Of a DNA stretch of 64,000 nucleotides, positions 1 to 64,000 are shown one piece after another (the first letter of the stretch is position 1; the number at the start of each line of letters is the position of its first letter). Source of the DNA: Eledone cirrhosa (Eukaryota); contig OZ024740.1 of NCBI GenBank assembly GCA_964016885.1, forward strand, positions 274,164,001-274,228,000, given 5' to 3'. The notes beneath the pieces are model-generated. The model saw nothing but the letters and a program-made list of their open reading frames with translations, had not been told where the DNA came from and made no database searches. The position numbers were made by a program, and so were the translations under genes.

Positions 1-59
1 ATATATATATATACGTATATATATATATGTATGTATATATATATATATACATATATAAT

Positions 60-640
60 ATATTGATGAGCAGAACAAACAAACATTAAACAATCCTTTA
101 AATAAATTAAAAAATAATTCAAATATCTACCTGTTCATAATGCTATTACCGGCGGTTTCCATCCACAAAGGATTGGAAATTCAGAGAATTTCCAACGGAA
201 AGTAGATTTCTTCAGATAGCTATTTCCATTCTATAGGACATTTGTCCCACGGTCAGCAAATATAATGCTAACTACCAGCACGTATGGGCTATAGCCGTTA
301 CAGTGACCCATACGTGACCTGGCCACTAGAGCAAGCGGGAATATTATAAACTTGTTGATGGCTTGGCTGTTAAAAAAATAGCAGTAAGCAACAACGAATT
401 TTTTCTCTACATAGATCGGAGAATATATAAAAATGAGGTAAATATCTCACTGAGTACTATGTACACACTGAGATATATAGGGTGTCTATAATATAATTGT
501 TGTTCTATGGTACTAATTCGAGATACCAGAACTATAAATTAATGAGCAGAACAAACAAACATTAAACAATCCTTTAAATAAATTTAAAAATAATTCAAAT
601 ATCTACCTGTTCATAATAATAATTTCCAACGGAACAACAA
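60..640 (-). mobile_element. Non-coding hammerhead-bearing element (Penelope-like pLTR/retrozyme-like) with partial tandem duplication, in (TA)n
   Basis: 76-bp direct repeat 66-141 / 542-617 (offset 476, one mismatch); hammerhead next to the first copy; (TA)n on both sides; internal hairpin cacgtatggg...cccatacgtg. Confidence 0.6.
142..220 (-). ncRNA. Type I hammerhead ribozyme (complete fold)
   Basis: Minus strand: GCTAT-CTGAAGA-[stem II ATCTAC...TTGGAAATTC tct GAATTTCCAA...GTGGAT]-GAAA-CCGCCGG-TA/ATAGC; all core nucleotides and three stems present. Confidence 0.85.
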
Positions 641-641
641 T

Positions 642-700
<59 letters not shown>

Positions 701-704
701 GTAT

Positions 705-3304
705 AATGCTTTATTAAACAGTGCCATTCTAGCAACATAATTTTGATGGGAGACTTTAATCTACCCTGCGTCGATTGGTCTACATGTAGTTTGAAACCAG
801 GCTCCACAGCCTCAACCACTGACAAAGAAGCTGTCGAGTCACTTCTTGACTTCATGAAAGAGTTTTTCTTGTCCCATCTTGTCCTTGCACCAACGAGTCA
901 TCAGAAGAACATTCTGGATCTAGTGTTTAGTAACCACACTAACACTATACATAATATTACAGTGGAAAAAACCCTTCTCTCAAACCATGACATGTTTGTT
1001 TGTAACCTGAGATTCCACCAGCCGAAAGCCAATCCCAGGGTCCTCTTTCCAGCCCACCCATTTGATAACATGGATCTCCACAATGTCAACTGGGATGCAA
1101 TTATGAACGAACTGTCACATGTCTACTGGTCTTTTACACACGCACATACTTCCACCAACATCAAAACATCTTGGCAGATCTTTGTAGACACTGTCACAAA
1201 TATATGTACAAAACACACCCCACCAAAACCTTTGAACAAAACCAAGTGCAGTATCCCCCAAAACAGAAAAACAATTGTCAGAAAAATAAAAAGAACAAAC
1301 AAAAAAATTAACACACTAAAATACTGCCAACAGCAACACGCACATTCAATGGCTATCACCATGTTGAGTAAAAAAAATGTAACCTCCAGCAATGCATGTT
1401 GACCATCATCAATAACCAGAGAATAGCTGAAGAGAGGTGGGCCATTGAGAAAATCAAACTGAACCCCAAAGTGTTCTTCTCATTCGTTAAAAAACACAAG
1501 GTCACCGTCTCCACTGTTGGTCCCATAGTTGATGAAAGTGGCACACTCCAGGACAATGCCAAAACCATGGGCGAGATACTGCAGAAACAATACTGCTCTG
1601 TTTTCAGCAACCCAGATATGGCCAATCTGGGCCGTATCAGTGATATTAACCCCCAACACACTATATCAGACATAACGTTTGGCGCCCCTGATGTCTTAGC
1701 GGCAATAAACGATATTAAACACAATTCAGCAGTAGGCCCCGACAGGTTCCCTGCTTGTGTCCTGAAGGTGTGTCGACACCAACTTGCAACTCCTCTTGTT
1801 AATCTGTGGAGGAACTCACTGGACATTGGCTATATTCCTGAAAACTTTCTGGCCAGTCCGTTGTCCCAGTCTTCAAAAAGGGAAATAAGTCCATTGCAGT
1901 GAACTACCGTCCGATCTCACTCACCTCTCATATTATCAACGTATTTGAGAGGGTGGTGAGATCACGAATAGCCCACTTTCTTGAAAGCAACGGCCTGCTG
2001 AACTCCGACCAACATGGATTCCGTAATGGAAGGGACTGCCTAACGCAGCTCCTGCATCACTTTGACGATGTTTTGAGAGCCTTGGGAGAGGGTTCCAGCA
2101 CTGATGTCATCTACCTTGATTTCAGCAAGGCCTTCGACAGGGTTGATCATAAAATTCTACTGAAAAAAGTATCCAATGTTGGTGTCTCTGGAAGGTTACT
2201 ACAGTGGATCAAATGTTTCCTGACAGAAAGAACCCAGCATGTTGTAGTCGAAGGAGTAAAATCAAGCCCTGCCAAAGTCAGCAGTGGCGTCCCACAAAGC
2301 ACTGTGTTGGGCCCACTTCTTTTCATCATCTACATTAATGATATTACTGACATCATCAAACACAGCAACACCAGAATCTTCGCAGATGATTCCAAGCTCC
2401 AACGGGTCATCAATGAGGTGGGTGACCGGACTTGCCTTCAATCAGACCTACTGGCTGTTAACCAAAGGGCAGAGATGAATAATATGCTGCTGAATGAGGA
2501 TGAATTTGAACTAATCCACATTGGAAAAAAGGATGCCCTGAAACTACCACACTCTCTTCCTTCGGGTGAAACTCTAGTCGCTTCCAATAACATCAGAGAC
2601 CTGGGAGTAATTGTGGACAACAATATAATCTGGGCCACTCATACAAACAGCAAAGTTGATATGGCCCGCAGAGTGTGTCCCTGGATTCTCAGAACTTTCC
2701 AGTCGAGAGATATCCACATTGTTGTCCTTCTCGTCTCCACATTTGCCCGACCCCACCTTGAATACTGTTGTCCAATGTGGTCACCCCACACGAAACAAAG
2801 TATCATGAAAGTTGAAGTGCCCTAAAGGTCAATTACAAAAAATATAGTTGGCATGACAGGCCTTGACTATTAGGGTCGATTAGAAAAGCTCAAACTTTAT
2901 TCTCTTCAACGTCGCCGTGAGCGCTACATTATCTGTATGATGTGGAAAATATTCCATCAGCTTAGCCCAAATGATGTTGGCATCACTTTTAGTGTACACC
3001 CAAGGCTTGGGCCCCGTGCTATCCGCCCACGACAAAAATCCCACTCGCATCACATAACAACAATACGGCACAATTATTTCACCCCAATTGGCCCTGCACT
3101 CTTTAACATAACACCAAAACACACCAAAGCAGAGACAGACCCCATCGAGTTCAAGAAGTCTTTGGATAAATTCCTTCAAGAAATCCTGGATAAGCCCCCT
3201 ACACCCGGATATGCCTCCGTAAACAATAACTCTCTGCTCGAGTGGGCCATGATGCCCAAGCACTGATTTGTAAGACTTCACCAGATGGTGCTATTAAGTT
3301 AGAC
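705..3304 (+). mobile_element. 5'-truncated CR1/L2-group non-LTR retrotransposon, ORF2 (APE endonuclease + RT) disrupted by frameshifts and stops
   Basis: ORFs 743-1402 (MGDFNLP, LDLVFSN), 1396-1902, 1899-2825 (NYRPISLTS, YLDFSKAFDRVDH, GVPQSTVLGP, FADD), 2937-3266 (FKKSLDKFL); flanked by (TA)n. Confidence 0.9.
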
Positions 3305-3345
3305 ATATATATATATGTATGTATATATGTATATATATATATGTG

Positions 3346-3443
<98 letters not shown>

Positions 3444-3625
3444 CCATCTTTGTTTGTTTACTGTCTCGCTCGTTCCCCCTATTTACGTCCCAACGACTTT
3501 CTTTAGCCTTTGCTCGCACCAACCGGAGGTATATGGTATCTAAAGCGATGAAGGCTGGAAGATCACTGATGAAGGACTAAATTTATTGATATGTAACCCA
3601 TATGCAATCACGCAGCACGCCATAT

Positions 3626-3708
<83 letters not shown>

Positions 3709-5028
3709 AGTGTGTGTGTATACAACTACACGAAAGGAAAGGTAAACGTCAATATTATTATGCTCCCACTCACCGAAATAGAAATATTTATTGTTTCAGT
3801 CGTAATTCCTTCATCGGAAAAATATAAGAAGAAAAGAGACGAAATGGAAAGAAAAAAGGCGAAAATGTATAACATGTGTATTTCACATCAGTACCGTATT
3901 TTAAAATGTATGTGTGTGCTTTTCTTTCCTATGTGTATTTAACTTATAATTGTGATTAGAACAAAATTGCTTTGAAATATAATACTGTTTTGTCTGGAGA
4001 CAAATGACTGTCAGATGAAGGATGTCGTTTGTATTCTATTGGGTAATGTTTATTGAAAGTCACAGAATAAGAGCTGGATGTGACAACGAATAAATAAATT
4101 CGTGCCTTTTATCTTTCTTAAAGCTCTATGTAGATGTAAACCTGGGAATATATATGTTTTTACTTTTTGACCATTCGTTTGCACTTCACCTATGTCGGTC
4201 ATTCCTCCACCTCTTCTTTCTCACCCTCTCCTTCTTTACTTTTCTTTACATTTATATCATTTATATCAGCTGATATAGATAGAATCAAGTGAAGTTTAAA
4301 TACATTAGTTGTTAGTATTGTTGTTGCTGGTGTTGATGTCAGAAGATTTAAAATACAGCTCTGGAAGTATGTTTCTAGATATATGTGTTTGAGGTTTTTA
4401 TTTTTTAGCGGGGAACTGGTAATGGGGATGATGATGGGAGGAATGGACACAATGTCTTTCATACAGTCTCTATGGCCAGCTGCATCTCATAAAATATAAG
4501 GAATGCTGTAATTGTCAAGAGAAAGAAAAAAGGGAGAGAGATTTGCATGCAGAATAGACCTATTACACAATATACTCAAAGTGTTACAGACTTTGCTTTA
4601 GTAGCACTAATAAATTTAATCTTTGAAGCACTTATACTATGGTCAAATGCTTGCCATAATCTAATGTCCAACATTACTGGAAACAGACAGCTTAAAAGTA
4701 CTGATACCACCACTTGACACCAGAACAGCTTCTGTAACCACCCTGCTACCACCACCGATATCGACACCTTTACTTCTACTATTATTACCACTACTACAGT
4801 AGAAAATAGAGGCAGGAAAGAAGCGAGACAAATGAGATTCTAGTAAAAAGCAATTGCATTTGTGATAACTTCTACAAGTTGTGAGAAAATGATAAAACAA
4901 AATAAGAGGAAAAAAAGAGAGCAATAGAGTGATATTTTCTGGGAAGACAACAGGAGTTACTCAGAAATTTTGAGTCCCGTCTCAAAGTACTCTGCACACA
5001 CACACACACATACACATACACACACATA

Positions 5029-5062
<34 letters not shown>

Positions 5063-5164
5063 CATATATATATATGTACATATATATATATATATATACA
5101 CATATATATATATGTATGAATATTTATATATATATATACATATATATATATGTATATATATATA

Positions 5165-5468
5165 TTAGAAAGTGAGTTTTTTTTTACAAAATGAAAAATA
5201 ACCGAGGTGTCCTACACGAGTGAAAGTATAAAGAAAAAAAGATGAAATCGAAAATGCAACTGGAGTCTTATTTTTTTTTAAATATATATATTTATTTGGT
5301 TCTTTACCGGTTTCGCAGTTCTTCTGCTTTTCAAAAGTAGAGTTGAGATGGAGGGTCTGTGATTCACAGACCCTCCATCTCAACTCTACTTTTGAAAAGT
5401 AGAAGAACTGCGAAACCGGTAAAGGAATCAAATAAATATATATATATTCTTTTAAATAAGACTCCAGT
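5165..5468. mobile_element. Fold-back palindrome with a minimal hammerhead-like motif in each arm (Penelope-like pLTR fragment)
   Basis: Arms ~5259-5362 and 5364-5468 around centre ctgtga-t-tcacag; motif CTT-TTGAAAA-G(C/T)AG aagaa CTGC-GAAA-CCGG-TA/AAG at 5389-5424 (+) and 5302-5337 (-). Confidence 0.65.
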
Positions 5469-5469
5469 C

Positions 5470-5775
5470 TTAAAACTGCACTATTCACAAATACACTTGT
5501 GAATAGTGCAGTTTTAATATATATGTTGATTTAAAACTGCACTATTCACAAGTGTATTTTAACCTTCATATCATGTCTCCCTATTTTATCTGACGAAAAC
5601 GCAAATGTTATTGCATGATGATATTTGTTTTTGAAATGCGCATAATAAAATACATGGAACTCTTTTAACCATCTTTTGATCTTATATATTATTTATACTC
5701 CAGTCCTACAAACTGTAGAGTGCTTCTTATCCGATATCTGCATTGCTTTATTGTACTACAATAAAACTCACCTCC
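5470..5775 (+). mobile_element. Hammerhead-bearing non-coding element, same family as 20783-21191
   Basis: Near-identical to ~20950-21191; 5' end has repeated fold-backs of aactgcactattcaca; ends aaaactcacct before (TA)n. Confidence 0.8.
5582..5652 (+). ncRNA. Type I hammerhead ribozyme (complete fold)
   Basis: TATTTTAT-CTGACGA-[AAACGCAAATGTTATT gcat GATGATATTTGTTTTT]-GAAA-TGCGCA-TA/ATAAAATA; 8-bp stem I, long stem II with G-U pairs, palindromic stem III. Confidence 0.9.
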
Positions 5776-5830
<55 letters not shown>

Positions 5831-5834
<4 letters not shown>

Positions 5835-6020
5835 GACTAGAACTGTTTCCTTTGGGAGAAATCATCAGGAATCCCTGATGATTTCTCCCGAATGAAACCG
5901 TTAGTCCTGTAGAAGCTATTTCTACATTAAATATTGATACTCTGCTATGTATTGAGTACCTTACTTACTGTGGTAAGATAGATAAACTGTTACTAATTAA
6001 GACACCGCCTATATTTTCAA
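5831..6020 (+). mobile_element. Fold-back element with two inverted, degenerate minimal hammerhead cores
   Basis: Imperfect palindrome 5831-5910; + arm CTGATGA-tttctcccgaat-GAAA-ccgt-TA-gtcctgt; downstream gtattgagtac motif shared with the 11.6 and 19.9 kb elements. Confidence 0.55.
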
Positions 6021-6584
6021 TATATTAGTCTAGAATTATAGAAATTTGAGTGTAGATATGATAGGATAGAATGACCGATGGTGAAGCTTTAAATATTTGA
6101 ATGGTTAAATGAGCAATTGATTAAATTATTTCTTTTAACTTCAGCCAAATCCATATCTTTGAAGGCGGAGTTAAACGTTGATTTCATGTGGAGGAGTATA
6201 TTGGAGATGTAGAAGGGGAAAGTGACAATGGAACCAAGATTAAAATCGAAATCAAAACAAGAGTAGAATGGAATTGGAACAATCGAGAGGTCAATAAATG
6301 GTATAAAACCGTCATATATTTGGTGTAGTTAAAAGTTATCTTTATGGACGCAGGGGTGAAGGGTATGATAGCTTTTTATTTCTTTATTTATTTGTTTTGC
6401 TGGTCACTATTCGAAATTGTATGTTATGTGTCTGGGATGTGGAACTAATGTAGTTGTATCTGATACCTAATGTTTCTTTGTTCTGATTGTTGAGTTTAAT
6501 CCTACTGATTACTGTCACTATTTTAGTAGTGAAAGAGAAAGTGGGAGAGATCACACGAAGGAAATACGAAGGTGGATGTCAAGG

Positions 6585-6870
6585 ATATGGTCCGAACGTG
6601 GAGGAGCCGAACTCCCACTGTCATCACATCCACCTCTCTCGCCCTCCCCATCTCTCTGTATAGTGAGCAAATGGGGTCCCACGTGCTGGCCTCCCCAGCG
6701 AGAGAATGGAGGAGGCGTTTTCCCGGAGGATGGTAAGGGAGATACGCTGGAAGAGCCATTATAACTCGTGAGGGTCACACCTGCGGCTGGCCAGCACAGC
6801 GCGTATGGTGATGAGTAGGGAGGTAGCCCTAGGGCCAAGGGCACAAGAAGGCTCCACTGCTAAGGGCCCG
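6585..6870. repeat. GC-rich dispersed repeat of unknown class
   Basis: gagccgaactcc.actgtcatc...gtgagcaaatggggtcccacgtgctg...ttcccggaggatg...cgctggaagagccatt shared with 60815-61056; diverged inverted copy ~27100-27270. Confidence 0.7.
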
Positions 6871-7939
6871 ACTGCAAACCTGTCGGAGAACGACCAGTAC
6901 GGACAGCACAAATTAGATGTCTCCTTATACACCTACAAATCGGGATTGTCGTTTTTTGGAATGCTTTTAACTATTGATCTGCTCGATTGCGTTTGACTGG
7001 TACCTAAACAACAATGAAAGAGCACTATATTAATGGTAGAAATAGATTTAAATCCTGTTCAGAATTTTCTTTATTCTTCCGATTCCTAAGGATTGTGGTT
7101 GTATATTCATTGTTTTACAATATACTTGGTAATAAACAAAACTAAAATGAACTAAATAATAAGCAACGAACGAAAGGGGGGAGGGGAGGCAGTGCCGGAC
7201 TCTACACCCCATTCTGAGCGGTCTTTCGTCTGCGCCCCACGTACAAAATGGGTGATGCATTGCCTCGGAGAATGATCTGTGACACTTGCTCGAACAGCTA
7301 CCTTCCCTGGCGGGGCTTCTTCCTTAGGCAGACTACTGTCTTTCCAATTTCAGCAATGTGGGGACCGAGAACACCTTAGGTCTCGATGGAGATCAGTACA
7401 AAAATGATTTCCTCGGTCAAGCCCCGGTAATTATATTTTTTTCGTCTACATTTTATTGCGGGTTGAGATGCCTGAATTTTCAGCCGAAGTGACATGGCTG
7501 GAGGCAGAGTACAAGTCGCAATTCTTCTTGTCCCAGATTAAGAATTTACCTCCCTTTAAATTAGAAGATGGTTATTCTGCCGAGGTGCTGACCATCACCA
7601 CGTTCGAGACCATCTGGGCCCAGTTGTGACGGGAAGCCGGCTGCGTCGAGGCTCTTTCTAAAGATGCCATTCAGATCGACGTGCCGCGGGAATCGGCCTG
7701 CGACATGATAGCGGGAGCGTACCGAACACGTCAACAATAGTTTGCCAAAGACATTGTGTGACTCACACCCACTGTGGCTGAGGTTTTGTCCGACCTCGAT
7801 GTGAGTGCACTCATCCTCGAGAACGGTATCGATTGTTCAGGAGGGCTCCAAATTGAGCTACGCGCCACTCTTTGCAGTAGAGATTGTTTTGGACCAAGTA
7901 TGACTCAACCTGCTTGTCAGTGTTACTGAATATACTAGG

Positions 7940-8163
7940 ACGGTAGATTGGCAGTATCAGTAGAGCGTCGGACGCCATGCTCTGCAGTATAGAGTTACGA
8001 CCCTTCACGGTCTGAGTTCAAATCCTGCCGTAGTTAACTTTGCCTATCATCCTTACGGGATCGATAAAATAAAGTACCAATCATGCAGCTGGGGTCGATT
8101 TAATCGACTATCCCCTCCCCCCCCAAATTGCTGGCCTTGTGTCTATAGTAGAAATCATTATTA
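7940..8163 (+). mobile_element. tRNA-derived SINE
   Basis: A box TGGCAGTATC, B box GAGTTCAAATCC, central gcct.tcatccttacggg.tcgataaaataaagtacc, (ATT) tail. Confidence 0.85.
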
Positions 8164-8889
8164 ATTAATATACTCAGTCATTAATTACTGAACGAAATTG
8201 ATACCTCCCAACATTCTAAGATAATTATTCTGTTCATCAAATGCTAGTTGCATCCTAACCAAATAATATAACTAACAAGAAAAACGTCTTCATGTCTTTT
8301 AAACAGAAACATACTTTTTGTGAAATAGAATAGAAAAAAATAAACTTAATAATTTTTCAGTTTTACTTTCAACGAAATACACTAGTGCCTAAGTCAAAGT
8401 GGTATTTTACGTTAAAAATTTCTGTACTTTTTTTTTATTTTTTGTCGTCATTTTAGACGTCATTTTGTTAGCTATACATAGATGTTTATTTTTAAAATAA
8501 AATTTAGTCAGAAAAATAAAGGGTGGAAACAAACGGAAAGAAAGAATCTGTCCTAGGCTTTCACTTTATTTTCACTCGAAAAAATGAAAATAATTTTAAA
8601 CATGTACAAAAACAACGATTTGCAAAAGATAAAAACATAATAATTATAAACAAATACATGAAATAAAACAAACCCCAAATATTGTAATACTTTTGTTAGT
8701 TGTTGATAAAACAGGTACAATGAAAAACAAATTCAAATAAAAGAAAAATGTACTATTATTCAGAAAATGTACTTTTATTCAGAAACGTGTTGTGGGAGTT
8801 TCTTGGATGGTTGAAGTTATTGAATTTTATTTGTCATTTTTACAGATATTTTACTTTATTTCTGCGTGTTATTAGATGTTTCTCTGAAG

Positions 8890-9480
8890 CGAGTAACATC
8901 GGGACATGTTTATTGCTTGTGTGAATCTGTCAAACGCTTTTAACACATTACAGAAGTATATCGTGCAAGATGTTTCCCGAAGGTTTCGTTGCCTGACCAT
9001 ACTCATGAATCTTCTCTGCCATTTAAATACAGCTTGGGTTATTAACACAGAGTGCAGAAATGTGGGTCTTTATTGTAGAGGCAGGAGTCAGATATGGCTG
9101 AATATTGTTATTGCATACGTTTTCCTGTATGACCAAGCTGGTACGCAAAAGGATGGAAAATAATGAAGCTCGTATTAATCTCTGACGGTAACCTTTTCGA
9201 CTTCAAACAGCTGCCGGCTTCCGCTAACTCATATCTGAACAAATGACTGAGCTGCACACTATGCTATTGGTACGGTCCCGGCAATTCAGAATCCAGAAAC
9301 CATCAACTCGACAACCTTTACAGCTTGTTAAATAATAAGTCTCAGAGAAAATTTCGATCATCTGTAAATGGTATGCCACTCTTGCTTTGATCTCCTTTTC
9401 TCATTGTAAAATATCATCAAATAAGCGCAACCTCTCAATTCAGATAGTTAGGTAGTATAATTTCCAGTGACAAATATTTT
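8890..9480 (+). mobile_element. Highly decayed RTE-like RT fragment
   Basis: FIACVNLSNAFNT resembles the RT motif FVDLxKAFDT; heavily degenerate. Confidence 0.4.
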
Positions 9481-10619
9481 TATTCTATTGTGAAGCCTGA
9501 CCATTTTCAACAAACAGTAGAGATGCTTCATTGTCTTATTGTACCTCATCTACGTTTACCTGACCCATTGATCCGCTATTTCTTCCGTAAAAAGTGAATT
9601 GCCGATTCATAAACCCTCCTATCTTTTTCGCGTATTTCATTTCTCCTCTTTTTCATTAGCACTTCTTCCTATAGTATAGTGCACTCCCTGGCAAAATGGT
9701 TTATCATCTGCATTCAAATCATGCTGTGGTTAAATATATCTGTTCATACCTCTTAATATTGGTTAGAAAGTGTTGGAGGTTTTGTTCAGTCTCCGAAAGT
9801 TTTGAGTTCACACTCGATGATAGTAGTGCCAAGCTGTAACCGATTGTGTTTTTCCTTGAACAATATCGCTGGCGTGGAAAAGAGAATACTTCCATAAAAA
9901 AGCCTCGAAGCATCCTGTTCTCTAGAAAGGAACTTTTCATTTATAAATGTCAACACTGTCAGATGGAAGACTTAAATAACATTATCAGCGAGGCATATCT
10001 TTGAACGTACTTGCAGGAGAAAAACTGAAAGTATTAATAATTAAATACATAAGATTGTTAAGTGGTTAGCATAGGAAAATATGTTTAGAGAATAGATAGT
10101 ATAGATTACTTTACGCTCAATTCCCAATTCTACCTATCAAAAAATAAATTCTACTGGGTGGGAATTACCAATTGTAAGTAGCAGTAGTGCTAGGAAAATT
10201 GAACAATTGTTAGAATTTAGGTTGGCCTTGATAGAGCACACCTTTGGTCAGAGACTTCTTATTTGTGACCGTCTGGTATTTTCTTTAGCCATAGTTTATC
10301 TGGTTCTGTGTTACTCAATTGACTATTCATTTTAAGAGCTACTACGATTTGAGTAGAGGAAATTTGCTGTGATTGTTTAGCCAATCGGACGTCTATGTAG
10401 GTGATCAGCCATATGTTTGATTGATGAATTGGGTGAAATGAGCTCCTGGTCAAGCTTCACTGAGTAGACCTATGATAGCACGTGTTCTATCCACATGACC
10501 AGTCTTTAATGTTTTATATATAGGACTCACGTATCCAACGTGCACGAATTTATTAGTAATATGGCGTGTGATCAAAATGGGTCTTTGAATGCTGTTTTTT
10601 AAAGTTTGAATGACCATAT

Positions 10620-10901
10620 AGAGCAATCATGCGGCCCGCGAAGCCTTCTGAATGGTTCGCCTAAGTCACCTAAGTGAAACCTTTCTGATTTTTTTACCCC
10701 AACTTTTCAGTCGTAATTTATCTTTATCATTTTTACGATCGAGGAAAACAACGTGTACGAATTCTGAAGAAATAAATCAAAACAACGTGAGTTACCGCCC
10801 TTTTTTTAATGTGGCACGAATGTAAATTAGCACTTACCGCCCTCCTGATGATGCGCCATATCTCATGCGGCCCGCTTCTCGAAAAAGATTTCCCATCCCT
10901 G
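10620..10901. mobile_element. hAT-like MITE remnant
   Basis: Subterminal atgcggcccgc twice; right end ttcccatccctg resembles a CAGGG-type hAT TIR; left TIR not clear. Confidence 0.5.
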
Positions 10902-10926
10902 ATGTAGAGGTTCCTTTGTTAGATAT

Positions 10927-10967
<41 letters not shown>

Positions 10968-11514
10968 GAAGGATAAAGAGAAAGAGGGGATACCAGGCTG
11001 GAAAGCGAAGAACATTAGAGAGAATGAAAGAGCAAACACAAAGATACGTGTATGAGAACAAAGTTGTCTAAAACACAGATAAAGAGAGAAAGATGTTGAA
11101 TATTGGGAAAGCAAAGACGTAAGAGCAAAAAAAACTACAAGTAAATGAGAGAAGAGAAGAAAAGATGTGAGGGTAGAAATAGAATAGATAATGAAATAGA
11201 AAAAGAGTGAGATTGTGACAGAGGTGAAGATAATGTGGAAAGGGATCAGTGGTGGAACAAAGCAAGATTAGAGTTGTTAAGAACAGAGAGGGAGTGAGAA
11301 AAAGAGTAGTGAAAAAAAAAGAGATCAGAAAAATGTGGGTGAAGGTTGGATAAATAAATAAAGTAAAATAAATATATATATATAAAAGAGAGGAGGAAAA
11401 GGTAGATAAAGAGCAACAAATTAATCAATATAACAGTAGTAAGAGAAAGTGCAGAAACCGTATAGGAAATGGAAGAGTATTCAAGGGATATATATATGTA
11501 TATGTATATATATG

Positions 11515-11554
<40 letters not shown>

Positions 11555-11559
11555 TATAT

Positions 11560-11937
<378 letters not shown>

Positions 11938-12679
11938 CGAAAACAAAGAGTGAGAAATTGATAAAGATAAGAGAACGTGAGTGTTTGTATTTATTTGTGT
12001 GTGCGTACGTGTGAACGATCCTGCGTTTTCCGTACTTTCCATCAAATATCAAGTCTTTATATCAAACTATTTTGAGGTCGGCGGTTTTGCTCCAAATTTA
12101 GCATCGATCCCGATCTCAATCATAAATGGATATCGACAGTGTCAGATAACACTTCCCTCCTCTATCTGACCGGACATGTCTACAGCAAATTACTGAAGGA
12201 TTTATCAAGTGCTATAACGTGAAGGAGGTGATGAGGTGTGGGAAGGAGAGAAACGCCTGATGCAGAACTCTGGAAACATCCCAGTGTATTCAAATACTCT
12301 CGGGTTCACAATAATAGGGATGGTGGATTAAGCGGGGTTGGGTGGAAAATTGGTAATTCTTCTAGGTTGTCTCCATTGATTTTTTAAAAAAAAACAGATT
12401 TAGTCGTTTAGTTTACATACTGAGTCCTCAACCCACCCTATTTATTTTATAACGTATGGGATTTCTAGTAATGTACTTTATTGCCGCTTAAAATAAAATT
12501 TCGCCGGAGATAGATTAGCAAAATTTTATAAGCGGAGCTATTGGAATAAGAGCGCTGGGGTGGTGGAAAAAATCTGAAAAATTAAGAAGCGGGAGAGGGA
12601 CGATATTCGAGACATGAAAGTATTGTCTGGCTGTAATATTTGTTCATACGGTTAATTCGAGTTATTGTTAAATAAACTA

Positions 12680-12847
12680 CCGTATTTTCCCCGGCGCCGA
12701 AGACACTTCGTCCTCGAGGATGCACCCTAATTTTGACAACCAAAAATTTGAAAAAGAAAATAATAATCCTTCGGCCTCCAGGACTCATTGTAGATTTTGA
12801 GACTTATCTTAGAAAAAAAGTAGCGTCTTCGACGCCGGAAAATACGG
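12680..12847. mobile_element. Tc1/mariner-pogo-type MITE
   Basis: TIRs ccgtattttcc(cc)ggcgccgaagac / gtcttcgacgccggaaaatacgg; TA duplication at 12678-79 and 12848-49. Confidence 0.85.
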
Positions 12848-13121
12848 TATTTGACAAAATCCTTCTTTATTTCTTTATCATTGTCAATGATTGAACCACA
12901 TTTTAAATTAGAATCAAACTAAGCTAAATTAAATTTTCGAAAACGATTATATGTAGCGAAAGAAATGTTTTCTCAATGTGATCTCTTTTCACTTACTGAC
13001 ATGGCCATCAAAAAGTTACCTGCGACCTTGCAAATAACACAATAGATAAATTCTCAGGGGGCTAGGATTTACGGCAGCAATGGTATGAAGGAAAACATAT
13101 ACTGGAGCCCTTTCTAGCCAT

Positions 13122-13310
13122 GGTGGATTGGCAGTATCGGTAGAGGGTCGGACGTTATGCTTTGACGCATAGAGTTACGGCTCTTGCCATTCTGAGTTCG
13201 AATCCCGCCGAGGTTAACTTTGCCTTTCATCCTACGGGGTCGATAAAATAAAGTACCAGTAATGTACTGGGTAATTGCTGGCCTTGTGCCAAAAGTAGAA
13301 ACAATTATAA
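13122..13310 (+). mobile_element. tRNA-derived SINE (full length)
   Basis: A and B boxes, conserved core, gaaacaattat tail. Confidence 0.9.
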
Positions 13311-13887
13311 ATAGGCTGCCCTGTGATCATAACTCACTCAGTCATCTGGCTCTTCAGATAGAAAACATAGCTTCGTTACCACTGCGCACTGCGAGCTTAC
13401 TACTAATTCTGCTGGTTTATACTGTCTGACTGCAATTTGTCACTTTTTAATCGAACATCGCATATTAAACAAAGAGTCTTCAGCACAACACAGAAGCCTT
13501 TCTGAACACTATATTCACTTGTGAATACTACCATCAAACTTTATATATACGATTCAAAGTAATCATAAATGTTTCCCTTTTTGCCGAAGTGAAGTAAAGT
13601 TATATATTCAAACAGAATGATTGGTATTTGCTGTGTTTATCATCAAAACTTTCGCTTCATATATACGTGTGACCAAAAAAAAACGTGATTTTCTTTCGTG
13701 GAAAATATATGTATGCTTATTATCTCTGTATGTGATCCTTTTGAAATTTTAACCAGTTCTTAGTTACAAAATTTCAAACTATATTATTGTTTAAGTGTAC
13801 ATAGACAGCCAGCATGACAGACAGACAGCCAGCACGACAGACAGACCGATAGATAGAGAGATAAATAGATAGATAGATAACTTTCTT

Positions 13888-13954
<67 letters not shown>

Positions 13955-13955
<1 letters not shown>

Positions 13956-16900
13956 TCTTTCTTTATTTGCGATTGGGGCGTACAAAAATGGGACATTAGA
14001 AGACGTGATGGCGGGGCTTTTACATAAAAATAACTTTAACATTAATAAATAACAATAAACTATATATAATAAAATAACAATTGAAATCCCCAGTAGGGGA
14101 GAACGTTACTGCAGGGTTGTTTTACACCACGTGGATAGAACAACCCTCAACACCAGGAACACGTTTTGTAGGTGTTCCTGTCTTCCCTCTGTTTATCTTC
14201 CTCAACCTACAGATTTATATACAGAGAAGGCCCATTCACTCGGGCCATTTTTGCCACATTCGCCCACCTTTCAGCGAATTTACTGGGGTGTATCACCTCT
14301 CTCTCCACTCTCACCTTCCTTCTGAAGTGATACTTAAAGAAGGGGATAAGTTGTTGTCTGGAGAGAAAGGTGTTTGCCCTCAGTCATTTTAACCTCGTCC
14401 ACCATATTACCTCTTTCGCCATAGCCACCAAACAGAGGAAAACCGCCTCTCCTTCGTTCTTAAATGAAGGCGGCGAGGTGATCCTCACGATGGACTCGGC
14501 TGACAACTGGATGCGTCTCACACGTGACAGCAGCTGTTCGACATAATTCCACAGGTCGGTCACCCCTGGGCACTGAACAATTGCGTGCAGAACGGTTTCG
14601 ATGTCCTGCTCGCATCTTGGACAGGTCCTTTTGGCAGGATCCCTGCCAGGGCGTCCGTGCCTGTAGATTTTGTCTCGAACTGGTAGAGCTCCTCGGTAGC
14701 ACTGCCAAGCCAGAGACCTCTGGATGTTATCCATAGGCCCTGGACGGAAAGTTCTCCCGAACAGACTGGTCAGTTCGTCCTCCTCGATGTCTAGAATTTC
14801 GCCGAGAACGTCATCGCAATTATCCTCCACTAATCCCCTATAGAATTTCGAAGTGGAGTCTCCGCTGATTGCCGTTTCCGCTTGGTAGAGGGCTGTGAGC
14901 GCATGTAGGCACTCGAGGTGCCAGGCACCCATTTTCGGTCTTCGCTTGACCTAGGACTGCAGCTCTGTTAGTGAGACGAGTTGTGGAAGAGCTTGTCTCA
15001 CAAACGACAGTCACACCGGTTCACCGGTCAGGAATACCTGGAGATGGCGTAGCCTCAGCGCATGTTTGCGCATCATCAGAAGGGTGTTGACAGCAGATGG
15101 AACTCCTCACCAATGGAGCCTGTTTCTTCCAGAGGAACTTGAAGAGTAGGCGTTCCATTTTGGTAAGGTATTCGTGGGGGCAGGGCACGACTGTCAAGTA
15201 GTAGTAAATGACGGACGCTATGTAAGTGTTCGCCACCTCCGCTCGACCTTTCAAGGAGAGTTTGCACTCAGCCCACTTCTGGGTGAGTGCAAACACCTTC
15301 GCCGTGACCTCGTTCCAGTTCTTGTCCCCCTGGATGTCTGGACCGAACCAGACCCCGAGCAAAGTCACCGGTCATTCCTTCCAGCGTCCAACGACACTGT
15401 CGGAAGGCATGGGTTTGCCTCTCCATGTGCCGAGTTGCAAACCGACAGACTTGTTTGGGTTTAGTCTTGCTCCTGTCAACGTTTCGTATTCCTGTAATAG
15501 GTTGCCGATTACCCTGATTTCCGACGTTTTCGACACCATTACGGTTATGTCGTCGGCATAGGCCGACGCTGCTTTTCGCAGTCATGGTTCGGTCGGGATG
15601 CCCTGCAACAGCTCCAACTTCCGCAGTAACGGCTCGAGAGACAGTAGATAAAGAATGGAGGAGAGAGTGCATCCCTGACGGATGGAACGCATGATTTGGA
15701 ATGGCTCTGATAGGTAGCCATTCACCTTGACTGCCGAGCAGATGCTGGTGTGCATGGCAGCGATCCAGCCTCTTAAGACGGGACCGAAGCCGGCCGCCTT
15801 GAGAACTGCTTCCAAGTATTGATGGTCGACCCTATCAAATGCCTTAGACTGATCTAAATTGATCCGAGCCCCACCGAAGCCAGGTTTACACCCTACCCTC
15901 TCTATGATGTATCGCATGAGGTGGAGGTCGTCATGTATGGACCTGGTCGGGATTGCACACGTTTTTCGCTTCCCCTACCAGGTTCTCGACGACAAGCGCC
16001 AGCCTTGCTTCTAACACCTTGGCCAAAATCTTTAACTCTGTGTTGAGCAGAGTTATGGGCCTGAAATTGTTTATCTCATCCCCCTTGTTCTCATCTTTCC
16101 TGATCAGCGTTACTACGCCTCTGCTTACAGAACTGGGAATCCTCCCGTTCTGCTGCCAGTTGCAGTTGAACGCTTCGAGGACGCCGGAGAACAAGTCCGT
16201 CATGCCTATGTAAAACTCAAGAGTCGCGGTACGCCGTCGAGGCAGGACCTGAAGTCCATCACCTCGCTCGATGTACCGCTTTGCCTGAACAGTTGTGCAA
16301 AATGCTGCTGGAAGCCCGTGCACATCTGCTTGGATTCAAGTATAATGCGTCCATCTTTGTCTTGCAAAGACCGAATTGTGGATTTGTTGCCACTTTTCGC
16401 CTCTGCCCCTCGGGCCCAGCTAACAGCTTTGGCTCCCTCGTTTCTTAGAGCACGTGTTCTACTTCTGACAATACAACCTTCGTGTTTCACGTTGAAGAAA
16501 TGGTCTAGTGCCGTTCCCGCCGCTAGCACGTCAGCTGTACTGCCATTCCTAAGTGCCTCTTCTATTTTAGCTACCAGTTCCTTTTCTGTTTTGTTTTTTT
16601 CTAAAGCTACTTCTTTGCTAAATGCTATCGATTCTATTCTAATTGCTCTCTTGAGAGAGGTCCACCACCTATTGTTGACGATCGCCGCCGTCAACTGGCA
16701 CTTAATTAAGGTGCTAATCCGTTTACTGTAGGCCTTACGCGCCGGGAGCGACATGCTTAGCTTCCAGTATCCGGGTCCCTGTCTATGTATTCTATCAAGG
16801 TTGACTACGCTAGTGACTAATTCGTTGTCTGAATTGGCAACCATGTGCATTTGTGGACAGCTTAAAGTTTCCTTATCATTCTGTCTAATTAAAAATCTAT

Positions 16901-17420
16901 CTAAACACGATCTAGAAGACCCGGTGCGGTTGCTCCACGTCCACAGTGGTGCACTTGGGAACTCTAGTCGATATCTATCAGCCAGTTGTAATTGGCTGAT
17001 GAGATTTTTGAGGCTATTACACCCCCTCTATTATCACAAGCTCCTACATAGTCCCAACGTGCGTCTAAGATGCTATTCCAGTCCCCCGCTAACACTAAGG
17101 AGCGAGACGTTCCCAGGAATAGCCCCAGACGCTTGAAGAACTCTGGTAGCGATTTCCCAGTCGGGGCATATACGGCCACCAGTCTGAAAGCTTCACCTTC
17201 ACTATCATTCACTTCCAGGACCACCAGGCTTCCCTCCGGGTCCAAGTGAATCGTCTGTATTTTGAGATCCAATTTATTTCGAAATAGAGCAGCAACACCC
17301 CTGACAGGGAGATGCGTAGATCTCAAAATTATCGAACATGGGGGTTAGCTGCTGCTTGTCACGAATCCTGGACTCGATGGTGATGACTATCACATCAATA
17401 CAATGTGACCTGAGACAAAT
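13955..17420 (-). mobile_element. L1/Tx1-clade non-LTR retrotransposon, degenerate ORF2 (APE-RT-CCHC), within (GATA)n
   Basis: VLAGDWNSILD, PGYWKL, NFRPITLLN, LDQSKAFDRVDH, YADD (gcctatgccgacgac, minus), CPRC...ETVLHAIVQC; AATAAA at the 3' end abutting (TATC)n. Confidence 0.9.
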
Positions 17421-17422
17421 AC

Positions 17423-17484
<62 letters not shown>

Positions 17485-18035
17485 TTATTTGCCACAAGGG
17501 CGCACAAGAAAAGGGGACAATACAAAGACATATGCCGGGGATTTTACATACAATCGTGAAAAAAATATTTTCAACAAACAAATCTAATAATCGAAATCCC
17601 CATTAGTGGGGAAGGGTTACAAATGGGTTGTTTAATACCTCGTAGATAGAACAACCCTCAACTCCAGGAGCATGTTGCGCAAGTGCTCCTTTCTTTCTTT
17701 TGCTCTCTTCTTCAACCTACAGGTTTATATACATTCACCCACCTTTCAGTAAATTTACTGGAGTGCAGTGCCTCTCTCTCCACTCTGATTATCCTTCCAA
17801 AGTGCTACCTAAAGAAGGGAATGAGTTGTTGTCCGGAGAGAAAGGCATCTCTCCTCAGTCCTCTCAATCTCGTCCACCATATAACCTCTTTTACAATAGC
17901 CACTATACAGAGGAAAACCATCTCTCTGTCGTTTTTGAAAGAAGTTGGTGGTTTGATCCTTACTATGGACTCGGCAGTCAACTGGATTTGTCCCATACGC
18001 GACAGCAGTTGTTCTGCGTAGTTCCCCTGTTCGGT
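17485..18035 (-). mobile_element. L1/Tx1 3' fragment, second copy, bounded by (GATA)n
   Basis: AEQLLSR..IQLTAESIVRI..KEVIWWTRL homologous to 14384-14560; similar 3' end. Confidence 0.85.
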
Positions 18036-18037
18036 AT

Positions 18038-18125
<88 letters not shown>

Positions 18126-18289
18126 CACCAACACCACCAGCTCCATCACCCCTATTATCAATCACATCGTCACCTCCGTCACCACCAGACGGATAAAAAC
18201 TGGGACGAGGTGACGAGCAGGGTGGCCCAGAAATAGGCCGAGAGAAATGTCCCTGTAAGATTGAGCGGAGGTGGCAAACATCATCTAAT

Positions 18290-18810
18290 ACCACTTGACC
18301 GTCGTACCTTGTCCTAAGCTTTATCTTACTGCACTGGAACGTTTTCTCTTTCGCTTTTCTTGTGGAAGGGACGTGATCTAATGGTCAGGCGATCCATCTG
18401 CTATCAGCACCCGCTACGTAGAGGAATGAGCATGCCATGGCTGATGATGCGCAGGCATGCATTAAGGCTACGACGTCTCCAGATCTTCCTCGACAGTCAA
18501 TAGGTGTGATCGCCTTTCGCTATGCACGATTTTCCCCAGCTTATCTCCTTGATGGAGCTGCAATCCTGGGTCAAGCGGAGACTAAGCGGGAGCGCTTGGA
18601 AACTGGAATGTCCTCGAGCGCTCACTACCCTTTGCCAATCGGGCATTGCGATCGGCGGAAACTCCACCTTGGCCCTCTATAAAGTGTTAGGAGATTAAGA
18701 ACGACGACGTCCTTGGGGTAATTCCGGGTGTCGACGAAAGCCAACTAGCTATTCTCTTCGGGAGGACTTTCGGTCCAAGGCCAATGGATAACCTCCAGAA
18801 AACCGTGGCC
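18290..18810 (+). mobile_element. L1/Tx1 internal fragment
   Basis: Homologous to ~14720-15200 in opposite orientation (VVPCP..FLWK..ICxQHP..RTF). Confidence 0.7.
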
Positions 18811-18907
18811 TAAACTAAATTCTAATTTTGTTTTTAATTTTCGGCAAAGCTAACTAACCGTAATATCGCTCGGTATGCAAATTAGGCTAATCAGCCGATA
18901 TATACTT

Positions 18908-19545
18908 TGCAGTATCGGTAGAGGGTCGGACGCCATGCTTTACAGCAAAGAGTAACAGCCTTTATATGGTCTCAGTTCAAATCCCGTCGAGGCTAACTGT
19001 GCCTTTCATCCTTACGGGTTCGATAGAATAAAGTACCAGTAATACACTGGGATAATTGCAGGCATTTTGCCAAAGTAGAAACAATTATATATTCTTAAGT
19101 GTTCTAGTGTGTGACAGAAGAGAGATACACAATTTTGACAAAGGGCAATAACCCAGAAATATATAATTATTTGTTTCTCTCTCACCGCTAGAAAAAAAGG
19201 ATGGTGATGGTCATTTAAAACCCTTACTTAATGAGGCTGTTTGCTTTCAAAGGAATCAAATATTATTATTCGATATAAAACACACGAATGCATTTACGTA
19301 TCCGCTATGTTAGAGTTAAAAACTAAATTCCTATTTTGCTTTATATATAATTTCATTATTAATTGGCAGTATCGGTAGAGGGTCGGACGCCATACTTCCA
19401 GCATAGTTACGTCCCTTTACGATATGAGTTCAAATCCCGCCGAGGTTGACGTTGCCTTTCATCCTTACGGGGTCGATAAAATAAAGTACCAGTAATGCAC
19501 TGGGTATTTGCTGGCCTTGTGCCTAAAGTAGAAACCATTATTAAT
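18908..19545 (+). mobile_element. Two SINE copies (~18908-19090, ~19362-19545)
   Basis: Same consensus as 13122-13310. Confidence 0.85.
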
Positions 19546-19639
19546 TCACTATTACATTTATACTGTAAATGTGACTCAACATAATGCAGACCCAACTCAA
19601 CATATCATAAACCACAACAGTCAATAAAATGGACAGAAA

Positions 19640-19723
19640 AGTTTTGTGTTCTTCCTGTGCAGCCCGGTACTAAATGGTCTATGGCGGGGTAGCGGTCCGC
19701 GACCCGATGGTTGGGGATCACTG
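19640..19723. mobile_element. hAT-like MITE end
   Basis: gcggtccgcgacccgatggttggggatcactg resembles hAT/Charlie-type MITE termini. Confidence 0.4.
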
Positions 19724-19872
19724 ATTTATAAAGATCGATTATTATTATATTCGTCTGTGATGCAATGACTCCAATATATATATATATATAATCATCATCA
19801 TCATCATCACCATTTTACGTTCGCTTTTCCCTGCTTGCAAGGGTTGGACTATATATATATATATATATATAT

Positions 19873-20040
19873 ATAGGAAAATGTTTAACCCCGACGGCAG
19901 AACTCAAGCCGTTTCGACGTCTATTTCTAAAATAGGGGTTAAACATTTTCCTATTACCCACTCTACTACCCTAAGTATTGAGTACTCTGGTGCGTTATGG
20001 TCCATCTGGTTCCTTACCACACCTCCTTCGTTATAAATAC
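19873..20040 (+). mobile_element. Fold-back element with hammerhead 3' half, family of 11560-11760
   Basis: 20-bp arms ataggaaaatgtttaacccc / ggggttaaacattttcctat enclose (minus) gtcGAAAcggc ttgagttct gccgTC. Confidence 0.6.
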
Positions 20041-20746
20041 AGTGAAGGAGGCAGAGGATTTGATGCAGGAAGTTGAGGGTGGGGCTGAGAATGAATGAGA
20101 CTAAGACAAAATGTCTGGTAGAGAATGTTGAAAAGCCAGAAGGGATTACTAATGTAGGCGGGAAGCCGCTGAAATTAGTTGAGGACTTCCTGTATTTGGG
20201 AGGAAAGATTGGGAATACGGAAGATGATGTGGTTGAGAGGAAGAACAAAGCCTGGGCGGCGTGCCACAGTTTGAGATCGGTGTGGAAGTCGGACCTTCGT
20301 AGAGACCTGAAGATCCGCCTCTTGATTGCTGTAGTGGAGTCTGTGCTGCTGTACGGGTCTGAGACTTGGACATTGACCAAGAAACTCACCCAGATGGTGG
20401 ATGGGTGCTACACGAGTATCTGAGGATGGCTCTAAACATTAATCAGTATACACTGAGGATGAAAAACTCAGAGCTGTATGGGAGCCTCCCAAAAGTCAGC
20501 TCAAAAGTGACACAGAGGAGACTGAGGTTGGCTGGACATGCTCACCGACATCCAGAGTTGACACTGCATTCAGTGCTCCTGTGGGAGCCCCTGCATGGAC
20601 ACACTGGAAGTGGAAGACAAAGGTTAACGTATGTTGATGCCCTAAGGACAGACACTGATCTCTTGGAGACGCAGGACATGGCAGCGATAATGAGAGACAG
20701 AGACCGCTGGAGAGAACTCGTCCATGGATCTCGGGAATTTTACCCG

Positions 20747-20750
<4 letters not shown>
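20041..20750 (+). mobile_element. RTE-type LINE 3' fragment
   Basis: VGLRMNETKTK, VEDFLYLG, VLLYGSETWTLT, RRLRLAGH, RDRWRELV; ends at (TA)n. Confidence 0.85.
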
Positions 20751-20789
<39 letters not shown>

Positions 20790-20817
20790 ATCAAAAGATG
20801 GTTAAAAGAGTTCCATG

Positions 20818-20888
20818 TATTTTATTATGCGCATTTCAAAAACAAATATCATCATGCAATAACATTTGTGTTTTCATCAGATAAAATA
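20818..20888 (-). ncRNA. Type I hammerhead ribozyme
   Basis: Reverse complement of 21000-21070. Confidence 0.88.
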
Positions 20889-20999
20889 GGAAGACATGAT
20901 ATGAAGGTTAAAAAACACTTGTGAATAGTGCAGTTTAAAAATCAACATTTTTAACTGCACTATTCACAAGTGTTTTTTAACTTTTATATCATGTCTTCC

Positions 21000-21070
21000 T
21001 ATTTTATCTGATGAAAACACAAATGTTATTGCATGATGATATTTGTTTTTGAAATGCGCATAATAAAATA
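21000..21070 (+). ncRNA. Type I hammerhead ribozyme
   Basis: TATTTTAT-CTGATGA-[AAACACAAATGTTATT gcat GATGATATTTGTTTTT]-GAAA-TGCGCA-TA/ATAAAATA. Confidence 0.9.
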
Positions 21071-21787
21071 CATGGAACTCTTTTAACCATCTTTTGATCT
21101 TATATATTATGTATACTCCAGTCCTACAAACTGTAGAGTGCTTCTTATCCGATATCTGCATTGCTTTATTGTACTACAATAAAACTCACCTATATATATA
21201 CAATTATGTGTATCTGAGTACATTTTCAAGTGTGTTTTTCTTTATTTACGCTTCTTTATTTCCCTTTCCCTTCTCTGTCCCATCTAACAGGCAGCAGAAT
21301 ATACTTTCAGTGAGGTCGGTACAGTTAGGGACGGTATGAGCTTTGACTTTTTGAGTGGGAATGGTAAATGCAGAGATTGTTTTCGGTTACATATTTACAT
21401 ATCGGCGCATTAATATCGTTATAATAAGACGTGATCCCAAATGTTGATGAAAAAATACAAAATAAATAGCCTACACTATAAAATCATGCTCGATCATTTT
21501 CTAAAATGTATTTCCGAAATTTTATTTAATTTATCTTTTATTTTTTATGATTGTAATATTTTTCATTTTATTTTGTTTTGATTCAGTTGCATTACTTCAT
21601 TCCGGCAACTAAGCTGGTAAATTGTTAACATTGTATGAAATCTTACATTACACATGGAATTGTATACTAATGCCTTCTTACTAATTTGCAATGACTGAAA
21701 AAGATAATTACATATGAAGACAAAGACAAAATAAATAAATTAAAAGAAAAGTCCTTTAGAATTTGAAAAGCTGTAACAATGCATATG

Positions 21788-21838
<51 letters not shown>

Positions 21839-21869
21839 GTATATAAAAATGCATTCTATACATAGCTGC

Positions 21870-21922
<53 letters not shown>

Positions 21923-22509
21923 CATATATATATAGATATGTATAATATATATATATTTATATACATGAAAATACATAATTGAATAAATCCCTGTTTTCAA
22001 AGGAATTTAAAAAAATAAACTAGTGTTTCTATTACATAATGCAACAACATGAAAGCATGATCATAGGAAACAACGTTACTCACAGAAACAACAACAATAA
22101 CAGCAAGATGGGACAATGAACAATACCAGCTCCAAACAAATGAACGAACAAACAAACCAACGAAAGCGAACTTTTATTCTCTATGAGCTTTCGGATATAA
22201 AACGATAGGAGAATGGAAGGAATCTTCTAAGAAATATTTTGAAATTCATGCTGTGTCTTTAATGGAATTGATGCAAATATTTAATGTCTGGGATCATGGT
22301 AATTTGTTTAAATTGTGGGAAAGTGACTTTCATTAAAGGAGATCTTTTTGAAAAGAAACATAATCATCTTCGTCATTATCATCATTAATACCACCAACAC
22401 CACGACCTCCACATCCCCATCATCTTCCTCGGCATCAACATCATTTACAGCAGCAGCATGATTCGCAAAAATCAGTTTTCAGTACTGTATTAAATATGTT
22501 GCAAATATT

Positions 22510-24320
22510 TAGTTACGTTGCTTCGCATTCTACGTTCAAATCTCATTCCTATCAAGTTTTATTTTTCTCCCGAGTCCAATAAAATAAAGTACAAATCTAG
22601 TACAGGGATTTATATAATCGCATTTAAGCATTGAAAGAAATGCTTTCAAGTAATTGTTTGGCTCTTTACGTTTAAAGTTCAAATACCAACGAGGTCAGCT
22701 TTGTATTTCATCCTATCTCGGTCTGTTAAATATAGTAACAGTCACATTTTGAGGTGAATGTAATATATGTTCGTCTTTCGCCCACATTACTAGCCTTTTG
22801 CCTAAATTAGAAGCCATTATTATCAGTGGATTGGCAGTATCGGTAAACCGTCCGACGCCATGCTTTGACGCTTCGAATTACGGCCTTTTTACGGTCTGAG
22901 TTCAAATCCCACCGGGTTTAACTTTGCCTTTCGTCTTTATGGGGTCGATCAAATAAAGTACAAGTAATACACTGGGATAATTGCTAGCCTTTTGCCAAAA
23001 GTAGAAACAATTATTATCATAATTATCATCATCTCCATTATTTTATTCAATGTATTCCTTCCTAATGTAAGAATGTTGAGTGTGATTTGAATAACATTTA
23101 GCTAGAAAGTATAAGCCAACGTACGTTTATTTATTTTTTTTGTTTGTTACTAACCACAAGCAAGGCAATAAAGCCACTAAAAGGCAAAGGGCTTCTGATA
23201 ATTGAAAAAGACAAATTGAGAAACATAATTCAAGGAGGATAAAATGATGACTGATATGACTTTTGAAGTTTTGCAAATTGTAATGATCAGGAAAGCAGGA
23301 AGCAACAAGAACATTGCATAGGCGAGATGTGTGATAGACGACCACAAGGCTAGCAATTTGTGGGGAGGAGAAAGTCGATTAAATTACCCCAGTGCATAAC
23401 TAGTACTTTATTTTATCGGCCTCGTAAGGATGAAATGCAAAGCTAACTTCGGCGGGATTTGAATACAGAATGTATAGGACCTTAATCCCTATACCGCAGA
23501 GTATGTTGTCCGACGTTCTACCAATACTGCCAAATCACCGCCCTTGAGAGACGACCAATAATGACAACGCAAATGGCAACTTCAACAAAATGAACATCAA
23601 TAGCATAAATATTTGTTTCTACTTTAGGCACAAGGCCAGCAATTACCCAGTGCATTATTGGTACTTTATTTTATCGACCCCGTAAGGATGAAAGGCAAAG
23701 TTAACTCAATAGCATAAATAATAACAGAAATACAATTGCAGCAACTTCTGTAAAGGCGGCAGAACTGTTCAGTATGGAGATATTATAAAACGATACTTGG
23801 CACGATTAGTCAGAGGAATAAAATTAGAAAACCTACGTAGCCATCCCACTCAAGCTGTTAGCAGCAACTGCCAAAATGACGGGTGTGTCATCACAAGATC
23901 CAGACGGCCGCAGGCAGCGCCCCATATTGAAGTATCAAGAGCATTGAAAGAGATAATTTTTTCTACTTTTGGCACAAGGTCAGCAAATACCCAGTACATT
24001 ACTGGTACTTTATTTTATCGACCCCGTAAGGATGAAAGGCAAAGTTGACCTCGGCGGGATTTGAATTCAGAATGGCAAGGGCCGTAACTCTATGCGTCAA
24101 AGCATGACGTCCGACCCTCTACCGATACTGCCAATCCGCCGCCTTAGAGTTTCTACTTTTGGCACAGGGCCAGCGATTACCCCAGTGCACCACTGGTACT
24201 TTATTTTATCGACCTCGGAAGGATGAAAGGCAAAGTTAACCTCGGCGGATTTGAACTCAGAACGCAAAGGGCCATAATTATGCTGCAAAACATGGTGTCT
24301 GACGCTCTACCGATACTGCC
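22510..24320. mobile_element. SINE cluster: + copies ~22510-22820 (decayed) and 22826-23016; - copies ~23341-23545, 23612-23706, 23958-24142, 24148-24320
   Basis: Repeated SINE consensus; flanking duplications tcaatagcataaata and agcattgaaa(a)gagataat. Confidence 0.85.
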
Positions 24321-24859
24321 CTAGAAAGAGATAAGCATTGAAAGAGATAATGCTTGTCATCCAGCATATTGCTAGAACCAGGTAGTTTGTAAGCAATACA
24401 AGACTTAAAAAGTGACGCTATGGTCATCAAACATACTGAATCGACGAACATGTTTTTATCCAGTAATTAGGGATAAGAACGTTGAATGTCAGGATTTGGG
24501 GAAACCCACCAGAGTTGGATATATAGTGGGTCCTGGCCTGTATGGTTCTAGAACATAGTATCACTCTCCTCGAACTGAGAATGAACCCGGGTGTAAAACT
24601 GGTCTGCGATCAGTGTAGATGTCCTCCTCTACGCCAAAGAATTTTATCCCAAAACTCGACAAGATCCCAGAGAGCAACAACAATAACAACACCAGCTGTC
24701 TAAAGTAACAACAGTAACTCCTATGGACCTGGAGTAACAACAACACATGCAGCAACACCACCAACACCACCAACACCATCAACGGTGTCAATAGAAGAAA
24801 AAAAAACAATGAAGAAATGCACCCAATGAGGACCATTTCTCTCTCCCTCCCCAAATAAA

Positions 24860-25135
24860 TACACATACGTGCTCATAAACACCTATAGACATATTCACGT
24901 TCCCACCTGTGTCAGATTTGCCAAATGTGACAGTATGGACATGGGGCAATCGCATAGGGTCAACTAGATGGTATTTAGGCAGATTTTTCATTACGTTCGC
25001 CGATATGGATAGTGTAGGATGTCAAGGGGTAGAAACAGTCACCTATTTAAGTTACAAATCTGTGTTCTGCAAAGTCAACCTAAATAAAACACGTAAACCG
25101 GGACTCGGTGGCTGGAAGCTTAATGCGTCGTTCGT
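24860..25135 (+). mobile_element. L1/Tx1 endonuclease C-terminal fragment
   Basis: VWTWGN..RWYLGRF..PGLGGWKLNAS, homologous to the WTW..RYLD/PGYWKL region at ~16760-16950. Confidence 0.6.
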
Positions 25136-26014
25136 GTTTATAGTCTTAAGTTTGAAAATGTATCTACAAAATTTCATTTTAAAATATGCGTTATTTAAAA
25201 ATTACAAAGGAAAGCTGTCTTGTTATTTAATAATGTTAACAGTGTAAATTGCAAAATATACTCTATAAAATATTCTAGTTTTTGTATTAGTTATACATTA
25301 TAGAAATTATTTATGGAGTAAATGAGACTGAAGAAAGGATTCTTCATTTGCCAACAAATCTTCTTCGTATCGTGTCCACACTTATAAATGTTGCTTGTGG
25401 TGGTGATAGGATAAGCAGTATTTATCAATACTCCCAGGGCCGCAACGTGAACTCTCCTATCTTGATCCCAGCCAGCAAATAAAATCCAGCAAATACATAG
25501 TGAACAAATTTACAATTAACTGAAAAGTCCATTTGTATAGAAAGCCGTGTTATACACGTGGGTTAGGTTGCTAAGGTACCCACTTGCGTTGCATAACTTT
25601 CTATACAAACGAAATGTTGAGTTTCATAATCCACAATGCTTCCAGCAAACTTATCACACCTTATGACATTCAACAATTAGCCATGTCCACGCAAAAATGA
25701 TTTGAGTGGGAATCTCACCATTCACTAGATTAACACAATTCTATGAATGTTTCACAAATATATGGTTGTATAAGAAACCAAATTCTTTACAATTACCCAG
25801 GTGCCTTATAGCAAATGTTGACAGACAATGGATAATAGACTTCGCTCACTATGGGTCTTTACTGACATCATTTCAATAAAGAATATGAAACTAAATACAG
25901 ATATTAGCTTATCAAATTAATCTAAATATGATACTAAATTAACGTGCCATAATTGGTAATTCATTTTGATTTCAACGTACCAATATTGAAAGATTACCGG
26001 CATCCCTATATGAT

Positions 26015-26203
26015 GGTTTCTGATTTAGGCACAAGGCCAACAATCTTGTGGGAAAGGGAATCGATTCCGGTGCATTACTGGTGCTTTATTTTAACGACCC
26101 CATAAGCTAACCTCGTCAGAATTTGAACTTAGAAAGTAAAGGGATATAACTCTATATTGCTCAGTATGTTGTCAGACGTTCTACCGATTCTGCCAATCCA
26201 CCA
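26015..26203 (-). mobile_element. SINE copy (diverged)
   Basis: Reverse complement of SINE consensus. Confidence 0.8.
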
Positions 26204-26221
26204 CGCATTTTTTCGAAAGAA

Positions 26222-26294
26222 GGCTTGAGGTAGATTCGAACTGTCGTCTTCCATATTACTAGATTGACGTTCCATCCTACTGAGCTATGGAACG
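26222..26294 (-). pseudogene. tRNA-like pseudogene or tRNA-derived head (Thr AGT-like loop)
   Basis: Minus: TAGCTCAGT.GG...CT-AGT-AA...GTTCGAATC; stems poorly paired. Confidence 0.45.
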
Positions 26295-26524
26295 ACAGCA
26301 TCTCTATATAATAACACAAACATGAACGAAACAACACAAAGCTCTTAATTACTCACAAAAAATTACAAACAAATAGCGATATGAACAATAATGCAAAATA
26401 AACCAACAGCACATAAGCAGCTCCTGAAGTGAGAAAAGAAGTGAAAGTTTTAAAGATGGAGATAAGAAGTTGAGGTCACAGTGAAAATTATGAACTGTTG
26501 GATTTGCCTTAATATATTGATCAT

Positions 26525-26830
26525 CTCATCACATCGGTGCCGTAGTCTCGTATGACCTGGCAACCAGCTCCTTCCATCACTCTCGCCTCTCCATCTTCCT
26601 CTTGGTTGCACCTAGCCTCATGCCTGTCCATTCCGAGATGTTGTCCTCTCATCTCTTTCTCTGTCTGCCTATTTGCCTCTCTGCTTGTACTGTTCCATGC
26701 ATGACAGTCTTCGTAAGCCCTGAAGATCTTCTCAATTTCTCGTCTCATCTAAATTTGCGTTTATTTTTACGGTGGTCCGTAGTTGTTCGTAGGGTCTGAT
26801 GTCAAATTCTGTTTCGCACTTCCTCTTAGG
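26525..26830 (-). mobile_element. Decayed RTE 3' fragment
   Basis: Minus strand encodes a DNISEWTGM-like RTE C-terminal motif. Confidence 0.55.
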
Positions 26831-26895
26831 CGATGCGGTCTCTTAAAAATGTTAATAGCCGTGTTATAAAAGACCGATACCATGTAGATTATAAT

Positions 26896-26996
26896 TATTT
26901 CTACTTTTGGCACAAGGCCAGAAATTATCCCAGTGCATTACTGGTACTTTATTTTATCGACCCCGTAAGGATGAAAGGCAAAGTTAACCTCGGCGG
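26896..26996 (-). mobile_element. 5'-truncated SINE with 20-bp target-site duplication
   Basis: gataccatgtagattataat at 26876-26895 and 26997-27016. Confidence 0.9.
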
Positions 26997-27293
26997 GATA
27001 CCATGTAGATTATAATGAAAATGTATTAGAATAGAATTTTTTAGATTTTTATCTGCATTTTAAGCTAAACATCATCCGAGAAAAACACTTCTCTATTCTG
27101 TCCACCTTAGCCACGGGGCAGCCAGTCCACTGGGACCATGGGGTGGCCATCCACCGGGGTCATGGGGCGGCAAGTGCGCGGGCCCCAATTGGCTCATAAT
27201 AATGGGAGTTGGGGAGAGCGGGAGAGACGGAGGCAGTGACAGTGTGAGTTTGGTTCCCTTGTGTTCTGATCTTGTGTGTATATATATATATAT

Positions 27294-27376
27294 GGTCAGG
27301 TCACCAGTTGGTGCTACTGGTAACATGTATCCCAGTACAACCTGTCTCATGGTCGGGTCGTTGGCGACTAAACTGG
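27294..27376 (+). ncRNA. Candidate HDV-like ribozyme at the element 5' end
   Basis: P1 GGTCAG/CGGGTC (one mismatch), J1/2 hairpin accagt/actggt, P2 CCAGT/ACTGG, P3 ACC/GGT with loop TGTCTCAT, minimal P4, J4/2 CTAA. Confidence 0.5.
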
Positions 27377-27902
27377 CAACCCCACCAAGGTTTCTTGGTG
27401 AGGAGGGTGACTTTGGACATCCTGCAGGACTAAAAACAAAACCTGTCAAAGGGCAAAGGAGCTCTTAAGAGTCAATGGCCATCCAAAATCACCGGGAGAG
27501 ATGACCCCTTAGCCTTTGTCAAGGCAGAATTCTAGGAGAAGGAAAACTCTGATATAACACCTGCAACTCTGATGGTATCCAATGATGTTGACTTGTTCTT
27601 CTTTTTGGTAAATATCATCTTGGTTAAGAGAGTGGGACTGGCTTTGTGCAGTGCCTTTGCTCACTATAAAAGCTTCACGGCACAGGCATTGCTTTATATC
27701 TGGAGATCTCTCTGCACTTGTCGTTACATGGTACCATGGGCCCAGCACTATGTGTCAATAATTGTCACAAGTGTAGTGTTTGTACCAGAGTTTTCAAGTC
27801 GCTGGCTGGACTAAAAAGTCACACTCGTTCAGCGCATCGGTAGGGGTTCTCCTACATGGATATAAAGTAGTGGCCGTACTCGAAAACGAGTTGGCAGCCA
27901 CC
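27294..27902 (+). mobile_element. Non-autonomous bipartite RTE derivative (5' UTR + ORF C-terminal C2H2 finger + 3' end), between (TA)n tracts
   Basis: RTE 5'-UTR-like motif ctaggagaaggaaaactctga; CSVCTRVFKSLAGLKSHTRSAHR* at 27772-27843; 3' hairpin ctcg-aaaa-cgag. Confidence 0.7.
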
Positions 27903-27923
27903 ATATATATATATATATATATA

Positions 27924-28002
27924 CAGTGTGTGTCCCCTAAATACATACACACTTCAACAGCATTCTAATTAAAGTGTGTATACATTTTGTGGGGACACAC
28001 TA
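27924..28002. mobile_element. Tc1/mariner-type MITE
   Basis: Imperfect TIRs cagtgtgtgtcccctaaatacatacacactt / aagtgtgtatacattttgtggggacacacta in TA context. Confidence 0.7.
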
Positions 28003-28242
28003 TATATTTATTTACCGCACCACACACATTAATAGTTTACTCTTCACTTTAAATCCCATTTCTGCCTACAAAAGGTTGTTTTGGAATTTTGGTTACAATT
28101 ACATATTGTGATCCACTCTTTTATTAATTAGATGTTGTTTTACTCAGACCTGTCAACTCCCCCCGTTTGACGGGGTCATTTCCACCCACTTTGGTGTAGG
28201 TGACAGATGTCTTCTCTTGTGAAAATGGGTATAGCTTTCATT

Positions 28243-28472
28243 TTCAAATCCTGCCGAGGTTGACTTTGCCTTTCATCCTTACGGGGTCGATAAAATAAAG
28301 TACCAGTAATGCACTGGGTTATTGCTGGCCTTGTGCCTAAAGTAGAAACGACTATTAAACAGATTTCAAATCCCGTTGAAGTTAACTTTGCCTTTCATCC
28401 TTACGGGGTCGATAAAATAAAGTACCAGTAATGCACTGGGTAATTGCTGGCCTTGTGCCTAAAGTAGAAACT
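28243..28472 (+). mobile_element. Two tandem 5'-truncated SINEs
   Basis: Both begin at the B box (ttcaaatcc) and run to gtagaaac. Confidence 0.85.
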
Positions 28473-28779
28473 GTGATGTAAAATCTCTACATTCTGCCTC
28501 ATTTCTTCCCCATTTTCGGGCACCTCTTTCAATGGTTCTCCCCGTTTGGGTTTTTAGGGGTTGGCAGTTTTGTTTGTTTATTTTTTATATATTGTCATAT
28601 GTGTTTGTTTTGTTATTGTTGCCTTTATGCTACAGTTATTTTCATTGTCTTATTTAATTTTATATTTCTATATGTTTTTTTTTTTTTTTTTTTTCAAATT
28701 TATATCTTGCTACTATTATAGTTGCTGTTACAACAGTGGTTACTGTTATTAGAGTTTGTGTTATTGTCACTTATACTGT

Positions 28780-28916
28780 AGTTGTTGCTGTTGTTGATAT
28801 TCCTTTAGAAGCAGCAGTAGTAGCAGCAGCAGCAGCAGTAGAGTAGTAGTAGTAGTACTAGTAGTAGTAGTAGTAGTAGTGGCGGTGGTGGTGGTAGATA
28901 TAGCTGTAGTAGTAGC

Positions 28917-28973
<57 letters not shown>

Positions 28974-28995
28974 GGTGGTGGTGGTAGATATAGCT

Positions 28996-29035
<40 letters not shown>

Positions 29036-29375
29036 CAGTAGAGGTATTAGTAGTAGTGCTGGTCGTGGTGTTGGTGGTAGTAATAGTTGTAGTTGTTGTT
29101 GTTATTGTTGTTTTAAAATAAAGTGCAATCATGTGAAAATCATTTGCAATTAGTGGTGATTATCAAGGTAAATTGCTGCGATATTGTTGATGCAAGTAGA
29201 TGCAACTTTAACCTGCCTGCTGTAACAATTACTTCATTCAAATTGTACAGCTTTTATTTTAATAGCATTATTATCATTGTTGTCATTGTTGTTGTTGTTG
29301 TTGTTGTTGTCATTATTGTTGTTGTTGTTATTATTATTATTATTATTTTTATTATTATTATTATTATTATTATTA
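28780..29375. repeat. Compound trinucleotide microsatellites (TAG/GTG/GTT/ATT)
   Basis: Directly visible; source of the poly-T/V/L/I ORFs. Confidence 0.95.
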
Positions 29376-29479
29376 AATTTTTTTTATTGCAAATTCAGTT
29401 ATATTTCGTTTGTGTATGAGGATGTATGTGAATATTGGTGTGTATTGTATCTCTGTACGTGTCTATGTGTATATACTGT

Positions 29480-29493
29480 ATATATGTAGTGTG

Positions 29494-29530
<37 letters not shown>

Positions 29531-29699
29531 TGTATGTGTATATATATATATATATGTAGTGTGTATGTGTATATATATATATATATGTGTGTAGTGTGTA
29601 TGTGTATATATATATATATGTAGTGTGTATGTGTATATATCTATATATATATGTAGTGTGTATGTGTATATATACTGTATATATATATATGTAGTCTTA

Positions 29700-29738
<39 letters not shown>

Positions 29739-29780
29739 GTGTGTATGTGTATATATATATATATATGTAGTGTGTATGCG

Positions 29781-29846
<66 letters not shown>

Positions 29847-30361
29847 TGTATGTGTATATATATATATATATGTAGTGTGTATGTGTATATATATATATAT
29901 ATATGTAGTGTGTATGTGTATATATATAAATGTAGTGTGTATGTGTATATATATATATATATATGTAGTGTGAATGTGTATATATATATATATATGTAGT
30001 GTGTATGTGTATATATATATGTAGTGTGTATGTGTATATATATATATGTAGTGTGTATGTGTATATATATATGTAGTGTGTATGTGTATATATATATATA
30101 TATGTGTAGTGTGTATGTGTATATATATATATATATATATATGTAGTGTGTATGTGTATATATATATATATATGTAGTGTGTATGTGTATATATATATGT
30201 AGTGTGTATGTGTATATATATATATATATGTAGTGTGTATGTGTATATATATATATATGTAGTGTGTATGTGTATATATATATATATATGTAGTGTGTAT
30301 GTGTATATATATATATATATATATGTAGTATGTATGTCTATATATATATATATGTAGTGTG

Positions 30362-30398
<37 letters not shown>

Positions 30399-30400
30399 TG
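29480..30400. repeat. Compound minisatellite [GTAGTGTGTATGTG-(TA)n] x ~30
   Basis: Fixed 14-mer separated by variable-length TA runs. Confidence 0.95.
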
Positions 30401-30699
30401 TATTTTATATCTTCTGAATGAATGTTCAGCACTCTATCTATTTGATATGTGTGGGCATTTCCCTCAAGATTTGTGTATGTATATATCTATATGTATGCAT
30501 GTTTGTGTCTTTGTGCCTACATATTTATGAGTATTTGCCATAGAATGCGTGTATGTATGCATATATGCACACATAATTTTGTGTTTGTTTATCAGTTTTA
30601 CCTGCTTAATTATGCAGGTAATTATTGAGAACTTTTCCATTAGTACATCTGTAATGGTACCTGGAAATGTCATGTAAATGCATTACGCTCACATAATCT

Positions 30700-30709
30700 T
30701 GCTATCACT

Positions 30710-30749
<40 letters not shown>

Positions 30750-31200
30750 ACAATAACAACAATAATATGATCATGATCATCATGAACAACATCATCATCA
30801 TTGTCATCATCAACAACAGCAACAATAGGATCCCGATAATGATGGTGAACATCATCATCATCATCATCATCATTGCTGTCATCAACAGCACCATTACCAT
30901 CATGATCGTTAATGTCATCATTCTTGTCATTGTTGCTGTTCCATCGCCATTCCTATTGTAGCAGTTGTCCTCAATGCCATCATCAAGATAATCAACAACT
31001 ATTTCATTATCATCATCATCTTGTTCAGCATCATTATCTTCCTTCTCCTCATCATCATCATCAGTGCCATCTATATGATTCCTTATCTCTTCTCTCAGTA
31101 CTTCCATAACCACTACCACCATCACCACCTGAAACCACACAACTTTTACCACCAACACCATCACCTCCATCACATTTACAACTCCCATAACTACCGGAGT
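30700..31200. repeat. Degenerate (CAT/CAA/CAC)n tract
   Basis: Directly visible. Confidence 0.9.
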
Positions 31201-31436
31201 AATTGCTTTCAACTTCCAATACTAATACAACTTCTACTAATAATACTAAAAATACTACTTTACGTGTTCAAAACATTACTTAACACATAACTACCAACAG
31301 AATTACTATAACTAACCATGCAATTTTGGTATTCAAACTGGCTTTGTGCACTTTGAGTTCAAATGCCACTGAGGTCAAGTTTACTTTTATTCTTTCAAGG
31401 TCGTTAAATATACTACCAGTAAAGTACTTGGTCGCT

Positions 31437-31513
<77 letters not shown>

Positions 31514-31913
31514 TTGCTATCTCTGTCCCTCTCTCTTTCTTTCCAGCAGCATCTTAAGTCAGATGTTCCTTTTTGCCCTGTACCACCAGTGGTATTGCTT
31601 TTCTCTCTGTATCCATGATGGGGTCCAGCTCTGAATTGATTCTATGCTCTCTGAGAAAAATAAGGATCTGCATCTCTCTCTCATAACTGTAATTCCAAGC
31701 TCCAGCTTTGTTACTCTAATTCAGTTTGACAATATTAAAGGGTCACTCAGTGGCTACCTCATTAATGTTAGCAACATAGTAGCCTCTACACAGCTTTTCA
31801 AGATGCTAGAAACTGGAGCCAAATTTCCCTCAAATCACCCCCTACCATTGGAATATGTAGACATATCTTCCATGCACATAATGAAAAGCTTAGATTGTCA
31901 CATCTGGAATGTT

Positions 31914-32018
31914 TTTGATCATAAGCCTGTTTGATCATAAGCCTGTTTGATCATAAGCCTGTTTGATCATTAGCCTGTTTGATCATTAGCCTGTTTGATC
32001 ATAAGCCTGTTTGATCAT
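31914..32018. repeat. 16-bp tandem repeat TTTGATCAT(A/T)AGCCTG x ~6.5
   Basis: Directly visible. Confidence 0.95.
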
Positions 32019-33565
32019 GGATAGCCAAGGATTAAACAAAAGCAACAACAGCAGCAGCAGCAACAGCTATTCTAATTTAATTATTTCTTATGTCATCAGG
32101 AAAGGTTTTGTTTGTTTGACATGCTAGTATAAGAAGTTGCATTTATATCAAACCCCTTCTTATCATCTTAGAAAAGATGGACACATGAAAACATAGAACT
32201 GGATAACTAAAACGAGACGCCCATGCCTGGATTGCTTTGGTTGTACGTCTGCAAGGTCTGTGCTCCCCTGGAGCTAAAAAAAAGGGTATTGACAGATGAA
32301 ACTCTACATGGTCAATTGCCATACTAACAGCAAAAGTTCTCTTAAACAACACCTCACCATCTTAAAAAAAAACATTTTGTTCGAAGTACGATTTTTTGAT
32401 CTTAGCATTGATTCCACTTTAATACTATTTTAATCTTCACATCCTGGCCAGACTTGTCTCTCGATGCAGATGACATGTCTAACCCATTCAAGCATGGAAA
32501 AATGAATGTTAAACAGCGATGATGATGATGATGATGATGACATATACTCCATTTTGAAGGCCTATTGTTGTTAACCATGTACTGAAGGCCCTGTTTTCTT
32601 GTGATAGGAGGTGAAATAGGAACTGAATACAAAGAATGGAAATAGATATGTTATGTCCTTATGGATAAACGAATACACTGCAACAGTGTAATAATATAAT
32701 CGAAACAAACGGCAATAACCACACATAATGGAACAACAATCTTTTAAGAACCAACAATCCAACATGCTAACTCAAACTATGAACTTGAACTCTGACTTTG
32801 ACTATCAATACAAGAACTGTTAAACTAGTACCAACTCCCCCACTTACTCAGGCCATTACTATTTAAATGTAGTGGTCGAGCCCATTCTCGCCAGGGCGGT
32901 ATCATACTCTCACACAATAAGATACGACTAGGTGACACATTTGATGCTCTAACAACTCCACCTATCCTTCAGCTTAGCTTGGACTGGTATTTTACTTATT
33001 GATATTAAACAGATGAACAGTAAAATGAGATTTGAACTCAGAAAGCAGAGAATCAGAATTAATACTGTAATGCATTCTAATCAGTTGCTTTAACACCTCT
33101 GCCAATGTGTCCTTATAGCTGCAGTTTTAGAACTACAATAATGACCCCATACCTATTACCATTGTCATTATGCTTTCTTGTTCACCACCACCACTACCAC
33201 CACTGCCACCAAACCACCTACAACAACAACACTCTCATGCTCACCAACACATCCACAAACACCTTTTTTATTATCACCCCTCACTCCATATTAACCCGCT
33301 TCACTCACTCCCATTATTACATCATTGATGACTATTATTTATCATTGATGTAAAATGAAGGCATTTTCGTTTCTTTTTAATGTGTTTGCTATTTTGTTTT
33401 CAAATTTGTTTTGTACCATTTTTTCAATGTTCAATTTAGCTTTGAGTTTAACTCTCAGTAGGAAAGAAATAAAAAAAATTATAAGGCTGAGATCATATTC
33501 ATGAACATCATTAAAATAAGGGAGGTAATGAAGAGAGGGAGTTGATAATACTGCTAATAATAATA

Positions 33566-34710
33566 ATGGTTTCTGATTTAGGCACAAGGTCAGCAATGTG
33601 AGGGTGGGGAAAGTCGATTAAATCGATCCCAGTGCATTACTGGTACTTATTTTATTGACCCCATAAGGATGAAAGGCAAAACTAACCTCGCCAAAATTGG
33701 AACTCAGATAGTAAAGGGCCATGACTCTATGCTGTGAAGCATGGTGTCTGACGCTCTACCGATACTGCTCTCTGCTAATCATAATATAATAAAGAAAGAT
33801 TGCAGGAGGAAGGAGGCCCCTGAGGTGGGGTTGTTTTTGTAGCAGGTGTCACTGGCTATTGCCTGTTATAACACTTTTGCCATTTTGTCTGCAGGGCATG
33901 GATGAAGTAACGCTCAGCCTGGGTGTAGCAACTGTCCCTTTCCCTTTTTTTTGTTGCTTGATCCTTCTTTCATTTTCTGTTTCTCCTTTTGAATTTTTTC
34001 TTCCTTTTCTGTTCCCTTTAATAGTATGTTTTGATTTTCCAGGTTACTGCTCAATATGTACATGCTCTTTACATTGTTTAAAGAATGTTTCCATCATCCC
34101 ATTTGTAACTGGGACCATCTGGAATGATGTAAAATCTCTTCTAAAAGTACCTTTACAAATGTCATATGTGTTTAGGCAACAACTGCAAAATTCTCACTCG
34201 TATTACTTGAACATTTTTTATGCAAATCTTCTATGATGTACTTAATTATTTTTTTATATAGAGCCTCCACGATTGGTGATAGGAATATGAAAAGCTTTCT
34301 TTAAACCAGTACATGACCTGAATGCTTGCAACATAGTTAGCTACACTAAAAGTGCTCAAAGATGAAATGGTGATGTGAAATTGAGTGTAGGATTCAATTT
34401 AACACCTAAAACATTAGGGAGCAAACAGCTGCAACTAATGCCATAATGCATCTCATCTGACACTTACAATTCCACCATCTTGGACAGACATTTTATTTTA
34501 TCAAACCTAAAAGTATGAAATGAAATGTTGAGCTCTAGTGACTCCACCAATTTGTTTTCTATGAATAATTGTTTCTAATTTTGGCACAAAGACAGCAATT
34601 ATATATCACTGCATTAGTGGTACTTTATTTTATCGACCCCGTATGGATTAAAGGCAAAGTTAAACTCAGCAGGATTTGAACTCAGAATATAAAGGGACAT
34701 AACTCTATAT
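33566..34710 (-). mobile_element. Two SINE copies (~33566-33768, ~34566-34710)
   Basis: Reverse complement of SINE consensus. Confidence 0.8.
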
Positions 34711-34749
34711 ATAAGATATTTTACTCAAAGCCGACAACAGTAAAGAAGA

Positions 34750-36840
34750 ACAGATAGAGACATTCAATGTAGAAGAGTACTGGGAGTTCCTAAAAATAAC
34801 TTACTAGAGGCGACAGATGAGATTTGTGGCTGGAGTAAGACCACAGGCAGGAGGAGAGTGACTTGGTGGTGGAACAATAAAGTAGATGAGGCCAAGAGAC
34901 AGGCATGGAAAGAATGAAAGAATGGGGGGAGCAGGGTACATTACATAGAGACTGGGAGGGAAGCTAGGCGACAAGTATACTTAGCTAGGAGGGAAGCAGA
35001 GGATAGAAAATTCAAGCATGTTTTGCAACATGAGGACCAGAAACAGGTGTTCAAGATTGTGAGGCAGTGTGTCAGAGAGAATTGTGATGTCATTGGAGAG
35101 AAGTGTATCCAGAAGGATAAAGGTGAGCTTGCCCTCACAAGTGCTGAGAAGAAAGATGCGTGGAAGAGCTATTAAGATAGATTACTAAATGAGGAGAATG
35201 CATGGGAAGAAGAGACCCTACCCCAAGTAGACCCTATAGAGGGGGCGGCAGTACAAGTCAGCAGCAGCGTAGTAAGTAAAGCAATCAAAGATATGAAGAC
35301 GGGGAAGGCAACCGGTCCATCGGATATATCTGCCGAGATGCTGAAGGCATCTGGGTCGGTAGGTCACACTATAACCACACGTATTGTTAACCAGGTAATA
35401 CTAGAAGGTGTCATACCAAAGGATTGGTGCAGTAGCATCATTGTCAACTGTTACAAATGTAAAGGTGATGCACTAGATAGAGGAAACTATAGAGGTATAA
35501 CACTGATGGACCAGGTCATAAAAGTAACAGAAAGAGTTATAGCACATTTGATTAGAGACCGGGTGAAACTAGATGAGATGCAATTTGGGTTTGTACGAGG
35601 AAGAGGCACCACTGATGCCCTCTTCCTTGTGAGGCAGTTACAGGAAAAGCGCCTAGCTAAAAGTAAGCCACTCTACCTGGCATTCGTCAATCTCGAGAAA
35701 GCCTTTGACAGAGTTCCCCATGCTATAATCTGGTGGGCTCTTAGAAAACTAGGAGTAGATGAACGGCTTGTATAGGGGAGCAGTCAGCAAAGAGCCACAG
35801 GAAACAAGTACCACCAATCTCTGGGAGGGCTCTGTAGAAACAGTAGACAGCTTCTGCTACCTAGGTGACCGAATTAGCAGCGGAGGTGGGTGTTCAGAAA
35901 GTACAATAACTAGGGTAAGAACAGGATGGAAGAAGTTCAGGGAGTTACTGCCACTGCTAGCTGCAAAAGGCTTTTCCCTCAAAATGAAAAGCAGACTGTA
36001 TGATGCGTGTATACGAACAGCAATGTTACATGGGAGTGAGACCTGGCCGCTGAATGTGGAAGACTTGCGTAGATTAGAAGGAAATGTAGCCTGCATGCTC
36101 CGATGGATGTGTAATACTTAGCTAGGAGGGAAGCAGAGGATAGAAAATTCAAGCATGTTTTGCAACATGAGGACCAGAAACAGGTGTTCAAGATTGCGAA
36201 TGGCAAAGCATAAATGAATTGAGAGAGAGACTGAGCATAAGAGGAATCAAATGCTGTGTGCAGGAGAGGCGGTTGTGTTGGTATGGATATGTGATGCGTA
36301 TGAAGGATGACAGCTGCATAAAAAGGTGCAGAGCACTAGAAGTCGATGGAAACCGCGGAGTAGGGAGACCCAAGAAGACCTGGAATGAGATGATAAAAGC
36401 CGACCTTACCCAATTACACCTCTCAAAGGTGATGACACATGACTGTGACCTCTGGCGTCACGCAGTAATGCAGAATACCCGACCCCCCCCCCCCCACACA
36501 CACACACACACACTCCACCCCACGGGTACAAGCCAAAGCTGAAGCATATAGACGATATGCCCCCACACCCTCCCACTGAAAAGTTGTCATGGAGGTGCCA
36601 TGGCAAAAAAGCACCCAGCCTACACTGTAAAGTGGTTGTGTAGGTGCCACAGTAAAAAAGCACCCAGTACTCACTGTAAATGAGGTTGGTGTTAGAAAGG
36701 GTATCCAGCTGTAGAAATCAAGCCAGAATCAGTTCCCATATGAGCAAGACAATGTCAGCTGACTGGACACTGCCCACAACAGGACAACCCGTCTAACCCA
36801 TGCTAGCGTGGAAGAACGGATGTAAAACGGTGATGATGAT
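34750..36840 (+). mobile_element. RTE-clade LINE, internally deleted, long 3' UTR, (GAT)n tail
   Basis: GNYRGITLMD, QFGFVRGRGTTDA, FVNLEKAFDRVP, MLHGSETW, LCWYGYV; YADD/PHD segment missing at ~35770-35795. Confidence 0.9.
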
Positions 36841-36939
36841 ATATATATATGTATCATCATCTCTGTTTAACGTTTATTTTTCCAATATTTGTGTGTGTGT
36901 AATTATATATATATATATTTATTTATATATGTATATATG

Positions 36940-36998
<59 letters not shown>

Positions 36999-37001
<3 letters not shown>

Positions 37002-37202
37002 TGTCAGCTAAAAAGCTCATAGGCTGAAAAATTATAGGCTGACCAAGATACTCTTATGGCGAAATGAGGCTTATTTTTCAACATAGTCCCTGGAAAGAAA
37101 CATTGCAGTTATTAAGAAGAGTTGAAATTAATGCATGTAAGATTTCACAGCTCCAAACACTCCTTTATAGTGAGCCTATGAAATGTTCATTAGGTACCTT
37201 CA
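36999..37202. mobile_element. Mariner-like MITE remnant
   Basis: Imperfect inverted ends containing cataggct / agcctatg; internal ttatttttcaacatagtccc. Confidence 0.45.
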
Positions 37203-37230
37203 CTCTAATATTTCAATATCATAGTCATAT

Positions 37231-38022
37231 AATTGTTTCTACTTTTGGCACAAGGCCAGTAATTAACCAGTGTATTACTGATACTTTATTTTATCGACCC
37301 CGTAAGGATGAAAGGCAAAGTTAACCTTGGCAGGATTTGACCTTAGATTGGAAAGGGCTGTAACTCTCTGCGTCAAAGCATGGCGTCCGACCCTCTACTG
37401 ATACTGCCAATCATAGTCATATAATGTTATATGATCTATTGTAACAGATTTATTTGGTTTACTTGCCATCGGAGGTTTCTCTTTATTAATTGCAGTTAGT
37501 TGATTGATGACTTCTGCATTGTAATTTCAACACTAGTAATCTGTACAAAATCACTTGATCTAAAAAAAGCAAGACTTGTTCAACTTTGATGTCCTTTAGA
37601 TGAATTGTGATCTCATTGAAAGTTTCTTTTCTTTTCCAAATTCTGATTTATGATTGTTCATTCTCTAAACAAGAAACAGCTAGATAAATGATAACAGCAA
37701 TTATTATAATTCTAATACCAATGGTTTTTTGCTGTCTCACCGAATATGGGAGGTTATTTCATTAATCTGAGTATCATTAATATGTACATGAATATTTTGT
37801 GTATTATTATTACAAACACATTATTGATTATAACAAATTGGTGGATTGGGAGTATTGATAGAGCATTGGACAACATGCTTTGCAGCGTAAAGTTATGGCC
37901 CTTTACGTTCTGAGTTCAAATCCTGCTGAAGTTAGCTTTGACTTTCAACCGTTTGGGGTCAATAAAATAAAGCACCACCCACAAAATTGCTTGCCTTGTG
38001 CCTAAAGTAGAAACAATTATTA
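37231..38022. mobile_element. SINE copies: 37231-37410 (-, TSD atcatagtcatataat) and ~37840-38022 (+)
   Basis: Consensus match and direct flanking repeat. Confidence 0.85.
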
Positions 38023-38899
38023 TAGTCAACAATACATACATAATAATATCATAACTCTCTGTTTACATTCATGTATATGATAATAGTTATATAATCATTA
38101 TAGTAACACAAATGTCAATAAATATGGAAGACTCTGCTCATTAAATATCCTACAGTGCTATACAAATACACACACACACACATGCACACACCCGCAGACA
38201 CATACACACGCACACACACACACACTCACATACATATTCACACTCACATACACACAATTACACCTACTACATGAAATATACAATTATTCTAAGAAATTTG
38301 ATATTTCTTTTAATAGTGATATGCCACTTTAATTGTTGCTGTGTTTCTTACAAATGACCTTATTTAATGTTGATTTTGTTATCATTGCAGATTAAGGTTT
38401 CTCTCATGGGATCCTGGGATCCTGTTCTGTTTTAAACTATTTTAGATTTCTTGGAATATCTTTCTAGTCCCAGGAAATCCCATATTATCAACAACAAAAA
38501 AAATGTTATTTCCCTATACTTTGTATTAAGACTAAAATATCATTATAATATTATAATTATAAAACACTTTTTGTTGATTTTGAGTATTTTCATCTTTCCT
38601 TTTTAATTGATTACATGTGTACTGATACTTTCTCTATTTTCCAGTCTCAATCACATACAGTGCTGAGTAACTGCATTGCTTGGACCACTGCAGGATCCAT
38701 GTCCGTGTTCCATGTGTGCAATCTTAATATTTTCTTGTACTGAGACACTAATCTACTATATAATGACTATCAAGATAAAATTCATGTCACACTTGCCCTT
38801 TTTCTCTTTCCAGGTGTATTACTATGGATGAAAAGTGCTACAAGAAAAAAATACCATGAAAAAGCAAGATAGGAGGAGAATGTATGTATAATTTAAATA

Positions 38900-39070
38900 T
38901 AGGTAGTCATGAATGACCATGGGCTTTGAACCTAGAAGTTTCCGACCAAGCCACAAAGTCTGGGTAAGGTTATTTATGGAAGACAAGCTGTCACCCATGC
39001 AAACCAGTCTACCCTCTCCACGCCACCAATGTTATCCAAGGGAAAGGCAATAGCTGATACAGCTTGGCAC
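38900..39070 (-). mobile_element. RTE/BovB-like 5'-UTR fragment
   Basis: Minus gtgccaagctgtatc...ccttggataacattggtggcgtggagagg resembles RTE 5' UTRs (from recall). Confidence 0.4.
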
Positions 39071-40412
39071 TACATCATACATATATTCACAAACACATAA
39101 CATATGCACATATATGTGTATGCTTACGTACAAACCTAAACATACATGTACTCACACATACATGCCTAAACATGCATATACTCACACATATGTATATTCA
39201 AACATACATATACACATATGTATACTCACATTTATGTGGATGCTTTACTCACTCTTATTCACTACTCCCATACAATCCCTGTTTGTATATAAGAGGGCAT
39301 TCCAATTGTAAACTAACATTAGTGATAGAAAGATTTCTAAGAATGACCATAAAAGTGTAAAGAAATTCGATTGCTCAACATTTTTGAGGACATAAAGAGC
39401 CATTAGTCTGAGGCCACTAACATCACTCCTCCTCACTCCTGGTTACATCCAAGACACCCAAATTGCCATTCAAATTTAACAAAAGTTTACATCTGATACG
39501 GCTATTCAGTGTTTCAGCAGGGTAGCTTATCTGGCTCAATACAAACCAAGGACAGGCACAATATTCAGATGGTAATATATAACAGCATGATAATTTCTTT
39601 ATTTATTTCTTGATTAATCAAGCTCAGTAAAAGCTTAAAAGTACATTTCAGTTATCTTGCTTGAATTATTTTTTCCACAAATCCATTTATTTTATTTATT
39701 CACATATATATTTATTTACTAATTCATTTTTTTTTCTTTAATTATCAAACTATAATGCCTCATCTAGGGAGTAAATTAAAAATCATTGAAACCTTATCAA
39801 ATGTAATCAAGCTATGATATCAGAATTTAACATGTGTAATTTGAGATGTGCATATATGTGTGCATATAGGTACACAAATTTACGCAAAATTATTTGTATG
39901 TGTGTACCTTTGTGTGTTTATGTGGGGGGTATGTTTGTGTGGATGTGAGTGTGCATGTGTAAATATTTGAATTGAATTTACAAACAGTACAAATGTTCAC
40001 AATATATTCAGTAGAGTTTTTTATCCATTTATATATTTATATATATATTTTTTTATTATTTATAAATGCAGGCATGTCTGTGACTAAGACATTTGCTTTG
40101 ATACCACATTATTCCAGGTTCGATCTCACAGCTGAGACATTTGACCAAGGGTTTACTGTAACCTCAACTTTGTAAATATTTTGTGAGTGAAATTTACTGA
40201 ACAGAAATTGTATGGCTTTTATGTGTATTTATGTGAGTACATAGGAAGAAAAACTGAGGCATGTAGTTACATCTAGTTGCAGCAAAAGAGTAACATTTAG
40301 TAATTTTATAAATCGACATCAATAAAATTAATACTAAACTAATATAATACTAGGGTCAAAATGAATTCTAATGACTGTATCCAGTCAAAGAATAAATGTA
40401 TATCCAGCTATT

Positions 40413-42650
<2,238 letters not shown>

Positions 42651-42659
42651 ATATATATA

Positions 42660-43495
42660 ATCCCGTGTAAGAATGGGATGGAAGAAGTTCAGGGGGCTAC
42701 TTCCATTGCTAGCTGGAAAAGGCTTTTCCTCAAAATGAAAGGCAGACTGTATGATGTGTGCATACGAACAGCAATGTTACATAGCAGTGAGTACAGAGCA
42801 CTGTGTGTAGAAGACTTGCGTAGATTAGAAAGAAATGAAGCTTAAATGCTCTGATGGATGTGTAATAGTAATATACGTTAACGGCAAAGCATAAACGAAT
42901 TGAGAGAGAGACTAAGCATAAGAGGAATCAAATGCTGTGTGCAGGAGAGGAGGGTGCATTGGTATGGACATGTGATCTGTAGAAGGATGACGGCTGCATA
43001 AAAAGGTGCAGAGCACTAAAAGTCTATGGAAGCCTTGGAGTGGGGAGACCCAAGAAGACCTGGGATGAGGTGATAAAAGCTGACCTTGGTCAATTGCACC
43101 TCTCAAAGGCAATGACACAGGACCGAGACCTCTGGCATTATGCTGTAATACAGAAGACCTGACTTCCCATGAGTACAAGCCGAAGCTGAAGCATATATAC
43201 AATATGCCCCCACCCCCTCCCACTGCAAAGTGGTCGTGGACGTGTCACAACAAAAAAGCACCCAGCCAACACTGTAAAGTGGTTGTGTAGGTGCCACAGT
43301 AAAAAAGCACCCGGTACTCACTGTAAATGAGGTTGGTGTTAGGAAGGGCATCCGCCTGTAGAAATCAAGCCAGAATCAGTTCCTGTATGAGCAAGACAAG
43401 GTCAGCAACTGGACACTGCCCACAACAGGACAACCCGTCTAACCCATGCTAGTCTGGAAAAATGGACGTAAAACAGTGATGATGATGATGATATA
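42660..43495 (+). mobile_element. RTE 3' fragment with long 3' UTR
   Basis: Close match to 35910-36840. Confidence 0.9.
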
Positions 43496-45400
43496 TATAT
43501 ATATTGTAATAGTTAGTGCTGCAAATGGGACAATTGCTCAGGGAACATGTGTACTCCTCATTGAGGGATTGCCTCTTGCATCAGCATCTCTATAGGTAGC
43601 ATCCTGAGTGGGCCAGTTGAATCTCAAGGCCTTTATTCTGGATAGCCCAAAGTATGGCATTGATGATTTTCTTATTGAATTGTGGGATTCTAAAGAAGCA
43701 ACTGTTGTCTGAGTTGTTCCCTCTTCGGGGATTGGGGTTCCACCCACTAGTGTCTGAAATTGAAAGTAGTGGTGCCATGATAAATACACTCAGTACACTC
43801 TGTTGAGTAATTGACATCATGAAGGGCATTCTGCTATAAAAAAAACAGTGACAAATATGGAATATATGAGCTAAATATGACTCATGAAATTGTCTCAATT
43901 CAAACTGTGCCAACCTGACCAACCAATGCCATGATAGCAAAACAGACATAAAATATGATAATGCTGATGATGATGATGAAGTGAATATAGCTTTCACTCA
44001 AAATCAAGACAGTTTCACGATCACTGTAAGATCTGGTAAGTACTATTAAGAATAGGCATTCCTGAGGAGTTCTAAAAGTCTAATAAGATTGAATCACATA
44101 CCCAATTTATGATCAATTAAATTTAGATTTTGGAGTTATGTCCCTGTTATTTTTACCTAAATGTTTCATAAACACGAATCATGTTTTAATTTTCCATAAT
44201 ATTTATTGCTTACAAAATGTTTTGCGATCACTTCATCAAGTATGTTCGTCCTCCACTTTAATATATGTTCTTCGAGCAGAATGCAATTCTAGGATATTCC
44301 CCTATGTCATTATTTTAAAATGCTTTATCAACAAATATATTTTTTCACTCAAAACTATAATAATGGTAATAGTATTCACCAAAACCCTAAAATGTACACA
44401 TACATAAAATATAGAATATAAAACAACCCTACTAAGCACTGCACACATATTATGTAGATAATTTTTCAATACAATAGACAAAAAAACTATATATAATACT
44501 GCATGTACCTAAGGCACACAAGAGCAGCACTCACTTTTCCAATCCATAATAAAATGAAATTAAACAACAACAATAATAATATAATAACAATAATGATAAT
44601 ATTAATAATAAATAAACAAATAAATAATATAGTAGAAACCACAATTATTTTCTATTTTTATTGCTCCGATGAATCCCATAATCTCTATTCTTGCATATTT
44701 TGAAGGAAGGATTTATTTATATTTCCCTTGAATTCTTTTCTAGTAGGGCGGGCAGCACCTTTTAAAAAAATAAAATCAAATGCTTTTTTGTTCAGAAGTC
44801 AAAGACCATACCATCTTTTTAAAAAGCATTTAAAATTTATGAACTGATGCAAGGGTGGTTGCTGTGTAGGGAGGAAAGATTGGGAGAGCAATAAAGTAAA
44901 GTTTAATAATAACAAAAGCAAAAGGAAAAATAAAACTGAAAGCAAAATGGAAGCTATACAAATATAATGGAAGATCTTAAGAATATATAAAAGTCAGGGA
45001 AAATATAAAAAATACAAACTTTTTTATTAATGATAAAAATATGAAAAAGATTTTAACAGCTTCATTATGAATAATAGATAAGTGAACTGCTTTCTTTCCT
45101 TCCCCTTTCCTGATTTACAATGAATTTTCAATATCAATTATTCAATAGCCCAAATACTCTCACCTGACCCATCTGCCAAAATTTTGAATGTATTCTGAAG
45201 CAAACATTCTGATAAACACACAAACATAAATACTCACACACATATACAAAGGCAAACACTCAGACAAAACAAATGCTCATACACATACTTGTATGTATGT
45301 TATATATATTTGTATCTATATATGTCTATATATATGTAAGCTTATGTACATATGTAGGTGTATGTAAGTGTATGTATTTGTGAATCGTATGTATATATAT

Positions 45401-45434
<34 letters not shown>

Positions 45435-46196
45435 ATACGCACACACACACACACACATATATGCATATATGTATGTGTGTGTTCATGTATGTATGTATGT
45501 GTGTGTGCAGAAAGTGAGAGAAAGAAATATATAAAGTTAACTTAAACAGAATGACACATAGAAAATAGATCAAGTAACATATTTTAAAGTAAACATGCAT
45601 ATTCTATATATTCTTACCTAAGATATTGCTGGAAGAAATCTATATTTAGAATTATACATACAAAACTCACCTTCACTACCATATAATTGAGTGATCAGTA
45701 TAAGAGTGGTTCTTGTATGTAGCAACATTACCAGAATGTTGTTAAACTAACTGGATCTACGAAGACCAATAGAAATTTTGAGAAATCTTAAATTCCATCT
45801 TTTATATGGAAAATTTCTACACTTCAGAATTAAACATTAATTATTAAAATCAGATGAGGATCTATAATAGTTACAGGAATGAATATTTTGTAGGCATAAC
45901 AAGATTTCTTCATGCAAAAGTTTTGCAAGTTAAACTAATCTTATATATTTATATGTAATTGCTTTGAAAATTGGATTCTATTTTAAACCATTTTCTTAAC
46001 TCTTACACAAAGAAATATTCTGATTATATCTATGAAGGGCAACGTATTGGCAGAATCAGTAGAGCATTGGACAGCATGCTTTGTGACATGAAGTTATGTT
46101 CCTTTTCATTCTTAGTTCAAATTCTAATACCCATATTTTTCTGTTCACTTGGTTTATATGCCCCATTATTAGACTATATTATTTGGTCAAAAGGCA

Positions 46197-46487
46197 GGGT
46201 GGTGGATTGGCAGTATCGGTAGAGGGTCGGATGCCATGCTTTCCAGCATAGTTACGTCCCTTTACGATCTGAGTTCAAATCCCGCCGAGGTTGACTTTGC
46301 CTTTCATCCTTACGGGGTCGATAAAATAAAGTACCAGTAATGCACTGGGTAATTGCTGGCCTTGTGCCTAAAGTAGAAACAATTATTTGGTCAAAAGGCG
46401 ACGGATTAGCAGTATTGGTAGAGGGTCGGCCGCCATGCTTTGCGGCATAGAGTTATAGCCCTTTACATTCTGAGTTCCAATCCTGCC
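46197..46487 (+). mobile_element. SINE with TSD attatttggtcaaaaggc, immediately followed by a 3'-truncated SINE
   Basis: Direct repeat at ~46178-46196 and ~46382-46399. Confidence 0.88.
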
Positions 46488-46700
46488 ACATAATCTTCTA
46501 TGTGGACTTTCAACTAGCTAGAAATAATAGCCAAAACCTCTTCAAATTTATAACTTAGCATTCTAAAATATGAAAGGACTGAAGTAAAATGTAGCAGATA
46601 TTAGGTATATGCTGACAAATACCATTGAGTATTTACTCTTAATTAATATCTATATATAAATTAGAGTAATCTTCGTCCGTCTGTCTGTCTTTCCGTCACT

Positions 46701-46818
46701 CACTAGAGATGACTGAGGAAGTAAGGGGTGATGATGTCACACACTAGAGATGACTGAGGAAGGAAGGGGGTGATGACATCACACACTAGAGATGATTGAG
46801 GAAGAAAGGGGTGATGAC
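46701..46818. repeat. ~41-bp minisatellite x3
   Basis: cactagagatga(c/t)tgaggaag.aa.ggggtgatga.. repeated three times. Confidence 0.9.
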
Positions 46819-47184
46819 AAACTACAGAAAACAGCATCTAACATTCACTACATTTGTGTGTGAGTGTATATATGTATGTGTGTGTTTGTGTTAATATATG
46901 TATGCTTCTGTGAATGTATGTGCATTTGTGTGAATGTATGTCTATAAGCGTGTATTTTTGTATGTATGTCTGTGTTTGTGCATTTATAACAATATACTCA
47001 TACAGGCATCAGTGTGTTGAAAAGAATTCTATAATAAATAAATAAATATATACCACTAAAGATTTAAGATCTGATGATTAAATGATATAAAACTGCACAT
47101 ATTACATAAAAGCTGCATGTTTTATAACATCTTTGTCAAAGAAAATCTATGTTATGTCTTGAAGATTAATTCTCTTTTTCATTA

Positions 47185-47565
47185 TAAAGTGGTTGTGTAG
47201 GTGTCACGATAAAAAATACCTAGTTCACACTGTAATGTGGTCATGTAGGTGTCACGATAAAAAAACACCTAGTTCACACTGTAATCTGGTCATGTAGGTG
47301 TCACAACAAAAATCACCTAGTTCACACTGTAATCTGGTCATGTAGGTGTCACAACAAAAGCACCCAGTACTCACTGTAAATGTGGTTGGCTTTAGGGAGA
47401 GCATCCAGCTGTAGAAACCAAGCCAGAATCAGTTCTGTATGAGCAACACATAGTCACCTTACCTGGTATTGGAGGACAACTTGTCTAACTCATGCTACTG
47501 TGGAAAAATGGACGCTAAAGGGTATTGATGATGATGATGATAATGATGAAGATGATGATGATTAT
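47185..47565 (+). repeat. Free-standing RTE-3'UTR-like element with ~45-bp unit x4 and (GAT)n tail
   Basis: ggt(t/c).tgtaggtgtcac..aaaaa.cacctagttcacactgtaat units, then gcatccagctgtagaaa as at 36700 and 43350. Confidence 0.75.
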
Positions 47566-48609
47566 GTACATATCTCTTTTCATTTTCTCTCATATTCTAA
47601 CAAGAATATGATAGCATTTATATAAAATTCCTGGTTGATATTGTTACTAAGATACTCCAAGAATATATGCTTTTCAGTATGAAAGTCTTGATTTTTGTTT
47701 GTAACATGACAATAAAGATATTGATAAAATTCATTTGTATCAACCACTTCTTAATCAAAGTATAGAACAACATGGAAATAGTAGAAATTATTCTGTATCA
47801 GACACCCACACACATGTGTGTCTGTGTATATGGGTGTGTGTGCATGGGTGTGTGTATATGGGTGTATGTGTGTGTATGGGTGGATTCCCAATGGGTATTG
47901 GGACGTGGCCACATTAAAAGAAAAAGGGTACTCAATAAGTTAGTAGAGTATAGGCATCTTTATTTTTATATAGAAATTATTTCTGCAGGATTTGAACTGT
48001 TTTATTTGTATGAAATCACAAGGAAAGTACTTAGATTATATATATATATATATATATATATGGGGGGGGGGGGATAAAATTGTATGTGTTAAAAACAAAC
48101 CTGGTGAAGGTGGTCACCACTCACATATATGTGTTTATACTTATGCATCTTATCTTCTCTATATCTTATATTCTATATATGTGTATATATATATATATAA
48201 ACATAGTGAAATTAAGGTTTTCATTGTGTTGAACTCAGCCAGGCTGGGGAGGCAATGATTGAAGTGAGGAAGATGAGAGTGTGGTGGTCTTAAATAGAGG
48301 GAGTGATGATATGATGGTGTATTTTGCAAGACCAGAAAAGCATTGATAGGTTCACATGATTGGGGGAGGGAGAGTCTACATGTTTCTTGCCTTGCAAGGA
48401 AATAAGAGATAGAGGTTGACTTAGAGTGGAAATCTACATAGGAAAAGAGTGTTCTTCTTCTTTTCATGTTGGCATGGTAGGCCAAGGAAGGAGGACTCAG
48501 GGATGTGGATGAAAGGGAAGATTAGGTGAAAGAGGGGAAGGACTATATGCATTTCCTCCTATCCAAGTGAGGAGGTCTTCTGTAGTACAACATACCATTA
48601 GTTGACTTG

Positions 48610-49410
48610 ATCACAATTTATCTCCTTTGTGGGGGTTTAAGCTTCAAGAGATCAACCTTGGCCACATCATGCCAAGTTTTCTTGTGCTTACTTCTTCTAC
48701 ACTTTCCATCATCTTTGAACACCCTGCAATTTTTATGCAGCTGTTATCCTTCATATGCATCATATATACTGCATCTGATCCCAAATATATTCAGCTTTTC
48801 TCTCAGTTCATTGACGTTTCATCTCTTATGCACACTAAACTTACACATCACTTGGTGTATGCTTGCTTCATTTCTTTCCAATTTTTTTAGATCCTGTGCA
48901 CTCAAGGCCCACATCTGACATGTAGCATAGAATTTCTCACAAAGACATCAGGCAGCCTACCTTTTGTTCTGAAGGAGAAACCTTTTTTAACTCACAGAGA
49001 TAATAGCTCCCTGATATGTTCCACCTGATTCTCATTCTAGTTACTGTGCTTTTAGAACATCACCCTTGCTGCTAATTAAGTGAATTAAGTAACTGAAGCT
49101 GTCAACCACATCTAAGAACATTTGATAGTGTCTATTTTATGTGAGCATTCACTTCTTACTGCCATTGATACAGCCTACATTATTTGTTAGCTATAGATCT
49201 TGAGTACCCATAGTTTAGATTTTGTACACTATATAGAATTTCCACCAGCTTCTTTTTTGCATATTGATCATGGCCATTTTTCTGGTGGAATCAGGTTCCT
49301 GTTAACCTTCCTTCTTACAAAGACTTTAGTCTTGGCTAAACTGATTTTGAGGCCTTTTAATTTCAGGTTTCACTTTTAAGACTGACCTTCCTTCTCCAGT
49401 TTCACAGAAG
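48610..49410 (-). mobile_element. Decayed RTE ORF2 fragment
   Basis: Minus-strand homology to the KTKV, KWP and ERNEASI segments of the other RTE copies. Confidence 0.7.
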
Positions 49411-49702
49411 AATCATTTATGTGAAAAGATCATCTGCATACAGGAATTCCCATTAGAAACCAGTCTTACCTTGTGCCACCTTAAAATGCATCCAGCCCAC
49501 TCTGTAGAATGGTAATGTTGGAGGCATGATAGAACACACCTGATACATGCAGTGAAGTCATTGGAATTAAGCAGGGCATTAAGCCATGAAGGCCATGCCA
49601 AAATGAAACATATGAGAGAGACAAGCATCTGAATTGTCTAGTCCAGAACATGACAACCCACTTAACCCATGTAAGCATGAAAAATGCATATTCAGCAGTG
49701 AT

Positions 49703-49734
<32 letters not shown>

Positions 49735-50569
49735 TATTTATTCATACATACATACATAATACAATTCTCTACTGTATACATACATAGATGCATACATGCA
49801 TACATACATACATACATACATACATACATACATACATACATACATACATACATACATACATAATTACATATCAATGACAATGCGTTCAAGAAATGTCATG
49901 CATTTTATTGCAGCCTTCAACAAGGTGGTTGGCTCATACTAATGGGATTTCCAGACATGAAATCTGAAATCTGAATTCTTTGCTTGCTGAATAGACTATC
50001 AAACCCATCTAACATGATAATCCACTTAATCTGCTTTGCTTTTATATTGATTTTTTCGTTTTTATTATATGATTAAATTTTTTTGTTTTTCCTTTTTTAT
50101 TCAGCTTCTTTTTACTTAGTCTTTTTTTTTTTCATAATTTCTTTGAAACAAATCCTCTACTGCAGTCATGTTGTCTTCTGTGCATGATGTTCATAGTTGT
50201 TGAAGAGCATTTAAAGTCTTTGACAGAACTTATCGGTAATTTCAAGTGGCAGTTTCTATCATTTCCCTGACAAGAATGGTATGTAATACAATATGTATTT
50301 TTCCGAAATATTTACCATTATATGTAAGTCTGCTATTTATAGTCTGCTGCATTGCTTGCCGTGTGAAGAAGACAGTGCCAAAGATAGATAGATTGGGACT
50401 TTGTATGAGCGAAGAGGGCACCGAGGAATCAAATGTTATCAAGGTGAAGAAAATGGATTGTGACAACTATGTAACCAATGTAACTAAACACCTATCAGTT
50501 CAAAATTAAGTTGGGTGCGGATTAACATAGTGCCATGTTTTATCGTTTCTACCAACCCATACCCTTCAT

Positions 50570-50573
50570 GATG

Positions 50574-50619
<46 letters not shown>

Positions 50620-50766
50620 TTTCATTTATTAGCCACAAGGGCCGACATGTAGGGGACAATACAAAGACAGGGACAGTGGGGGGTTTACAATAAGGTCGAG
50701 TAAAAGTGCACAATGGCAAGACTAATTTAACAATGAAAATATAAAAATATAAAATAAACTATGCGT

Positions 50767-50808
<42 letters not shown>

Positions 50809-50883
50809 GAAGAAGAAGGAGAAGAAGAAGAAGAAGAAGAAGAAGAAGAAGAAGAAGAAGAAGAAGAAGAAGAAGAAGAAGAA
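50570..50883. repeat. (AAT)n and (GAA)n tracts enclosing a Tx1 3'-end fragment (~50620-50700, minus)
   Basis: tttattagccacaagggc...ggggacaatacaaagac matches 17485-17529. Confidence 0.75.
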
Positions 50884-51084
50884 TATTTATTTATCAAACA
50901 AATACAATGTTGGGGAATAGGGATTATATTTACCCCAGTACTTGACTGTTAGTTTATCTTATCAACACCAGAAATATGAATGGCAAGTTCATCTTCGTGG
51001 TACTTGAACTTAGAATGTAAAGAACTGAGACTAATATCATGCAAGGCATTTTATCCGATGCTCTAACAATTCTACCATGTAATA

Positions 51085-51340
51085 ATAATTGTTTCTACTT
51101 TTTGGCACAAAGCCAGGAATTATCCCAATGCATTACTGGTACTTTATTTTATCGACCCCATAAGGATGAAAGGCAATGATTTCTACTGTAGGCACAATGC
51201 CAGTAATTTGGGAGGAGGAATAAGTTGATTAAATCAACCCTAGTGCTTACTGGTGATTTATTTTATCGACCCCATAAGGATGAAAGGCAAAGCTAGCCTT
51301 GTTGGGATTTGAACTCAGAACGTAAAGGGCCATGACTCCA
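51085..51340 (-). mobile_element. Stacked SINE fragments
   Basis: Two reverse-complement SINE 3' parts. Confidence 0.8.
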
Positions 51341-52215
51341 CGGAGGAAAGTCCTTTTCATGCAAATGAAAAGCTTTTTGTTTGAGTTCATTGGTTTTTTT
51401 CAGTATTTCTTGTTATTTTATGTCCCCAACAATATGATATTCCTGTCTTTCTTCTATTCACTTCAATTCATCACAAGATGGGGGTAGGGCTTCACTTTTC
51501 TGATCACCTAATTCCTAGTTGGCAAGTTTCTCAGAGATGCTCAGAGCATTCCTGTCCTGGAATTTTATGGTTCTACTGCTCTCTCTCTCTCTGTCTCCTC
51601 TGCCCCTCTCTCTAACCCGTCTATCTCTCCCCTCTCTCTCCTCTCCCCCTCTCTCTAACCCGTCTCTCTCTCCCCTCTCTCCCTCTCCCTCTCTTTCTTT
51701 CTTTTCCAGCGACATCTTAGGGTAGATGTTCCTCAAGTGAATCATACTGCCCTTTTTAAAACAGCTGATCTTTTTGCCCTGTACCACCAGTTGTATTGCT
51801 TTTCTCTCTGTATCCATGATGGGGTCCAGCTCTAAATTGATTCTATGCTCTCTGAGAGAAATAAGGTGCTGCATGTCCATGTAGATCCCAACCAAATCCC
51901 ATATCATATCTGGTCAACTCACATCTCATAACCTTCCTTAACTGAGCTTCAAATTGTCATGTAAGAAGCAGAATTAATTAAGTTCTTTATTGGATGACAC
52001 GTGTGTGGGAAGTTCTATGCTGCATGGTAGTGAAACATGGGCAGTGACTGCAGGGGGCATGTGTAGACTGGAGAAAATGAAGTAACAATGCTTTGTTGGA
52101 TGTGTAGTGTAAGTGGGAGAGAAAGGTAGAGTTTGGATGAACTGAGGGAGAAACAAGGTTTAAGAATCTGAAGTGGTGTGCAAGAGAGAAGACTGATTTG
52201 GTACGGACATGTTAT

Positions 52216-54134
52216 CATCATCATCATCATCATCAGGTTTAGCGTCCGTGTTCCACGCTTGCATGGGTTTGGACAGGGGTAGTCCCACTTGAGGCAAGAG
52301 TGGTTGTCTTGCTCGCATAGGACTGTCTGGCGGGTTTTCTACAGCTGGATGCCCTTCCTAACACCAACCACATTTACAGTGTGGGGCTGGGAGGTTTTTA
52401 CCGTGTTGCCTACACGGCCACATTACAGCGTGGACTGTCTGGCGGGTTTTCTACAGCTGGATGCCCTTCCTAACACCAACCACATTTACAGTGTGGGGCT
52501 GGGAGGTTTTTACCGTGTTGCCTACACGGCCACATTACAGCGTGGACTGTCTGGCGGGTTTTCTACAGCTGGATGCCCTTCCTAACACCAACCACATTTA
52601 CAGTGTGGGGCTGGGAGGTTTTTACCGTGTTGCCTACACGGCCACATTTACAGCGTGGACTGTGTGTTTTTTGTCGTGACACCTACACGATCTCATTTGT
52701 TTCGGCCTGGATGTTGTGGGACCAACATAACTGTACATTGAAAGGGGCGGTGTGGATGGGGTGGAGGTGGTGGGACGGGGGGGGTGTTTTGATAGAGATG
52801 CCTACTGACTGTAGTAGGTTTTTACTTTGTATTTAGGTAAGGCGGGTCTTCTCTATTACTGAGTACCGCCAAAGGTCTCGGTCCAGTGACATTGTCTTGG
52901 AGAGGTGTAAGCGTGTGAGGTCGGAATTTATCAGCTCGTCCCATGTTTTTCTGGGTCTGCCTACTCCGTGGCTACCGTCTATCTTTATTGCCCTGCACTT
53001 TGTTATACAGCTGTCGTATTTCATGCGCATCACGTGACCGTACCAACGTAGCCTTCTCTCGAGTAAACAACATCTGATCCCTCTTATTTCTAATTTTTTC
53101 CTTAGTTCGTTTATGCTTTGCCGTTCACGTATATTACTATTGCACATCCAGCGGAGCATGCAAGCTTCGTTCCTCTCTAGTCTGCGTATATCCTCTGCAC
53201 ACAATGCCCAGGTCTCACTGCCATGCAGCATTGCTGTTCGTATGCAGGCATCGTATAACCAGCCTTTCATTTTTAGGGAGAACCCTCTGAAAGTACAGTA
53301 GCTAGAGTTCTGACTCTAGCTACTGTACTTTCAGAGCACCCTCCCCCACTGCTGATTTTGTCACCCAGGTAACGGAAGCTGTCCACTATTTCTATAGAAC
53401 CCTCTGCGCAGTTGAAGGAGCTAGTATTTTGTGGGCACTTGCTGCTACTTATTGCACCAGAGCACCGGCCACATGTAAAATCTATGTTCTTAGTTAGCTT
53501 ACCTGTGATCCCACTACATCTTTTATGCACCCATACTTTGCATTTGGGACATAAAATGGAGTTTCTACCTACGCCTTTCCTACACACTGAGCATGGCCAT
53601 TTCCCAGATGGGACTGCCGCCATATTTTCTTTCCTACAAACTAGAACTTTTGTCTTAGCCAGGTTAATTTTAAGGCCTTTTGATTCTAGGCCGTGCTTCC
53701 ATGTTTGGAATTTCTTCTCTAGTTCGGTCATTGATTCAGCTATGAGCGTTAGATCATCTGCGTATAGGAGTTCCCATGGGCAGCCGGTCTTGAACTCCTC
53801 TGTTATAGCCTGAAGGGCAATAATAAATAGTAGGGGGCTAAGAACAGAGCCCTGATGGACACCAACTTTTACGCTAAACTCTTCACTATATTCGTTGTTA
53901 ATTCTAACCTTACTGACTGTTTCTTTATACATGGCTTGTATAGCTCTCACAAGCCATTCGTCAACACCTAGTTTTCTAAGAGACCACCAGATAATGGAAC
54001 GGGGGACTCTGTCGAAGGCTTTCTCCAAGTCGACGAAAGCTAAGTATAGGGGTTTACTTTTAGCTAGGTACTTCTCCTGTAGTTGTCGTACAATGAAAAG
54101 AGCGTCTGTGGTACTTTTGCCTGATACTTTTGCC
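52216..54134 (-). mobile_element. Young 5'-truncated RTE LINE (RT + PHD finger + long 3' UTR)
   Basis: ORFs 53273-54028 (EKAFDRVP, VGVHQGSVLSP, LYADD, PHD) and 52833-53270; (GAT)n tail. Confidence 0.95.
52321..52657. repeat. 112-bp tandem triplication in the RTE 3' UTR
   Basis: Units start at 52321, 52433 and 52545; essentially identical. Confidence 0.95.
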
Positions 54135-54808
54135 TGTTATGTATAAGGTTAATGATTGTTGTGTGAAGAAGTGCCAGGAATCCCAGTGGAAAGAAGCTGC
54201 ATTAGATGTAGACCAAGAAAGGCCAGGGTACAGGTGGTGAGAGCTGATGTCAAATTGCTGAGACTCATAGAGGAGAGGGAAAAGGAACATAGTGAGTGGA
54301 GAGATACTGTGCTGAAAAGGACCCAACCAACCCATGCAAGATTGGAAAAGCAGACGTAAAAATGATGAAGATGTTTCCACTCTATTACTGTCTCAATGAT
54401 TCTGAGTAACTTTTTCATATTTATGCAGAAGATATTATTTTAAAGGAGAAAGCATTGAATTCTAAATGAACTCAATGCTGTGAAGAGAGCATAAAGTACT
54501 ATATCAATGCTAGTACATAACTGATACATCTTTTATTTATTTCCCCTAGAAGAATGAATGTTAAAGTCCACCCTAGCTGAAATTGAACTTAGAACATAAT
54601 GAGGTGTAACCCAATGCCCCATGACATCTTTTCTGATAGCTTGCTGATATTGTAAAATCCATAGTCATTGTTAAATTGAATTGGTATTAATCTCCTACTA
54701 ACTTTATCAAGTCCATAAAAATGAAGTGAAAATATCTTTATTGTCTCTCTATTATTTCATAATATCAGATGATATTACCATGATATTAGCTTTTTCTTTT
54801 TATTTCAG

Positions 54809-56040
54809 ATGCCTCATCAATATCTATTATTTTTTTAACAATGTTATATAGAACAGATATGATCCTGTTTATATATATATCTGGTAGAATGACGGTGAAA
54901 CATTTTCTCTGAACTAAGATTATTAGCAACATTTTCCCTACGTCACTGTCTGGAATGTATAGAAGATAATTTACATTCTAATTTAACTAGGGTGAATTTA
55001 CAAAGGATTATATACACTGCATCTTCAAATATCAATGAATATCGCAATTGATGGAAATACTGCAGTAGAAGTATTTGTTAGGAGTAAAATATAAAATAAA
55101 AAAGGAACAATATTATGGAAAATAAATTATGAACCAGGTTAAATATAAAATGCAGTCTAAAATAATTGATTTTCCTGATAAGATGCAGCAAGTGATAGGA
55201 AAAATATGATGTTATTGTGGTATCTGTAGAAACCATTCCTTCAAACTGGTAACTTAAATACTCACTAAAGTATTCATTAAGGAGAATCACTATATCCCTG
55301 TTGTATCTGTGGTATATAATTCTCTTACATACATTTATACCAGTACAGAGTGATATGGTTGTGATAAACGTGGTAAATCATTCTCTCAAAAAGTTACTTA
55401 AGATTACTTAAAGGTGAAATACCAAACCACTGCAATACCTTTGGCAATGATTTACTTAAGCATAAATGCATTCATACAAGAGAGAAGCTATATTACATGA
55501 ATTTCTGCAATAGATTATTCTCCAAAGCAGATGACATAACTATACTGAAACCTATTTGTACAATCATTCCCTCTTGGAAATAACTAACTTAATTTAACAT
55601 CAGCATATCCTTACTGTAGAGAAGCCCTATTCCCTACTATGATATTTATGATCAATCCCTCTCTAAAACATATGACAACTAAACACAGATGTATTCATGT
55701 AGAGAAAAGCTGAATCACTGTGTTATCTGTGGTAAATCATTCCCTGAGACAAGTAGTTTGACTTCTCACAAATACACCCATACAAAAAAAAAATATACCA
55801 CTGTCATTTGTGGTAAATCAATCTCTAAAGACAAGTGACCTAACATACGCAAATGTGTTCTTACTGTAACATATATCTGTAGTGAATATTTTGTTCTCTC
55901 AAAAAAAGTCATTTAACTAGTCATGTATATTGTCATACAAAATAGTAAGTGTATTAATGTCATAAGTCTATGTATGAAACAAATATTTCATATAATCGTA
56001 AACGTATTCACACAAGAAAGAAAATATAACAGTGTGATAA
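54809..56040 (+). pseudogene. Decayed tandem C2H2 zinc-finger gene
   Basis: Intact finger HCVICGKSFPETSSLTSHKYTHT at 55716-55784; many eroded linkers and fingers (IH*GESLYPCCICG, GKSFSQ, IHTREK, TVEKPY, KRIHTRK); splice-acceptor-like tttatttcag ending ~54808. Confidence 0.8.
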
Positions 56041-56599
56041 CAAACTCAAATATCTATTTATTATAACCAAAGATATATTTAGATTAGTGAGATAACTTAC
56101 CACAGAGATATTTTTTAAATAAAAACATTCATTCATAATACTTATATATATTCCATCTATATATTTCCAGAAGGGACAAAAGATACCATTGATTTATTTG
56201 ACATTGTGGGTAAATATCTGACAAATGTATTCTCATAAATTGGGGATAACATCATAGAACAGTTATTGTGATTGGAATGAATACACAAACCATAAAAGAA
56301 GAAATTTCATCATACCATAATGGAATATATGTATGATATCTTATGTATATTCTGGATCTTATATACATTCTTTCATGTATCTTGGTTTGAAATTTATTGT
56401 CTTTATTCTAACAAGGGAATTAATCTGTTGTTAAGATTTATATACTTTTATTATTTGTTTTATTTCTTTTATTATCTTTACAGCCTAAGAGAGTTGCTTG
56501 ATCATTGAGGGAACTCTTTTTCAAACTGTTTCATTTTTCCTCCAGCCAGAAGTTTTCTCTAGTGAAATTAGCTATAGACAACTCTAGAGGAGAGATATG

Positions 56600-58250
56600 T
56601 GTTACACACAGGAACTGCATATCCTAGCCATCTCAACTGATGTCTGTCTAGTATAAATTAAATGCTGCTGGTGTTGGTTCAGTGGAGAATTTATGATATG
56701 TAATGCTATCTTGTTACATGACTGAAAGGATATTGTGGTGAGACTGGATATTAAAGACTTCCAGGCTGTATGTGGTCCAGGTCATGTACCTTTACATGAG
56801 AGTGGAAATACATTAAGCCTAGTACATGGAACTGTGATAGATGTTTCGAAAAAAACTCTCTCAACATTCTAAAAGATATACAACTTGTCTGAGATTGTAA
56901 TGGAAATGATGTTTCCTTCATATCTGAATCTACAGATGGCCTCATTTTTGGAGGTTCCAAGTCCATTCTTTCATAAGCTATAACAGTTACCAAGATAATG
57001 TATGCTGGATTTTCCAGTGTGAGCTACTAGAACATAGTTAACAAGATACTAGAGCTCAGTGATTTGTACAAATATGAACTTTATGGTGATCTGCAGAAAT
57101 CTGCTTTTGAAAATGTATACATCAAGTGTATTTCTATGGAGCTTTGTAATTATGCAGAAGAAACAGATATTATGCAGGGCAAGGGCCTTGCCTAGTTTTT
57201 TGTTTTCTCACTGAATTACTTGGATTTTTGTTCTCCAACAAAGCCTTAGGGCATTGAATTAAAAGAAATTCACAGATTTTGTTAGGAAATAACATTTCCT
57301 GAGAACATGCAATAAAGGTTCCTTGTTTAGAATGCTAAAATCCTTTAGAAGATCCATAAATGCAATGAGCAACTCCTGATGTGGCTGCCTGCATTTCTAC
57401 TGAAGCAACCACAAATTGATATTGATTAGACCATTCCTTTGAGCATAAACCTGTCTAGGATCTTCCCATAAAGAGACACGATTGTTGTCTGCTTCCTGTT
57501 GGAACAAACAGACATATCTCTCTACTTTTGTAGATAGTAACAAAATTAACAACCTTCTACTGTTGAGATATATAATCTTGGCTCCACAACTATGTAATGT
57601 AATGGATGAGACATACTTAGGCTGATGTTACAAATCCTCCTTCAATATCTCTGCTGGAATGTTATCTGGCTCAGAAGATTTCTTGTTTTAACGTTTGGAT
57701 CACAGGATTAACCTCACAAAAGTTTTGGGAAGAGACATGTTAGTAAAAGATGGATATTTAAGAAAATTACTCCATGAATGCTTGGTCTTCTGCTTAAGAA
57801 ATTGGTTCAAATATTTTCCCTGTAATTCTGTTCTTTTGTTATTGGTCTTTTGATAGATACGTGTCATCTAATGATATGGTTGGTGTCATAGAACATTTCC
57901 TGGATGGATAGGCACTTTTTATTACATCATAGAAATTGTGAAAGTAATTCCTTTCTGCATGCATCTTGAATTTTTGAGCTTTTGCTATTGATCATTCATT
58001 TCATAAAAGCATAACCTGCATAAAATGCCAGTTTTGTGTTTTACTGTATAAAGGAGAAACTGCATGGAGTTTAGCAGATTGGTTTAGAGATCACCATTTA
58101 TATGTCAGATGTAACATGAGACGGTGTAGCTTATCAATTCAATTCATCAGTTCTCATCCATCTGCATCACATGATTTGTGATGTTGTTTTACATCATGGA
58201 AATACTGTGTCGTGTGTTGAATGAACTACAGCTAGTTTATCATGACATAG
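56600..58250 (-). mobile_element. Ancient RTE-like ORF remnant
   Basis: Minus EPDNIPAEILKE at ~57637-57672 and scattered RT-like remnants. Confidence 0.5.
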
Positions 58251-58294
58251 CTTATACATTGGGTTCTTGTTTTGTTTTATCATTATTGTTATTT

Positions 58295-59277
58295 TGGTAG
58301 TATTGGTAGAGAGTCGGACACCATGCTTTGCAGCATAGAGTTATGGCCCTTTATGATCTGAGTTCAAATCCCGCCGAGGTTAACTTTGCCTTTCATCCTT
58401 AGGGGGGATCGATAAAATAAAGTACCAGTAAAGCACTGGCATAATTTCTGGCCTTGTGCCAAAAGTAGAAATAATAATTATTATTATTATTTCATTTATG
58501 ACTGGTGGATTGGCAGTATTGGTAGAGGGTCGGACGCCATGCTTTGGCACATAGAGTTATGACCCTTGCCATTCTGAGTTCAAATCCCGCCAAGTTTAAC
58601 TTTGCCTTTTATCCTTACGGGGTCGATAAAGTAATGTACCAGTAATACACTGGGTAATTGCTGGCCTTGTGCCTAACGTAGAAACAATTATTATTTCATT
58701 TATCTTGCTCTATGGTCATATGAGTTATCACCAAGTCACACTCAGTGACCCCAAGAGACAACAAGGTCCGGCATCTTCAAGAGAGAACACACATACACAC
58801 ATATATCTTTAGGTGTTTAGACTTGTGATGTATTTATATTGACAGAACCTTCCTTAGTATATGGACAGTTCCCATTAGTACTAGCTTCTTCTTATTATTA
58901 TTAAAAGCATGCAGTGGATTGGCAGTATCGGTAGAGGGTTGGACGCCATGCTTTGACGCATAGAGTTACGACCCTTGCTATTCTGAGTTCAAATCCCGCC
59001 GAGGTTAACTTTGCCTTTCATCCTTACGGGGTCGATAAAATAAAGTACCAGTAATACATTGGGTATTTGCTGGCCTTGTGCCAAAAGTAGAAACAATTAT
59101 TATTAAAAGCATGGTTGGACGTCACCCTTTGCAGCAAAGAGTTATGGCCCCTTATGGTCCAAGTTCAAATCCCGCCAAGGTTAACTTTGCCTTTCATCCT
59201 TAATGGTTGATAAAATAAAGTGCCAGTAATAGACTGGGATAATTGCTGACCTTGTGCCAAAAGTAGAAACAATTATT
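58295..59277 (+). mobile_element. Four stacked SINEs (~58295, 58503, 58913, 59113)
   Basis: Consensus matches; TSDs attattatttcatttat and ttattattaaaagcatg. Confidence 0.9.
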
Positions 59278-59284
59278 ATATATA

Positions 59285-59800
59285 TTATTTTTATTATTAT
59301 TATTGTTCTTTGAGTCTCAGTCATTGATGTTATTTTACTGCAAAGTTTGTTGGAATGAATATCAAACTCCTACCTGCAGCCTCAGATATTCAGGATGTAT
59401 CGGAGGGTTCTTGCTGTTCCCAGCAAGCGTGCCTTTTGAAGTGTTCCAAAAACGGTTGCTGGACTAATCTTCTTTAACCATCCTTGGAAACTCCTTGAGA
59501 TAGTACCTAGTGCTCCTATGACAATCAGGACAACTTTGATCTCACGACAGTCCCAAGTCCTTTTTAACTCCCAATTTAAATCCTAGTATCAGTTAATTTT
59601 CTCCCTCTCCTTCTCTAGGACTCTCGTGTCAAATGGGTAGGCTACATCTACAATCAGGCAGGATCTTTTTTCCTTGTCAAAAACAACTTGGTCAGGCCTG
59701 TTGTGTTCTAATTTCTTGTCCGTCTGTATCCTGAAATCCCATAGTACCTTCACTTGATAGTTTTCTATCACTGACTCTAGCTTATGCTCATTATTATCAC
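59285..59800 (-). mobile_element. R4/Dong-like non-LTR element 3' fragment (restriction-like endonuclease)
   Basis: VLWDFRIQTD..HNRPD..IVDVAYP..EK..YQDL..IVIGALG..LLGTARTLR; 3' end runs into (TAA)n. Confidence 0.85.
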
Positions 59801-60090
59801 CCGCCAAGGTAAACTATACCTTTCATCCTTACAGGGTCGATAAAATAAAGTACCAGTAATGCACTGGGATAATTGCTGGCCTGGTGCCAAAAGTAGAAAC
59901 AATTATTATCAGTATCGGTAGAAGGTCGGACACCATGCTTTGATGTATAGAGTTACGGCCCTTGCCATTCTGACTTCAAATCCCGCCGAGGTTAACTTTG
60001 CCTTTCTTCTTTACGGGGTCGATAAAATAAAGTACCAGTAATGCACTGGATAATTGCTGGCCTTGTGCCAAAAATAGAAACAATTATTAT
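59800..60090 (+). mobile_element. Two stacked SINEs
   Basis: Consensus matches. Confidence 0.88.
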
Positions 60091-60814
60091 TATTACTATT
60101 AATTTGTATTTTTGAAAGTGTTTAATGTTATTACCAATAAGGGAATGGCATTAAAAGGTTGACTCAATTTAAACTCAGAATATGGAAAGAAATTAACCAA
60201 ATATTGTATAGCATTTATACCGGAAATCTCAGAAAATATAATACTTGCAATGTTATTTGAAAATTGAATTTTGTTATTTAAAAAAAAAATTATACCATCA
60301 TATTTCAAGTGTCTGATTTGCAAAATTATTATTAAGTATAACATGCCAAAGTAACCTAGTATGTGTGTGTGTGTGTGTATGTGTGTGTGTTAGTGTGTGT
60401 GTGTGTGTGTGTGAATGTGTGAAAGTTATATTTGTATATATACAGATTAGATGTAACTGAAACTGTCTAAATGTGTTTATTTACTCATTCTTAGTATATA
60501 GACAAGTAGATATGTGAAATAAACATACTTCACTGCATATAGAAGATAATTAATGCCTTGAATTGATTTTCAATCCTAGACTGGCTTTTCATCATAAGAT
60601 ATATCATCTCAACCACTACAAGAAAATATGTAACCAAGAAACACACCCTTTCAATTGAAGTACAATAAACTTTGATAATCTTTATATTATCTATGTTGTG
60701 TTCCAGTTTCTAATCATCTCTACTCCAATAATCTGTAGTCTATTTATATACATAGAAGGGAGGACCTTGAAAATTGGGAGTGCCTGCATTTGTATCATTC
60801 TGTATCCACAAGGA

Positions 60815-61056
60815 TAAGGACCGAATGGGGAAGAGCCGAACTCCTACTGTCATCGCTTCCCTCTCTCTCGCCCTCACAATTTCTCTGTATGGTGAGCAAA
60901 TGGGGTCCCACGTGCTGCCCCCCCCCCCCCCTCCCCACAGCCTCGGCAGACAGAATGCAGATGGCGTTTCCCCGGAGGATGTAAGGGGGTTGCGCTGGAA
61001 GAGCCATTCCAACTCGCAAGGCTCACACCTGCAGCTGGTCAGCTCAGCGCCTATGG
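60815..61056. repeat. Second copy of the GC-rich dispersed repeat at 6585-6870
   Basis: Colinear similarity over ~240 bp. Confidence 0.75.
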
Positions 61057-61210
61057 ACATACTAATTTGTATAATATTACTATCACTTGTATTAGTAGTT
61101 AATTAATATATTATCAAGTTGTACACTAAGCAGGGAAAGTATAGGGTAAAGTTATATCTATATATATTAGAAATGTCAGCAAGGAAAAATAACACAAGAT
61201 ACAATACGAT

Positions 61211-62060
61211 AATTGTTTCTACTTTAGGCACAAGGCCAGCAATTACCCAGTGCATTACGGGTACTTTATTTTATCGACCCCGTAAGGATGAAAGGCAAAG
61301 TCAACCTCAGCAGGATTTGAACTCAGATCGTAAAGGGACGTAACTATGCTGGAAAGCATGGCGTCCGACTCTCTACCGATACTGCCAATCCACCAATGAT
61401 ACAATACGATAATGATATATTTCCATTAATGAATGGTAAATAAAAAAACTTTTGGGACAAATAAATTGCTGAGGTAACATTCAGTCATTCCTTTCCTTTT
61501 GTTTTCCCTCTGTGAATGTTTGCGTCCTACCTTGTCTTCCTAAATTCCCTTCTGACTTGTTGCCTTGGTAATTATAACCTACTTGTTTTGTATGGCTTTC
61601 TAAGTATACCTACTTTCTATTTTCATATTCTACAATGCTTCAAGCAAACCAAACTACTGTGGATTGGCAGTATCGGTAGAGGGTCGGACGCCATGCTTTG
61701 ACGCATAGAGTTACGGCCCTTGCCATTCTGAGTTCAAATCCCGCCGATAAAATAAAGTACCAGTAATACACTGGGTAATTGCTGCCCTTGGCCAAAAGTA
61801 GAAACAATTATTATATATATAATAACGTGCTGGGGATTGGCAGTCTCGATAGAGTCGGACACCATGCTTTGCAGCATAGAGTTACGGCCCTTTATGATCT
61901 GAGTTCAAATCCCGCCAAGGTTAACTTTGCCTTTCATCCTTACGGGGTTGATAAAATAAAGTACCAGTAATGCACTGAGTAATTGCTGGCTTTGTGCCAA
62001 AAGTAGATACAATTATTATATATATTAAAGGATGGTGGATTGACAGTATTGGTAGAGGGT
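61211..62060. mobile_element. SINE cluster: 61211-61395 (-, TSD gatacaatacgataat); + copies ~61658-61810, 61830-62015, 62030-62060
   Basis: Consensus matches and TSD. Confidence 0.88.
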
Positions 62061-63692
62061 ACTTAAAGGAAAGCATGTATGTACCATTAGTCTATTTTTT
62101 TTTTATGTTAGATTTATTTCACTTAGATACTATTTCAATTTAAGATATTTATTCATAGATGCTAAATTTATAATGAAACTATATTTTAAAGACATTTTGC
62201 ATTACTATTTCATATCTATTTAACTTTATTTACATTTAAATAAATAACATGCAACTACATATTAAAGAAATTATGTATTACTTATTTCCTAGTCTATTTA
62301 GCCTTATTTACATTTAACTAAATATCCTATGAAAAGTCTTGTTGTATTTGTGGAGACAAGAACTAAACATTTCCAAGCATTTGTTTATAATTTTATGTCT
62401 ATTGTTTATAATATGGAGTGGTATAGAGGTCACACCCTTTAGATATAAATGTATTTTCATATGGAAAAGCATGTGAGAGTTTCTGCCAAGAAAGGGAATA
62501 TTCAACATTTTTATTTTAAGTGACCAAATCAATTCAGAGAGGGTATTCTACATTTTTTATCTTTTCTTTTAATCAAGTGGTGATGGTTATACCACCTTTC
62601 CTTAAATTTAGTGGACGTTGCTAATGCAGGATATTGAGTTATATAACATAATTTTTAGCTGTTGTAAGCCATTTCATATCTTCATTGAAACACGTGTAAG
62701 AGATCCTATCATCTAATAAATCTTGCTTCAAATTTCAACAGATTTTGCCTACTTTTTCCTTATACTCAATTCACTTTCTATATTAAATATTACTAGCAGA
62801 AAAATCATCCTTCAGGTGGTTTTCTGCTAGCATGTGTAGTGTGCATATTGATATTATACGCAAGTATATATGCATGTACATATGATACATAAAATAAAAT
62901 CGTAATTGACAATATACACAGAAATTGAACGAAGACTGCATTACACTCTCTTATGTAATCAGTAACGTAATCCATGATACATTAAAAAAAGACGATATTA
63001 TATATAAACTGCATTAGGAGAAAATTAGTGACGGAAATATATGAATGTTTATTTAAACGATCGCTAACCAGAAGTGTTGATATATGAAAATTTGAAAGAA
63101 GTGATTCTTAAAATAAGCAAGAAAATTATTTATATTTAATCAAGAATAACGAAAGTTAGTAGATAAATTATGTAATATTCATTCATTATTTATTCAAAGT
63201 AATCCAACTTATTTTACAAACGGGATAAAAAAAATATATTCTGGACGTAATCTTGCACATGTTACTTTATTATAGTTTAGATATATTGATAATAATGGTA
63301 ATCTGCATTATTTTTTTGTACTCAAAACTGATCTGTATAGGCTTTAAGTATTTACCATCTTCATATAACTTCATTACTTGAGATCCACTTTTCTTAAGCA
63401 TATTATATCTATATATCTATGCATGGCCTTGCTATATGTGGGTTCCAACTGATTATTTCTGTTACTGTTTTCTCATTGAGTGATTACCACATAATATGTT
63501 CAATATTATTGTGTATTAATCATCATAGTTCTTGTATGTTAACACACATGCACACACAAACATACATGCACATACATACATGCATATACACACACACATA
63601 TATATACATACATATATATATATATATATACATACATACATGTGTATATATATATATATATTCTTATTGGCAACATGACCCTCCCAAAGTAT

Positions 63693-63727
<35 letters not shown>

Positions 63728-64000
63728 AAGTGTTAAAACGATCAAATTTTAGTTTAGAACATTTATTTGCTGACAATTGTTTCTTCCAGAGGGAAGTCTG
63801 GAATCATCGGAGCATAGGGAATGTCAAACCATGTTACTAAAATCCTAGTCATTTAGAACATTTAGGGTACATAATTGTTGTTAGTGTCATAGGTAACATG
63901 TGGAGAGTCAGGAGTTAAAAGGATGTTCTGCTTGAAAGAACACAATTACAGGCAGCACTGGTTGAAAGCGAAAAGCACAAGCAAAAAAAAAAATGCATGC

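Follow-up and report, generated by a model that had tools for sequence, protein, structure and literature searches.

Family A, a dispersed hammerhead-bearing repeat of Eledone cirrhosa with paired fixed 3' ends and a likely dependence on Penelope-like elements

Copies of Penelope-like elements (PLEs) are described as having one-ended tails, inverted 5' copies, and a bias toward (TA)n (PMC8557442, PMC3846280). For the anole PLE, PMC11167929 reports that reverse transcription has two internal start sites in the RNA, located 111-118 nt into the ORF; the hammerhead cut is at +26, and the tail is the stretch between the two start sites. In the in vitro work of that report, the same start sites were used on both DNA strands, hammerhead cleavage was dispensable for insertion, and unprocessed RNA was the main substrate. 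Mobilisation by PLEs was also proposed for retrozymes in PMC7229834 and 10.64898/2026.07.22.740005. Circles and cleavage have been demonstrated for metazoan retrozymes in these two sources, whereas family A, the repeat described here, is known only from genomic sequence. One copy of it lies near the start of the 64,000-nt stretch of E. cirrhosa DNA that was analysed (the window).

The window copy and its hammerhead

By its sequence, the window copy is a damaged two-armed insertion of family A. A sequence-only reading of the window had recognized a mobile unit with a hammerhead, present in about 1.2 units and inserted in (TA)n, and the layout bears this out, with (TA)n on both sides of a main arm at 57-617. 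The features are as follows, with the unit numbered from c1, the first base past the predicted cut.

1-60, no strand: (TA)n tract, the insertion target, which borders the 3' end of the main arm and extends leftward beyond the window
57-617, minus strand: main arm, a full unit and roughly 85 nt more (c6 to c89 in the following unit)
57-64, minus strand: short 3' end, about 85-90 nt past the cut, blending into (TA)n; putative reverse-transcription start site 1 (the end point of 109 of 197 segments)
73-136, minus strand, with a second copy at 549-612: long hairpin directly after the ribozyme, stopping about 15 nt ahead of the short end; the structure is also present in family B
142-220, minus strand: type I hammerhead whose long stem II is bulged and has an A.G mismatch at its base, and whose stem III is self-complementary; cleavage is predicted between 147 and 146
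423-428, minus strand: long 3' end site in an internal copy, some 200 nt past the cut; putative start site 2, at which 75 of 197 segments end but the window copy does not
442-478, minus strand: hairpin lying immediately upstream of the long end; its changes between families A and B are compensatory
618-634, minus strand: remnant of a second hammerhead, 14 nt of stem II (c423-436) followed by 3 extra bases, after which the sequence resumes at c6; the remainder is deleted
632-646, plus strand: stub inverted arm of 15 bp (c118-132), which has a 3-nt overlap with the main arm and continues into (TA)n
642-705, no strand: (TA)n tract, the flank on the opposite side of the insertion

The main arm starts inside stem II of the second hammerhead (c423) and has its 3' end at the short site. 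Within it, positions 58-141 recur at 534-617 as a direct repeat of 84 bp and 96% identity; the spacing of 476 had been read correctly, but the length had been given as 76 bp. The stem II remnant reported at 621-634 proved to be an exact 14-nt piece of stem II (c423-436). The inverted stub on the plus strand had been overlooked, and the second hammerhead is cut by a 43-nt deletion (c437-c5 gone, with 3 extra bases at the joint). Because the window copy has a single intact hammerhead, release of a monomer from it would be impossible. It is tallied below as single-armed, as its stub arm falls under the alignment threshold.

Other repeats were seen in the window. A 5'-truncated and frameshifted LINE with matches to APE (PF14529) and RT (PF00078) occupies 707-3266 and begins directly past the TA tract. 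A separate hammerhead-bearing repeat family occurs as a single arm at 5490-5790 (motif at 5590) and as a head-to-head pair at 20788-21190 (motifs at 20880, minus strand, and 21008, plus strand), both in (TA)n. The outer ends of this pair differ by about 80 nt.

The full type I hammerhead that had been claimed for the minus strand at 142-220, with its long bulged stem II, was found with all core nucleotides and stems. Its sequence has the CUGANGA core, GAAA, UH, stems I-III, and an open stem I. Stem I comprises 5 bp (220-216 with 146-142), the core CUGAAGA occupies 215-209, and GAAA occupies 159-156. Stem II comprises 6 bp (207-202 with 166-161) and a hairpin of 10 bp (195-186 with 182-173) beyond an internal loop of 6x6, while stem III comprises 3 bp (156-154 with 150-148). 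The G10.1-C11.1 pair is absent at the stem II base of the window copy, where an A.G mismatch is found instead. At this position, most family A copies have A.G, an older subfamily A.C, and family B U.U. Since an axolotl hammerhead motif with a U.U mismatch at the stem II base still cleaves, according to PMC7229834, A.G may be compatible with activity. Rfam models gave the hammerhead call no backing, with no match at the gathering score or up to E 10 and no other credible RNA family; the long stem II is the likely reason for this miss. The hammerhead fold (-18.2 kcal/mol) lies 2 kcal/mol above the MFE (-20.2 kcal/mol), and stem III is self-complementary (duplex, -11.6 kcal/mol). Together, these two properties would fit a dimeric ribozyme, a concept described in PMC4209133.

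The hammerhead fold exceeds chance. Pairing was seen in 97.7% of cells over 37 copies drawn from families A and B, compared with 31-44% in slid controls. Six of the 24 pairs are altered on both sides, and the covariation score was reached by none of 500 shuffles, a control inflated by the relatedness of the copies. Within family A, variability is 1.2% in the core, 3.9% over the whole unit, and 19.6% at the free N7 position. Between the hammerheads of A and B, the core is kept and stems I and II are altered compensatorily. By prediction, the 3' strand of stem I (142-146, minus strand) can alternatively pair with the foot of the long hairpin (68-72), and this option is kept in both families; as modelled, such pairing would turn the ribozyme off after synthesis of the hairpin. 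Two points weigh against activity: the stem II base is without the standard G-C pair, and, among retrozymes predicted in Xenopus, eight of nine did not cleave in vitro, as reported in 10.64898/2026.07.22.740005.

At least eight further type I hammerhead families were observed in the flanks of many of loci L001-L120, several with a long stem II and a mismatched base. One of these, at L061, is arranged in tandem with a period near 424.

Copies, fixed ends, and sister families

A DNA search of the 3.0-Gb host genome gave 2528 candidates, and for the 40 that were scored nearly all matches were 87-100% identical. Overall, family A copies have identities of 90-97%. When exact motifs were counted genome-wide, a 27-mer had 252 matches and a 26-mer at least 320, with 0 for the controls. 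The same-period copies on which the sequence-only reading depended are present; they are dispersed, with at most about two units per arm, and no long tandem array was found. The proposed unit of about 476 nt holds as the spacing in the window copy; the family period is about 478, mostly 477-479 in other copies. Family A is thus a dispersed non-coding repeat and not a tandem satellite. Its longest arms measure 958, 887, and 863 nt, a maximum of about two units. No array of more than about two units was found among the best 40 matches to a 1.8-unit query, in an assembly that may collapse arrays.

The unit contains no ATG ORF over 27 codons, and its 70-codon open stretch has no Pfam match. It has a GC content of 34% and no true LTR, and when folded as a circle its MFE has a z of -6.1 against 40 shuffles. 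A putative GT...AG intron at c16-90 was considered from the sequence and set aside; its acceptor AG is missing in most family B copies.

Copies were characterized at 127 loci. An exact motif close to the short end served to draw a 72-locus sample, which covers the first 100 of 320 places (C1, C2, and the start of C3), whereas the first 30 loci and L201-L215 were picked by score and are biased to long copies. Twelve duplicate rows for places already included were dropped, as was L079, a duplicate of the L078 flank. These two loci, about 150 kb apart on C2, have an identical insertion and 5' flank and represent a segmental duplication. Two complete hammerheads within one arm were found at 11 of the 127 loci, including L016 and L020 of the 72-locus sample, and these 11 could act as sources. 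Head-to-tail units with one type I hammerhead each and at least two complete motifs, the features by which retrozymes are recognized, therefore occur at some loci.

The 3' ends of family A are fixed at two positions. When 197 segments from the 127 loci were mapped on a tandem reference, 109 ended at c81-90, 75 at c193-200, and 13 elsewhere. The short and long ends lie about 90 and 200 nt past the cut site, i.e., about 110 nt apart, and each sits about 10-15 nt beyond a hairpin. TA followed within 16 nt at 171 of 184 fixed ends, and target-site duplications are unreadable inside such (TA)n flanks. Two opposed arms were seen at 38 of the 72 loci of the pattern-drawn sample. Among 65 two-orientation loci, the 3' ends face outward at 62, and most arm junctions share a few bases.

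The two ends are also paired. A short end was combined with a long end at 54 of the 65 two-orientation loci, compared with 2 short-short pairs, no long-long pair, and 9 pairs with an odd end; the rule thus holds for 54 of the 56 pairs in which both ends are fixed ones. In the pattern-drawn sample, 32 of 33 pairs with both fixed ends were short plus long (P = 2e-9 against independence). One-ended tails, inverted 5'-truncated copies, partial tandems, and a simple-repeat target, all hallmarks of PLEs, are thus found together in family A.

Two sister families show the same organization. Family B (467 nt, 1905 candidates) is 70% identical to family A, has ends at c87 and c192, and combines short with long ends at 11 of 12 two-armed loci, with arms of up to 1575 nt. 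Family D (496 nt in L243, 3306 candidates) is 63% identical to A over 245 nt and has ends at c94 and c201-213; all 8 pairs with both fixed ends are short plus long, and 6 further pairs have an odd end. Both families, of 467 and about 496 nt, keep the ribozyme core. A and B also have three hairpins in common within c1-200, with 6 of 54 pairs altered on both sides. At one locus (L194:1900-2330, the same as L221), a family B arm runs straight into family D, with the unit positions of the two roughly in register, which may reflect either a template-switch chimera or insertion of D at the end of B.

Mobilisation, templates, and alternative explanations

PLEs are abundant in this genome, with 10,596 GIY-YIG candidates that include an RT + GIY-YIG ORF. 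The link to GIY-YIG/RT ORFs for which a check had been suggested was not found: the unit was joined to an ORF at none of 50 GIY-YIG loci, taken from 150 listed matches out of the 10,596 candidates. An autonomous partner was sought over the retrieved loci by blastn, nhmmer, and tblastn, and none was found; nor do family A copies have an RT + GIY-YIG ORF between pLTRs, the arrangement of an autonomous PLE. PLE fragments near the copies are separate, and those on the same strand after an arm start 50-400 bases past its 3' end. A relative at L152 was considered as a PLE parent and rejected, being a separate insertion past a TA tract of about 230 bp and, at 70% identity, a member of sister family B.

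By subtraction from the positions given in PMC11167929, the anole PLE starts lie 85-92 nt past the hammerhead cut, which matches the short end of family A. Because family A has PLE-type footprints and a short end as far from the cut as the anole PLE starts, in a genome where PLEs abound, we read it as a non-autonomous PLE passenger. It was likely copied from RNA into (TA)n by the RT and GIY-YIG nuclease of autonomous PLEs acting in trans.

In the proposed mechanism, a source locus with two intact hammerheads, such as those found here, would be transcribed. The predicted hammerheads would cut the transcript, probably as a dimer, and the monomer may close to a circle, a step that we consider evenly balanced against the use of an uncut multimer. 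After nicking (TA)n, a PLE protein would begin cDNA synthesis at the positions now seen as fixed ends, about 90 and 200 nt past the cut. Each presumed start site adjoins a hairpin on its 3' side and coincides with a C-rich, U-tract, UAUA motif. A different start site would be used on each side of the DNA break, which corresponds to the observed one-short-one-long rule. The cDNAs would then pass the ribozyme junction, halt at variable points, and be joined head to head, often via a few shared bases. More tentatively, with a chance that we place somewhat short of even, this rule may be the footprint of an asymmetric PLE dimer that loads a single small circular ribozyme RNA at two sites, marked by hairpins and separated by 110 nt, and copies from both sides of the (TA)n cut, each enzyme rounding the circle. 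Hairpin and U-tract signals would then suffice for a parasite RNA without sequence shared with a parent.

The 5' ends are scattered, and their flanks have only (TA)n in common. In the 72-locus sample, 4 5' ends lay at the cut site against 1.5 expected (p = 0.07), and this nonsignificant enrichment was not accepted as proof of cleavage. Genome-wide, only 4 TA-to-cut-site junctions were found, against 0 for a control motif that is weak, as it was built on the window copy's own variants. Copies of exact unit length were likewise rejected as proof of a circle. An excess of 5' ends at c76-93 (8 against 3.7, p = 0.035, with several windows tested) was not counted because long-end arms stop there too; the site is a hairpin foot and TA-like. 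Scars of A-to-I editing were also considered; A>G accounted for 110 rare changes against 102 (p = 0.01, six classes tested), in a threshold-dependent manner, and the signal was absent among locus-private shared variants and was rejected as evidence.

Repeated parts inside one insertion differ by 2.9%, compared with 5.7% for position-matched other loci, and 120 of 139 pairs were closer. At diagnostic sites, tandem passes agree in 321 of 350 cases and inverted arms in 549 of 602, compared with 56% between loci. No difference between upstream and downstream units recurred more than 3 times in about 36. Given this agreement within insertions and the lack of a recurrent unit difference, the repeats would come from one template or one homogeneous source. 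A circular template for the arms and an uncut multimer appear about equally probable; a circle would account for arms longer than the unit without long source arrays. Two separate RNA molecules are a possible alternative as templates.

Several other explanations were weighed. PLE-driven insertion might have proceeded from the uncut linear multimer of a tandem source array, with no circle and no need of the hammerhead for insertion. Such a route accommodates the 81 of 104 arms that cross the cut site intact, the lack of a 5'-end pile-up there, the stop of family A arms at about two units (958, 887, and 863 nt), and the chief use of unprocessed RNA by the anole PLE in PMC11167929. However, no array of more than about two units was seen among the best 40 matches, yet the arms of L020 total 1458 nt and those of family B reach 1575 nt. 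In addition, 5'-truncating copying would shorten the sources unless the unit were read more than once, the recurrent unit-to-unit differences of a master locus are absent, and the ribozyme is conserved. We consider this route less likely than not. That the unit is merely a tandem pseudo-LTR terminating an autonomous PLE at its 3' end, with every copy seen 5'-truncated before the ORF, is very improbable. Arms of more than one unit enter another unit and never a common outside sequence, 108 loci have 5' flanks made up of (TA)n or of unrelated DNA, neighbouring PLE fragments are separate (50-400 bases past the 3' end, with a TA tract between in L152), and families B and D behave likewise. These observations stand against the PLE-like structure of the ends, the usual truncation of PLE copies, and the description of hammerheads with a long helix II in pLTRs (PMC4209133).

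An origin as a SINE-like or satellite repeat that LINE enzymes or DNA recombination spread and LINE-type twin priming inverted has hardly any likelihood. Twin priming does make inversions, LINE products also show 5' truncation and inversion, and a LINE with APE and RT domains adjoins the window copy (707-3266). However, family A has no poly(A) or LINE-like tail, and its two internal fixed ends are strictly paired. Moreover, the two arms overlap in unit coordinates rather than spanning successive parts, and the copies are dispersed rather than arrayed.

Comparison with known systems

As judged from genomic features, family A is likely a new non-LTR-retrozyme-like family mobilised in trans by PLE proteins. 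The retrozyme-like reading first made from the sequence stands in part: a hammerhead-bearing mobile unit in (TA)n was confirmed, the family proved dispersed, no ORF link was found, and the window copy would be unable to excise a monomer. A search of the open-licence literature found no account of family A.

What is gained is a set of insertion footprints at scale from three related units, with two putative start sites at conserved distances from the ribozyme, one for each side of the break. PMC7229834 and 10.64898/2026.07.22.740005, as far as their available text goes, propose PLE enzymes and circular templates without insertion footprints. A possible use of PLE RT in trans, a possible circular template, and any role of cleavage become assayable on one 478-nt RNA with predicted starts.

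Like the metazoan non-LTR retrozymes of these two sources, family A is built of non-coding units that run head to tail, each with a single type I hammerhead, and it shares with them a low GC content, a stably folded monomer, and PLEs in the same genome. Its 478 nt exceed the 170-400 nt given for retrozymes in PMC7229834 and fall within the 51-972 bp of 10.64898/2026.07.22.740005. Unlike the metazoan retrozymes described there, it is dispersed, with at most about two units per arm, and its very long stem II has a mismatch at the base. Family A also has fixed paired ends and inverted arms, which the available text of both sources does not describe for retrozymes.

With the endonuclease-bearing PLEs (Penelope/Poseidon, Neptune), family A shares partial tandems, an inverted 5'-truncated copy, and a one-ended tail (described in PMC8557442 and PMC3846280), as well as targets that are AT-rich or (TA)n and a first end that lies some 90 nt past the cut (PMC8557442, PMC3846280, PMC11167929). 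A hammerhead with a long helix II and a palindromic helix III is also common to family A and PLEs, as described in PMC4209133. In contrast to these PLEs, family A has no ORF, a tail of about 110 nt rather than 30-40 bp, and no match to the PLEs sampled here. The non-autonomous Chlamys PLEs such as MRC1, as presented in PMC8557442, resemble it in being non-coding, pLTR-forming, head-to-tail, and dependent on PLE proteins for insertion. According to the same source, they share 3' sequence with autonomous partners and mostly have no hammerheads, whereas in family A a hammerhead is present and no partner was found among the 50 GIY-YIG loci. The kind of element is already known, and family A itself is new. 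Its pairing rule goes beyond the identical start sites reported in vitro for both DNA strands in PMC11167929.

Follow-up and report, generated by a model that had tools for sequence, protein, structure and literature searches.

The three short elements that lie side by side at 5166-5992 of the window (the whole analysed stretch of 64,000 nucleotides of Eledone cirrhosa DNA), here called A, B, and C, are very probably 5′-truncated 3′ ends (pLTR, tail, and inverted partial copy) of three families of Penelope-like elements (PLEs) whose coding parents reside elsewhere in the genome, as found for A and B and as is likely for C, and which most likely entered one TA run in separate events of target-primed reverse transcription. 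An earlier note on this DNA had rightly read the motifs as PLE-type hammerheads of distinct families with PLEs as the motor, but had further proposed an undescribed system of noncoding elements moved in trans. Neither proposal was borne out: parents of A, B, C2 (a subfamily of C), and a fourth family, D, were found in cis with reverse transcriptase (RT) and GIY-YIG ORFs, and hammerheads in pLTRs, truncated copies, inverted copies, tails, and TA targeting have already been published (PMC4209133, PMC8557442). As judged from sequence, this is a well-described kind of element represented by new families, with predicted hammerhead activity and no new ribozyme system; it constitutes neither a new element class nor a new ribozyme class.

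The elements are arranged between and beside two TA runs (Table 1), and inspection of the sequence located them and their motifs where the earlier note had placed them. Its statement that all of them abut TA holds for the 3′ ends of A and B and for the arm of C, but fails for the 3′ end of C and for the A/B joint, where the two meet arm to arm at 5468/5470 with no intervening TA. The earlier count of five families within 21 kb was correct: besides A, B, and C, these are E and D, the latter present at both 11.6 and 19.9 kb. A descriptor scan of the window detected five complete hammerhead cores of type I, of which the A body, the A arm, and B hold one each and the second copy of B (20.8-21.1 kb) holds two, compared with a mean of 0.1 cores in 30 block-wise dinucleotide shuffles, and a wider descriptor scan additionally picked up element E at 0.1 kb. 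An Rfam scan of the window returned no hammerhead or other family at threshold, hairpin matches being sub-threshold only.

Table 1. Positions of the PLE-derived elements, their parts, and the adjoining TA runs in the window.
Feature	Positions	Strand	Remarks
Family E element	58-641	-	type I hammerhead; 84-nt direct repeats at both ends
(TA)n target run	5026-5165		at 3′ end of element A
Element A, whole	5166-5468
A body	5166-5362	-	truncated pLTR and tail, tail ending at TA run
Hammerhead A	5305-5334	-	core to cleavage site, descriptor scan
Inverted arm of A	5364-5468	+	carries second hammerhead, 5392-5421 (+)
Element B, whole	5470-5778
Double fold-back of B 5′ part	5470-5517		joined directly to A arm; sense piece 5470-5490, antisense arm 5489-5517
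B body	5520-5778	+	truncated pLTR and tail
Hammerhead B	5582-5652	+	core to cleavage site 5590-5644, descriptor scan
(TA)n run	5779-5831		from B tail to C arm
Element C, whole	5831-~5992
Inverted arm of C	5831-5868	-
C body, subfamily C1	5872-5992	+	core 5875-5881; GAAA 5894-5897
GAGTRC tail word	5954-5959	+	in C; also in B (5718-5723), D, and three other families
D copy with inverted arm	11564-11760	-
Second D-type copy	19874-20035	+	no complete hammerhead
Second B copy	20780-21192	+	two complete hammerheads

Hammerhead A combines the U3-A8 core variant with a 4-bp helix II, a palindromic helix III (ACCGGT), and a helix I of only 3 contiguous bp, and its predicted cleavage follows GUA. Hammerhead B has an 8-bp helix I, a CUGACGA core at 5590-5596, a long helix II (~16 pairs), and a palindromic helix III (ATGCGCAT), with cleavage predicted after 5644; in the second B copy, the inverted arm measures 160 nt and is 98% complementary. 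The hammerheads of C and D are incomplete in the window. In C, missed by both descriptor scans, helix I has lost its 5′ strand to the inversion, with 1 bp remaining, and helix III is damaged, the hammerhead being complete at the family level, with a 6-bp helix I in intact copies. In both D copies the sequence begins within helix II and the first core half is absent, and longer D copies elsewhere possess a full U3-A8 hammerhead. The hammerhead of family E (58-641, minus strand) displays a long helix II. The 19 variant places listed for A, B, and C include a single core one, at the free position 7 of B, a number too small for significance; in helix II of B, each of the four listed variants replaces a G-U by a Watson-Crick pair of the predicted fold, and the helix I differences between subfamilies C1 and C2 are paired changes. 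Monomer hammerhead folds were mostly no better than those of shuffles, as expected for dimer-type motifs. Within 1.52 Mb of fetched loci, 365 distinct hammerhead matches formed 44 clusters, 21 of them with at least two members, a count drawn from loci enriched for TA nests and in which some singletons may be due to chance. Several hammerhead families also show a GTAAGT-like splice donor 10-40 nt past the cleavage site, and in C2 and D a pyrimidine tract with AG stands right after the tail end; these splice-like signals hint at 5′-UTR introns.

A search of the species' own 3.0-Gb genome identified A, B, C, and D each as a dispersed repeat. Among the best 40 scored places per family, chosen from 1636 (A), 230 (B), 1921 (C), and 1766 (D, the 11.6-kb family) first-look candidates, identity amounted to 96-100% for A, B, and D copies and 91-95% for C; the repeats are mostly young. 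In one run, summed contig depth reached 10^5-10^6 over the elements versus ~11 in the flanks, a figure that does not represent copy number. Palindromes by TA runs assemble poorly, and no contig of the examined run covers the whole stretch, so that hairpins and nests might be suspected to be assembly or library artefacts; this is scarcely credible, given that arms carry substitutions relative to bodies, end at family-specific fixed sites, and match the published PLE layout, and that a contig of single-copy depth covers 5947-6200.

The anatomy of the insertions was surveyed at 30 loci per family, which were the best hits of BLAST-like searches and not random draws. In family A, 26 of these loci had (TA)4 no more than 30 nt from the 3′ end; the corresponding numbers were 29 for B, 20 for C, and 29 for D. 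This (TA)n junction check, with a TA-flanked majority in all four families, upholds the TA targeting inferred in the earlier note. An inverted arm accompanied the body at 12 (A), 20 (B), 16 (C), and 26 (D) loci. The modal 3′ end was used by 28/30, 21/30, 22/30, and 27/30 copies, and the modal arm end by 9/12, 16/20, 8/16, and 26/26 arms, respectively. Body end and arm end are both family-fixed, ~60-85 nt apart allowing for TA overlap, and the 5′ ends at the same loci are tightly clustered within each family. Long inverted repeats with TA on both sides might also be expected of MITE-like non-autonomous DNA transposons with a TA target, their hammerhead-like words having arisen by chance; however, the arms are unequal in length, their inner meeting points are variable, many copies are armless, and this reading, which we regard as virtually without prospect, is refuted by copies running into RT/GIY-YIG ORFs.

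Following other copies upstream proved decisive. The earlier note had found no visible partner ORF, which is correct for the window but not for the rest of the genome, where copies were extended upstream. At several loci, A copies are preceded at 1.1 kb by a GIY-YIG ORF in the same orientation and, further upstream, by an RT. The A parent, ~4.7 kb in length, runs from a forward pLTR and tail through ORF1, ORF2, and a 1.05-kb 3′ UTR to a second pLTR, and the hammerhead spacing of ~4.65-4.7 kb at three family A loci (L257, L259, and L260) represents tandem pLTRs. ORF2 (775 aa, with 725 homologues) matches Pfam RVT_1 with an E value of 2e-6, just below the curated cut-off, and GIY-YIG with an E value of 3e-6, above the curated cut-off. 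It features an RT DKG motif, a CX4CxxC linker, and CCHH within the C-terminal GIY-YIG, all of which are shared by Neptune/Nematis PLEs in the accessible part of PMC8557442, and its zinc motifs would place A in the Neptune/Nematis type. Unlike these PLEs, A has a separate ORF1 (~385-409 aa), overlapped by ORF2 in the -1 frame, and a U_UUU_UUA site; a figure legend in PMC8557442, within the part available, permits a frameshifted ORF1, clade unstated. The heptamer occurs in-frame at the ORF1/ORF2 overlap in L264:2600-2720 and four other A copies, identical in 5/5, and the fold downstream of it was no better than shuffles. The accessible portions of PMC6431247 and PMC5408684 added nothing on PLE frameshifting. 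ORF1 itself had no Pfam match, and matches in the atlas to gag-like clusters, all below 0.9, offer no more than a lead.

The B parent (L191) consists, in order, of an inverted pLTR and tail, a forward pLTR and tail, an ORF, a 3′ UTR, a pLTR, and a TA run; its period is 3669 bases, which makes a 3.67-kb element, and the D parent (L190) has the same layout, its pLTRs flanking a Hydra-type ORF. The proteins of B and C2 carry the full Hydra set, comprising a CxCX5C linker, DKT, an RWK-like motif, and CxxC and CxH in the endonuclease, with no CCHH; the D ORF, 57% identical to that of C2, has the Hydra motifs over the RT part seen. The Hydra-type ORFs had no Pfam match above cut-off, and the class assignment therefore rests on motifs and alignment, by which the B parent is a Hydra-clade PLE. 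The available part of PMC8557442 (Craig et al. 2021) describes the Hydra clade along with inverted copies, tails, and TA targeting, and lists Hydra-1_Obim of Octopus bimaculoides with an annotated hammerhead. B, C2, and D have in common with this clade the single ORF with a C-terminal GIY-YIG, the linker and zinc motifs given above, the RWK-like and DKT motifs, the pLTR hammerhead, the (TA)n target, the inverted 5′ copy, and the tail. Most of the A and B parents observed contain stops or frameshifts.

For C, the connection to a coding element was established through C2. A tail pattern without following TA gave 25 matches, and 3 of the 11 inspected led to a Hydra-type ORF, all in subfamily C2. 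At L392 the C2 tail continues into a 729-aa open frame, and at L393 the order is tail, ORF, and 3′ pLTR. The window copy belongs to C1; on its 3′ side there is no TA run, family likeness ending at 5974 with a remnant to ~5992. In the search for a full-length C1 parent, 8 of 10 upstream fetches had no collinear PLE ORF, L187 and L304 proved to be another family, and a pattern for a C1 tail-to-ORF junction found 0 matches; L396 alone joins C1 to an ORF fragment, which is 80% identical to the C2 ORF. The upstream walk failed because 3′ UTRs hold long microsatellite tracts. Two other candidate partners were discarded. A Neptune-type ORF (L114/L187) has a C hammerhead downstream in 2/25 copies only; the third pattern match beside it was a different sequence, and most of its other copies end at a TA run ~600 bp past the stop. 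An RTE-type 3′ end upstream of C (L295) showed the link in the two arms of L295 only, among 30 loci, and one further locus of the 30 has a C hammerhead 860 bp from an RTE-type 3′ end. The discarded Neptune-type ORF belongs to a separate PLE family, observed at L187:700-2800 and L207-L231, which carries a hammerhead of its own ~450 bp past the stop and has TA-run ends.

It is conceivable, albeit rather unlikely, that some short copies, above all those of C1, derive from non-autonomous master RNAs mobilized in trans by PLE proteins, such RNAs being either a pLTR with a microsatellite-rich leader or retrozyme-like monomers. C1 reaches ~0.9-1.1 kb upstream into GT/TA tracts with the ORF absent in most fetched copies, 5′ ends cluster tightly per family, and non-autonomous PLEs and PLE-derived retrozymes are published precedents. 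In addition, L395:1800-3100 (G000:C9:23835300-23836600) contains tandem 195-nt monomers and an inverted pair, each monomer comprising the C2 hammerhead, the tail, and the first ~50 nt of the ORF, which looks like a retrozyme-like array derived from a pLTR. However, long microsatellite tracts are also found in the 3′ UTRs of coding A, B, and C2 elements, L396 ties C1 to an ORF fragment, and the short copies of A, B, and D run collinearly with pLTRs from full-length copies. L395 resembles the non-LTR retrozymes whose type I hammerheads are related to PLE pLTRs (bioRxiv 10.64898/2026.07.22.740005, as far as its available text goes), whereas the three window elements, single bodies with inverted arms, are not the tandem noncoding monomers that define retrozymes.

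Truncation of PLEs during target-primed reverse transcription, which we prefer, could proceed as follows. A tandem pLTR-ORF-pLTR copy would be transcribed and would supply an RT and GIY-YIG protein, as the ORFs seen in sequence suggest. The endonuclease would nick (TA)n, the TA flanks being observed and the nicking extrapolated from PMC8557442 and PMC11167929. The RT would then start within the RNA at two fixed sites ~60-85 nt apart, each beside a short TA-like patch, the body taking its tail end from one start site and the inverted arm its end from the second; the fixed ends are observed, and their assignment to RT initiation sites follows the anole PLE by analogy. Synthesis would usually halt 35-140 nt upstream of the hammerhead cleavage site, the two strands would join as a hairpin, and each insertion would leave TA runs usable by the next family, through which nests build. 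The hammerheads would be pLTR passengers with predicted dimer cleavage via the palindromic helix III, and since copies span the cleavage site, cleavage is unnecessary for making copies. In the accessible part of Frangieh et al. 2024 (PMC11167929), the green anole Poseidon PLE uses two internal RT start sites in vitro, and it shares with the present families two fixed ends per family, an AT-rich target, and the dispensability of hammerhead cleavage. In Poseidon, the RT starts within the ORF at sites lacking homology to the target, whereas the putative start sites here are upstream of the ORF start, beside the TA-like patches.

Variants shared between arm and body bear on the origin of the hairpins. 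In B, discordance with the body was 17/78 for its own arm and 794/1482 for other arms (0/5000 permutations), and by reading of the junctions all 17 correspond to one site at which the arm runs into TA; B arms thus share the subfamily variants of their own bodies far more than those of others, which points to one template lineage for both. Arms differed from their own bodies at 49/119 sites in A and 30/90 in C, the latter not different from random (p 0.25), so that variant sharing is weak in A and absent in C; D had no informative sites. In the window, the A arm is 90% alike to the A body and ends at ~+47 from the cleavage site, the family mode being +79. The A-B pair might represent a single insertion in which cDNAs of two families were joined by cross-family twin priming, since the joint of A arm and B fold-back has no TA, both arms fall below the family mode, and the A and B 3′ ends match at 13/16 bases. 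We consider this improbable: it is a single case, for which two independent insertions followed by a deletion between them, or B having landed in the AT-rich arm of A, would account equally, and the A and B RTs are only ~22% identical. Two separate insertions remain our preferred account of the pair.

The tails contain short recurrent words. GAGTRC shows no variation across seven tail segments that were picked for having it. Sharing of gtattgagtac by C and D, claimed earlier, is above chance (0/400 shuffles) and is attributable to kinship, their ORFs being 57% identical. As for the words proposed to link A and B, aaaactcac alone is within chance (79/400), but an end-anchored match of the two 3′ ends exceeds it (13/16 bases; 1/2000 shuffles, six pairs tested); as a guess, this match across clades reflects convergence on an initiation signal. 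RNAalifold on the seven segments gave no consensus structure (0 pairs) and single tail folds were no better than shuffles, which leaves a tail hairpin as a guess. An intron branch point at aaaactcac with a 3′ AG after the A tail was rejected, the AG being present in 1/6 read-through copies. We tentatively suggest, as an idea with less than even prospects, that dozens of coexisting hammerhead PLE families in the genome share a short tail cis code, consisting of a clade-wide RCTC...GAGYRC in Hydra-type families, to which a similar word can be seen in the consensus listed immediately before Hydra-1_Obim in the available part of PMC8557442, and of a common 3′-terminal signal in A and B. If so, the code would mark RT binding and the start site and permit cross-mobilization between clades, and retrozyme-like tandems could bud directly from pLTRs (cf. 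L395).

Much of this agrees with published PLE hammerheads. According to the accessible text of PMC4209133, pLTRs carry hammerheads, a genome has many families of them, truncated copies are scattered, and pairs on opposite strands occur; U3-A8 is described there as a natural compensatory core variant from Schistosoma PLEs, and cephalopods are not named. The present hammerheads resemble these: they are of type I, have a palindromic helix III, include the U3-A8 variant, form many sequence families in one genome, mostly as single truncated copies, and occur as pairs on opposite strands separated by 100-700 bp. They differ in the longer helix II of B (~16 pairs). Short 5′-truncated PLE insertions are described in the available parts of both PMC4209133 and PMC8557442. 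Compared with the Hydra clade of the latter, likewise as far as accessible, the B unit is longer (3.67 kb vs <3 kb), as are the tails (~60-85 nt vs 30-40), B and D have a long helix II, and the hammerhead listed for Hydra-1_Obim differs from those of B, C, and D, which are thus different families. The accessible part of the O. vulgaris repeat annotation (PMC13282606) records 31 recently active PLE families and does not use the word hammerhead, and, apart from PMC8557442, our literature search yielded no work on hammerheads in the PLEs of cephalopods. The 44 hammerhead clusters in 1.5 Mb, the ~60-85 nt tails, and the shared GAGTRC word may be new details, as may the 13/16 match of A and B 3′ ends across clades and the 195-nt pLTR-derived tandem array. 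For annotation, thousands of short TA-flanked hairpins become assignable to PLE families instead of MITEs, SINEs, or unknown repeats, and the abundance of young families whose ends are fixed offers a good basis for studying the formation of PLE arms and tails and the role of hammerheads.

Several other features were noted in and around the window. At the fetched loci, TA nests contain several families each, and many more TA-flanked fold-back elements adjoin the fetched copies (L007, L013, L029, L064, and others). A TA-flanked element with a CTGATGA word at 3443-3630 contains no complete hammerhead by either scan and has by-eye likeness in L338 and L350. A decayed LINE with endonuclease and RT fragments, which we take to be CR1/L2-like, occupies 707-3290 between TA runs; LINE fragments presumably of RTE type are located at 20040-20750, 35176-36542, and 52833-54136, the first stopping at the TA run that adjoins the 21-kb B copy. 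On the minus strand, 25405-25480 weakly matches the CPEB3 (HDV-like) ribozyme model below threshold (E 0.39). A SINE-like repeat family of ~190 nt is abundant, with at least 13 copies between 7943 and 62020.
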